A stretch of 64,000 nucleotides of DNA, from contig CAVPVU010000002.1 of NCBI GenBank assembly GCA_963709365.1, positions 319,594-383,593 on the forward strand, given 5' to 3'. Both the position numbers and the translations under genes were made by a program. Below, piece after piece: positions 1 through 64,000 of the stretch. Position 1 is the first letter of the stretch. Every line of letters starts with the position of its first letter. The notes below the pieces were generated by a model. That model was not told where the DNA came from and made no database searches. It was given only the letters and a program-made list of their open reading frames with translations. This DNA comes from an uncultured Chlamydiales bacterium. GTDB taxonomy: Bacteria > Chlamydiota > Chlamydiia > Chlamydiales > Rhabdochlamydiaceae.

Positions 1-323
1 CGATAGTCCTCGCCTTTCCTTTTTATGACTTTGCTATCCGAGAAGAACTCGCCTGGGCCTTTGTAACCGAACTTGTGCTAATCTTCTTTCTGTCTATCCA
101 GTTTGCACTTCTTCCAACCTTTCTCTGCGCGCTCTTTCCAACACCAGTGCGTTATACGGGTGTAGGTCTTAGCTATAATATCTGCAATGCGCTGTTTGGG
201 GGAGTAACGCCGCTATTAGCCTTTACGCTGATAGAGAAAGGCCAAGCGCTCATCATGCCCGCCTTTGTGCTAGTTACTGCCGCGGCCATCGCCATCGCCA
301 GCCTCTGGAGAATAAAAGTCTGA
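1..323 (+). CDS. C-terminal part of an MFS (MHS/ProP-like) transporter; the CDS runs off the window start
   Basis: The frame is open from nt 3 to the TGA at 321-323. The translation VRYTGVGLSYNICNALFGGVTPLLAF matches the C-terminal motif of ProP-type MFS symporters. The listed ORF begins at an internal GTG. Confidence 0.55.
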   Translation, partial: IVLAFPFYDFAIREELAWAFVTELVLIFFLSIQFALLPTFLCALFPTPVRYTGVGLSYNICNALFGGVTPLLAFTLIEKGQALIMPAFVLVTAAAIAIASLWRIKV

Positions 324-506
324 ATCTCTTTTGATCTGTATCAAGATTGCGCCCGACCTGATCTATTCGTGGTATTGATACGCTTCAGAAATCGCAAAGC
401 TTACGATGATCATCTTGCAGCTCCCTACATCCAAGAATTTATAACAAAATACGACAAGACTTTGTACCAGAACGTTGTCGAAGAGTTCTATCAAAAATTA
501 GATTAA
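324..506 (+). pseudogene. Orphan C-terminal half of an ABM (antibiotic-biosynthesis-monooxygenase-like) domain, in frame directly after the transporter stop codon, with no start codon
   Basis: The frame translates to ISFDLYQDCARPDLFVVLIRFRNRKAYDDHLAAPYIQEFITKYDKTLYQNVVEEFYQKLD*, ~ the ABM consensus ...YERW.s.EAfeAHl.sPHfkaF. It shares the reading frame of the upstream CDS and has no ATG. Confidence 0.3.
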
Positions 507-642
507 AAGAACCAAAAAGGATATCCTTGTTATCGTTTGAGTCTTTTTGGCCGTTTTTCTTTATTTTCGGGCACGGGCAGGTCAAGAAAAAATTGATTTT
601 TACCTGCTTAAGCATTAGACGTGAGGAAAACTAGGATGGAAC

Positions 643-1461
643 ATGTCTGTGCAGACTGCAATCGGCCGAAACGCGTTTGATGGACAGATCGGCATACATG
701 CAACTGCGTTGGGCTTAGCAGAAACTGGCATAGGAAGTGCGCTGCATGCCATGCATATTCCCTTTTCAGGAACGCTTCTCTCTCTCAATCAAATTTTCTT
801 GCTCACGCGCTGTCTTTATCTTGCGCCAAATGAACAACGAGTTTTTTCTCCGCTCGTAATTTCAGCGAATGCAGCTCTATTCAAATGCCTCTCTCCCGTG
901 GGCAAAAAATTAACGCCGATGTTGGCGATCTGTATGCAGGGGCTATTTTATAACATCGGCATTTTGTGTTTCGGCAATACGGTTCTAGGGAGAATGACTG
1001 GAGGAGTCCTTTCTTCACTTTGGGGTCTCTGCCAGCCTCTGCTTCTTTATTGGCTATTTTTTGGACAATCTTTGTTGCTAGCATTTGAAAAATTTTCCTG
1101 GCTGGAGCGCGCATTTTTAGGGTTAGCGATTGCTAAAATACTGTCTGCCATTCTTATCGTCCTTTTCACTCCTACGCTCCCTACCTTTCGCTTCGAGCAA
1201 TATCTACAAAAGCTTTCCAGGATCGGAATGGCGCAATCGAATGACTCTTGCCAAAAGCCGCCAGTCAGGCAAGCCTTGAGCGATCTTTGCAAGCCCCTGT
1301 TTCTTTTCTCGCTTGTTATAACGGCTTTTTTCTTCTATTTCTCACAAGGTGTATCGCCGGCCCTAATCTGGGGTGTTCTTCGCCCTCTCGCTGTAGGCTT
1401 TTTTTGCTTTTTCTTGATGAGATTGCTTCCTCTCAAACAATGGATGAAAAATGGGACCTGA
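643..1461 (+). CDS. Polytopic membrane protein, function unknown
   Basis: 272-aa ORF with several hydrophobic segments. Its end overlaps the downstream Mo-enzyme gene by 11 nt, which suggests an operon. Confidence 0.45.
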   Translation: MSVQTAIGRNAFDGQIGIHATALGLAETGIGSALHAMHIPFSGTLLSLNQIFLLTRCLYLAPNEQRVFSPLVISANAALFKCLSPVGKKLTPMLAICMQGLFYNIGILCFGNTVLGRMTGGVLSSLWGLCQPLLLYWLFFGQSLLLAFEKFSWLERAFLGLAIAKILSAILIVLFTPTLPTFRFEQYLQKLSRIGMAQSNDSCQKPPVRQALSDLCKPLFLFSLVITAFFFYFSQGVSPALIWGVLRPLAVGFFCFFLMRLLPLKQWMKNGT

Positions 1462-2947
1462 AGGTGGATTTTCTCTTTGGCTGACTCTCACCCATCTTTT
1501 TAATTTTCTATTCATTACATTACTAATGCGAAGCGGAATTCAGATCCTTTCCGACCACCCGCGTCTTTATTGGAATGACGACTGCACACCGGGGAGCGAG
1601 TGGATCAAGTTCACAAAAAACAAAGTGCCTCTCGATCGGATTTATACTTCTTTAGACGATGCAGTCCGCGTTTCTCCCTGGATCGCCTTGCCAGGAGGGA
1701 GACACAGCCTTGGAATGGGGCGGCATTGGCACTTTCTTTGCGCTTTCCTTTGGATGTTGAACGGCTTTATCTATGTAAGCCTTCTCTTTTGGACAGACGA
1801 TTGGCGCCGCCTTATTCCCACTTCTTGGGATATTTTTCCTCAAGCCTGGGACTGCCTAGTCTCTTATGCTACTTTCCATTTGCCGTCGGCATCCGTGTTT
1901 CATCCCTACGATCCATTGCAACAGTTGACCTATGCTTTTATCGTATTTATTTGCGCTCCGCTCACCATCCTGACTGGGATCGCTATGTCGCCTGCTGTTA
2001 TAGGCAGATTTCCTTGGTATGTGAAAATTTTCGGCGGCAGGCAAAAATCACGCAGTATTCATTTTCTTCTGACCGTCATATATCTGGTATTCCTTATTTT
2101 CCATGTGACCTTTGTCTCTTTGACCGGATTTGCAAAAAACATGGTACACATCGTTCTTGGAAAACTGGAAGGGAATGGAACATTGGCCATTTGCTTAGGA
2201 CTTATCGGGATTGGCGCGGTGATTGTCATTCATGTTGCTGTAACAAGGTGGTCACAAAAATCGCCTCGCCGAGTACAAGATTCGATAGGTGCTTTTGTTC
2301 AAAAACTCATGCAATTTTTCTTTTATCGGCTGAAGTCCCATCAACACTACGCCCTGGCGGATATTTCACCATATCATTGGGTCAATGGCTATCCGCCTCA
2401 AACACCAGAGTGGCAGAATTTGGCCAAAAGCAACTTTGACTCATATCGTTTGGAAATCAAGGGACTAGTGGAAAATCCTTGCTTCCTTTCATTAAATGCT
2501 TTGAAAGCGCTACCCAAAAGCTCACAGATCGTCAAGCATTGCTGTATTCAGGGTTGGACAGGCGTGGCTGAATGGTCGGGCGTGCGCATGAGTGAGATCA
2601 TACGCCTGGCCAAGCCCTCTTCGCAAGCTCGCTTTGTCGTTTTCCATTCTTATCAGATGAACAAGCAGTCAGCAGTTGTCTCCGATGCAGAAGTTGAATA
2701 TTACAGCAGTCTTGATCTAAATGAAGCCAGATATCCGCAAACCATCTTGGCTTATGAAATGAATGGAAAGCCTCTTCCTGAAAAGCACGGAGCCCCTTTA
2801 CGTCTGCGTATGGAAACAAAGCTAGGCTTTAAGATGGTCAAATGGATCAAGTCCATTGAATTTGTCGATGATTATCGAAAAATAGGGCTGGGCTATGGGG
2901 GCTATAGAGAAGACCAGGAGTATTATGACTCCAGTGCGCAAATCTAA
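1451..2947 (+). CDS. Fused membrane heme-b (MsrQ/YedZ-like, His-rich TM) domain plus C-terminal molybdopterin oxidoreductase (sulfite-oxidase/MsrP-YedY family) domain
   Basis: N-terminal ~250 aa contain 5-6 TM helices with conserved His (GRHWHF, HFLLT, IFHV). C-terminal domain has HCCIQGWTGVAEWSGVRMSEI and APLRLRMETKLGFKMVKWIKSIEF, typical of Moco-binding oxidoreductases. Confidence 0.6.
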   Translation: MGPEGGFSLWLTLTHLFNFLFITLLMRSGIQILSDHPRLYWNDDCTPGSEWIKFTKNKVPLDRIYTSLDDAVRVSPWIALPGGRHSLGMGRHWHFLCAFLWMLNGFIYVSLLFWTDDWRRLIPTSWDIFPQAWDCLVSYATFHLPSASVFHPYDPLQQLTYAFIVFICAPLTILTGIAMSPAVIGRFPWYVKIFGGRQKSRSIHFLLTVIYLVFLIFHVTFVSLTGFAKNMVHIVLGKLEGNGTLAICLGLIGIGAVIVIHVAVTRWSQKSPRRVQDSIGAFVQKLMQFFFYRLKSHQHYALADISPYHWVNGYPPQTPEWQNLAKSNFDSYRLEIKGLVENPCFLSLNALKALPKSSQIVKHCCIQGWTGVAEWSGVRMSEIIRLAKPSSQARFVVFHSYQMNKQSAVVSDAEVEYYSSLDLNEARYPQTILAYEMNGKPLPEKHGAPLRLRMETKLGFKMVKWIKSIEFVDDYRKIGLGYGGYREDQEYYDSSAQI

Positions 2948-3476
2948 AAAAATCCGAGTGTTGAAAGAGGTCTACGCAATTGGCCACTCGACGCGCACCA
3001 TCGAAGATTTTGTTTCTCTTTTGCAAGCGCATGCCATCGAGAAAGTCATCGATATCAGAACAATCCCTATGTCAAGGCATTGTCCCCAGTTCAATCAGGG
3101 TGTGCTTAAAAAGACGTTGAAGAAATGGGGCATCGGCTACCAGCATATGAAAGGTCTCGGAGGGCTGCGCCACGCCTCTAAAGATTCTATAAACAGTGGT
3201 TGGCATAACGCCTCGTTTCGCGGCTTTGCCGACTACATGCAAACGCCTGCGTTCCAAAAAGCCCTTGAGAAATTAGAAAAGATGGCCGGAAAAAAACGGT
3301 GCGCTCTGATGTGCGCTGAAGCTATGCCGTGGCGCTGCCATCGCAGTCTGGTTTTGGACGCCTTGAGTCTGAGAAAGTGGAAAGCTTTCCACATCCAGAG
3401 TAGAAAGACCGCCAAGAGGCATAGACGCACGGCATTCTTGAAGGTCAAAAAGGGAATGCTAGTTTATCAAGCTTAG
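2925..3476 (+). CDS. DUF488 family protein
   Basis: AIGHSTRTIEDFVSLLQAHAIEKVIDIRT ... PWRCHRSLVLDAL matches DUF488. The start is moved to the internal Met (MTPVRK) so the gene does not overlap its upstream neighbour. Confidence 0.55.
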   Translation: MTPVRKSKKIRVLKEVYAIGHSTRTIEDFVSLLQAHAIEKVIDIRTIPMSRHCPQFNQGVLKKTLKKWGIGYQHMKGLGGLRHASKDSINSGWHNASFRGFADYMQTPAFQKALEKLEKMAGKKRCALMCAEAMPWRCHRSLVLDALSLRKWKAFHIQSRKTAKRHRRTAFLKVKKGMLVYQA

Positions 3477-4501
3477 TGGAGTTGATAAGAGACTCTGCCG
3501 AAGGCGAAACGGCTCTTTAAGAGCAGTTCGATTGACCGCATCTGAAGCCATACTTCAGAGGTCTCGGTTAGACCTCTTTCTTCTCTTCGTGTCTCACTTC
3601 CAGGCATGATTAATTCGTCAGAGATGTGCTCATATAATAGTCTCGCTTCATCAACGCTAATTAAAGAACAGATGTCAGGTAATTTCTCTATTCGGTCAGG
3701 ACGTGTGGGAAATAGCTTTTCTAAGATAGGTCTCATAGGGTCGTCTCTCTCCATCTGTCCTCGCGAAAACGCTTGGAGATTGAGTAGGGAGCTGAGTCTC
3801 TGAGGATCCTGCTCAAGGATATCTTTCAACAAGCATGCAACTCTACTTCTAATACCCAAGTCAGTGAGTTCGATATATGTTTCCTCATCTCTGAGAAATA
3901 GCGCGTGACATCTCTCTCTCCCAAAGTATATCAGTGCACTTTCAGGCTTAATATCTTCTGTGGCTCGAGCTCTACTTTCATCAGTACCCCATCCTATATT
4001 AGGAGCATCTGGATCAATATATTCTAATAAGTGGAATTTGAGCGCTAAGAGATCTCTGTCTATGGATTCAGCCATGCTCCAGGCGGGCAGAGAACATTGC
4101 GGCAGAGCTATTCCTAAAATCGATGAGAAGATACGGATCTGCGAAGAAGCGATACTGCCCAAAATTGCTAGGGGGTCTAAAATCAATACGCAGCAAAAGT
4201 TATAGGCTGCATCTTTCCACTGCTGCGCAAAAAGCCTTGAGATGATAGCCAGCATTCTAAGACCAATCCAGGCTACTTTACTTAGTAGAGAAGTTGAAGC
4301 AAGGGAAATGCTAGAGAGTGTAAGCCATGCGTGCTCGGCTCTTGTCAACTGAGCCTGCCCATTACCAGCGATCGTAAAGACTTCTGCGCTTATATCAGCA
4401 CAAACAAACTCGTACTCTTCCTTGCAAGTCAATCTTTTTGGCTCTAATGCTAATATCGCACAGTCTGAAGTTAGTGGGTTTATGTACATATTGAAAAGCA
4501 T
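3473..4501 (-). CDS. Hypothetical protein (342 aa), no recognisable domain
   Basis: Long ORF followed by an AT-rich intergenic region. No motif recognised. Confidence 0.4.
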   Translation of the reverse strand: MLFNMYINPLTSDCAILALEPKRLTCKEEYEFVCADISAEVFTIAGNGQAQLTRAEHAWLTLSSISLASTSLLSKVAWIGLRMLAIISRLFAQQWKDAAYNFCCVLILDPLAILGSIASSQIRIFSSILGIALPQCSLPAWSMAESIDRDLLALKFHLLEYIDPDAPNIGWGTDESRARATEDIKPESALIYFGRERCHALFLRDEETYIELTDLGIRSRVACLLKDILEQDPQRLSSLLNLQAFSRGQMERDDPMRPILEKLFPTRPDRIEKLPDICSLISVDEARLLYEHISDELIMPGSETRREERGLTETSEVWLQMRSIELLLKSRFAFGRVSYQLH

Positions 4502-4610
4502 TATAACATAAATTGGCTATACAAACCAATCGTCTATTAAAAATTTTAATTTGCTTAAGAAAGGAAAGGATCAAAGCGACAAAGAAAAGTCTTTGTTGTA
4601 GATTGGTCGT

Positions 4611-7520
4611 TCAGTTTGAACTGATGTAGACCCCGAGATCGCAGATGTCTTCCTTGGAGACGCTCTCGTAGTGGAAGTCGTTCTCACGGTTCAGCACACC
4701 TTCCATGAGCACAGCCAGGCGTTTCAAGTTGTGGCGCGAGAGGAACTCTTTGGCCAGAAGCTTCAGACGATCGTAAGAAAGCGCGTTGGCGGCATCGATG
4801 CGCTTGTCCATCCAAGTGAAGTCGCCATCATATTCGAAGGCGAGTTTGTTCAGCCTTATGCCCATGGCATACAAGTTTTCAGGTGGATTCTCTAGCGTTG
4901 TGACATGCATTTTACGAATGTCCTCGAAGCGCTCAGAAGGTAATTTTTCAGGGAGCATCTTGACGAAATTCTCCAAGAAGAGTTCAAAACGCGCAATTAG
5001 GTCGCTAGGATGATGCGTGCTGGACTGCACCGCAAAAAATTGGAGGAGTTGTTTCTCCTTTGCAAGCGGCCAAGCCTTGGCGATATAACCAGTCTGCTGC
5101 TTTGTGCGCAGTGTATCGAAGAAGGCTTCTTGAAGCGCGATGCCCAGAATTTCTTGAGCAGCTCTTTTTTCGAAGGTAAAAGATCCTTCTTCCAGAACGA
5201 GAATCACACCATTGCCTTGGCGCGGAGTATTTTGGGTGATCAGATAAGGTCCGCGTTTTTCAGGCAGCAGTAGCAGCTGCTTCTTCTGTTCCATGGCAGG
5301 CAAGAGAGGCGCGGCGTTGAGCGAGCTTTTTAGATCGTCCCAGAGTTGTTTGACTTCCCCGCCATCGATATTGCCATAGAAAAGGCTATCGATCGCACAG
5401 CTCTTGAAGAGCGTCTTACAAAAAGAGATGAACTCATCGTAAGTAATCCCTCTGAGGGAGTTTAACCTTTCAGCGGAGGTGGGAGCGTCGTTATAGAGAA
5501 TACTGTCTAAAAGCTCGCGCGCTTGAAGAAGAGGTAGCCCTTTGGTGCCATTCTCATACTCACTTAGGATGGCCTGCTTATAAATTTCAAACTGCTCTTT
5601 CTGAGGTTGAACCTCTTTGAAGTTCTTAAAAATCTCTCTTAAGAGCAGCGGGGCTTTAAAATTATACCCGTGCAAAGCGACGATGAGTTTCAAATCTTGC
5701 ACATCCAAGGCAAGATCTAACCCAGCCATTTCCGCATACCAGAGCGTTGATGAGAGTTTCTCTGTGAAAGCCTTGATATAGAGGTCTGTCAAAGCGGCCA
5801 CTCGGGCGCTGCCATCGATTTGCGACGTTTTAATCGCAAAGGTGGCGAATACTTCCGGAACAAGATAGCGCTTATCTTGAGCATAGTAGAGCTTACCAGA
5901 CCGATCATCGACGAGCAGCGTAGGGATGACGGGAGCCTGACTGCTCTCTTGCGCCAGTGCCAGATTAGAAAAATCGGGCATAAAAGGGTTTGGAGCGGGC
6001 AGAGAGATCTGAGGATGCGGAGTGAGTTTGGCCCAAGCGGCCAATTTATCCGCTGGGATCTCTTTAATCGTATATTCAGCTTCCATCCACTTCTCTTTCT
6101 TGTCAGTCTGGATGCCGGTTTTTTCAGGATCGGCCTGCAAAAAGTAGATGCAACTTTCAGGAGTTAACGTGCGCAGGAAAGCAGAGAGAAAAGTGGCGTC
6201 GTAAGCAGTTGGGATGAGGGTGTGTTCGGGATAGGTGGCTAGGTCTTCATCCATGATGTCGTGCGCATGTTTCGAGATGAACTCAAAGGCATCTTGGCGC
6301 GACTGGTACTGATAGTTCAAAGCGGCTATCTTTTGCATCTCATCGAAAAGACGAACTGGAATGCCCTGTTCTTTAAGGCGGGCCAGTGTCTGGTAGACGC
6401 GTGCAATTACCGTGTTGGTCTCTGAAATGCCTTGCGGGGTGAGATCGATATCGATATTGAAGATGAGTTTGCCTTTAGACTGCATATCGCAGCTCGCTCT
6501 CAAAGACTCGGCCAATTTTTCACGTTTCAGCTGTTCGCTCAGGCTGTTTTGCGTTTCACTATTTAGTACAAAGGCCACCAGAGAAGCCATGGAACGCTTA
6601 TCAAAGTCGAACAGGGTGGAAGGAATTTCCCACATCAGCGAGAGAACTCTCAAGTCTCTGATCGGCTTGAGATAAATCATATGGCCGCGCTGCTGCGGAG
6701 ATGAGAGCTGTTCGGGTAGAGGTCTCTGGACGACCTGCCTTATAGGTACTTGCGAAAAGGTATTCACCACCAAAGGCGTTAGCTCATTCATAGGGAGAGG
6801 CGAAAGCACGATGAGGTGCATTTTATCCGCGCTGTAGTGACTATCGTACCATTTTTTCAGAGCCTCTTGAGGAATATGGCCGAGTGTTTTGGCATTTCCG
6901 GTAGAAAAGGCTGAGTTAGGGTGTAGTGGGTTTCCGGTTTCTTTGAACACCATGTACTGCCGCCAGCCATCATGTTCGATGTTTTTGGCATGCTCTTGGT
7001 CGACGGCATGCAGTTCACGTTGAATGCATGAGGTGAGGAAGAGCGGATCGATGAAAAAGTGGGAAAAACGGTCTAAGGCTCCATCGAAAGCGTCGTTATT
7101 TATCGAGAACATGTAAATGGTGCGATCTGGCCAGGTCGAGGCGTTGACCTTGCCGCCGTGATCGGCGATATACTGCATATATTCAAATTCGCTCGGATAA
7201 GCCTTAGTTCCCATAAACAGCATATGCTCGAGGAAGTGGGCCGTGCCAGGGAACTCCTTCGGGTCGTTCCAAGAGCCTGCTTCGACACACAGGCCAGCCG
7301 CAGACTGCTTGACATCAGGGTCTGAGATGAGATAGACCTGCAGTCCGTTTTTGAGCACAATCTTGTCGAACTTTCTTTCGTTCAAAACGGGATTTAAAAG
7401 AGGATACGCAGACGCATCTTCAATGGTCTGGAAAGCTAGTCCTTCTTGGTTTGGACCAGCGCATGCAAGCGAAACAATAAAAACGTTAAGAGCGCTGGCG
7501 AGCGCGAATAATCTTTTCAT
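4611..7520 (-). CDS. Secreted M16 (insulinase/pitrilysin-like) zinc metallopeptidase
   Basis: N-terminal signal peptide. Inverted zinc motif HFLEHMLFMGT (HxxEH). 969 aa, the usual size for protease III / IDE-like enzymes. Confidence 0.8.
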   Translation of the reverse strand: MKRLFALASALNVFIVSLACAGPNQEGLAFQTIEDASAYPLLNPVLNERKFDKIVLKNGLQVYLISDPDVKQSAAGLCVEAGSWNDPKEFPGTAHFLEHMLFMGTKAYPSEFEYMQYIADHGGKVNASTWPDRTIYMFSINNDAFDGALDRFSHFFIDPLFLTSCIQRELHAVDQEHAKNIEHDGWRQYMVFKETGNPLHPNSAFSTGNAKTLGHIPQEALKKWYDSHYSADKMHLIVLSPLPMNELTPLVVNTFSQVPIRQVVQRPLPEQLSSPQQRGHMIYLKPIRDLRVLSLMWEIPSTLFDFDKRSMASLVAFVLNSETQNSLSEQLKREKLAESLRASCDMQSKGKLIFNIDIDLTPQGISETNTVIARVYQTLARLKEQGIPVRLFDEMQKIAALNYQYQSRQDAFEFISKHAHDIMDEDLATYPEHTLIPTAYDATFLSAFLRTLTPESCIYFLQADPEKTGIQTDKKEKWMEAEYTIKEIPADKLAAWAKLTPHPQISLPAPNPFMPDFSNLALAQESSQAPVIPTLLVDDRSGKLYYAQDKRYLVPEVFATFAIKTSQIDGSARVAALTDLYIKAFTEKLSSTLWYAEMAGLDLALDVQDLKLIVALHGYNFKAPLLLREIFKNFKEVQPQKEQFEIYKQAILSEYENGTKGLPLLQARELLDSILYNDAPTSAERLNSLRGITYDEFISFCKTLFKSCAIDSLFYGNIDGGEVKQLWDDLKSSLNAAPLLPAMEQKKQLLLLPEKRGPYLITQNTPRQGNGVILVLEEGSFTFEKRAAQEILGIALQEAFFDTLRTKQQTGYIAKAWPLAKEKQLLQFFAVQSSTHHPSDLIARFELFLENFVKMLPEKLPSERFEDIRKMHVTTLENPPENLYAMGIRLNKLAFEYDGDFTWMDKRIDAANALSYDRLKLLAKEFLSRHNLKRLAVLMEGVLNRENDFHYESVSKEDICDLGVYISSN

Positions 7521-8520
7521 AATCTTCTTTTACCAAATTCCAAATATAATTGGCTCGCATCTTTCTACGCTCATGTTTATCGCCTATTTCAGAACCTGGA
7601 AAATGCTCCATGTCGATCTCAGGCCCAAATGCGAGATGGATGTCGGCCATTTGTGTCACACGTGTCTCGCCCAGCTCAATCTGGATGTCCGCCGGCGGGG
7701 GGAGAAGATCATAGGTAGCCAGGGTAAGCGGATAAAAATGCGTAGGCTTCTCAGCGCGCTCGGCCATGAGGTAGAACATCTCGATGCTCTGAGGATCGAA
7801 CGCAGCCACCTCTACCATGCCTGCGGCATTTTTGCGGTCGCGTCCGCCACTCGGAGCGACATAGATGCTTTTGCCTCCCTGGCTTAAAAGCTCGCTCATG
7901 AGCTGCATGGTGCGCTTGTTATGCAGCTGCTTTTTTGCCTTCTCTTCGGGAGGATGATCGATGTAGCGCTTCGAATAAATACAGAGAAGATTGCGGCCCA
8001 TGCTAAAAGGAACCGCCAACGGATCGGTGACCACGCGCTCGCCGGCGACAAAGATCGTTTTCTCTGCGAGCAGAGGATGAGTTTTTTCAAGAAGCAAACT
8101 GATGGCTTGAGGGTCAGCTTCAGTTTGATGATTAGCGAGAAAAACCACGTTTTCCTGATTTTCTAATTGTTTGGTGGCCTTGTCGGCCCAATGGAGGCCA
8201 GTCACGGTCGACTTTGCAAAGTCGATCAGGGGCCGCGCAAAATCATTGCCAAACTTATAGAAATCAAAAGGTTTACGCACATGTTCATGATAGGGCTCAA
8301 AGGTAAAAGGCGAAGCGAGCTCTGCTTTGACTAGTTCTAAGAAAGTCAAGAACTGCGAATAGTAGTCGTGCCCTTTGCCGCTGCCCTTCTCGACAGCTTC
8401 TCTGTAGCAGAGATAAAAATTCTCCAGGATCGTTTTCAACTTGTGCGGAAGTTTTCCGTCTGCAGCCTCCGCCTCAAGTTTAGCGATGAAGTTGTCATTA
8501 GACTTCGATCTGTTTTCCAT
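7486..8520 (-). CDS. plsB: Plant-plastid-type glycerol-3-phosphate acyltransferase (GPAT/ATS1-like)
   Basis: FLANHQTEADPQAI matches the NHQSEADP HX4D motif of plastidial GPAT. This is the known plant-like gene of Chlamydiae. Confidence 0.65.
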   Translation of the reverse strand: MENRSKSNDNFIAKLEAEAADGKLPHKLKTILENFYLCYREAVEKGSGKGHDYYSQFLTFLELVKAELASPFTFEPYHEHVRKPFDFYKFGNDFARPLIDFAKSTVTGLHWADKATKQLENQENVVFLANHQTEADPQAISLLLEKTHPLLAEKTIFVAGERVVTDPLAVPFSMGRNLLCIYSKRYIDHPPEEKAKKQLHNKRTMQLMSELLSQGGKSIYVAPSGGRDRKNAAGMVEVAAFDPQSIEMFYLMAERAEKPTHFYPLTLATYDLLPPPADIQIELGETRVTQMADIHLAFGPEIDMEHFPGSEIGDKHERRKMRANYIWNLVKEDYEKIIRARQRS

Positions 8521-10036
8521 TGATAGTCGAATAAAATTGAAAATCGTTCAGGTGGAGATTGTCGTTTGTTTTGAACTGCAATTGTGCATTTTCTTCTTCG
8601 GCTATCTTGCGGAAGTGGTCCTTATCTCCATGACCCAAAAAGTGGTCTAAATCGGGGTGAGAGATGAGCTCGAGGCCGAACTGTTGTTGTGCACCGATCA
8701 GTTTTTTAAGGGCGCGCTCTATCTCGATCGATGTAGTTTCGTGAGACTTGATCATGCCGTTGCCAGAGCAATATGGACAATTTGTAAATAGCGTCTGCAT
8801 CAGAGACTCGCGGTTTCTCTGTCTGGTCATTTCCACCAGGCCAAATTCACTCATGCCCAAAATCGTGCATTTGGCTGAATCTTCTTTCATGGCTTCTTTG
8901 AGGCGGTCGAGTACGCGACGCTGGTTTTTGCGCGAGCGCATGTCGATGAAATCGCAGATGATCAGACCGCCGATATTGCGCAGCCTCAGCTGCCTTGCAA
9001 TCTCATCGGCTGCTTCCATATTGATGCGCACGAGCGACTCTTCGACATCGGTAGAAGATGAAGATTTGGTGCCTCTTCCCGAGTTGACGTCGATCGTAAA
9101 CATGGCTTCGGTGCGGTCGAAAAAGAGGTAGCCGCCGCCTGGGAGCCAGATCTTGCGGCGCAGCGCTTTATCGAGTTCTCGCTCGACGTTGAAACGTTCG
9201 AACATCGGCGTTTTATCGCGATAGAATTCGATCTTCAGGTCGTGTTCGTTATGATATTTGGTGTAGAGCCGTTTGCACGTTTGAAAGGTTGCATAGTCAT
9301 CGACGAGCACGCGATCGAACCTTTTATCTATAGCCGTCATGACGGCGCGTTTGATTAAATCTGATTCTTCGTAAAGACAGGTAGGCCTGGTGGCTTTATT
9401 GAAGTTCTCGGCAATAGTCTGCCAGGTGTTTAAAAGGTCGGTAGCTTCATCGACGAGCATTTCAGTCGTCGCATTTACGCTGGCGGTGCGGCAGATGAGA
9501 CCCATGTCTTTGGGCATTTCAAAAGCCTGGATCAATTTTTTTAGCCGTTCGCGGCCAGCATGGTCTTCGATTTTGCGCGAAACGCCGCGGTGAGGCGTGT
9601 TGGGAAGCAGCACGAGATAGCGTCCGGCGATGGAGATGTTTGAAGTTAACCGCGCTCCTTTAGTGCCGATAGGTTCTTTTACTACTTGCACGAATACCGG
9701 CTGATCGATTTTGAGCAGCTTGGCGATGTCCGCCTCTTTTTGTGCTTTAGTTCCTTCGACTTCGTATTCCCAATCGAAGTCCATTTCGAACATCTCTTGG
9801 AACTTCTGGGTGTTCTCAATGATGTCGGAGATGTGGATAAAGCCATTCTCGCCTTCGCCGATATCGATGAAGGCAGATTGAATGTTGTGTAAAATATTGG
9901 TCACCCTTCCACGATAAATATTACCCGTCAATTGCCGGTTTTTTTTCCGTTCGATGATCAGGTCGTGAAGGGCGCCGTTTTTAAGATGCGCGTAACGTCT
10001 CTCTTTAGACTCGACGTTTAAAAGAATCTCTTGCAT
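8498..10036 (-). CDS. rng: Ribonuclease G/E family endoribonuclease
   Basis: S1 domain with LTGNIYRGRVTNILHNIQSAFIDIG. The catalytic region resembles RNase E/G. 512 aa. Confidence 0.8.
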   Translation of the reverse strand: MQEILLNVESKERRYAHLKNGALHDLIIERKKNRQLTGNIYRGRVTNILHNIQSAFIDIGEGENGFIHISDIIENTQKFQEMFEMDFDWEYEVEGTKAQKEADIAKLLKIDQPVFVQVVKEPIGTKGARLTSNISIAGRYLVLLPNTPHRGVSRKIEDHAGRERLKKLIQAFEMPKDMGLICRTASVNATTEMLVDEATDLLNTWQTIAENFNKATRPTCLYEESDLIKRAVMTAIDKRFDRVLVDDYATFQTCKRLYTKYHNEHDLKIEFYRDKTPMFERFNVERELDKALRRKIWLPGGGYLFFDRTEAMFTIDVNSGRGTKSSSSTDVEESLVRINMEAADEIARQLRLRNIGGLIICDFIDMRSRKNQRRVLDRLKEAMKEDSAKCTILGMSEFGLVEMTRQRNRESLMQTLFTNCPYCSGNGMIKSHETTSIEIERALKKLIGAQQQFGLELISHPDLDHFLGHGDKDHFRKIAEEENAQLQFKTNDNLHLNDFQFYSTINGKQIEV

Positions 10037-10171
10037 TGAATGAGCTGGGGTTTAGGTTATGTTGGCCTGATGTTAGTGAAAGTCTAGAAGTTTTTCCACT
10101 AAAAAACCGACAATGACGATCTTTGTCGTTTTGTTTTTTAAACGATATTTTTCTTGTTTAGGTCCTCCATA

Positions 10172-10575
10172 GACATGTCGGGGATAAGCCACTGCGTGTG
10201 CTAATCCCTCCGCACCCGGTTCGTGCCCAAGGGCACTTCACCTGTTTCGCAATCGAAGGTCCACTGGACCTTCTCATGTCTTCAACAGCCCCATTGAGCT
10301 TCAAAGTGTTTATTCTTTTCTTCTGAATCATAGCTGAAGCTCTGCGAGGCGACGCGAGGAGGGACCCGCACCGCCAGGTGCGGGAAGTGAGCGCTCGAGC
10401 AGCCGATCGGCTCAGATCGCAAAGCAAAATCGCTCTCACAGGAGAGCCCGAAAGGGCGCGGGAGGTTGTGTAGCACACACCTCCCCGACGAGGACGCGAT
10501 TTGGCAAAGCGAGGTGAGACGCAAGGGGGGTCGCAGGGGCCGCGCACACGTAAGTGGCGTGGAACCCGACATGTA
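10172..10575. ncRNA. GC-rich ~400-nt structured non-coding region, candidate large structured RNA (RNase P RNA is one candidate); strand and identity not resolved
   Basis: No credible ORF: the two listed minus-strand ORFs are Arg/Pro-rich artefacts. The ends are complementary (GACATGTCGGGG ... CCCGACATGT). Many internal hairpins are present, for example GAAGGTCCACTGGACCTTC. GC content is well above that of the flanks. The length fits bacterial rnpB. GGCTTATC sits directly before the terminal pairing on the minus strand. The P4/CR-I motif could not be found convincingly on either strand. Confidence 0.3.
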
Positions 10576-10610
10576 TATTGAGGCTACCTTCAAGGATCTA
10601 AAAGACAAAT

Positions 10611-11606
10611 TTATGTTCTTTCAAGCTCGGATCGAATCTTTTCTAGGAAGCCATGTTCGACTAGGCTCATGGAGCTCTTGATGCTGTTGATCATGGATTC
10701 TGGGGAGGCGGCACCGTGGCATTTGACGATGATGCCTTCCACGCCACATAGGATGGCCCCAGGATATTCCGCGTAATGCAGGCGCTGACGCAGGCCAGCC
10801 AAAACCATCTTTTGGGATAGAGAGGAGGGCTCCAAGCCATTATCTTCGAGGAGTTCGAGGATAAAGGTAGCGAGTCCCTCAGCAGTTTTTAAAAAAATAT
10901 TTCCGGAAAATCCATCGGTGACTAGCACGTCGATCTCGCCTTTAAAAACGTCGCGCGCCTCGATGTTTCCAGCAAAAGTCGCTGAACCCTCTTTTTTGCA
11001 AAGCTCTTGCAGTCGTTGATAGGCTTCGCGCAATTCGGCCGTGCCTTTGATCGGTTCCGTACCGATATTAAGAAGGCCGACGCTGGGCTTTTCGATGCCG
11101 CGGCTTTTTTGATAGGCGATGCCCATCAGAGCGAATTGCAAGAGATGTTCAGGCTTGCAACTGATATTCGCGCCGACATCGATGATGGCAATCTCCTTAT
11201 TGCGCGTGGGAAGAAGCGTCAGGAGGCCCGGCCTGTCGATGCCAGGGAGGAGGGAAAGGGTCATTTGACTCGAAGCGAGCAGCGCGCCTGTATTTCCCGC
11301 CGAGATAAAAATGTCAATTTCTTCCTTCTGCATCAGGCGCACGCCTTGCATGATCGAGGAATTTTTCTTCTTACGCACGGCGACAAGCGGATCCTCGTCC
11401 ATACCGATCACTTCTGCGTTAGTTAGAGCAGAGATGCCTTGTGGGATTTTATCAACCAGGTTAGGCGGAATAAAAAGAGTAAAAAGAACCTTACCTTTTA
11501 ATTCTTCATGCAGAGCTAAAAGAGGCGGCAGGAGCTTTTCTGGCGACGTATCGCTTCCCAGTAGATCGATTGCGATACGAGGCGGAGGACTACTTGGTCT
11601 TCTCAT
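10611..11606 (-). CDS. plsX: Phosphate acyltransferase PlsX
   Basis: Full-length PlsX similarity, in the conserved yceD-rpmF-plsX arrangement. Confidence 0.85.
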   Translation of the reverse strand: MRRPSSPPPRIAIDLLGSDTSPEKLLPPLLALHEELKGKVLFTLFIPPNLVDKIPQGISALTNAEVIGMDEDPLVAVRKKKNSSIMQGVRLMQKEEIDIFISAGNTGALLASSQMTLSLLPGIDRPGLLTLLPTRNKEIAIIDVGANISCKPEHLLQFALMGIAYQKSRGIEKPSVGLLNIGTEPIKGTAELREAYQRLQELCKKEGSATFAGNIEARDVFKGEIDVLVTDGFSGNIFLKTAEGLATFILELLEDNGLEPSSLSQKMVLAGLRQRLHYAEYPGAILCGVEGIIVKCHGAASPESMINSIKSSMSLVEHGFLEKIRSELERT

Positions 11607-11772
11607 TGATCACTACTCGTCCATCATAGAATCCGCAATGTGGGCAAATTTTATGGGACAGGGTAGGCTGCTTGCAGTTAGAGCATGCCGAGACGTTTAA
11701 GGGGCTCTTTGCATGGTGAGAGCGGCGAGAATTTTTCCGCGCATTAGAAGTGCGGTTACGTGGTACTGCCAT
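11590..11772 (-). CDS. rpmF: 50S ribosomal protein L32
   Basis: MAVPRNRTSNARKNSRRSHHA ... CSNCKQPTLSHKICPHCGFY is the classic L32 sequence. Confidence 0.85.
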   Translation of the reverse strand: MAVPRNRTSNARKNSRRSHHAKSPLNVSACSNCKQPTLSHKICPHCGFYDGRVVINEKTK

Positions 11773-11840
11773 GATGAATCTCCAATATTTCTATCAAACT
11801 AGCGACTATAATAGATCTATTGTGCTTTTTGTTTCCACAA

Positions 11841-12371
11841 TTATTCTTTATCAAGATCGGCAAAGGGAAAATAAACAGAATCCGAAGGTTTATGTAAAAA
11901 TTTATTTACATTCTTGCGTTCGGGGCAGCTGTTTTTTTGACATTCGATGAAGAGCGGAACTTGTAACAGAATAGCCTCGCGTAAAAGTTGCCCACAATCG
12001 TAAAGCGCAGATTTGATCTCTTTGAGTTCTTCGGTATGGGTAAAATCCTTTACCTGAAGAAGAAATTCGGTGGACTTGTTGCAGATCTGACAGGGCATGC
12101 TGGCAAAAGTTTCGACTTTTAGATTGATGACGAGATGATCTTCAGCTAGATAAGCCTCGCCATGGATACGGACCTCTTTGGCAAAGACGAGGTCCTCTTC
12201 ATCGATCTCAAGAAATGTTGGCGGTAGTGTTTCATCGACAGCCTCGACCTGGCCGTCTTTAAGGCGGTCGACATAAATAATCATAAGGTTGATCTCAATA
12301 AGTTCGCGGCTTCTTTTAGAGACTCCTTTTCTCCAAGCGAAGTAGCGATGGTTTGGCATTTCTGTTTGCAC
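11841..12371 (-). CDS. yceD: YceD/DUF177 family protein (large-subunit rRNA accumulation protein)
   Basis: Conserved position upstream of rpmF. Cys pairs CQICNK...CPER match the DUF177 metal motif. The true start may be an internal Met. Confidence 0.65.
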   Translation of the reverse strand: MQTEMPNHRYFAWRKGVSKRSRELIEINLMIIYVDRLKDGQVEAVDETLPPTFLEIDEEDLVFAKEVRIHGEAYLAEDHLVINLKVETFASMPCQICNKSTEFLLQVKDFTHTEELKEIKSALYDCGQLLREAILLQVPLFIECQKNSCPERKNVNKFLHKPSDSVYFPFADLDKE

Positions 12372-13429
12372 GCATCTCGAATTTTGGAGTCCTTTAGGAA
12401 GATGCTGACATGCGAATAGAGGCTCTCTTCTGTGAAATTGGGGCCGAAGAGTTCAGGGAAGACGGCCTCCTCTTTGATAATGTTCACTAAACAGTAAAAA
12501 GGCAGACGGATGCGCAAGATCCATCTTACGATAATCAGATCGAGCGGCGAAATCGCATATGTGACCACAGTTGGCACTCCATGCAAAGCGAGCTCTAGCG
12601 TGACCGTCCCAGATTTGGCAATGGCCAGTTCAGATGCGCGCATGAGAGCATAGGTGTCTTCAGGCTCAATCAGTGCTACTTCTTTCTCCAAACTTAAGCC
12701 CTCTTTTTCAATGATCTCTTTCAAAAGAGGTGTGAAGGTAGCATGGGAGATGGAGATGCCGAAAAAGAGCGTTGGATCTTCGGCGATGAGCTTTTTCACA
12801 ACGCGCAAATAAATGGGGAAGTTGCGTTCGATCTCTTTGCGGCGGCTGCCTGGGAAAATACTGATCAGCCGACGTCCATCGAATATGAGCTCTTTGCGCG
12901 GAAGGTGATTTTTGATGCGCTCTGCTAGGGGATGACCCACGTATTTTACTTGCAGAGGTGTGTGGGTAAAATAGCGCGCTTCAAAAGGCAGAGTTGCAAG
13001 CAGAAGATCGAGATTTTTGGCCATAATCGGAATGCGTCCTTTTCCCCAGGCCCACACTGAAGGACAGACGAAGTGGCACAGCTTACCTTTAAAGCCTTTC
13101 TTGCGCAGGCTGCGTGCCATGCGCAGATTGAAACCAGGATAATCGATGAAAAGTACGATCTTGGGGTTCATTTTCAAGATCGTAGCGCGGATAGTAAAGA
13201 ACTGCTTTATGAGTTTGGGAAGAGCCAGAAAGACATCGACAAACCCCATGACGCGAAAATCTTCCATCTTGGCAACACAAGAAAATCCCTCGCTGCGCAT
13301 TTTAGGGCCGCCGACGCCAGTGATATTTAAGCTAGCGCCGCTGTCGCGAAGAGCTTTGAGCAGCTCTGCTCCGAGTAGATCGGCACTGGCTTCACCTGCA
13401 AAAATAAAAAGATCAGCCATCGGACTCAT
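12281..13429 (-). CDS. lpxB: Lipid-A-disaccharide synthase
   Basis: FAGEASADLLGAELLKAL...GVGGPKM is the LpxB N-terminal motif. The start is placed at the internal Met (MSPMADLF) so the gene does not overlap pcnB by 100 nt. Confidence 0.75.
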   Translation of the reverse strand: MSPMADLFIFAGEASADLLGAELLKALRDSGASLNITGVGGPKMRSEGFSCVAKMEDFRVMGFVDVFLALPKLIKQFFTIRATILKMNPKIVLFIDYPGFNLRMARSLRKKGFKGKLCHFVCPSVWAWGKGRIPIMAKNLDLLLATLPFEARYFTHTPLQVKYVGHPLAERIKNHLPRKELIFDGRRLISIFPGSRRKEIERNFPIYLRVVKKLIAEDPTLFFGISISHATFTPLLKEIIEKEGLSLEKEVALIEPEDTYALMRASELAIAKSGTVTLELALHGVPTVVTYAISPLDLIIVRWILRIRLPFYCLVNIIKEEAVFPELFGPNFTEESLYSHVSIFLKDSKIRDACKQKCQTIATSLGEKESLKEAANLLRSTL

Positions 13430-14684
13430 GATGCTCTCTGGCTTCTCTAGAAGGACCCGATCTCGATCTTCTCCTTCTGCGCTTTTTGGGGCGCGCTTCG
13501 CTTGGAGATGCACTCATAGCGTGAGACCACTCTTCGATAACTTTTTGCAGACCGGGCTCTAAGGCCGCGCGCACCTGCAGAAACTTTAGAGCGAGTGGAA
13601 AATCGGGGTCATGAGGGATGCGCAGGTGGCGCCCGCGCCTTTTTTCGAGGGGAGTAAGACGAAACTGCGAAGTTAAAACTGAAGCGATGCCAATTCTAAG
13701 GCGGCGTGAAAGCAAGAAGAAGGTGCGGAAGACCTCATCGACCAGGTCGGTCGCCTCTTGATGAATTTCACCCAAGTGAGGGTGTTTGCCGCGTTCTTCA
13801 TAGCGTGTGAGAATCCGGCGATGAAAAAGGGGCCAGAGCAGGCAGCTGACGAGCACTGGTCTTTCGAGGGTCTCAGCAGGCGGTTCATGAAAGGTGACAT
13901 CCACCTCTTTCAAAAAGGCGTAGATCTCTTGGCCATCGTCCGTCTCTAAAAATTCGGCCAGCGCAGGCAGCATGAGCTGTAGTAGGCCATGTTCAGTCAT
14001 CAAACGAAAGAAAGAGCAGGCAGAGCCGAGTTCGAGCATGCGGAGGAGTTCTTCGAGTACGCGTGCGGATGAACTTTTCAAGATCTCGTGGCGGCATTCG
14101 AGCAGTGCAATGCGCGCATCGGGATCGACATCGAGACCAAAACGCGCCTGAAATTTCAGCAGGCGGATCATGCGCACAGGATCTTGCTTAAAACGCACAA
14201 AAGGCTGCCCGATCGATCGGAGATATTTGCGTTGAGTGTCTGGATAGCCGCCCACGTAGTCGATGATGGTTTGCGAAGCTGGCTCGTAGAAGAGTCCGTT
14301 GATGGTAAAATCCCGACGCATTACATCTTCTTCAGGTGTTCCCCACTCGTTATCGCGGATGACGAGATCGGTGCTTTCCAGATCACCTGAGCGAAAAGTG
14401 GCAACCTCGATCACCTTTTTCCCAAAACGGATATGCGCAAGGCGAAAACGGCGGCCGATCAGGATGCAGTTTCTAAAGAGACGTTTGATCTCTTCAGGTT
14501 CAGCCGAAGTGGAGATATCGAAGTCTTTGGGCTTTTTTTTCAGCAAAAGATCGCGCACGCTTCCGCCGACCAGATACGCAGTGTATCCAGCAGAGCGCAG
14601 CTTTTCCATTACATAAAGAGCTTCGCGATCGACTTGATCTAGTTGAATCCCATGCTCTTCGAGGGGATAAATTTTTTGTTGCAC
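13413..14684 (-). CDS. pcnB: Poly(A) polymerase / tRNA nucleotidyltransferase family (PcnB-like) with C-terminal Arg-rich tail
   Basis: YLVGGSVRDLLLKKKPKDFDISTS...IGRRFRLAHIRFG is the nucleotidyltransferase head domain. Basic C-terminus. Confidence 0.8.
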   Translation of the reverse strand: MQQKIYPLEEHGIQLDQVDREALYVMEKLRSAGYTAYLVGGSVRDLLLKKKPKDFDISTSAEPEEIKRLFRNCILIGRRFRLAHIRFGKKVIEVATFRSGDLESTDLVIRDNEWGTPEEDVMRRDFTINGLFYEPASQTIIDYVGGYPDTQRKYLRSIGQPFVRFKQDPVRMIRLLKFQARFGLDVDPDARIALLECRHEILKSSSARVLEELLRMLELGSACSFFRLMTEHGLLQLMLPALAEFLETDDGQEIYAFLKEVDVTFHEPPAETLERPVLVSCLLWPLFHRRILTRYEERGKHPHLGEIHQEATDLVDEVFRTFFLLSRRLRIGIASVLTSQFRLTPLEKRRGRHLRIPHDPDFPLALKFLQVRAALEPGLQKVIEEWSHAMSASPSEARPKKRRRRRSRSGPSREAREHHESDG

Positions 14685-14739
14685 TGTGCAATTTTGAAGG
14701 TTAAAAAAGACTAAAACTTAGGAGATTAGAGGGAAAAAG

Positions 14740-15219
14740 TCAAGGAAACCCCAAAGGGCAACAAAGCTCAAAGCCATTACTCTCTAAAAATTTTTCTCGC
14801 CAATAATAATGATCCAACAAACCCCTCACATCCCTGCCCATAACCGCATAAGCGATATAGAGCGCTTCCACTGATGCAAGACCCTTTGCCGGGTCCTTGC
14901 AATCATCTTGACGGCGAGGGTAGGCGGTGCGAAACCCGTTAGGGATACTCCGCTCCACGAGAGGGCATTGGAGCTGCTGGCGCATCCTTTCGGCATAACG
15001 CCAGGTGCCATCGAGGAGAAGCAGTCCAAAGGCGCTATCTTTTTCAGAAAGTGGTGAGCCATCCATGGTTAAAAGAATATAATTGGACAGATCGGGTAAC
15101 TTATCTGCAGGATAAGTGAAAAAAAGCAGATCTTCTCGTCCTTCTAGGCCGCGCAGACTGCACTTTTTTAGATTCTCGCGATGGTGGCGAAAAATAATGG
15201 TTGGTGGAAAATTAAACAT
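14740..15219 (-). CDS. DTW-domain protein (tRNA-uridine aminocarboxypropyltransferase-like)
   Basis: LLLLDGTWRYAERM contains the DTW motif. Size ~160 aa, as in TapT/TuaA. Confidence 0.65.
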   Translation of the reverse strand: MFNFPPTIIFRHHRENLKKCSLRGLEGREDLLFFTYPADKLPDLSNYILLTMDGSPLSEKDSAFGLLLLDGTWRYAERMRQQLQCPLVERSIPNGFRTAYPRRQDDCKDPAKGLASVEALYIAYAVMGRDVRGLLDHYYWREKFLESNGFELCCPLGFP

Positions 15220-15273
15220 TTTTCTATACGAACTTGGTGTGGCGGTTCAAGATTTTAAAGGGCGTGACATATA

Positions 15274-16332
15274 ATGCATAGTTTTCTCCTCTGGTCGTTT
15301 TTAGTAATCTTTTCTTCGCTTTACGCCGACCCGAAAGGCAGCGAAGGCAAGACACTTCTCCTCCCGGTCGCCCCGCGCGAACAGATCGAACGTGCACTTA
15401 TGCAAAATCGCCGTTCAGCTTTATGGAGCGAAGATTTTTCCAAGGCGCTGAATGCTGCGCAAAAAAACGGCAGACCTCTACTCCTCGCTTTTATGGGGTC
15501 GGGCTGGTGCCCATGGACGGAAAAGCTGGACAGAGAGATCTTAAGTGAACCCGCCTTTCTCGATCTGGGCAAGAATCAGATGAACTTGGTCTGGTTAAAT
15601 TGTCCTTCGCAAAGAAGCGCGACATCACCTCAAGTGCAAGAGCTCAAAACGCGCTATGGTGTGGACGAGCTTCCTACTCTGGTGGTGATCAGCCCTTCAC
15701 AAGAAGAGATGTTCCGTTTGGGTTATCTGCCCTTAACTCCAGGAGAGTTTGCCGCGCATCTGGAGACGATGATCGCAGATTATCGGCAGATCCAAGCTAA
15801 AATCGACGGTCAAGACCTTTCCAATTTGCCTCTCGATGAATTGGAAACGCTATATGTTAAAGCGCGCGAGCTAAACAATAGCCGGTATTTGAATAATCTG
15901 ATGCAGCAGGGGCTCAGCAAAGATATAGGCACCTTCTTCCTTTTAGAAAAATATACTGAGCTTTTAAAAAATGGAAATAAGCCCGAAGCAGAACTCCTTC
16001 GCGAGAAGATCATCGAACGCGATCCGAAGAATTTAAAAGGATCACAACTGCGCCTGGCCATTCTCGATTTTCAAACGAAAGCCCAAAATCTCAAGAAAAA
16101 AGCCAATCCGCGCACAGCAGTGAAGCCTCTACTTGAATATCTGCAGAAATTTGGCGCCAAGGACAAAGAGAATGTGTGGAAGGTGGAGATGATGATGGCT
16201 AAATTTCTCTTCACCAAAAACGAAGTCAAAGAGGCTCTGCAGCATGCCAACGCCTCTTACAACAGCGCGCCAGAGATAAATAAGGCTGAAATCGCTGAGA
16301 CCATCGACTACCTCAAGACTTATCTCAAGTGA
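15274..16332 (+). CDS. Secreted thioredoxin-fold protein (single-Cys WCPW motif) with helical C-terminal domain
   Basis: Signal peptide MHSFLLWSFLVIFSSLYA. LLLAFMGSGWCPWTEKLDREIL is thioredoxin-like but lacks a CxxC motif. Confidence 0.5.
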   Translation: MHSFLLWSFLVIFSSLYADPKGSEGKTLLLPVAPREQIERALMQNRRSALWSEDFSKALNAAQKNGRPLLLAFMGSGWCPWTEKLDREILSEPAFLDLGKNQMNLVWLNCPSQRSATSPQVQELKTRYGVDELPTLVVISPSQEEMFRLGYLPLTPGEFAAHLETMIADYRQIQAKIDGQDLSNLPLDELETLYVKARELNNSRYLNNLMQQGLSKDIGTFFLLEKYTELLKNGNKPEAELLREKIIERDPKNLKGSQLRLAILDFQTKAQNLKKKANPRTAVKPLLEYLQKFGAKDKENVWKVEMMMAKFLFTKNEVKEALQHANASYNSAPEINKAEIAETIDYLKTYLK

Positions 16333-16491
16333 ACCTATTTCGAAATTCTAAACTTTCGCTTTTTGCGCCTTTTTTCACACCTTTTAATCCCGCTTCTTGG
16401 CCTACTTTCTCAAGTATGTCCTGCGAAGCGGAATTAAAATCTGTGAAAAAATTCATCAAAAATCAAATATTTAGAATTTCGAGATAGGTTC

Positions 16492-17262
16492 ATGACACGC
16501 GGTATCCTCATTGCGGCCGATGCGAAGCAAGAGTGGCTGCTTCCCTGGTGGTGGTCTAATTACGCCCAAGAAAACTCCTTGCCCGTTGCTGTTGTCGATT
16601 TAGGGATGAGCAGGGAGGCACGCGCCTGGTGCAGCGAGCGTTGCATTCTAATTTCAACAGATCGCAATGTGCGTTTTATCAAGCACAAAGAAGAGCTTGA
16701 GCAAAGTACAATCCAAAAGTGGGAAGAGATCTATGGAAAGACAGTCTGGCAAGCCAGAGAAGCCTGGTTTCAGAAGCCTTCTGCCTGTCTTTGTTCACCG
16801 TTTGAGTTAACGCTCTGGCTCGATCTCGATTGCGAAATACTCGGGCCGCTCGATGCGCTATTCGCGATGCTGCCAGAACAGGCTGAGCTGGGTCTGGTCC
16901 GTGAGCCGCTCATCCGCCAGGGCGATCCCGCGCTTATGTTTGGCGAAGTGCTCTATAACTCTGGTGTGCTGCTCTTTCGTCGAAACGCTTCCTTTTTACA
17001 AAGATGGGCAGAAGAGTCGCGCTTAAAGAATGGACAGTTTTGGGGAGATCAGCAGATTCTCTCCAGACTCATCTTCAGCGAAAACATCCCTGTGCACGAG
17101 CTTCCAGAGATCTACAACCTACAGCCTTCTTCAGGCATTAATCTAGAGGCGCGCATTATTCACTGGGTCGGTAGCTGGGGCAAAGAATTTATTAAAAAGC
17201 ATGGCGGCCTTAAAGCCGATCTTTTGCACTTATTTCTTAGTTTGGATTTTTCCAAGAGCTAA
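16492..17262 (+). CDS. Hypothetical GT-A-like nucleotide-diphospho-sugar transferase (DxD); paralogue of 54510-55136
   Basis: WLDLDCEILGPLDALF and FWGDQQILSRLI resemble WVDADAVF and FWDQAGLRDVLL in the second copy. Confidence 0.4.
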   Translation: MTRGILIAADAKQEWLLPWWWSNYAQENSLPVAVVDLGMSREARAWCSERCILISTDRNVRFIKHKEELEQSTIQKWEEIYGKTVWQAREAWFQKPSACLCSPFELTLWLDLDCEILGPLDALFAMLPEQAELGLVREPLIRQGDPALMFGEVLYNSGVLLFRRNASFLQRWAEESRLKNGQFWGDQQILSRLIFSENIPVHELPEIYNLQPSSGINLEARIIHWVGSWGKEFIKKHGGLKADLLHLFLSLDFSKS

Positions 17263-19246
17263 TCTTCAGAAGCTCGGTTGGAATCTCCCCCAAAAATCTC
17301 GAAGGATTACTATTCATCTCCTTGCCCATGCGCTTGCGGCTGCGGGCCATGCTGAGCGTGAGATGTTTTTTAGCGCGCGTCATGGCCACGTAGAGTAGGC
17401 GACGCTCCTCTTCTATGCCGCGCGCGCCAGTGCACTTTTCATGCGGAAGCAGATGATCTTCGAGACCGACTAAGAAACAGACCTCAAACTCCAAGCCTTT
17501 GGCGCCGTGAAAGGTCATGAGATTCACGCGATTTTCTTTGAACTCCTTTTCACGCTTTTCATGTCTCTCGCCATTTAGCAAAGTGTGTGTGAGAAAATGG
17601 TGCAGGGAGATCTCTTTTTCGAGGCCTTGCGTTTGCATCTCCTCTTCATAATTTTTCAGCTCATCCATGCAATAGAGGACGTTCTCCCATTTAAACTCGC
17701 GCATCTTTTCGCTTTTTACTTCTTCTGAGATCGCCTTTTTATAATTGATCTCCTCGATCAGACATTGTAGTGCCGACGAGAGCGGCATCGTTGCGAAATT
17801 GGACTGGGCGGTCTCGATGATTTTTACAAAGAGAGCAAGTCCCTTTTTAGCGCGCTCTGAAAGCTGGCCTGCAAGGTCGGGATAGCGTTCTAATTCCTGA
17901 ATTAGTTTCCACAGGGAGATGTTCTCTTTGCGGTTTTTTTGCGTGAGTAGGTCGAGAGTCTGTTCTGCGATGCCGCGCCTCGGCACATTGATAATGCGCA
18001 AGAGCGCTTCTTGGTCTTGCGGATTGAGAATCACGCGCAGATAGGCGAGGAGATCTTTGATCTCGCTCCTCTCGTAAAATTCCGTGCCGCCAAAAACATG
18101 GTAGGGAATACCGCGCACCCACTGGCTATCTCTTTGCCATGCGCCTTGCATCAGAGCAACTTCGAGAGGGCGCACGAGCGTGTTGGAGCGGTAGAGGATG
18201 GCCATATCTCTCCAAGCGATACCCATATGGCGATTTAGCCAGACGAGTCGTTCGACGATGCTTTGCGCCTCTTCTACTTCAGTCGGTGCATGGAAAAGCG
18301 TGATCGGATCGCCTAGATCTTTGTTGCTCCACAGCTCTTTGCCTAGCCGCTCTTTGTTGCGTGCAATCACCGCATGTGCTGCCTTTAAGATCGTCGGTGT
18401 CGAGCGATAGTTCTGCTCGAGCTTGATCACAGTTTTGGATATGAACTCTAAAATGTTTTTCACTTCTGCGCCGCGCCAGCCATAGATCGATTGATCATCG
18501 TCGCCGACCACACAGAGATTCTCATGGCCTCGCGCTAAAAGCTCTGCCATACGGTATTGAACAGGATTGGTGTCTTGATACTCATCGATCAAAATATACT
18601 GGTAACGCTGCTGGAAGCGCTGCAAGACTTGAGGGAACTCTTCAAATAGCTGCACGGTGAGAGCCAGCAAGCTGTCAAAGTCTACGGCGTTATATGCGCG
18701 CATGCTGACCTGCAACCTCTCGAAAAGCTTTTTGGTGAAGGGATCGGCTGAAAAGTCTTGCGCAGACGCGCTGCGGTTTTTGGCTAGGCTGATCTTTTCC
18801 ATGGTGCCGTCTAAACCGGGGAGTTCACCCTCGTGTTCTAGTTCTGCACGCACCACCTGTTTAAGCAGCCGGCGCACATCTTGTTCGTCATAAAGACTAA
18901 AATCTTTGGTGTAACCTAGATGGTGTATCTCTTGACGCAGGACTTGCGCGCAAAAGCTATGAAATGTGCTTAAAGTGACCTCTTTAGCTATCTTCTGTCC
19001 TACAATGCTCGCGACGCGCTCCTTCATCTCTTGAGCCGCCTTGTTGGTGAACGTAAGACCTAAGATATTTTTAGGAGGGACCTGTTTGCCTTGGATTAGA
19101 TAGGCGATGCGCCAGGCCAGCACACTGGTTTTGCCGCTTCCCGCGCCGGCGAGGATTAAAACACGACCCTCCGTGGTGCGCACGGCCCTTTGCTGCTCAG
19201 GGTTGAGTTGAGAAAGACCTTTCTCCAGAAGCGAGCTGTCTGACAT
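17237..19246 (-). CDS. uvrD: ATP-dependent DNA helicase UvrD/PcrA/Rep family
   Basis: Walker A ILAGAGSGKTSVL, UvrD motifs (TFHSFC, DEYQDTN), 669 aa. Confidence 0.85.
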   Translation of the reverse strand: MSDSSLLEKGLSQLNPEQQRAVRTTEGRVLILAGAGSGKTSVLAWRIAYLIQGKQVPPKNILGLTFTNKAAQEMKERVASIVGQKIAKEVTLSTFHSFCAQVLRQEIHHLGYTKDFSLYDEQDVRRLLKQVVRAELEHEGELPGLDGTMEKISLAKNRSASAQDFSADPFTKKLFERLQVSMRAYNAVDFDSLLALTVQLFEEFPQVLQRFQQRYQYILIDEYQDTNPVQYRMAELLARGHENLCVVGDDDQSIYGWRGAEVKNILEFISKTVIKLEQNYRSTPTILKAAHAVIARNKERLGKELWSNKDLGDPITLFHAPTEVEEAQSIVERLVWLNRHMGIAWRDMAILYRSNTLVRPLEVALMQGAWQRDSQWVRGIPYHVFGGTEFYERSEIKDLLAYLRVILNPQDQEALLRIINVPRRGIAEQTLDLLTQKNRKENISLWKLIQELERYPDLAGQLSERAKKGLALFVKIIETAQSNFATMPLSSALQCLIEEINYKKAISEEVKSEKMREFKWENVLYCMDELKNYEEEMQTQGLEKEISLHHFLTHTLLNGERHEKREKEFKENRVNLMTFHGAKGLEFEVCFLVGLEDHLLPHEKCTGARGIEEERRLLYVAMTRAKKHLTLSMARSRKRMGKEMNSNPSRFLGEIPTELLKISSWKNPN

Positions 19247-19250
19247 AAAT

Positions 19251-19679
19251 TTATTTTTTAAGCTTGCCAGCCAGTCGCGCCAGGTCAGCCTGCACGCCTG
19301 CTTTGGTGACTTTATCGAGCGCGAGGCGCGGGGAGACGTTAATTTCTAAATTAGGCGGCAAAATGGCGTAAGAGTGGCGAAAAGCCTCACGTACCAAACG
19401 CTTAAAAGTGTTGCGCTGGATAGCCTTTCCGTGACGTTTGGAGACGGTAATGCCGAGTTTTGGGCAGGAGGCAGCGCCCAGACGAAGATCAACGCCTACC
19501 ATGTCTCCGAAAAACTTTCGTCCTTCTTGGAAGACTTTTTGGTAGTCGCGTCGCTTGCGAATTCTGACCAGTTTTGGAAACGTAAAGCCTAGTAAGTTAG
19601 GCTCTTGCGTCCTTGGCGGCGACGGCGATTGACGATCTTTCGACCGTTTGCCGTTTTCATTCTTTTGCGAAATCCGCAT
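19251..19679 (-). CDS. rnpA: Ribonuclease P protein component
   Basis: [12 protein letters not shown]...[26 protein letters not shown] matches RnpA. The annotated ATG would overlap rpmH by ~90 nt, so the true start is uncertain. Confidence 0.7.
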
Positions 19680-19723
19680 GTTCTCTGGCGCTTAAGTTTG
19701 CTAGGTTGATATGTGCGCTTCAT
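19589..19723 (-). CDS. rpmH: 50S ribosomal protein L34
   Basis: [44 protein letters not shown]. The start is set at the internal Met of the listed ORF. Confidence 0.85.
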
Positions 19724-19875
19724 CGTATTTCCTAAAATACCTTGATTTTGGAATAAACTATCGTCAAACGCACAAAAAAGAGCAAGTCCCAATTGTGGAG
19801 CCTTTGATCTTGAAGAAAATCGTAAGCAGGAGCTATAAAAGGAGGCTAAGAATTTTTACTTAAGGATTTTCGATT

Positions 19876-20013
19876 ATGAAAGTTAAAGCCTCAGTCAAGG
19901 CCGATCCTTCGAAAGGAGACAAGATCGTGCGGCGGCGTGGACGCATTTATGTGATCAATAAGAATGACCCTAACCGCAAACAGCGGCAGAAAGGTCCAGC
20001 TCGTAAAAAATAA
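19876..20013 (+). CDS. rpmJ: 50S ribosomal protein L36, cysteine-less (zinc-independent) form
   Basis: 45-aa ORF, not in the ORF track because it is under 60 aa. Translation: [45 protein letters not shown]. An AGGAGG-like RBS sits upstream. Confidence 0.8.
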
Positions 20014-20025
20014 CAATAAAGGTTT

Positions 20026-20331
20026 ATGGCGACAAAATCAGCAATCGCAAAGCAAAAAAGACGTGAACGTCTGGTGAAACAGAAGTGGAACAGACGTCAA
20101 GAACTCAAAGCGATCGTTTTCGATCTCAATAAAAGTGAAAGCGAAAAGCTCGATGCGCAAAACGCGCTTAACAAACTGCCTCGCAACTCTTCTCCTGTGC
20201 GCCTGCGCAATCGCTGCCAGCTGACAGGAAGAGCACGCGGAACCTTACGCAAATTCAAGCTCTCCCGTCTCTGCTTCCGCGAGATGGCACGCATGGGCAT
20301 GATTCCCGGCGTCACCAAATCTAGCTGGTAA
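20026..20331 (+). CDS. rpsN: 30S ribosomal protein S14 (long, non-zinc form)
   Basis: [43 protein letters not shown] is the canonical S14 C-terminus. Confidence 0.85.
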
Positions 20332-20347
20332 TTGCTCAGACTGATAA

Positions 20348-20752
20348 TTATTCAGAAGGGGAAGGAGCAGAAACAACTTCCCCGAATTTTTTCCAACTCT
20401 CTAGGTCTTCGTTCCACACATAGGTCTGTAGATCGATCTTGCCATCTTTCAAGGCAGATTTGAGCCCATTGAGGCTCATTGGGCCAAACTGCTTGTTTTC
20501 AGGATCGAGATAGTACCAGAATTTGTGTGGTTCACTCTTTTTTGGAACAAACTGAACTTCTTGTCTCTTAACTTGGACTAGCGTGGGCTTGCGGGTGATT
20601 CTAGGCAGGAGAAATAGAAGCGCTAAACCTAAGATGCCCAGCAAAAGGCCGATCACAAACCAGTTTTGAGGATTTCTTCCTCGCTCTTTTGCATAATATG
20701 ACGCAATTGCGCCCATCATTAGCCAAATCGAAACAGTTAAAAGTAATTGCAT
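20348..20752 (-). CDS. Small membrane protein with C-terminal GYF-like/DUF4339 domain
   Basis: Two N-terminal TM helices. C-terminal FWYYLDPENKQFGPMSLNGLKSALKDGKIDLQTYVWNEDLESWKKFGEV. Confidence 0.45.
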   Translation of the reverse strand: MQLLLTVSIWLMMGAIASYYAKERGRNPQNWFVIGLLLGILGLALLFLLPRITRKPTLVQVKRQEVQFVPKKSEPHKFWYYLDPENKQFGPMSLNGLKSALKDGKIDLQTYVWNEDLESWKKFGEVVSAPSPSE

Positions 20753-20756
20753 TGCC

Positions 20757-20872
20757 TAATGATAGCGGAAATGGACGATATGGACAATATGGACGACGTG
20801 GACGCGAGAAAAAACTTAACACCCTTGTCCATAAAGTCCATGTCGTCCATATTGTCCATAATAGGAGGAGAA
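20757..20872. repeat. Palindromic iteron-like element, GTGGAC family, copy A
   Basis: ATGGACgatATGGACaatATGGACgacGTGGAC ... GTCCATgtcGTCCATattGTCCAT. The arms are ~24/24 complementary and the units repeat with a 9-bp period. It lies in the divergent intergenic region. Confidence 0.7.
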
Positions 20873-20878
20873 CCAGCC

Positions 20879-21334
20879 ATGTCAGATCTCTTAAAAAAAT
20901 TTGATAAGAAAGAATTCGAACTGCCGGAGACAGAGTTTGTGCGAGATTTTGATAGCCGTGTATTTCAGGCTATCGTACTCGAATCGCTAGCCAAGATAGA
21001 GGGCGTCTCTCTCGTCGAAGGCAATATCATCAATATGCTCTTGGGCCGCGAGCTCACCGATCGCTTGAAAGGCATCCATGTCGAACAAGATGAGAAAACT
21101 CCTTCTGTACGCATAAAAGTCGAAGTCAACGTCGCTTATGGGATCTCGTTGCCCGAGAAAGCCGAAGAAGTTCAGGTCAAAGTCGCACGCGATATCAGCA
21201 AGTTAACCGGATTGCATGTCGCTTGCGTGCATGTAGTCTTTAAGAATATCATCTCTTCGTTAAACGAAAAAGCTCGAGAAGAAGCCAAAGAAAAGCCAGG
21301 CGTGCAAGCCGGACATTATAGTGAAGAGTTTTAG
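20879..21334 (+). CDS. Asp23/Gls24 (alkaline-shock-protein) family protein
   Basis: The start is set at ATG 20879, which follows AGGAGGAG. VFQAIVLESLAKIEGVSLVEGNIINMLLGRELTDRLKGIHVEQDE is Asp23-like. Confidence 0.55.
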   Translation: MSDLLKKFDKKEFELPETEFVRDFDSRVFQAIVLESLAKIEGVSLVEGNIINMLLGRELTDRLKGIHVEQDEKTPSVRIKVEVNVAYGISLPEKAEEVQVKVARDISKLTGLHVACVHVVFKNIISSLNEKAREEAKEKPGVQAGHYSEEF

Positions 21335-22592
21335 CCGCTCTGTATTCAAGCGTGAGATCATCGCCGGTCTGACCTCTTTCTCGACGATGGTCTACATTCT
21401 CATTGTCAATCCGCTGATTTTAGCCGATGGTGGAGTGGACTTTGCCTCGGCTCTGCTCGCAACCGTCGCCATCGCCTTTATGGGCTCCTGCTTGATGGGA
21501 CTTGTGGCAGACTATCCATTTGCGCTGGCTCCGGGCGTCGGGATGGCGGCCTATTTTACCTATTCGGTCGTGCTTGGAGCAGAAGTGTCGGTCCCGACCG
21601 CCTTTGGAATTGTCTTCATCTCAGGCATTATTTTGCTGTTTCTCTGGGTGACCGGCTTGCGCGAGCTGATTATCAGCGGCATTCCTAGGGGGCTCAAGAT
21701 CGCCACTACCTCGGGCATCGGTCTTTTTTTAGTTCTGATCGGTTTCAAAAATTCCAAAATCATTGTCGCGCATGCACAAACCTTAATCGCTTTAGGCGAT
21801 CTCAAAACGCCTGAAGTGCTGCTCGCCGCGCTTGGTATCGTGCTCATCGCCGCGCTCATCACACTTCGGTTTTCAGCTGCACTTCTATGCGGAGTACTTT
21901 TCTGCTGGATTGGCGGACTGATATTTGGTGTGGTTAAATGGAAGGGGATATTTGGCCTTCCTAATTTCTCTTCTCAGACATTTCTCGCCCTCGATATTCC
22001 CAGCGCGCTCAATCACACGAACTGGCTCACCATCTTTTCGTTTTTGTTCATCGGACTATTCGATGTTTCCGGTTCGTTAATGGGGCTGGCGCATCAAGGC
22101 AAATTTCTCGATAGCAAGGGCCATCTTCCTAGACTCCACCGCGCACTGTTTCCAGACGCCTTCTGTACCACTTGTGCAGGACTTTTAGGCAGCTCTTCCT
22201 GCTCAGTTTTTATCGAGTCGGCCTCGGGCATCGCGGCCGGCGGAAAAACAGGCATCACCGCGATTACTGTCGGGCTGCTCTTCTTGCTTACGATCTTCTT
22301 TGAACCGCTTGCCGCATCGATTCCAATTTTTGCTGTGACGCCCGTGCTGATCGTAATCGGTGCGCTCATGCTCCAATCGGTCATCGATATCGATTGGAAA
22401 GACCCCACAGAATTCATTCCCGCCTTCATGATCATCGTCGGCATCCCGCTGACTTACAGCATCGGCACCGGCATCGGATTCGGCATTCTGCTCTATCCTT
22501 TATGCAAGCTGCTGGCCGGCAAATGGCGCGAGGTGCATTGGCTCACCTGGATCCTCGCCGCTCTCTTCGCAGTCAAATTCACTCTCGACTAA
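21321..22592 (+). CDS. NCS2-family purine permease (AzgA-like adenine/guanine/hypoxanthine transporter)
   Basis: MVYILIVNPLILADGG...GLVADYPFALAPGVGMAAYFTY, about 12 TM helices. Confidence 0.75.
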   Translation: MKSFSRSVFKREIIAGLTSFSTMVYILIVNPLILADGGVDFASALLATVAIAFMGSCLMGLVADYPFALAPGVGMAAYFTYSVVLGAEVSVPTAFGIVFISGIILLFLWVTGLRELIISGIPRGLKIATTSGIGLFLVLIGFKNSKIIVAHAQTLIALGDLKTPEVLLAALGIVLIAALITLRFSAALLCGVLFCWIGGLIFGVVKWKGIFGLPNFSSQTFLALDIPSALNHTNWLTIFSFLFIGLFDVSGSLMGLAHQGKFLDSKGHLPRLHRALFPDAFCTTCAGLLGSSSCSVFIESASGIAAGGKTGITAITVGLLFLLTIFFEPLAASIPIFAVTPVLIVIGALMLQSVIDIDWKDPTEFIPAFMIIVGIPLTYSIGTGIGFGILLYPLCKLLAGKWREVHWLTWILAALFAVKFTLD

Positions 22593-24447
22593 GAAGCTTT
22601 TCGATGTCTTTGCGGGTCAAGCCTTTGACCTGTTTGAGCTCGTCTTCGGTGGCGGAGAAGATGCGCTTAGTGCTGCCGAAGTGTTTGAGGAGGCGCACCA
22701 TTTTGGTTTTGCCGATGCCGGGGATTTCGATGAGCGAGCTGGTGATCGTGCGTTTTTGACGACGCTGGCGATGGAAGCCGATGGCTTTTTCATGCGTAGC
22801 ATCGCGGATCTTTTGCAAAAAAAAGAGCAGGGGGGAGCGCAGATCGAGCAGCAGCGGATCTTTTTTGGCAGGGAGGAAGATGCGCTCCTGACTCAGGCCC
22901 CGGTCGTGCCGACTGGCCTCTTTGGCAATCGAAATCACATCGACAGACGCAATATCGAGCTCTTTGAAAACTTCAAGTGCCACATTCAATTGACCTTTGC
23001 CGCCATCGACGATGATCAGATCGGGCAGGTTGTCATTGTCTTTAGCGCGTTGTAGATGGCGAGACAGCGTTTGATGCAGAGCGGCGTAGTCGTCGCCCTT
23101 TTTGATGTCGCGAATGCGGAAAAGGCGTGTGCGTTTGCGGTCTCGTTCTCCATCGGTAAATGCGATGACTGCGGCGACGAGATCTGTGCCCGAGATATTC
23201 GAGGTGTCGAAGCACTCGATGCATTTGGGATAGCGGTTAAGCGCACAAGTCTCTTGCAGATCGAGCAAAAGCTTCTCTTTGAGTTCTTGTTGGTTCCGCT
23301 CTTGTTCAAAGGTGGCCTTGGCATTTTTTTCGGCCAGCTGCACGAGTTCTCGCTTCTCTCCCTTTTGCGGCACCATCAGATGAATTTTTTTCTGGTGAGC
23401 TTCTTGCAAGATCTCTTCGAGTAATTTGCCATCGGAGACTTCGATTGGCAGCAAAATTTCAGATGGAGGAGCAGCGCTCTGCTTGTAGTGCTGCATGATG
23501 AAACTTTCGAGAATCTCGCTCTCTTTTTGCGCTACGTTGTAGAAGTTGTAATGCTCAGATCCGACCAGCTTCCCCTCGCGAAAGAAGAGCTGCATGAGGA
23601 TGCTCTCATCGCCGTGCGTGAAGAGTCCTAGCGCATCACAGTCGCGCCCTGAAGCTTTGAAGACGAGCTGGCCTTGCGCTGTGACATGTTCAATTTGACG
23701 GATGGTGCTTAAGATGGCCGCTGCGCGCTCAAACTCCAGATTTTCGGAGGCTTTTTCCATCTCCGCATGGAGTTTTTTCATGACCTCTTTATCCTGACCG
23801 CGTAAAAATTTGATCGTCCCATCGACAAAGCCATCATACTCCTCTTTAGTGCAAAGTCCCACGCAGGGGGCGATGCAGCGTTTGATGGAGTAGAGCAGGC
23901 AGGGACGGGTGCGCCGTTTTAACTCTTCATCCGAGCACTGGCGCAAGGGGAAGAGACGCGTGATCAGCTCAAAGGTCTGTCTTGCGGCGTAAGCGCTGGT
24001 ATAGGGGCCAAAGTAGAGGGCATTCTCCTTGGGCTTCCCCTTATAACGGATGAGCCGCACCATTGGCCATTTATGCTTGTTGTTCACCATCAGGCTGACG
24101 TAAGTCTTGTCATCCTTGAGCACCGCATTGAACTTAGGCTGATGCTTCTTAATCAGCGTGTTCTCAAGTAGCAGGGCTTCTTTCTCAGTCGGCACCAGCA
24201 GCGTGTCGATATGCGCCACCTGAGCGACCAAAAAAGGCACCATCGGGCGCTCATCGTGGCCTTTAAAGTACTGCTTCAGGCGCGCGCGCAGATTCTTGGC
24301 CTTGCCGACATAAATCACCCTGCCGGCCTTATCCTTCATCAGGTAGATGCCCGTCTCCTTGGAGAACTGATCGAGCTGTGTAGTGTTGAAGATCATACAG
24401 ACCAAAATACCTACCCTGCAAAGCGATTTCGAGCAAAAACTGCTCAA
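22579..24447 (-). CDS. uvrC: Excinuclease ABC subunit C
   Basis: GIY-YIG motif GIYLMKDKAGRVIYVGKAKNLRARLKQYF. C-terminal HhH (GIGKTKMVRLLKHFGS). Confidence 0.85.
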   Translation of the reverse strand: MSSFCSKSLCRVGILVCMIFNTTQLDQFSKETGIYLMKDKAGRVIYVGKAKNLRARLKQYFKGHDERPMVPFLVAQVAHIDTLLVPTEKEALLLENTLIKKHQPKFNAVLKDDKTYVSLMVNNKHKWPMVRLIRYKGKPKENALYFGPYTSAYAARQTFELITRLFPLRQCSDEELKRRTRPCLLYSIKRCIAPCVGLCTKEEYDGFVDGTIKFLRGQDKEVMKKLHAEMEKASENLEFERAAAILSTIRQIEHVTAQGQLVFKASGRDCDALGLFTHGDESILMQLFFREGKLVGSEHYNFYNVAQKESEILESFIMQHYKQSAAPPSEILLPIEVSDGKLLEEILQEAHQKKIHLMVPQKGEKRELVQLAEKNAKATFEQERNQQELKEKLLLDLQETCALNRYPKCIECFDTSNISGTDLVAAVIAFTDGERDRKRTRLFRIRDIKKGDDYAALHQTLSRHLQRAKDNDNLPDLIIVDGGKGQLNVALEVFKELDIASVDVISIAKEASRHDRGLSQERIFLPAKKDPLLLDLRSPLLFFLQKIRDATHEKAIGFHRQRRQKRTITSSLIEIPGIGKTKMVRLLKHFGSTKRIFSATEDELKQVKGLTRKDIEKLLSRE

Positions 24448-24559
24448 TAAAGCATAAAGTACTGATAATCAATATGATATAAAATCATAGTCCGACTTTT
24501 TTGCAGTCCGTTGCGGAAAAGTCATGACTTTTTTGCAATAGCGTGCAAAATAGTCAAGT

Positions 24560-25681
24560 ATGGAACGATATCAAAAACAGGCTATTTTACGGGATTTACA
24601 AAAGAAGATGGTACTACTTGCTGGACCGCGGCAAGCTGGAAAGACCACGCTGGCCAAGGCTATTGCGCAAGAGTTTAAGTCATCTACCTATCTAACCTAC
24701 GATCGTTTAGAAGACCGCAAAATCATCTTGGCTGAAGGCTGGCTCCCATCGGTTGAGCTGATCATCCTTGATGAGATACACAAGATGCCCAAATGGAAAA
24801 ATTATCTAAAAGGCGTCTATGACACAAAATTGCCGCATCAGAAAATCCTTGTCACAGGTAGTGCTAGACTTGAAACGTTTAATAAAGTAGGCGATTCGCT
24901 AGCCGGGCGGTTTTTCCTACATCGACTTATGCCTTTATCACCCGCAGAGTGTGAAAAGGTCGGCGTTAGCTATACTTTGGATCACTTTTTAGAAAGAGGC
25001 GGATTTCCCGAACCATTTTTAGCGCGCGATCCGATCGATGCCAGTCGCTGGCGTCTTCAATATGTTGACAGTTTATTGAGAGTTGATGTGCTCGATTTTG
25101 ACAACATTCACAACTTGAATGCGATTCGACTGGTCTTTGAACTGCTTAGAGCAAGAGTCGGTTCTCGCGTCTCTTATTCTTCAATCGCAGAGGATGTTGG
25201 CATCTCACCGAACACAGTTAAAAAATACATCCAGATTTTTGAGGCGCTTTACATCATTTTTCCGATTACGCCCTATTCACGAAACATCGCACGCAGCCTC
25301 CTGAAAGAGCCAAAAATCTACTTTTTTGACATCGGTCTTGTCAAAGGGGACGAAGGGGCAAAGTTTGAGAATTTCGTGGCGACATGTCTATACAAACATG
25401 TTCTAGCTAAAATCGATTACAAAGCTGAGAACTATGTTCTCAAATATCTCCACACTAAAGAGGGACAAGAGGTGGATTTTGTGCTCGTGAAAGAAAATCG
25501 CGTGGAAAAAATGATCGAAGTCAAACATAGCGATCACATCGTTAATCCTGCGCTGCGTTATTTCTATCAAAAATACAAACTTCCTGCGTTGCAACTCGTG
25601 AAAGAGCTAAAAAGAGAACGGGTTGAAGAAGGTATCGAGATCGTCCAAGCGCGCAACTTCTTGAGTTCTTTAGATCTCTAG
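24560..25681 (+). CDS. AAA+ ATPase with DUF4143 C-terminal domain
   Basis: Walker A LAGPRQAGKTTLAKAI, Walker B LIILDEIH, 373 aa. Confidence 0.7.
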   Translation: MERYQKQAILRDLQKKMVLLAGPRQAGKTTLAKAIAQEFKSSTYLTYDRLEDRKIILAEGWLPSVELIILDEIHKMPKWKNYLKGVYDTKLPHQKILVTGSARLETFNKVGDSLAGRFFLHRLMPLSPAECEKVGVSYTLDHFLERGGFPEPFLARDPIDASRWRLQYVDSLLRVDVLDFDNIHNLNAIRLVFELLRARVGSRVSYSSIAEDVGISPNTVKKYIQIFEALYIIFPITPYSRNIARSLLKEPKIYFFDIGLVKGDEGAKFENFVATCLYKHVLAKIDYKAENYVLKYLHTKEGQEVDFVLVKENRVEKMIEVKHSDHIVNPALRYFYQKYKLPALQLVKELKRERVEEGIEIVQARNFLSSLDL

Positions 25682-25682
25682 T

Positions 25683-28135
25683 TCAAAAGAGTTCTAGCTG
25701 TTTGGTGGACTCTGCTTTGCGATGGGGCGACTCTTTTTCCAAAACAGCGAGCAGTTCCTGGGCGCGCCGGATGGTGGAAAGCGGAAGGCCGGCCAAGCGC
25801 GCGACGTGAATGCCATAGCTCTTATCGGTGCTGCCTTTGACGATTTTGCGCAAAAAGACGATCTCGTCTTTGGCTTCGTAGACGGCGACGTGCAGATTGA
25901 CGACGCCGACCTGTTCTTCTTCTAGTCTGGTCAACTCCCAATAGTGGGTGGCAAAGAGTGTCTTGGGTGATTTGCTGAGTAGATGTTCGGCCACTGCCCA
26001 GGCGATCGAGATGCCGTCGTAAGTGCTCGTCCCGCGGCCGATCTCATCGAGAAGCACGAGCGAGCGAGCGGTGGCGTTGTGCAAGATGTTGGCAGTCTCG
26101 GTCATCTCGACCATAAAGGTCGATTGTCCACGTGAAAGATCATCGCTGGCGCCAATGCGGCTGAAGACTTTGTCGATGATGCCCACATGCGCGCGTTTGG
26201 CAGGCACAAACGAGCCGGTCTGCGCCATGATGGCGATCAGCGCGATCTGTCTGAGGTAGGTCGATTTTCCAGCCATGTTGGGACCGGTGATCAGCAAGAG
26301 GCGGTGATCGGTAGAGTTGAGAAAAGCATCATTGGGAATGAATTGTCCTCCCGCCAGCGCATTTTCCAAAACGGGGTGGCGTCCATCTTCGATATGCAAA
26401 GTGTCGCTCTCATCTACGAGCGGGCAGACGTAGTTATACGTGTGTGCGATTCGAGCGAAGGCCAGCAAACAATCGATGACGGCTAGCGCTTGGGCGATCT
26501 CGCGGATTTTTTGCGCCTCTTGCGCGATCTCTTCGCGCAGCTGATGGAAAAGTTCATTCTCTAAAGCGATTAGCTTCTCTTCGGCGGTGAGCATGCGATG
26601 CTCATACTCTTTGAGCTCTTTGGTGGTGAAACGCTCGGTATTGACCAGCGTCTGTTTTCTTTCCGCATAAGGCGCGAGTTTATCGGCTTGGCCGCGGCTG
26701 ACCTCGATGAAGTAGCCAAACGCGCGATTGTAAGCCACCTTCAACGTCTTGATGCCGGTATTCTCGCGCAGCTGAGTTTGAAGTTGAGCGATCCAGGCAT
26801 GATTGCCCTCTTTCAAAGTTTTTAGCTCATCGAGCGCTGGATGGTGTCCGGTTTTAAAAATCCCGCCCTCATTTAAGCGCAGTGGCGGCTCATCGACGAG
26901 TGCATTTTTGATCTTTGCGCAGAGGGGAGAAGGGTCGGACAGCTTGTGCAAATTTTCGCTGATCAGCGGCGCATTAAAATTTTTCAAAAGCGCCATGATC
27001 GTGAGCGTCGGTTCTAAAGAAAGACGCAGTGCGAAGAGATCGCGCGGAGTAGCATAACCGGTCTCGATGCGCATGATCAACCTTTCGAGGTCGCGCACCT
27101 GGTTTAATTCTTTATGCAGCTGCTTTTCCTGTTCTGGATGATCCAAAAATGCGCGTACAGCTTCCTGGCGTGCGCGGATCGGCGCAACTGAAAGCAGGGG
27201 ATGCGCGATCCACTGGCGCATCAGCCGGCCGCCCATTGGCGTGGCGGTCTGGTCGATTAACGCAAGCAGCGAGTGGCCTCGTTTGCTTTGCGTGGCATCG
27301 GTCAAAAGTTCTAAATGGCGCAAGGTCGCATGGTCAGCGCCATGAACGTTGAAGGAGATTGAACTTGAACCTGCTTGATGTGCGAGACTGTCAGACTTAA
27401 ATCTTCTTGCACATAGCGCAAAAGCGTACCTGCGGCATTGATCGCAGGGACCATGCCCTTCATGCCAAAACCGTCAAGGCTGAGGATCTTGAAATGCCTC
27501 AGCATAAGATCGAGCGCATACGCATGGTCAAAGTGCCAATTCTCCTTAACCGTAATCGCTGTTTGCCCCTGAGTTTTCAGATCGGAAAGCAGCGTCTCGT
27601 GCTCGGTTTGAAATTTATGCGCAATTAAAAGCTCAGCTGGACGCATGCAAAGCAGCTCGTCGACGAGCTGTTTTTTATCCTCGGTTTCAAAGACGCGAAA
27701 TTCGGCCGTGGTGAGATCGAGCGCGGCTAAACCAAAGAGCTGGTTGAGCTGCGTCAAGCAGACCAGAAAGTTATTGGATTTTTCGGGCAGAAGACCCGAG
27801 CTGATCAGCGTGCCAGGTGTGATCATGCGTACGATCTTGCGTTTGACCAGGCCTTTGGCCATGCGCGCATCTTCGATCTGCTCGGCAACCGCCACATGAA
27901 AGCCCTTCGAGACGAGGCGATCGATGTAGCCTTCGCTGCTATGAAAGGGGACCCCCGCCATCGGAACCTCTTGCCGCTTGGTCAGCGTGATCTCCAGCTC
28001 CTTGGCAATTATAATCGCGTCGTCGTGAAAGGCTTCGTAGAAGTCTCCCAGACGAAATAAGAGAATGGCGTGAGGAACACTATTTTTTAATGTTTCCCAT
28101 TGGGCCATCATGGGCGAGACAGTTGCTGTAGTCAT
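25683..28135 (-). pseudogene. mutS: DNA mismatch repair protein MutS, split into two ORFs by a single-nt frameshift near 27311-27323 (authentic or sequencing error)
   Basis: ORF 27311-28135 is the MutS N-terminus (MMAQWETLK...GDFYEAFHDDA). ORF 25683-27323 is the rest (TGPNMAGKST, Walker A). Joining the frames gives FMAL|DHATLRHLELLTD, a perfect MutS connector, so one G appears to be missing in CTG(G)ACC. Confidence 0.8.
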
Positions 28136-28641
28136 GACCTAAAAAGTTTCTTAATCAGATCCGCCGAGAAAGCGCGCCAGCTGTTACTATCCACAGGCAT
28201 TTCGCTGGCCGAGAAAGATTTGGTTGCACCGCTGGACAATTCTCTGACCTCTTCGATCGCTTTACGGATCTGGATTAAACAGGTCTGATTCCAGAGCTCT
28301 GCCATCTCGAGACTCCTTTCGAGTTCGAGCAGCCTATCTTCGACGGCTTGGGCAGAGAGTTCAGGCTGTTTTTGCAGACGCGTGGGAGGATTGCGTGCCT
28401 GAATAGCCGCTTCTCTGAGCGCAAAGATATCGATCAGCAGCGGGATCATGGCATTTTTGAGCTGCTCCTGAAAATGCCTTAAGTTAGATTCTGGAACAGG
28501 GGATTCGTTTGACTTAAGCGTATCGCTCTCTTTAACAGATGAAGAGAGATGAGGCGGGATTTTCGGTTCTGCCGCGTTTCCGCAAGATTCCGCATAGGGC
28601 GATGCTGAGGCTAGAGAAACTGGATCGACGCTTTTAGACAT
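28132..28641 (-). CDS. Hypothetical protein (169 aa), Ser/Pro-rich N-terminus and helical C-terminal half
   Basis: ORF only; nothing recognised. Confidence 0.35.
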   Translation of the reverse strand: MSKSVDPVSLASASPYAESCGNAAEPKIPPHLSSSVKESDTLKSNESPVPESNLRHFQEQLKNAMIPLLIDIFALREAAIQARNPPTRLQKQPELSAQAVEDRLLELERSLEMAELWNQTCLIQIRKAIEEVRELSSGATKSFSASEMPVDSNSWRAFSADLIKKLFRS

Positions 28642-28738
28642 AATTTAATGGTTCGAAAAAAGTTTTGCTTTCAAACCCACTATAACAACTTAATCTTTTT
28701 CCGATTTTTATACCAGAATCAGCTATTGTTATGAAAGT

Positions 28739-30563
28739 ATGGGACTATATAAGAAAGAGAGCTTAGAGACGCTACGTGCGCGCATCGATCTGGTCGAAGT
28801 CGTCTCTGCGCACGTGCGTTTGCAGCGCAGCGGCTCATCGCACAAGGCGTGCTGTCCGTTTCACGATGAGAAGACGCCCTCTTTCACGATTCAACGCGGA
28901 GATACCCACTACCATTGTTATGGCTGCGGCGCTCATGGAGATGCGATCGCGTTTTTGATGGGCCATCTCAAAATGGGGTTTGTCGAAGCGATTGAACATC
29001 TAGCGGAACGCTTTCAAGTCGTTTTAGAAAAGAGCGATGAGGCGCAAGAGGGAAAAGGGCCGAACAAGAGCCGCTCTCAAAAACCTGCTCGAACGCGCAT
29101 GTCAGCTCTACCATTTCATGCTCTTGCACACAGCTATCGGGCATCAGGCGCTGCGCTATCTGTACAATCGCGGCATCGATTTAGAATTTGTACAAAAATT
29201 TCGTATTGGCTATGCCCCAGCGCATTCGGAGTTTTTACAAAAGTCTCTGCCGGTTGAACATCACGACATCGAGCTCATGGTGCAAGCCGGCTTGATCCAC
29301 GTCTCCGAGTCGGGGCGCAGGCGCGATTTTTTTGGCGACCGGATCACCTTTCCTATTTGTGATGCCAGCGGCATGGTGATCGGTTTTTCCGCGCGCAAAT
29401 TCAAAGAGGAGACTTTTGGGGGTAAATACATCAATACCCCCGAGACGCCGCTCTTTAAAAAATCCTCAGTGCTTTTTGGATTGAGCTACAGCCGGCAGCG
29501 CATCGCCAAGGAGCGCAAGGCGCTGATCGTCGAAGGGCAGATCGATGCTCTGAGGCTAATCGATGCTGGCTTTGACTACGCAGTAGCCGGTCAGGGCACG
29601 GCCTTTGGCGAGGATCATGTGAAAGAGCTGGTGCATTTAGGCGTCGGATCCGTGCTGCTGGCGATGGATGGCGACGAGGCAGGGCAGAAAGCTGCCAGCA
29701 AAATCGGCAACCTCTTCCAGAAAAAGGGTGTGGAGGTCGCAATCGTGCCCTTGCCCTCCGGCAGCGATCCCGATGCTTTTTTAAGAGAGCGCGGCAAAGC
29801 GGCCTTTGCCAAGCTTTTAGAGAAGTCTGTTCCCTACTTGCAATTTCTGTTCGCCTATCTCGGTAGAGGACACAATCTCGATTCGCCCGCGCAAAAAAAT
29901 GAGATCGTGCGCACGATCGCCACCCAAATTCGCCAGTGGGAACACCCGATCATGGTGCACGAGAGCTTGCGCGCCCTGGCCGAGCTGGCACGCGTGCCAG
30001 AGGAAATGGTTCAAGGAGAAAAGCTGCTTCTCTCCATGCCAAAAGCCGCTCCAGATCGAGGAGAGCCCGATAAGGTCGTCTCTGCTCCGCAAAAAGTCGA
30101 TCCCGATCGCATTTTGGAGACCGATCTCATGCGCTGGCTCTTTCTGGTCGGCGAGAGCCAACCAGCCCTAGTCGAGCTCATCCGCGCCAACCTAGATGAG
30201 ACACATTTCCGCGTGCCTATCTGCAAACAGCTCTATGCGCTCTACTTGCACTGCTATGCTGAAAATAAGCCGCGCGATCTTTTAGCTTTGGGCGCCAGCT
30301 TAGAGGATGCGCAGGACCAGCTCTTTCTGTCTGAGATCATGCAGAAGAAGATCAACCTTCAGCGCGCCAAGGATGGCATCGTCGAAACGATCCGCCAGAT
30401 CCTCACGCGCCGCTGGCTGCAAAAGCGCGAAGAGATCCGCGTCAAGATCCACAGTGGCAAATGCAGCGAAGCCGAAGTCCTCGAGCTCGCCAAGCAGTTC
30501 GACGATATCAAAAAGAACGCACCTCAAGTCTCAATGGTCAATGAAGCACCTACTCCTCTTTAG
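28739..30563 (+). pseudogene. dnaG: DNA primase DnaG, split into two ORFs by a +1 frameshift near 29040-29075 (most likely a sequencing indel in the GGGAAAAGGG run)
   Basis: ORF1 has the zinc-finger CCPFHDEKTPSFTIQRGDTHYHCYGCGAHGD. ORF2 has the RNA-polymerase and TOPRIM domains (EGQIDALRL). The frames meet at ...VLEKSDEAQEGK / RAALKNLLERACQLYH. Confidence 0.8.
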
Positions 30564-30773
30564 ATGACACTTGCCCCCTTTGTCAAAGGTACGATGTAAG
30601 TGTTTAGATTTTAGAATGATATGTGTGTTTCCGACCAATTTAGCTCCAGAGGAATTTGAAGAGGTTGAGGGGATTGTGGCAAGTGAGCCGTTCAAAAATC
30701 ATCGCATCTGCTTGCGTTAAAGAAATCTTAAAAGTAAAATGAGAACAAATGGACCGGGCGATCCCAGTCGGCG

Positions 30774-31415
30774 CTAAACCTCGGAGAATTCCGGGGTTTT
30801 TCGCTTTTCAGCGGCTGTTGCATGAGTGAAAATTTTATATCCTATGCCATAGTACTCTGGGTACTTGCGGAATTTTTTCTCGATGATTTTGAATGCCGGG
30901 TTTTTTTGTCCCGGATCAATAAGAAACCGACCAATGGGATAGGCGACAAGATCGGCAATCTGAAGCCCAATGCTATTTGTCTTCTTGTCTGCGAAACAAA
31001 GATCTAAGGGATACATGTTCTGCAAGTTATCGTGCGTTTCGATGATCTCTTGAAATGTGTCTTGTAACTCATCATCTTCTTTCTTGCCTCGCGATTCAAT
31101 GATGATATGAGTAAGTTTGTTTTCCTGGCCAGAATCCCTCAGGAATTGATAAATCTCAATGACTTGATCATGAAGAAACTGAAAATCATCCAACCTTTTT
31201 CTCAGTTTGGCGCTGTGTAGCACGGTCAAATCATGACCCCAAAAGGTGAATTTAAAACTTTTTACCAGTCTTATGATCTCCTCTAGATATGCCTTTTTAG
31301 AAAAGATACAAAATGCCAGAACGAAGGCAGGGTATAACTTGTTAACATCATCCATTGAGTGATCTCCGCTCTCGTCCGCATAAATGATATAATCACCGTA
31401 GTCGTGACTGTTCAA
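30774..31415 (-). CDS. DUF3800 domain protein (RNase-H-like fold predicted) in an AT-rich islet
   Basis: YIIYADESGD ... LQIADLVAYPIGRF are the DUF3800 hallmarks. Local GC is visibly lower than in the flanks. Confidence 0.6.
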   Translation of the reverse strand: MNSHDYGDYIIYADESGDHSMDDVNKLYPAFVLAFCIFSKKAYLEEIIRLVKSFKFTFWGHDLTVLHSAKLRKRLDDFQFLHDQVIEIYQFLRDSGQENKLTHIIIESRGKKEDDELQDTFQEIIETHDNLQNMYPLDLCFADKKTNSIGLQIADLVAYPIGRFLIDPGQKNPAFKIIEKKFRKYPEYYGIGYKIFTHATAAEKRKTPEFSEV

Positions 31416-31525
31416 GTCGATTGCCCAAATTTACAAAACAAAACGGAGATTTAATCAAAAATTGGCTTGTCGCGCAACAGGGAATTTCAGAAAAAAGTGT
31501 AGGCAAAAGAACGTTCTAATTTAGC

Positions 31526-32476
31526 TCACTCCTCTTCTGTACCGGTGTCGATTTGTTTGCCGGGGCGTCTTTCGGGTGGGGGTTCATTTGGTTTGTTGGC
31601 TTGCTTCTGTTCGAGGCCCATGGTGAGGGCTGTTAAGCCGGCGAGGCCGCCGAGTTGCATGGATTCGATGGCGGTGCTGGGCACTACGACGATTGTTGAG
31701 TTTTCTTTGAGGCCTTCGTAGAGCATGTTCATGGCTCTGAGGTGTAGGGCAACGGGGTTGTTGCTATAAGTGAGGGCTGCTTGGCCGAACTTTTCGGCTA
31801 TTTGTCGTTCGGAGTCGCCGAGGATTACACGGGCTTGGCGTTCGCGTTCTGCTTGGGCTTGCATTGACATGGCGTCTTCGAGGGCTGGGGGAATTAGCAC
31901 GTCTTTGATCTCTACGGAGATCACAGCGATGCCCCAAGGCTCGGTGCGTTCGTCGATGATTATTTTCAGCTCGTTGCTGATCTTGTTTCTGCCTTCAAGC
32001 ATGTCTGAGAGAACAGTTTTGCCGATGACGTCTCTGAGGGCTGTTTGGGATGCCCAGCCTATGGCGCTTTTGTAATCGGCGATTTCTAGGGCGGCCTTCT
32101 TGGGATCGATCACTTTCCAGAAGAGTACTGCATCCACATCGACGGGCACTGTATCTTTGGTGAGGGTCTTTTCGGCTTTGAAGGCGGTTGTGATGACACG
32201 GATGTCAATCCAGTAGGAGATTCTATCGATGATTGGGATGATAAAAAACAATCCGGGGCCTTTTAAGGCACGGAAGCGCCCGAGGCGCAGGATAACTGCC
32301 CTGTCCCACTGATTGGCAATGTGCACGGCGGCAGCTGCAAGGCAGGCAATCACAAATGTAATGCCAAAGAACAATAAGGCATTTCCTGGGTTAATCATGT
32401 AAAAGGGGTATCCGATTGCAAAGCCCACGCACATGATGAGAATGAATAAGAGGGTGGGAACTGAACTGTTTTTCAT
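31526..32476 (-). CDS. SPFH/band-7 (stomatin-like) membrane protein
   Basis: N-terminal TM helices, then WDRAVILRLGRFRALKGPGLFFIIPIIDRISYWIDIRV; Ala/Glu-rich helix (AQAERERQARVILGD). Confidence 0.8.
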   Translation of the reverse strand: MKNSSVPTLLFILIMCVGFAIGYPFYMINPGNALLFFGITFVIACLAAAAVHIANQWDRAVILRLGRFRALKGPGLFFIIPIIDRISYWIDIRVITTAFKAEKTLTKDTVPVDVDAVLFWKVIDPKKAALEIADYKSAIGWASQTALRDVIGKTVLSDMLEGRNKISNELKIIIDERTEPWGIAVISVEIKDVLIPPALEDAMSMQAQAERERQARVILGDSERQIAEKFGQAALTYSNNPVALHLRAMNMLYEGLKENSTIVVVPSTAIESMQLGGLAGLTALTMGLEQKQANKPNEPPPERRPGKQIDTGTEEE

Positions 32477-32582
32477 AAGTGTTTTCCGTCCAAGCGGCCT
32501 TTTAAATTCGCATTAAGTTCAGCCTACTGATTTTAAAAAAAATTTTCTATGTTTAAGTTGGAGTTGCATTTGGGTCGTTTTC

Positions 32583-33554
32583 TTATTTCCAGATGGTCTT
32601 GAAGAAGTTTAGAGAGTTCTCTGCGGCGATAGCGGGCCTTAGCTTTTGCTCGAAAAGCTGGAGCATGTGAGGGTAGGTTGAGGCGTCGCCGAAGTTGGGG
32701 AAGAAGAGCGTGTCGCTCTTGTATTTTTCTTTGGCGCCGGGGAAGTCGGCGTCGTTGAAGAAGTCGGCGCCGAAGGCCAGCGCGTTTTGGCCATTCAATT
32801 TTAGGCCGTGTTCGACATGTTTTAAGAGGTTGTTTGAGTCACTTGCGCCAATAAATGGGCTGAACAAGTTGAAGCCGATGATGCCTTGGCGGCGGATGAT
32901 CTCTTGGGCGAGCTCGTCGGGTAGATTGCGTGCCACATTGGTGATCGCGCGGAAGTTGGAGTGGCTAGCGAGCACGGGAATCTTAAGTCCCTGCTTGTCG
33001 ATGAAGTTCAGGATGTCGAAAGCGAGCGCATCTGAGGTGTGGCTGAAATCGACGGCGATCCTTTTTCCATCCATCCAGCGCAAGAGCTGCTTGCCATCTT
33101 CTTTTAATCCAACCGTGGAAGCATTTCCCCCGCCGAAGCGGTTTTCATGATCCCAAGTGAGGCTAATGTAGAGAATGCGTTTTAGCTGTCTATACCAGTG
33201 TTGCAGGCGCGCCAGCCCCTTTTCGAGGGGTTCATCCTCTTCACAAAAACCCGATGCATTTTCAAAAGCGGGAACGATGGCAATTTTATCTGAGAAGTCT
33301 GTCCCTGTAAAAAATTCATACTGGTCGGGATAGCGATGGGGAAGTTGTGAAAAGATTTCGATCTGTTGTTGTGCGCTCTCAGTCGAGCCAGGTTTCGTAT
33401 AGGTGAAAATGGCCAGTGTCTGCAGACGTACGCCGCCCTCTTTCATTTGCGAAAAAGAAGCGCGTGAGAGCGGATCGAAGGGAGTGCGTCCCTGCTTCAT
33501 CTGCAAATAACATAAGAGGTCGCAGTGCAGATCGATCACCGGTACTTGGCCCAT
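32583..33554 (-). CDS. Membrane dipeptidase (peptidase family M19)
   Basis: VIDLHCDLL, LTWDHENRFGGG and SHSNFRA motifs of renal-dipeptidase-like enzymes. Confidence 0.75.
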   Translation of the reverse strand: MGQVPVIDLHCDLLCYLQMKQGRTPFDPLSRASFSQMKEGGVRLQTLAIFTYTKPGSTESAQQQIEIFSQLPHRYPDQYEFFTGTDFSDKIAIVPAFENASGFCEEDEPLEKGLARLQHWYRQLKRILYISLTWDHENRFGGGNASTVGLKEDGKQLLRWMDGKRIAVDFSHTSDALAFDILNFIDKQGLKIPVLASHSNFRAITNVARNLPDELAQEIIRRQGIIGFNLFSPFIGASDSNNLLKHVEHGLKLNGQNALAFGADFFNDADFPGAKEKYKSDTLFFPNFGDASTYPHMLQLFEQKLRPAIAAENSLNFFKTIWK

Positions 33555-33558
33555 ATAT

Positions 33559-36500
33559 TTAACCCTTTTCTTGGATCTTACTGAAATCTAGCAGATTTTC
33601 AAAATACGCAAAGACTTTTTGTAGAAGGGCGATGCGGTTATTACGCGTTGCTAAGTCATCGGCCAAAATTTTCACGGTGTCGAACAGGTGCGCGATATGA
33701 GGCTGTAAGGTCGCAAGCTGCTCAAAGGCGGCGATGTAGTTCTTCTCTTTGATCGAAAAATCCAAATTGTGGCGGATATTTTCCACATGCTTCCAGAGCG
33801 CTTTCTCGGCTGGCTCGCGCAGCAGTGCTGGTTCGAAGACCGCTTCGGCTGGTTTTTCCAGCTGACCTTTGGCGCGTTTATACACTTCTAAAAGCTTGCC
33901 GAAGACGGGATTCTTGCGGAAATCATTTAACGCTTTGATCTTGCGGAACTGGTCAAACGGATCGAGACAAATCCCGCGCAAAGCAGCTTCGATCTCGTCT
34001 TTGTTGAATCCGTAATCTTCGAATACGGTCTTGGCGCGGTTGGTGATGAATTGCAAGATCTCTTCGACCACCTTCAGGCGCGCTTTTTGATCTTTCTTTA
34101 GCGGTGCAAATTGCTCTGCGCACTCATTCAGAAGTTTTTCTAAATTTAAGCTCTTCTCTTCTTCGATGATGATCTTGATTAGTCCAAACGTTTGGCGCCT
34201 GAGCGCAAAAGGATCGCTGGAGGAGGTTGGTTTTAGACCCACGCTGAAATAGCCAAGAAGGTTATCAAACTTATCGGCAAGACTTAAGATGATACCAGAT
34301 GGCGTTTTGGGCAGCGGCGCGTCTTCTGAACGCGGCATCCACTGCTCTGCGATCGCCTCGGCCACCTCGCGCTCTTCTTTTTGAGCCAGCGCATAGTAAC
34401 GTCCAACGATACCTTGAAGCTCGGGAAACTCGCCAACCAGCGCAGAAGCGAGATCTGCCTTGCTGAGAAGCGCGGCACGCATGACATTCTTTTCGCTCGC
34501 AATCGAAAGTGTGCGGTTGATCGTCTGCACATGCTTGGTCAGGCGCATGACCTTGTCTTGCATCGAGCCAAGTTCTTGCTGGAAGGTCATCAGCTGGAGC
34601 TTTTCGTTGAATTTTTCCAGCGGCGTTCTCAAATCCTGCTCGTAAAGGAAGACCCCATCTGTCAGGCGCGCGGAGAGCACTTTCTGGTTGCCTTTGCGGA
34701 TCAGCTCGGTCGGCGTGGTGTCGGCAGTGATGACGAACTGGTTTTTCAACTTGCCCTTGCTGTCGACCAGCGGGAAGTATTTCTGATGGTGGACCATCTC
34801 TAAGATCAGCACCTCTTGCGGCGCACGCAAAAAGTTTGGTGAAAATGTGGCGAGCGTGAGGCGCGGCCACTCGGTGAGGTGCAGCACTTCAGGCAGCACT
34901 CTGTTTTGCATCGGCGCCTGGCCTTTGACCTTTTTTTCGATAGCTTTTAGCTGCTTTAAGATGCTCTCTTTGCGCTCTTCGATATCGACCATTACGTAAG
35001 CCTTTTTCAAAGTAGAGACGTAAGATTTAGGTTCTTTTAAGCTCAATTTTTGCGGTTTCAGCTGCGCATGGCCAAATGTGAAGCGATTGGAGAAAATATT
35101 GGCCACTTGGAAAGGGATGATCTTCTGGCCAAATAGCGCCACCACCCAGAGCAGAGGACGCGCGTAGCTAAAGTCCAAGCTTCCCCAACGCATTTTTTTG
35201 GGGAAATCTAATGCGCCGATCAACTTGGGCAAGGCATCGGCTAAAATTTGCATGGTGGACTGGCCTTTTTCCGCGATCTGCGCGAAAAGGTAGTCGCACT
35301 CTTTGATCTGGCGCACTTCGAGATTTTTAACTCTGCCCTTCTGAAGATCGGTGAGGCTGCAGGGTGCAAGGTTCAAGGCTTTTAAAAAGCCGGCGCCTTG
35401 CGCTGTCAATTGGCCCTGTGTATCAAAAGCGGTTGAAACCGGCGGTCCGCGCTTCTCGATTTTTTTATCCTCAGTGCCCTCGACTAGATCTTTGACCAGC
35501 ACAGCCAGTCGTCTGGGCGTGCCGTACACGCTGATTTTTTCAAATGAGAGACCATGCTCACTAAACAAGCGCTCGATGCCCTTCTCGAGATTTCTGCAGC
35601 CGATCGGCACAAAGCTATCGGGTAGCTCCTCCGAGCCGATCTCGAGCAAGAAATCCTGACGCTTTTGAGGATTGAACGTTTGAGGCAGTTTAGGCAGGTG
35701 CACTGCTTTTGTGCGTGCAACCTTCTCTTTCTTAAGCAGCGGAAAGCCCAGCTTCTCGCGCGATGCGATATATTCGAGCCCGACCATGCGCGCCAGATCG
35801 CGGATGCGCCCGATGTAGACCGTGCGCTCTGTCGCAGAGATGACGCCGCGCGCATCGAGGATATTAAATGCATGCGAGGCTTTAATCACAAAATCATACG
35901 CGGGGATAGGCAGATTGCGTGCGATCAGGCTTTTAGCTTCACGTTCGTAATCGTTGAAATGGGAGAGCCACATCTGCGTGCTGGCATGCGTGAAGTTGTA
36001 CATGCTCCACTCGACCTCGCTCTGGTGCGAGATATCGCGGAAGGTGAGCTTCTCATTCCACTGCACATCGAAGATGCTATCTACGTTCTGCACATACATA
36101 GCTAGCCTTTCAAGACCGTAGGTGATTTCGGCTGACACAGGACTTAGCGGCAGGCTGGCGATCGCCTGAAAATAGGTGAATTGCGAAACCTCCATGCCGT
36201 CACACCAGACCTCCCATCCCAAGCCCCATGCGCCCAAGCTCGGCGACTCCCAGTCGCTATGCACAAAGCGCATATCGTGCTTTTTCAGATCGAGGCCGAT
36301 CGCTTCAAGCGATTCGAGATACCAGCGCTGCACATCGGGGTGCGAAGGTTTCAGGATCACCTGATACTGGTGGAAGAGCTGAATACGGTTAGGATTTTCA
36401 CCGTAGCGCGCATCTTGCGGCCGGCGCGACGGCTCAACATAAGCGGTATTGTAGGGCTCTGGGCCGAGACAGCGCAAAAAAGTGACCGGGTTGAACGTAC

Positions 36501-36597
36501 CTGCACCCGTTTCAAGGTCGTGGCCTTGATGGATGATGCAGCCCTTTTTTTCCCAAAACTGATTTAAACGCGCGATAAGCTGTTGAAATGTGAGCAT
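33559..36597 (-). CDS. glyQS: Glycine--tRNA ligase, fused alpha and beta subunits
   Basis: The N-terminal 290 aa are GlyQ ([24 protein letters not shown]). The remainder is GlyS. 1012 aa in total, the same fused form found in chlamydiae. Confidence 0.85.
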
Positions 36598-36641
36598 AAG
36601 GAACTATCTTAGAGCTGCTTGGTGAATTTTGCAAGAAAACG

Positions 36642-36758
36642 GGCGCGGTGGACAAAAGATTTGTGGACAGGGTGGACGAAGTGGACTTGGTGGACTGCGC
36701 CTGTGGACTTTTTCTTGGCGCGGTCCACTTCGTCCACAAATCTTTTGTCCACCGCGCC
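36642..36758. repeat. Palindromic iteron-like element, GTGGAC family, copy B
   Basis: GGCGCGGTGGACaaaagatttGTGGACaggGTGGACgaaGTGGACttgGTGGAC ... GTCCACttcGTCCACaaatcttttGTCCACCGCGCC. The arms are nearly perfectly complementary. It sits between the divergent glyQS and glycosyltransferase genes. Confidence 0.75.
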
Positions 36759-36789
36759 TCTTGTAATTTGAAGGTAAGGAGGCTATGAT

Positions 36790-37578
36790 TTGGGCATGTC
36801 TGGACAACTATTATTCTCAATAATCGTACCAGTAAAGGAGGGCAGCGCACACCTGCTCCCGTTCACGCTAGACAGCATTCTTTCGCAGGATTTCGCCCAA
36901 TACGAGATCATCGTCATCGACGGGCAGAAGAGCGAGAATGATACGATCGCATCATATCAATCAAAAATTCATCAGGTGGCCTTTGCCGAAAGTTCCAATG
37001 TCTTTTCAATGATGAACCAGGCGATCTTACGCGCCAAGGGAGAGTATTTGCACTTCCTGCAGCCAGGCGAGTATTATCTCACTAGGCATGCATTGACCTT
37101 TTTGGCACAATTTGTTCAGGTGAACGCTGCCGATCTCATCGCGTGTGGCAGCATGGTGCGGCATAGCTTGTCGCCGGCGCAAGTGATGATCGAACCGTTG
37201 AGTCGCGAGGGTCTAAAAGGCGGTAAGATTTCGCCGAGTTTGCAAGCCTACTGGTTCCGCAAAAATGCACTGCAAGCCATTGGAGGATTCCGCGGCTTTT
37301 ATACTATGCAAGGCGGATTCGATCTGATCTGCCGCCTCTATCTCTCTTCAACCGTCAAAAAGACCTTTTTTAGACGTGTACTCACTGATTATGAGTACCG
37401 GCTTCTGCCGACTAAAAAAATTATTCGCAATTTCTTTGAGACCATGGTCATCATCCTTTCCTACTTTGGGCTTAGCGGAGCTATGATTAGGTGGCTAGCG
37501 CGTTGTAATTGGCGTCTGCTCAATTGGGGATGGAAGAATATCAAGGCCGCTTTCTGGAAGAAGAGTCACGCAAATTAA
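36790..37578 (+). CDS. Family-2 glycosyltransferase
   Basis: FSIIVPVKEGSAHLLPFTLDSILSQDFAQYEIIVIDG is the GT2 N-terminal signature. Confidence 0.7.
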   Translation: MGMSGQLLFSIIVPVKEGSAHLLPFTLDSILSQDFAQYEIIVIDGQKSENDTIASYQSKIHQVAFAESSNVFSMMNQAILRAKGEYLHFLQPGEYYLTRHALTFLAQFVQVNAADLIACGSMVRHSLSPAQVMIEPLSREGLKGGKISPSLQAYWFRKNALQAIGGFRGFYTMQGGFDLICRLYLSSTVKKTFFRRVLTDYEYRLLPTKKIIRNFFETMVIILSYFGLSGAMIRWLARCNWRLLNWGWKNIKAAFWKKSHAN

Positions 37579-37724
37579 AAATTTATTTTACATCTTGAAT
37601 TCTTTCTAGAATCTAAGGTAGAATAGACTCACCATTTTTAATGAGGAACAGTATGTTAGGACTTAAGGCAGCCAAACCACTAGCAAGTTCTAAACGCGCA
37701 CAATCATCATAAATCCAACATTTA

Positions 37725-38756
37725 ATGCATCCGATTCACAGCATGAGCGAAGCAGAACTCAAAGAGTGGCTGCTCGCTCAGGATGAAAAGCCCTTTCGAG
37801 CCGTTCAAATCTTAGACTGGCTCTACGCAAAGGGGATGACAGATTGGCAGCAGATGACCAATCTAAACAGCGCTACCAAGCAGAAATTATCCAGCAGTTT
37901 TCAACTCAATTCACTTAAACTCCGCGAAACCGTCGACTCCTCCGACAATGAGACGACCAAGTTTCTGTGGGAACTGGCCGACGGCAAGCTGGTCGAATCG
38001 GTCCTGATTCGCTCTTTTGATCGGCGCACAGTGTGCGTCTCTTCACAAGTGGGATGTCCGGCTCGCTGCGCTTTCTGCGCTTCGGGAAAAAAGGGGCTCA
38101 TGCGCAACTTGAGCGCCGCCGAGATCTTTGAACAGGTCTTTGAGATTAACCGCTTCCTCGCGAAAGTAGGCGAGCGCGTCTCACACGTGGTCTACATGGG
38201 GATGGGCGAGCCATTCGAGAACTATGATGCGGTCGTCAAGTCGATCGCGCTTTTGTGCGACCCATTGCGGCTGGGGCTTTCACAGCGCCGCATCACCGTC
38301 TCAACGGTGGGCGTAGTCGAAAGAATCGCCCAATTTGCCTGTGAAGAGTTGAAAGTAAATCTGGTGCTTTCGCTGCATGCGCCCAATCAGCGCATCCGTC
38401 TTAAGATCATCCCTTATGCACGCAAGTATGACTTGGAAGAGATTCTGGCCGCCATGCGCGGTTATGCCGAAAAAACCCATCGCGATATCACCTACGAATA
38501 CACCCTGATGGCAGGCATCAACGACAATCTCGAACACGCACAAGAGCTCGCCAAGCTTTTGCATGGCCAACAGTGCACGATCAATTTGATCCCATACAAT
38601 CCGGTTGATGGTTTGCGCCTGAGTCGTCCAAGCAAAGAGGCGATCGAAGCTTTTAAAGGCGTTTTGACCGATCGCGGGTTGAACGTAACCTGGCGCTTCA
38701 CCAAAGGCAAAGACATTGCCGCCGCCTGTGGACAACTGGCTTTAAAAGAAAGCTGA
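37725..38756 (+). CDS. rlmN: 23S rRNA/tRNA (adenine-C2)-methyltransferase RlmN (radical SAM)
   Basis: VCVSSQVGCPARCAFCASGKKG (CxxxCxxC), MGMGEPFENYD. Confidence 0.85.
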   Translation: MHPIHSMSEAELKEWLLAQDEKPFRAVQILDWLYAKGMTDWQQMTNLNSATKQKLSSSFQLNSLKLRETVDSSDNETTKFLWELADGKLVESVLIRSFDRRTVCVSSQVGCPARCAFCASGKKGLMRNLSAAEIFEQVFEINRFLAKVGERVSHVVYMGMGEPFENYDAVVKSIALLCDPLRLGLSQRRITVSTVGVVERIAQFACEELKVNLVLSLHAPNQRIRLKIIPYARKYDLEEILAAMRGYAEKTHRDITYEYTLMAGINDNLEHAQELAKLLHGQQCTINLIPYNPVDGLRLSRPSKEAIEAFKGVLTDRGLNVTWRFTKGKDIAAACGQLALKES

Positions 38757-38808
38757 TGCAAGAATTTTTGCGAAACAGCTACTATCCTCAGAAAACAAGG
38801 TCTTCGCT

Positions 38809-39399
38809 GTGAGCATTGCTCTCTCTTTTACCTTAGCGCGCATCCTCTTAAGCCCTCTTTTCCTAATTATTTATCTCTATTATGCGCAAATGGGGATCAG
38901 TCTGGTTCTCTTGCCGTATATATTAATTATTTTACTGGCTGTGTCTGAACTTTCAGATCTTTTCGACGGTTTTTTCGCGCGTAGGAAGAACCAGGTTACC
39001 GACCTAGGAAAGCTGCTCGATCCGATGGCGGATAGTATTTTCCGCTTAACCGTCTTTTTAAGCTTTACACAAGGTTTTATCCAGCTGCCGCTGTTACTGG
39101 TTCTATTTTTCTTTTACCGCGATTCGATCATCAGCACCCTGCGCACGCTGTGTGCACTGCGCGGTGTGGCTTTAGGTGCGCGATTTAGCGGAAAAATTAA
39201 AGCTGTCATCCAAGCTGTGGTGGCGTTTTTAATTATTATTTTAATGATCCCCTATTCTCTAGGATATCTCGATATTCATCTCTTGCGTCAAATAAGTCTT
39301 ATCAGTGTATTGATCGCCTGCCTTTACACGATCTATTCTGGCATAGAATATATTTATGCTAATCGTCTCTACATAAAGAAAGCTTTAATTAGAAATTAA
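38809..39399 (+). CDS. pgsA: CDP-alcohol phosphatidyltransferase (PgsA-like)
   Basis: LSDLFDGFFARRKNQVTDLGKLLDPMADS contains the D(x)2DG(x)2AR...G(x)3D(x)3D motif. Confidence 0.7.
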   Translation: MSIALSFTLARILLSPLFLIIYLYYAQMGISLVLLPYILIILLAVSELSDLFDGFFARRKNQVTDLGKLLDPMADSIFRLTVFLSFTQGFIQLPLLLVLFFFYRDSIISTLRTLCALRGVALGARFSGKIKAVIQAVVAFLIIILMIPYSLGYLDIHLLRQISLISVLIACLYTIYSGIEYIYANRLYIKKALIRN

Positions 39400-39436
39400 A
39401 TAATCCATTCGTATTCCCTTGTAATTATTTTAGTTG

Positions 39437-39442
39437 TATAAT
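39437..39442 (+). promoter_or_regulatory. Candidate -10 box (TATAAT) upstream of the small ORF that precedes the LRR array
   Basis: A perfect TATAAT sits in an AT-rich intergenic region ~38 nt upstream of ATG 39480, with TTGTAA upstream of it. The spacing is not ideal. Confidence 0.2.
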
Positions 39443-39479
39443 TTATGCGACGAAATAATTAAATTATCATGAGGGAATT

Positions 39480-39965
39480 ATGAGCGCTGTAGATCCTACC
39501 CAAACAAGACGACCTGAAAGCCAATTTTTTGTTACGTCCTTGGGCTTGATGCATAAAGTGCGTGAATTTGAAAGGGGCCCTGCCGGTCGCGAAGTAGGCG
39601 AGTTAGAATTTCTTGCACGCAAGATAGTCGGAGAGATATGCTTTGTGGGCCTTATCGTAGTGATGATTATCGAAGCTCTAGTTCGAGGTTTTTTTGTAGT
39701 GATTGCAGAGGTTTTAGACTCATTAGGCGCTCTTCTTTCACATCGCGTTGAGCCTGAAACTCCCGAGCAAGGAGATGCCTCAGCTTCGAGAACAGCTGCA
39801 CAACTAGCAGATAACAATAGCTCCTCTCGAACAAAAGCAAGCGTAGACGATCTTCCTGATGCGCACATTACCCAAGACGCACGCGTAAGACAATCGGTAA
39901 CTGGAAATATTTTACATTTAGCCGGTATGCAATATGACGCACGACGTCCAGCCTCTCCGGCATGA
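39480..39965 (+). CDS. Hypothetical protein with one long (~35 aa) central hydrophobic segment
   Basis: ICFVGLIVVMIIEALVRGFFVVIAEVL is flanked by polar regions. The gene lies immediately upstream of the LRR array. The overlapping minus-strand ORF 39467-40093 is judged spurious. Confidence 0.4.
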   Translation: MSAVDPTQTRRPESQFFVTSLGLMHKVREFERGPAGREVGELEFLARKIVGEICFVGLIVVMIIEALVRGFFVVIAEVLDSLGALLSHRVEPETPEQGDASASRTAAQLADNNSSSRTKASVDDLPDAHITQDARVRQSVTGNILHLAGMQYDARRPASPA

Positions 39966-39989
39966 ACTAATTTAATATATAGGTAAAAA

Positions 39990-41210
39990 ATGGCAACCAG
40001 AGCTGTAACACAAGCGCGTGCTCCCAGAGATGCTGCGCCTGCACTTCCAGAACAAGCGAGGGTCGATTTCACACAAGCGCCAGAACTATGCACGCAATTT
40101 TGGCAAGCCTGCGGTAGCGAACCCGCTTTGGCATGCTATGTTCGGCAGCTGCCGGCCGATCTTCAGACAGATGTAGAACGAGTCAGCGCACTTTATGAGA
40201 GAATCGTCCGACGAGCTGTTTCGTTGAGTGATTCATTTCCTGCTCCATTTAATGTAGACTTTGATGCAAGACTTAACGTGGCGCGCCTATCTATATTTTC
40301 AAAGACGACAGACATTCATACTTTTTTTACAGCTGTCTGTGCGGAATCTCGCGCTGCTGAAACGCTTAGGAAATCTTTGAACCCGTTTAAGACTCAACTA
40401 GAGTTAGCAAATGAAATTACAGACTGGATGGGCAAAAATCCCACCGAGCTTGAGCAGATCCAAAAACTCGATCTTAGCGACTGTCAGTTAACGCACATTC
40501 CATCACGAATTGGCTTATTTACAAATTTAATCTCGCTTAAACTCCACCGAAACAACCTCACAACTCTTCCTGCTGAAATTGGAAATTGTACTGCTCTCGA
40601 AAGTTTGATTCTTACCGAAAACCTGCTCACTGAGCTGCCTGCTCAGATTGCACGCTGTGCCAACCTGCGAGTTATCGATATTGCACATAATCAGTTCACA
40701 ATTTTTCCGCCTCATCTCAGAGGATGTAGAGCCTTAGAGGGAATCAGCGTTAACGGCAACCAGCTAGCTGTTCTGCCTGATTGGATCAGTGAATACGCAT
40801 CCTTACAGTCACTTACGGCTGGCGCCAATCAGCTTACAGTTGTGCCACGCGTATACGGTCTGCCCCTTCGCACGCTTCTTCTTCCTCACAATCAGATCAC
40901 TGAGCTGCCCGCTGAGCTCGGTCAATGCTCAGAGTTAGGAATTCTCGACGTTTCACACAACCAGATCGCAGCCAACCGTGCTGTGATCGCACGTCTGTTC
41001 TCGCATCCTTTGCAAGAACTTCTGATCGAAGGAAATCCCGGAACTCTCCAAATAGAAGATCCCGTGGATCTCGAGCCGCAGAATCCTGAAGCAGAGCAGC
41101 CACGCACCTGCTGGCAGCTGATCCTAGACAGCATCTGCTCTGCTGTTTCATGGGTGAGTGAGCAGCTTATGCATCTTATTCAACAAATCGCTCAACTTTG
41201 CAGGAGATAA
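39990..41210 (+). CDS. LRR protein, divergent founder copy (L1) of the tandem family
   Basis: Same three-part architecture as L2-L11 (conserved N-domain motifs QFWQACGSEPALACYV...YERIVRR; LRRs LxxLxLxxNxLTxLPAEIGNC; C-terminal LLIEGNPG...LMHLIQQIAQLCRR) but only ~40% identical. Confidence 0.75.
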   Translation: MATRAVTQARAPRDAAPALPEQARVDFTQAPELCTQFWQACGSEPALACYVRQLPADLQTDVERVSALYERIVRRAVSLSDSFPAPFNVDFDARLNVARLSIFSKTTDIHTFFTAVCAESRAAETLRKSLNPFKTQLELANEITDWMGKNPTELEQIQKLDLSDCQLTHIPSRIGLFTNLISLKLHRNNLTTLPAEIGNCTALESLILTENLLTELPAQIARCANLRVIDIAHNQFTIFPPHLRGCRALEGISVNGNQLAVLPDWISEYASLQSLTAGANQLTVVPRVYGLPLRTLLLPHNQITELPAELGQCSELGILDVSHNQIAANRAVIARLFSHPLQELLIEGNPGTLQIEDPVDLEPQNPEAEQPRTCWQLILDSICSAVSWVSEQLMHLIQQIAQLCRR

Positions 41211-41213
41211 ACG

Positions 41214-42450
41214 ATGGCTGCAGCTATTGGACCTAGAGACCCTGAAGCATATACACAGATTTGGCAGTCGTATGGGCGCGAGCCTCTTCTTGCAAGTTTT
41301 GTTCAAGAGGCTTCGGCTCACAATCTTCCAACAGATACCCAGAGCGTCAGGAGAGTTTATGATCGAGTTATGGAAAGAACTAGAAGCGTAAATGTTCCCA
41401 TTTCTGCTCCTGCTCAGGATCCAACTTCACTCGATGCGTCAAGGCTATCCGCTCTACTCCGAGCGGCGGATGTTTGCACCTTTTTTAAAGCTATCTTCAA
41501 CCAATGTCCTGAGACAGCATCTTGGTGGGTGACTGTACAAGGTGATCTAGAGGCCAGAGCAGCTGCAGCGACTAATTGGATGCAGCTGCATCCTGCACAG
41601 CTCGCAAATATACAATTACTCGAATTAAGGGAATTAAATCTAACGCATCTTCCACCAGAGATCGGCTTATTTACTGGGCTAAGAATTATTCGTCTTGAGT
41701 CTAATAAGCTTAGATTCCTTCCTGTAGAGCTTGGGCAGTGCCAGCAGTTGAAGCAGCTCAATCTTTCACATAATCAGCTGACGGCTGTTCCAGCAGGGCT
41801 TGGGCAGTGCCAGCAGTTGTGGCGTATCTCGACCTTTCGCATAATCAGCTGACGACTGTTCCAGCAGAGCTTGGGCAGTGCCAGCGTTTGAGGTGCTCGA
41901 TCTTTCACATAATCAGCTAACGGCTGTTCCAGCAGAGCTTGGGCAGTGCCAGCAGTTGAGGGGACTCGATCTTTCACATAATCAGCTGACGACTGTTCCA
42001 GCAACGCTTGGGCAGTGCCAGCGTTTGGCGCGGCTCTATCTTTCACATAATCAGTTGACGACTGTTCCAGTAGAGCTTGGGCAGTGCCAGCAGTTGGAGT
42101 GGCTCAATCTTTCACATAATCAGCTGACGATTGTTCCAGCAGAGCTTGGGCAGTGCCAGCGCTTGGAGTGGCTCTATCTTTCAGATAATCAGCTAACGAC
42201 TGTTCCAGCAGAGCTTGGGCAATGCCAGCAGTTGTGGTGGCTCGATCTTTCACATAATCAAATAGCTCTAGATCGCGAAGATATTTTGCGCATCCGAAAT
42301 TTCCAACAGCTCTTGTTTGATGGAAATCCCGGACGCCCGCTGCCAACCTGCTGGCAGCAGATGGTAAATCTATTTTGGTTTGCTGTTTCGTGGATTAAAG
42401 AGCAGGCTTTGAAAATGGTTGAGCGGATAGCTCAACTCTGCGAGAGGTAA
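41214..42450 (+). pseudogene. LRR family copy L2 (MAAAIGPRDPEAYTQIW start variant); frameshifts near 41820-41880
   Basis: ORFs 41214-41852 and 41878-42450 are contiguous in different frames. The 69-bp units are altered (tggcgtatctcgacctttcgcat, gaggtgctcg). Confidence 0.65.
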
Positions 42451-42453
42451 GGA

Positions 42454-43643
42454 ATGGCTACTACACAGATTTGGCAGTCGTATGGGCGCGAGCCTCTTCT
42501 TGCAAGTTATGTTCAAGAAGTTTCGGCTCACAATCTTCCGACAGATACCCAGCGCGTCAGGAGAGTTTATGAACGAGTTATGGAAAGAGTTAGAAGCGTA
42601 AATGTTCCCATTCCCGCTCCCGCCCAGGATCCAACTTCACTCGATGCGTCAAGGCTATCCGCTCTACTCCGAGCGGCGGATGTTTGCACCTTTTTTAAAG
42701 CTATCTTCAACCAATGTCCTGAGACAGCATCTTGGTGGGAGACTGTACAAGGAGATCTAGAGGCCAGAGCAGCTGCAGCGACTAATTGGATGCAGCTGCA
42801 TCCTGCACAGCTCGCAAGTATAGAACGCCTCGAATTGAATGGATTAAATCTAACGCATCTTCCACCCCAAATCGGCTTATTTACTGGGCTAAGAACTATT
42901 CATCTTGAGTCTAATAAGCTTAGATTCCTTCCTGTAGAGCTAGGGCAGTGCCAGCAGTTGAGGTGTCTCGCTCTTTCACATAATCCGCTAACGACTGTTC
43001 CAGCAGAGCTTGGGCAGTGCCAGCAGTTGCAGTGGCTCTATCTTCCACAAAACAGCTGACGACTGTTCCAGCAGAGTTGGGCAGTGCCAGATGATCTCAT
43101 CAAATAATGAGCTGACGATTGTTCCAGCAGAGCTTGGGCAGTGCCAGCAGTTAGAGGCGCTCTATCTTCCGCACAATCAGCTGACGACTGCTCCAGCAGA
43201 GCTTGGGCAGTGCCAGCAGTTGTGGCGGCTCGATCTTTCACATAATCAGCTGACGACTGTTCCAGCAGAGCTAGGGCAGTGCCAGCAGTTGGGGGGGCTC
43301 TCTCTTTCACATAATCAGCTGACGGCTGTTCCAGCAGAACTTGGGCAGTGCCAGCGGTTGGGAAGGCTCGATCTTTCACATAATCAGCTGACGACTGTTC
43401 CAGCAGAGCTTGGGCAATGCCTGCAGTTGTGGCATCTCGACCTTTCACATAATCAGATTGCCTTAGATCGCGAAGATATTTTGCGCATCCGAAATTTCCA
43501 ACAGCTCTTGTTCGATGAAAATCCCGGACGCCCGCAAAACCTGCTGGCAGCAGATGGTAAATCTATTTTGGTTTGCTGTTTCGTGGATTAAAGAGCAGGC
43601 TTTGAAAATGGTTGAGCGGATAGCTCAACTCTGCGAGAGGTAA
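42454..43643 (+). pseudogene. LRR family copy L3; degraded/frameshifted near 43040-43100 and near the 3' end
   Basis: ORFs 42454-43059 and 43010-43591. The canonical ...AQLCER stop at 43641-43643 is out of frame. Closely related to L8. Confidence 0.65.
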
Positions 43644-43646
43644 GGA

Positions 43647-44850
43647 ATGGCTACTACACAGATTTGGCAGTCGTATGGGCGCGAGCCTCTTCTTGCAAGT
43701 TATGTTCAAGAAGTTTCGGCTCACAATCTTCCGACAGATACCCAGCGCGTCAGGAGAGTTTATGAACGAGTTATGGAAAGAGTTAGAAGCGTAAATGTTC
43801 CCATTCCCGCTCCCGCCCAGGATCCAACTTCACTCGATACGTCAAGGCTATCCGCTCTACTCCGAGCGGCGGATGTTTGCACCTTTTTTAAAGCTATCTT
43901 CAACCAATGTCCTGAGACAGCATCTTGGTGGGAGACTGTACAAGGAGATCTAGAGGCCAGAGCAGCTGCGGCGACTAATTGGATGCAGCAGCATCCTGCA
44001 CAGCTTGCAAGTATACAACGCCTCGAATTGAATGAATTAAATCTAACGCATCTTCCACCAGAGATCGGCTTATTTACTGGGCTAAGAGTTATCCATCTTG
44101 AGTCTAATAAGCTTAGATTCCTTCCTGTAGAGCTTGGGCAGTGCCAGCAGTTGTGGTGGCTCGATCTTTCACATAATCAACTGACGACTGTTCCAGCAGA
44201 GCTTGGGCAGTGCCAGCAGTTGAGGGAGCTCAATCTTTCACATAATCAGCTGACGACTGTTCCATCAGAGCTTGGGCAGTGCCAACGCTTGAATTTGCTC
44301 TATCTTGCACATAATCAGCTGACGACTGTTCCAGCAGAGCTTGTGCAGTGCCAGCAGTTGAGGTGGCTCGATCTTTCACATAATCAGCTGACGACTGTTC
44401 CAGCAGAGCTTGGGCAGTGCCAGCAGTTGAGGTGGCTCGATCTTCACATAATCAACTGACGGCTGTTCCAACAGAGCTAGGGCAGTGCCAGCAGTTGGAG
44501 TGGCTCGCTCTTTCACATAATCAGCTGACGACTGTTCCAGCAGAGCTTGGGCAGTGCCAGCACCTTGGGGCGGCTCGATCTTTCACATAATCAGCTGACG
44601 ACTGTTCCAGCAGAGCTTGGGCAATGCCAGCAGTTGTGGTGGCTCGATCTTTCACATAATCAAATAGCTCTAGATCGCGAAGATATTTTGCGCATCCGAA
44701 ATTTCCAACAGCTCTTGTTTGATGGAAATCCCGGACGCCCGCACAACCTGCTGGCAGCAGATGGTAAATCTATTTTGGTTTGCTGTTTCGTGGATTAAAG
44801 AGCAGGCTTTGAAAATGGTTGAGCGGATAGCTCAACTCTGCGAGAGGTAA
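43647..44850 (+). pseudogene. LRR family copy L4; frameshifts near 44440-44550 and near the 3' end
   Basis: ORFs 43647-44459 and 44547-44798. The canonical stop at 44848-44850 is out of frame. Confidence 0.65.
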
Positions 44851-44853
44851 GGA

Positions 44854-45988
44854 ATGGCTACTACACAGATTTGGCAGTCGTATGGGCGCGAGCCTCTTCT
44901 TGCAAGTTATGTTCAAGAAGTTTCGGCTCACAATCTTCCGACAGATACCCAGCGCGTCAGGAGAGTTTATGAACGAGTTATGGAAAGAATTAGAAGCGTA
45001 AAATGTTCCCATTTCTGCTCCTGCTCAGGATCCAACTTCACTCGATGCGTCAAGGTTATCCGCTCTACTCCGAGCTGCAGACGTTTGTACCTTTTTTAAA
45101 GCTATTTTCAACCGATGTCCTGAGGCAGCATCTTGGTGGGAGACTGTACAAGGAGATCTAGAGGCCAGAGCAGCTGCGGCGACTAATTGGATGCAGCTGC
45201 ATCCTGCACAGCTTGCAAGTATAGAACGCCTCGAATTGAATGAATTAAATCTAACGCATCTTCCACCAGAGATCGGCTTATTTACTGGGCTAAGAGTTAT
45301 TCATCTTGAGTCTAATAAGCTTAGATTCCTTCCTGTAGAGCTCGGGCAGTGCCAGCAGTTGAGGTGGCTCGATCTTTCACATAATCAGCTGACGACTGTT
45401 CCAGCAGAGCTTGGGCAGTGCCAGCAGTTGAGGCGGCTCGATCTTTCACATAATCAGCTGACGACTGTTCCAGCAGAGCTTGGGCAGTGCCAGCAGTTGA
45501 GGGTGCTCGCTCTTTCACATAATCAGCTGACGACTGTTCCAGCAGAGCTTGGGCAGTGCCAGCGGTTGAGATTCGCTCGATCTTCCGCATAATCAGCTGA
45601 CGACTGTTCCAGCAGAGCTTGGGCAGTGCCAGCAGTTGTGGTGGCTCGATCTTTCACATAATCAGCTGACGACTATTCCAGCAGAGCTTGGGCAGTGCCA
45701 GCAGTTGAGCGGCTCTATCTTTCACATAATCAGCTGACGACTGTTCCAGCAGAGCTCGGGCAGTGCCAGCAGTTGAGGTGGCTCTATCTTACACATAATC
45801 AGATAGCTCTAGATCGCGAAGATATTTTGCGTATTCGAAATTTCCAACAGCTCTTGTTTGATGGAAATCCCGGGCGCCCGCAAACCTGCTGGCAGCAGAT
45901 GGTAAATCTATTTTGGTTTGCTGTTTCGTGGATTAAAGAGCAGGCTTTGAAAATGGTTGAGCGGATAGCTCAACTCTGCGAGAGGTAA
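44854..45988 (+). pseudogene. LRR family copy L5; several frameshifts
   Basis: The gene is covered by three partial ORFs: 44854-45099, 45191-45592 and 45695-45988. Confidence 0.65.
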
Positions 45989-45991
45989 GGA

Positions 45992-47116
45992 ATGGCTACT
46001 ACACAGATTTGGCAGTCGTATGGGCGCGAGCCTCTTCTTGCAAGTTATGTTCAAGAAGTTTCGGCTCACAATCTTCCGACAGATACCCAGCGCGTCAGGA
46101 GAGTTTATGAACGAGTTATGGAAAGAGTTAGAAGCGTAAATGTTCCCATTTCCGCTCCCGCCCAGGATCCAACTTCACTCGATGCGTCAAGGCTATCCGC
46201 TCTACTCCGAGCGGCGGATGTTTGCACCTTTTTTAAAGCTATCTTCAACCAATGTCCTGACGCAGCATCTTGGTGGGAGACTGTACAAGGAGATCTAGAG
46301 GCCAGAGCAGCTGCGGCGACTGATTGGATGCAACAGCATCCTGCACAGCTCGAAAGTATACAACGCCTCGAATTGAATGGATTAAATCTAACGCATCTTC
46401 CACCAGAGATCGGCTTATTTACTGGGCTAAGAGTTATTCGTCTTGAGTCTAATAAGCTTAGATTCCTTCCTGTAGAGCTCGGGCAGTGCCGGCAGTTGAG
46501 GTGGCTCGATCTTTCACATAATCAACTGACGACTGTTCCAGCAGAGCTTGGGCAGTGCCAGCAGTTGTGGTGGCTCGATCTTTCACATAATCAACTGACG
46601 ACTGTTCCAGCAGAGCTTGGGCAGTGCCAACGCTTGAATTTGCTCGATCTTTCACATAATCAGCTGACGACTGTTCCATCCGAGCTTGGGCAGTGCCAGC
46701 AGTTGGAGCGGCTCGATCTTTCACATAATCAGCTGACGACTGTTCCAGCAGAGCTTGGGCAGTGCCAGCAGTTGAGGTGGCTCGATCTTTCACATAATCA
46801 ACTGACGACTGTTCCAGCAGAGCTTGGGCAGTGCCAACGCTTGAATTTGCTCTATCTTTCACATAATCAGCTGACGACTGTTCCAGCAGAGCTTGAGCAG
46901 TGCCAGCAGTTGTGGTGGCTCGATCTTGCACATAATCAGATTGCCTTAGATCGCGAAGATATTTTGCGCATCCGAAATTTCCATGTGCTCTTGTTTGATG
47001 GAAATCCCGGACGCACGCAAACCTGCTGGCAGCAGATGGTAAATCTATTTTGGTTTGCTGTTTCGTGGATTAAGAGCAGCTTATGCAGCTTTTCAACAAA
47101 TCGTTTGAGCGGATAA
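45992..47116 (+). CDS. LRR family copy L6 (10 LRR units); C-terminal tail altered by a hybrid junction
   Basis: 374 aa, ending WIKSSLCSFSTNRLSG instead of WIKEQALKMVERIAQLCER. The 3' junction is a mosaic of the two inter-gene spacer variants. Confidence 0.7.
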   Translation: MATTQIWQSYGREPLLASYVQEVSAHNLPTDTQRVRRVYERVMERVRSVNVPISAPAQDPTSLDASRLSALLRAADVCTFFKAIFNQCPDAASWWETVQGDLEARAAAATDWMQQHPAQLESIQRLELNGLNLTHLPPEIGLFTGLRVIRLESNKLRFLPVELGQCRQLRWLDLSHNQLTTVPAELGQCQQLWWLDLSHNQLTTVPAELGQCQRLNLLDLSHNQLTTVPSELGQCQQLERLDLSHNQLTTVPAELGQCQQLRWLDLSHNQLTTVPAELGQCQRLNLLYLSHNQLTTVPAELEQCQQLWWLDLAHNQIALDREDILRIRNFHVLLFDGNPGRTQTCWQQMVNLFWFAVSWIKSSLCSFSTNRLSG

Positions 47117-48351
47117 ACGATGGCTGCAGCTATGCGAGAGATAAAGAATGGCATACTACACAGATTTGGCAGTCGTATGGGCGCGAGCCTCTTCTTGCAA
47201 GTTTTGTTCAAGAGGCTTCGGCTCACAATCTTCCAACAGATACCCAGAGCGTCAGGAGAGTTTATGAACGAGTTATGGAAAGAGTTAGAAGCGTAAATAT
47301 TCCCATTCCCGCTCCTGCCCAGGATCAAACTTCACTCGACATTTCGAGATTATCTGCACTGCTCAAAGCCGCAGATGTCTGCACCTTTTTTAAAGCCATT
47401 TTCAACCAATGTCCTGACGCAGCATCTTGGTGGGAGACTGCACAAGGAGATCTAGAGGACAGAGCAGCTGCGGCGACTAATTGGATGCAGCTGCATCCTG
47501 CACAGCTCGCAAATATAGAATACCTCGAATTGAATGGATTAAATCTAACGCATCTTCCACCGCAAATCGGCTTATTTACTGGGCTAAGAGCTATTCATCT
47601 TGAGTCTAATAAGCTTAGATTCCTTCCTGTAGAGCTAGGGCAGTGCCAGCAGTTGATGTGGCTCTATCTTTCACAAAATCAGCTGACGACTGTTCCAGCA
47701 GAACTTGGGCAGTGCCAGCGGTTGGGAAGGCTCGATCTTTCACATAATCAGCTGACGACTGTTCCAGCAGAGCTAGGGCAGTGCCAACGCTTGAATTTGC
47801 TCTATCTTTCACATAATCAGCTGACGACTGTTCCAGCAGAGCTTGGGCAATGCCAGCAGTTGTGGTGGCTCGATCTTGCACATAATCAACTGACGACTGT
47901 TCCAGCAGAGCTTGGGCAGTGCCAGCAGTTAGAGGCGCTCTATCTTCCGCACAATCAGCTAACGACTGTTCCAGCAGAGCTTGGGCAATGCCAGCAGTTG
48001 TGGTGGCTCGATCTTTCACATAATCAGCTGACGACTATTCCAGCAGAGCTTGGGCAGTGCCAGCAGTTGAGGTGGCTCTATCTTTCACATAATCAGCTGA
48101 CGACTGTTCCAGCAGAGCTCGGGCAGTGCCAGCAGTTGAGGTGGCTCTATCTTGAACATAATCAAATAGCTCTAGATCGCGAAGATATTTTGCGTATTCG
48201 AAATTTCCAACAGCTCTTGTTTGATGGAAATCCCGGGCGCCCGCAAACCTGCTGGCAGCAGATGGTAAATCTATTTTGGTTTGCTGTTTCGTGGATTAAA
48301 GAGCAGGCTTTGAAAATGGTTGAGCGGATAGCTCAACTCTGCGAGAGGTAA
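47083..48351 (+). CDS. LRR family copy L7 (11 LRR units); canonical ATG knocked out of frame by a 1-nt insertion, frame open from an upstream ATG that overlaps L6
   Basis: aatggcAtactacacag versus the canonical aatggctactacacag. The ORF extends upstream to 47083. The remainder is intact through ...AQLCER. Confidence 0.7.
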   Translation: MQLFNKSFERINDGCSYARDKEWHTTQIWQSYGREPLLASFVQEASAHNLPTDTQSVRRVYERVMERVRSVNIPIPAPAQDQTSLDISRLSALLKAADVCTFFKAIFNQCPDAASWWETAQGDLEDRAAAATNWMQLHPAQLANIEYLELNGLNLTHLPPQIGLFTGLRAIHLESNKLRFLPVELGQCQQLMWLYLSQNQLTTVPAELGQCQRLGRLDLSHNQLTTVPAELGQCQRLNLLYLSHNQLTTVPAELGQCQQLWWLDLAHNQLTTVPAELGQCQQLEALYLPHNQLTTVPAELGQCQQLWWLDLSHNQLTTIPAELGQCQQLRWLYLSHNQLTTVPAELGQCQQLRWLYLEHNQIALDREDILRIRNFQQLLFDGNPGRPQTCWQQMVNLFWFAVSWIKEQALKMVERIAQLCER

Positions 48352-48354
48352 GGA

Positions 48355-49559
48355 ATGGCTACTACACAGATTTGGCAGTCGTATGGGCGCGAGCCTCTTC
48401 TTGCAAGTTATGTTCAAGAGGCTTCGGCTTACAATCTTCCGACAAATGACGAGAGTGTCAGGAGAGTTTATGACCGAGTTATGGAAAGAGTTAGAAGCGT
48501 AAATGTTCCCATTCCTGCTCCTGCTCAGGATCCAACTTCACTCGACGCTTCAAGACTATCCGCGCTACTCCGAGCGGCGGATGTTTGCACCTTTTTTAAA
48601 GCTATTTTCAACCAATGTCCTGACGCAGCATCTTGGTGGGAGACTGTACAAGGAGATCTAGAGGCCAGAGCAGCTGCGGCGACTAATTGGATGCAGCTGC
48701 ATCCTGCACAGCTCGCAAGTATAGAACGCCTCGAATTGAATGGATTAAATCTAACGCATCTTCCACCCCAAATCGGCTTATTTACTGGGCTAAGAACTAT
48801 TCATCTTGAGTCTAATAAGCTTAGATTCCTTCCTGTAGAGCTCGGGCAGTGCCAGCAGTTGAGGTGTCTCGCTCTTTCACATAATCCGCTAACGACTGTT
48901 CCAGCAGAGCTTGGGCAGTGCCAGCAGTTGCAGTGGCTCTATCTTCCACAAAATCAGCTGACGACTGTTCCAGCAGAGCTTGGGCAGTGCCAGCAGTTGA
49001 GAGTGCTCGATCTTTCAGATAATCAGCTGACGATTGTTCCAGCAGAGCTTGGGCAGTGCCAGCAGTTAGAGGCGCTCTATCTTCCGCACAATCAGCTGAC
49101 GACTGCTCCAGCAGAGCTTGGGCAGTGCCAGCAGTTGTGGCGGCTCGATCTTTCACATAATCAGCTGACGACTGTTCCAGCAGAGCTAGGGCAGTGCCAG
49201 CAGTTGGGGGGCTCTCTCTTTCACATAATCAGCTGACGACTGTTCCAGCAGAACTTGGGCAGTGCCAGCGGTTGGGAAGGCTCGATCTTTCACATAATCA
49301 GCTGACGACTGTTCCAGCAGAGCTTGGGCAATGCCTGCAGTTGTGGCATCTCGACCTTTCACATAATCAGATTGCCTTAGATCGCGAAGATATTTTGCGC
49401 ATTCGAAATTTCCAACAGCTCTTGTTTGATGGAAATCCCGGACGCCCGCCGCTAACCTGCTGGCAGCAGATGGTAAATCTATTTTGGTTTGCTGTTTCGT
49501 GGATTAAAGAGCAGGCTTTGAAAATAGTTGAGCGGATAGCTCAACTCTGCGGGAGGTAA
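48355..49559 (+). pseudogene. LRR family copy L8; frameshift near 49195-49236
   Basis: ORFs 48355-49236 and 49194-49559; cagttggggggctctctctttc has lost 1 nt relative to L3. Confidence 0.65.
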
Positions 49560-49562
49560 AGA

Positions 49563-50765
49563 ATGGCAACTACACAGATTTGGCAGTCGTATGGGCGCGA
49601 GCCTCTTCTTGCAAGTTTTGTTCAAGAGGCCACAGCTCACAATCTTCCAACAGATACCCAGCGCGTCGGGACAGTTTATGATCGAGTTATGGAAAGAGTT
49701 AGAAGCGTAAATATTCCCATTCCCGCTCCTGCCCAGGATCAAACTTCACTCGACATTTCGAGATTATCTGCACTGCTCAAAGCCGCAGATGTCTGCACCT
49801 TTTTTAAAGCTATTTTCAACCTATGTCCTGACGCAGCATCTTGGTGGGAGACTGTACAAGGAGATCTAGAGGACAGAGCAGCTGCAGCGACTAATTGGAT
49901 GCAGCAGCATCCTGCACAGCTCGCAAATATACAACGCCTTGGATTGAATGGATTAAATCTAACGCATCTTCCACCGCAAATAGGCTTATTTACTGAGCTA
50001 ACAGATATCTATCTTGAGTCTAATAAGCTTACATTCCTTCCGGTAGAGCTCAGGCAATGCCAGCAGTTGACAGTGCTCCATCTTTCAGGTAATCAGCTGA
50101 CAACTGTTCCAGCAGAGCTAGGGCAGTGCCAGTGGTTGAGTGAGCTCGATCTTTCACATAATCAGCTGACGACTGTTCCATCAGAGCTTGGGCAGTGCCA
50201 GCAGTTGGAGCGGCTCGATCTTTCACATAATCAGCTGACGACTGTTCCAGCAGAGCTTGGGCAGTGCCAGCAGTTGAGAGTGCTCGATCTTTCACATAAT
50301 CAGCTGACGACTGTTCCAGCAACGCTTGGGCAGTGCCAGCAGTTGAGAGTGCTCTACCTTGAACATAATCAGTTGACGACTGTTCCAGTAGAGCTTGGGC
50401 AGTGCCAGCAGTTGGAGTGGCTCAATCTTTCACATAATCAGCTGACGATTGTTCCAGCAGAGCTTGGGCAGTGCCAGCGCTTGGAGTGGCTCGATCTTTC
50501 ACATAATCAGCTGACGACTGTTCCAGCAGAGCTTGGGCAGTGCCAGCGGTTGGGAACGCTCGATCTTTCACATAATCAGATTGCCTTAGATCGCGAAGAT
50601 ATTCTGCGCATTCGAGATTTCCCTGTGCTCTTGTTTGATGGAAATCCCGGACGCCCGCAAACCTGCTGGCAGCAAATGGTAAATCTATTTTGGTTGGCTG
50701 TTTCGTGGATTAAAGAGCAGCTTATGCATCTTATTCAACAAATCGCTCAACTTTGCGGGAGATAA
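49563..50765 (+). CDS. LRR family copy L9 (intact, 400 aa, 10 LRR units, LMHLIQQIAQLCGR tail)
   Basis: Uninterrupted ORF with N-domain variant NIPIPAPAQDQTSLDISRLSALLKAADVC. Confidence 0.8.
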   Translation: MATTQIWQSYGREPLLASFVQEATAHNLPTDTQRVGTVYDRVMERVRSVNIPIPAPAQDQTSLDISRLSALLKAADVCTFFKAIFNLCPDAASWWETVQGDLEDRAAAATNWMQQHPAQLANIQRLGLNGLNLTHLPPQIGLFTELTDIYLESNKLTFLPVELRQCQQLTVLHLSGNQLTTVPAELGQCQWLSELDLSHNQLTTVPSELGQCQQLERLDLSHNQLTTVPAELGQCQQLRVLDLSHNQLTTVPATLGQCQQLRVLYLEHNQLTTVPVELGQCQQLEWLNLSHNQLTIVPAELGQCQRLEWLDLSHNQLTTVPAELGQCQRLGTLDLSHNQIALDREDILRIRDFPVLLFDGNPGRPQTCWQQMVNLFWLAVSWIKEQLMHLIQQIAQLCGR

Positions 50766-50768
50766 ACG

Positions 50769-64000: not shown

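Follow-up and report, generated by a model that had tools for sequence, protein, structure and literature searches.

The stretch of chlamydial DNA analysed here, which at its full length of 64 kb we call the window, contains three intergenic spacers occupied by hairpins whose arms consist of short repeated words. The question that these loci raise is whether they act on the genes beside them or belong to a dispersed repeat. A sequence-only reading had offered both answers, iteron-like regulatory binding sites on the one hand and REP/MITE-like mobile elements on the other. It had placed the hairpins at 20757-20872, 36642-36758 and 55141-55290, and all three were found at these positions. The dimer pattern RTGGACNNNRTGGAC had 16 matches in the window, where dinucleotide-preserving shuffles predict 0.01, and all except one of these matches fell inside the three loci. 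Almost half of the RTGGAC/GTCCAY hexamers in the window (27 of 55) were packed into 383 bp. Outside the loci the hexamers occurred at Markov expectation (12 vs 11.7 and 16 vs 14.3 in the 64-kb window), so that isolated hexamers were neither avoided nor enriched there and give no independent sign of a trans-acting reader.

At each locus the two arms repeat the asymmetric hexamer RTGGAC head-to-tail and face each other in the layout 5'-(RTGGAC-N3)n ... (N3-GTCCAY)n-3'; a five-unit tandem array is written (GTGGACNNN)5. The left arm of copy 1 (20771..20803, + strand) reads ATGGAC, ATGGAC, ATGGAC, GTGGAC, with hexamers starting at 20771, 20780, 20789 and 20798 and all steps exactly 9 bp. Its right arm (20827..20859) carries RTGGAC on the - strand, seen as four GTCCAT units at 9-bp steps (starts at 20827, 20836, 20845 and 20854). 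In copy 2 the left module (36642..36708, + strand) begins with GGCGCG, continues with six GTGGAC units at steps of 15, 9, 9, 9 and 13 bp (36648, 36663, 36672, 36681, 36690, 36703) and has TGCGCC close to its inner end. The right module (36717..36758, - strand) repeats the left one in shortened form and as its reverse complement, and consists of GGCGCG, three GTCCAC units (36723, 36732, 36747; steps of 9 and 15 bp) and CGCGCC. Copy 3 has a left module (55141..55202, + strand) of GGCGCA, five RTGGAC units (55147, 55163, 55172, 55182, 55191; steps of 16, 9, 10 and 9 bp) and TGCGCC, and a right module (55219..55278, - strand) of GGGGCG, five GTCCAC units (55225, 55234, 55243, 55252, 55267; steps of 9, 9, 9 and 15 bp) and TTCGCC.

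The strict 9-bp period first ascribed to these arrays thus applies to most neighbouring units, 9 bp being the commonest step, but not to the outermost unit pair of copies 2 and 3 (15-16 bp) or to single steps of 10 and 13 bp. Similarly, the three loci share the construct of an RTGGAC array followed by its inverse, but copy 1 is made mainly of ATGGAC and has none of the GGCGCG/CGCGCC ends of the other two. The arms of copy 1 are complementary over 25 nt at 96%, and those of the other two loci over 36 nt at 92%, and over 20 nt at 100% plus 21 nt at 86%. Predicted folds of the single-stranded RNA had energies of -80.5, -46.5 and -91.8 kcal/mol for the three loci, with z-scores of -11.6, -8.7 and -12.9. 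An independent short-read assembly of the same organism (L001) contains copy 2 base for base, which shows that it is not an assembly artefact.

The contexts given by the sequence-only reading, two copies in divergent promoter regions and one upstream of a tRNA, were confirmed. Copy 1 has a GYF_2-domain gene (-) on one side and an Asp23 gene (+) on the other, its right arm adjoining the AGGAGG ribosome-binding site of the latter (ATG at 20879). Copy 2 separates glyQS (-), here the fused, 1012-aa GlyQS form typical of Chlamydiota, from a family-2 (GT2) glycosyltransferase gene (+), and a promoter-like site is found directly to its right. Copy 3 follows the end of a Nucleotid_trans gene, and its right module stops 70 nt upstream of tRNA-Gln (55348-55419). 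The genes flanking the three copies have no function in common. That the hairpins might simply be annotated terminators found no backing, as copy 2 has no terminator-like site with a U-tract and no T-run follows any of the three copies. When the window and 18 array-bearing loci were compared with Rfam, only tRNAs matched at gathering score; below threshold there were just generic hairpin matches to microRNA precursors. Features of replication iterons were also missing, with no rep gene beside any locus and no GC-skew switch in the 64-kb window.

Comparison with relatives showed that the loci vary between closely related genomes. In the sister species gene order is kept, and the GT2 and Asp23 proteins are 72% and 80% identical to those of the window. 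The array is absent there at all three orthologous spacers, and RTGGAC-N3-RTGGAC did not occur once in ~41 kb of syntenic sister-species DNA. In a third relative, GCA_001464115 (L254), the spacer between glyQS and the GT2 gene measures 58 bp, compared with 198 bp in the window. The reverse situation was met at another site. A metagenome scan with the terminal module of copies 2 and 3 recovered at least one further member of the family, L248, situated in another chlamydia in the spacer from smpB to dnaN; the corresponding spacer in the window's own genome (L249) is just 25 bp long, whilst in L248 it is filled by the element. All six arms of copies 2, 3 and L248 align to AAGAAA..GGCGCG-GTGGAC-AAAAGATTT-GTGGAC-(N3-GTGGAC)n-YGCGCC, and the three elements have the ends AAGAAA..GGCGCG / CGCGCC..TTTCTT in common. 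Repeated copies were also seen in other metagenome-assembled genomes (MAGs): L073, in a different chlamydial MAG, has two paralogous array copies, and one other MAG has a 111-nt element at two separate loci (L072 and L087) with 94% identity.

These elements have inverted-repeat ends, homologous copies at non-orthologous sites and empty sites in relatives, which are features of MITE or foldback elements. Given the non-orthologous sites and the filled and empty states, they behave as dispersed, insertion-polymorphic foldback repeats of a MITE/REP-like kind. This half of the sequence-only reading is thereby better supported than the regulatory half, given the dispersed homologous copies, the presence and absence between relatives and the occurrence in every intergenic context. 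As regards a target-site duplication, the orthologous spacers are too diverged to align, and the flanking AAGA/TCTT is part of the inverted repeat and forms no clear direct repeat. A search of the neighbouring ORFs of 64 loci gave no recurrent family that could represent an autonomous parent with a transposase, and plasmid and phage collections held no similar DNA. Dispersal and presence/absence are thus what the mobility reading is built on.

The repeat is not restricted to these chlamydiae. One genome per GTDB species was scanned with a query of four TGGAC words at 9-bp spacing, for which ~1 match is expected by chance in 1.2e12 positions. At least 120 loci matched, and among the first 120 matches listed there were 76 arrays with at least three different spacers. 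Gene calls in MAG loci are heuristic; with GC3-filtered calls, 63 of these 76 arrays from the matches listed were intergenic. The sixth position of the unit, not required by the search, was C in 63% and T in 34% of a 182-unit subset (units of arrays lying outside crude gene calls, among the matches listed). On the GTCCAY strand the spacers were poor in G (~10% in the matches listed). Of the neighbour intervals that the search had not forced, 41 of 47 in the matches listed were exactly 9 bp. An inverted partner in the order RTGGAC...GTCCAY accompanied 18 of the 76 arrays, the opposite order was seen in 1 and the remaining 57 stood alone (matches listed). Most arrays in other phyla are single arms of 36-63 bp, again among the matches listed. 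In the same 850 kb, variable-spacer arrays with a different 5-mer core were rare. The family is therefore widespread, and the elements are not unique to the three sites in the window.

We assigned the 60 intergenic arrays outside the window, among the matches listed, to taxa by record title. The PVC phyla (Planctomycetota, Verrucomicrobiota, Lentisphaerota and Chlamydiota) accounted for 24, followed by Sumerlaeota (6), Hydrogenedentota (5), Desulfobacterota (5), Nitrospirota (4), Cloacimonadota (4), a MAG labelled Clostridia (3), Chlorobi (2), Acidobacteriota (2) and Actinomycetota (1), with 4 in unclassified records. This taxonomic enrichment is a qualitative one. Proteobacterial, firmicute and actinobacterial matches among those listed were mostly coding repeats or repeats of identical units. 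In viral contigs the same pattern picked out collagen-like coding repeats for the most part, in which the word is preceded by G and the sixth position is also G (61%) (matches listed). This contrast set shows that the search does not by itself produce the H-GTCCAY-Y profile. A coding reading of the arrays as (M/V)-D-x repeats was rejected, as other arrays have stop codons in their spacers and 63 of the 76 in the matches listed lie outside ORFs. One CRISPR spacer was made of GTCCAT units; its protospacer was not found in viral contigs.

No feature of the surroundings recurred with the arrays. All-against-all BLASTP of the neighbouring ORFs at 64 loci found no recurrent protein family, and no conserved motif flanking the arrays was found across phyla. 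Unpaired arrays had no orientation bias toward flanking genes (R+ 15 vs R- 18, L+ 20 vs L- 17, matches listed). An initial impression that GTCCAY arrays point at the downstream gene fell away with better gene calls, and adjacency to tRNA genes was discarded as a general rule, since besides copy 3 it was seen only at L028 among 60 loci scanned.

Which part of the element selection seems to keep can be read from its paralogous copies. Between the two copies in L073 the flanks, the loop (AGCTTTCTT) and every hexamer are conserved, whilst most spacer triplets differ, and those of one arm do not complement those of the other. Within ten paired elements the arm-to-arm spacer identity had a mean of 0.65, compared with 0.44 between unrelated elements, in a comparison in which the hexamers are intact by the way the arrays were selected; the arms of one element are thus related by duplication. 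Judged from these alignments, arm pairing is not maintained in the way that the hexamers are. With unpaired arrays free of orientation bias and no recurrent neighbouring protein, the balance favours a function or recognition on duplex DNA over a role as RNA. The main points on the other side are the recurrent hairpin at the tRNA-Gln site and the G-poor spacer strand, an asymmetry that could instead signal a single-strand (RNA or ssDNA) role.

The explanation that we consider best, and to which we give about an even chance of being right as a whole, is that these are dispersed non-coding foldback repeats of MITE/REP-like type which carry phased duplex-DNA sites for a putative oligomerising protein. 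As part of it, the three loci would have entered or arisen in their spacers after the split from the sister species. The working part would be the array on duplex DNA, offering phased sites for cooperative binding of a putative sequence-specific protein. A 9-bp step would turn each site by about -51 degrees relative to the one before, and a protein bound in this way would spiral around the helix rather than lie on one face. The candidate binder may be a nucleoid-associated type of factor that hosts have conserved, or the recombinase by which the repeats spread. That a hairpin or cruciform could form here would most simply be a by-product of the inverted arrangement of two arrays. Anatomy, dispersal, polymorphism between relatives, phase, polarity, the better conservation of hexamers than of spacers and the breadth of phyla are observations; binding by a protein, its identity, and mobility as the way of spreading are inferences. 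Of the regulatory proposal in the sequence-only reading, arrayed binding sites stay plausible and are the best account of the units, given that hexamers are conserved above spacers, the phase is kept and the unit recurs across phyla, but gene-specific regulation and replication iterons are not supported.

An unlikely alternative in our estimation, though the one with most to recommend it, makes the RNA or DNA hairpin the functional part, as a bidirectional terminator or insulator, an RNase III site or an mRNA stabiliser, with the hexamer array incidental. The predicted folds are extremely stable, copy 3 sits just past a gene end and ahead of a tRNA gene, and the tRNA-Gln spacer holds three unrelated hairpin elements (RTGGAC, ACATGT and CACCGAG foldbacks) in three relatives; elsewhere, convergent genes flank some of the arrays. 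Yet copy 2 lacks a U-tract terminator, copies 1 and 2 are situated between divergent gene starts, and 57 of the 76 arrays elsewhere in the matches listed have no inverted partner. Arm spacers are not kept complementary, unpaired arrays show no orientation bias relative to genes, and only one of the two orders that could form a hairpin is used, by 18 to 1 in the matches listed. That last polarity, with the strict phase, also weighs against a neutral origin, in which slippage would generate the 9-bp tandems and template switching the inverted duplications of a palindrome-prone genome, with neither protein nor function involved. Such an origin fits the several other foldback families in the window and its relatives and the fact that the arms of one element are more alike than chance. 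We think it improbable, because the hexamers persist even where every one of the three spacer bases has changed, more than 10 phyla have this hexamer with R at an unforced position, and in the same 850 kb few arrays have another 5-mer core.

A transcription factor bound to the repeats might control the flanking divergent promoters and the tRNA promoter, an arrangement for which two copies between divergent genes, the contact of copy 1 with the Asp23 ribosome-binding site, the promoter-like site right of copy 2 and the tandem short repeats typical of cooperative operators could all be cited. We give such gene-specific operators little credence. The arrays are missing from all three sister spacers and from the 58-bp glyQS|GT2 spacer of the third genome, and the flanking genes are unrelated; this argues that they are not operators of neighbouring genes, and the regulatory role first proposed for the neighbours is not supported. 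Elsewhere in the matches listed the arrays occupy any intergenic context with no recurrent neighbour gene. Clusters of DnaA boxes, which would titrate DnaA or mark replication loci, were considered as the unit NNGTCCACN resembles the actinobacterial DnaA box TTGTCCACA, of which GTCCAC forms positions 3-8. The length of the box equals the 9-bp period, outer units of copies 2 and 3 match it at 8 of 9 positions, L248 is directly upstream of dnaN, and the opposed arrays are reminiscent of E. coli oriC with its two halves. Against this, the unit profile in the matches listed has no T-T before G, has A after C at just 0.19, and includes one third of units as GTCCAT (34% with T at position 8). Contiguous 9-mers would leave no gap between boxes, three arrays fall within 64 kb, the window's own genome has no element in the spacer ahead of dnaN, and the window has no GC-skew switch. 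A box of the form TT(A/G)TCCACA, in which position 2 is T and position 9 is A, was accordingly rejected for the misfit of the unit profile and because the site upstream of dnaN is not conserved, and we hold this idea to be the most improbable of those weighed here.

Several known systems resemble the foldbacks in part. Replication iterons are direct repeats of 17-22 bp beside rep/dnaA and an AT-rich unwinding element, at one origin; the elements here differ in having a 9-bp period, three separate loci, no adjacent rep gene and no GC-skew switch in the window. They are also unlike intrinsic terminators, which are GC-rich hairpins with a U-tract behind a gene, in that they lack a U-tract and have two copies between divergent gene starts. 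The REP/BIME/REPIN sequences of proteobacteria are short, extragenic and multicopy, often occur as inverted hairpin pairs and are mobilised by RAYT transposases. A REP is a single imperfect palindrome of 20-40 nt with a conserved 5' GTAG, is species-specific, and is served by a RAYT that is a single-copy host-encoded protein. The RTGGAC elements are REP-like in their tolerance of any intergenic context and in their variation between close relatives, but they consist of phased tandem hexamers, have no GTAG head and are spread across phyla. With MITEs and Foldback transposons, the latter eukaryotic elements whose arms are built of short tandem subrepeats, they share a non-coding nature, inverted-repeat ends, dispersal and insertion polymorphism; unlike these, they had no autonomous partner at the 64 loci. 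Ribbon-helix-helix proteins bind abutting asymmetric units of 7-10 bp, direct and inverted, cooperatively and as small oligomerising proteins. Their sites (the omega heptads of pSM19035, ParG/ParR sites and MetJ metboxes) and MraZ boxes have periods of 7, 8 and 10-11 bp and are plasmid- or operon-specific, and MraZ/AbrB-type sites are TGGGN-N5 repeats. The RTGGAC arrays would by analogy follow the same logic of abutting repeats, but have a 9-bp period, are chromosomal and are numerous. In the literature searched we found nothing relevant on a MraZ/AbrB-type link, nor on GTGGAC, GTCCAC or TGGAC repeats.

The closest published description is that of the 'predicted global regulator binding sites' of Geobacter metallireducens, classes 1-3 (Aklujkar et al., 2009; PMC2700814). 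Such sites occur between genes in multiple copies, each composed of 3-5 tandem 7-9-nt repeats, and most form opposite-strand pairs at variable distance. They are species-specific, being absent from G. sulfurreducens, and the authors suggested IHF/HU as candidate binder (PMC2700814). They have in common with the RTGGAC arrays a paired tandem-repeat, multicopy, intergenic and lineage-specific architecture. Their units are GTTGCTYN, TCTCCGTS[Y] and MTYCTGA where ours is RTGGAC, and no conservation across phyla is reported for them (PMC2700814). As the unit sequences are unrelated, the likeness is one of kind and not of homology. An intergenic foldback repeat is a known kind of element; what is unexpected is a strictly phased hexamer common to many phyla.

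That one hexamer is conserved in so many phyla is easier to account for with a conserved host protein, or with a domesticated recombinase that has been inherited widely, than with a large number of unrelated transposases. We therefore tentatively raise a further possibility, which we regard as rather less probable than not, that the RTGGAC 9-bp arrays are sites of a conserved oligomerising DNA-binding protein common to the PVC phyla and several neighbouring ones (which would be Hydrogenedentota, Sumerlaeota, Cloacimonadota, Nitrospirota, Desulfobacterota and Chlorobi), and that arrays of CACCGAG units, which would share the 9-bp period, are the sites of a paralogue. The binder might then be a nucleoid-associated factor or a domesticated recombinase, in a pairing analogous to that of REP and RAYT, and foldbacks would be the way in which this chlamydia lineage carries the sites. 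If a conserved protein does read the arrays, they would be the mark of a system that organises genomes or spreads repeats in phyla that have been little studied, and that include Chlamydiota, several candidate phyla, anammox planctomycetes and relatives of Akkermansia. The definition of the cis element is by now good enough for it to serve as bait for a candidate binding protein. If they prove to be selfish repeats and nothing else, they extend the list of bacterial MITE/REP-like elements in a useful but unremarkable way. In either case environmental chlamydiae have several insertion-polymorphic foldback families that reshape promoter-proximal spacers, which bears on annotation, strain typing and the reading of 'conserved' intergenic hairpins.

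Other foldbacks were noted in the window and its relatives. Two with arms of CACCGAG units lie at 61390-61465, with steps of 9 and 10 bp, and at 52866-52945. Further long palindromes are present in the window, that at 56386-56556 being an insertion relative to the sister species. A GC-rich 410-bp element at 10163-10575, the 'candidate ncRNA' of the sequence-only reading, is bounded by ACATGTCGGGG/CCGACATGT and has copies in two relatives. The GGTCCACTGGACC hairpin at 10258, which had been taken as a link to the family, is a single 6-bp palindrome in the opposite order inside this unrelated repeat, and the link was dropped. The spacer upstream of tRNA-Gln is occupied by the RTGGAC foldback in the window, by an ACATGT element in the sister species and by a CACCGAG foldback in GCA_001464115. 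That between smpB and dnaN contains the RTGGAC foldback in L248 and an ACATGT element in GCA_001464115. Both spacers are either insertion hot spots or sites where any hairpin is tolerated or useful, and with three different hairpin elements at the tRNA-Gln spacer the hairpin itself could be selected there.

To the spacers that hold RTGGAC foldbacks (inverted pairs of RTGGAC hexamer arrays) we could assign further elements in related chlamydiae. A GC-rich element of 410-500 bp, with boundaries ACATGTCGGGG...CCGACATGT, was found at 10163-10575 of the window and, among the other loci compared (L-numbers), at about 16870-17375 of L127 and at about 10500-10970 and 19064-19215 of L250. Its right half is conserved (e.g. 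GACTCAGATCGCGAAGCAAAAT and GCGAGGTGAGGCGCAAGG), its intergenic sites differ among three related chlamydial genomes, and in two relatives it occupies the exact spacers that hold RTGGAC foldbacks elsewhere. The window copy is the element that the sequence-only reading had named a candidate ncRNA; comparison of the GC-rich element with Rfam gave no match.

A second family of array-foldbacks has arms made of CACCGAG units, spaced 9-10 bp from one to the next, after which CTCGGTG units follow in inverted orientation. It was seen at 61390-61465 and 52866-52945 of the window, which have the loop GGAAAATACAAGAATTA in common, as well as at L250 5690-5780 and L254 16795-16965. The last of these loci is from GCA_001464115, where the CACCGAG foldback lies upstream of tRNA-Gln, the site taken by the third RTGGAC copy in the window.

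Other long palindromes were also present between window genes. That at 56386-56556 (170 bp, with 28-nt arms that are 93% complementary) lies directly past the stop codon of prs, the gene for ribose-phosphate pyrophosphokinase, and as the prs-L25 spacer of the sister species, a related chlamydia with the same gene order, is only 85 bp long, we read this palindrome as an insertion. The prs gene itself (55460-56389) is broken into three overlapping ORFs in the window and is intact in the sister species (315 aa), so that the window version is either a pseudogene or the product of frameshift errors in the assembly. Further palindromes lie at 24494-24555 and 16330-16492. The right end of the latter has a 27-nt match (96%) directly upstream of smpB in the same genome (L249 4-30), and this palindrome is therefore also multicopy. 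Inverted repeats were found inside genes too: two neighboring paralogs of 374 and 422 aa (45992-48351) contain an inverted-repeat pair that is identical in both (46092-46263 and 47249-47420); this indicates that the gene was duplicated in tandem.

In Lentisphaeria MAGs, RTGGAC arrays were found within mosaics (L014 7340-7750, L085 1800-2200, L077 1450-1700 and L082 1-400) whose other parts are a conserved stretch of ~100 nt that contains three small hairpins (..CCCCAGGCTAAAGCCTGGGGTTAAGCATGGTTAAGCGCCTACGGCGCAA) and long tandem arrays of 7-nt repeats (CTCGCCS, GAATTAT, CATTCAG), an arrangement reminiscent of BIME-like mosaics.

On the IMG/VR contig L131, a CRISPR array with 15 copies of a 29-nt repeat (CGGTTCACCCCCACGTGCGTGGGGAATAC) includes one spacer (4876-4908) that itself consists of GTCCAT-N3 units, four in number, so that such an array must have been taken up as a spacer by some host. 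A search of viral contigs for the protospacer did not find it. RTGGAC arrays of the intergenic type also occur on two viral (IMG/VR) contigs (L229 2363-2395 and L144 1682-1723). Reading the translations by eye, one lies between apparent terminase and Mu-type portal genes, and the other adjoins an apparent ECF-sigma-like gene.
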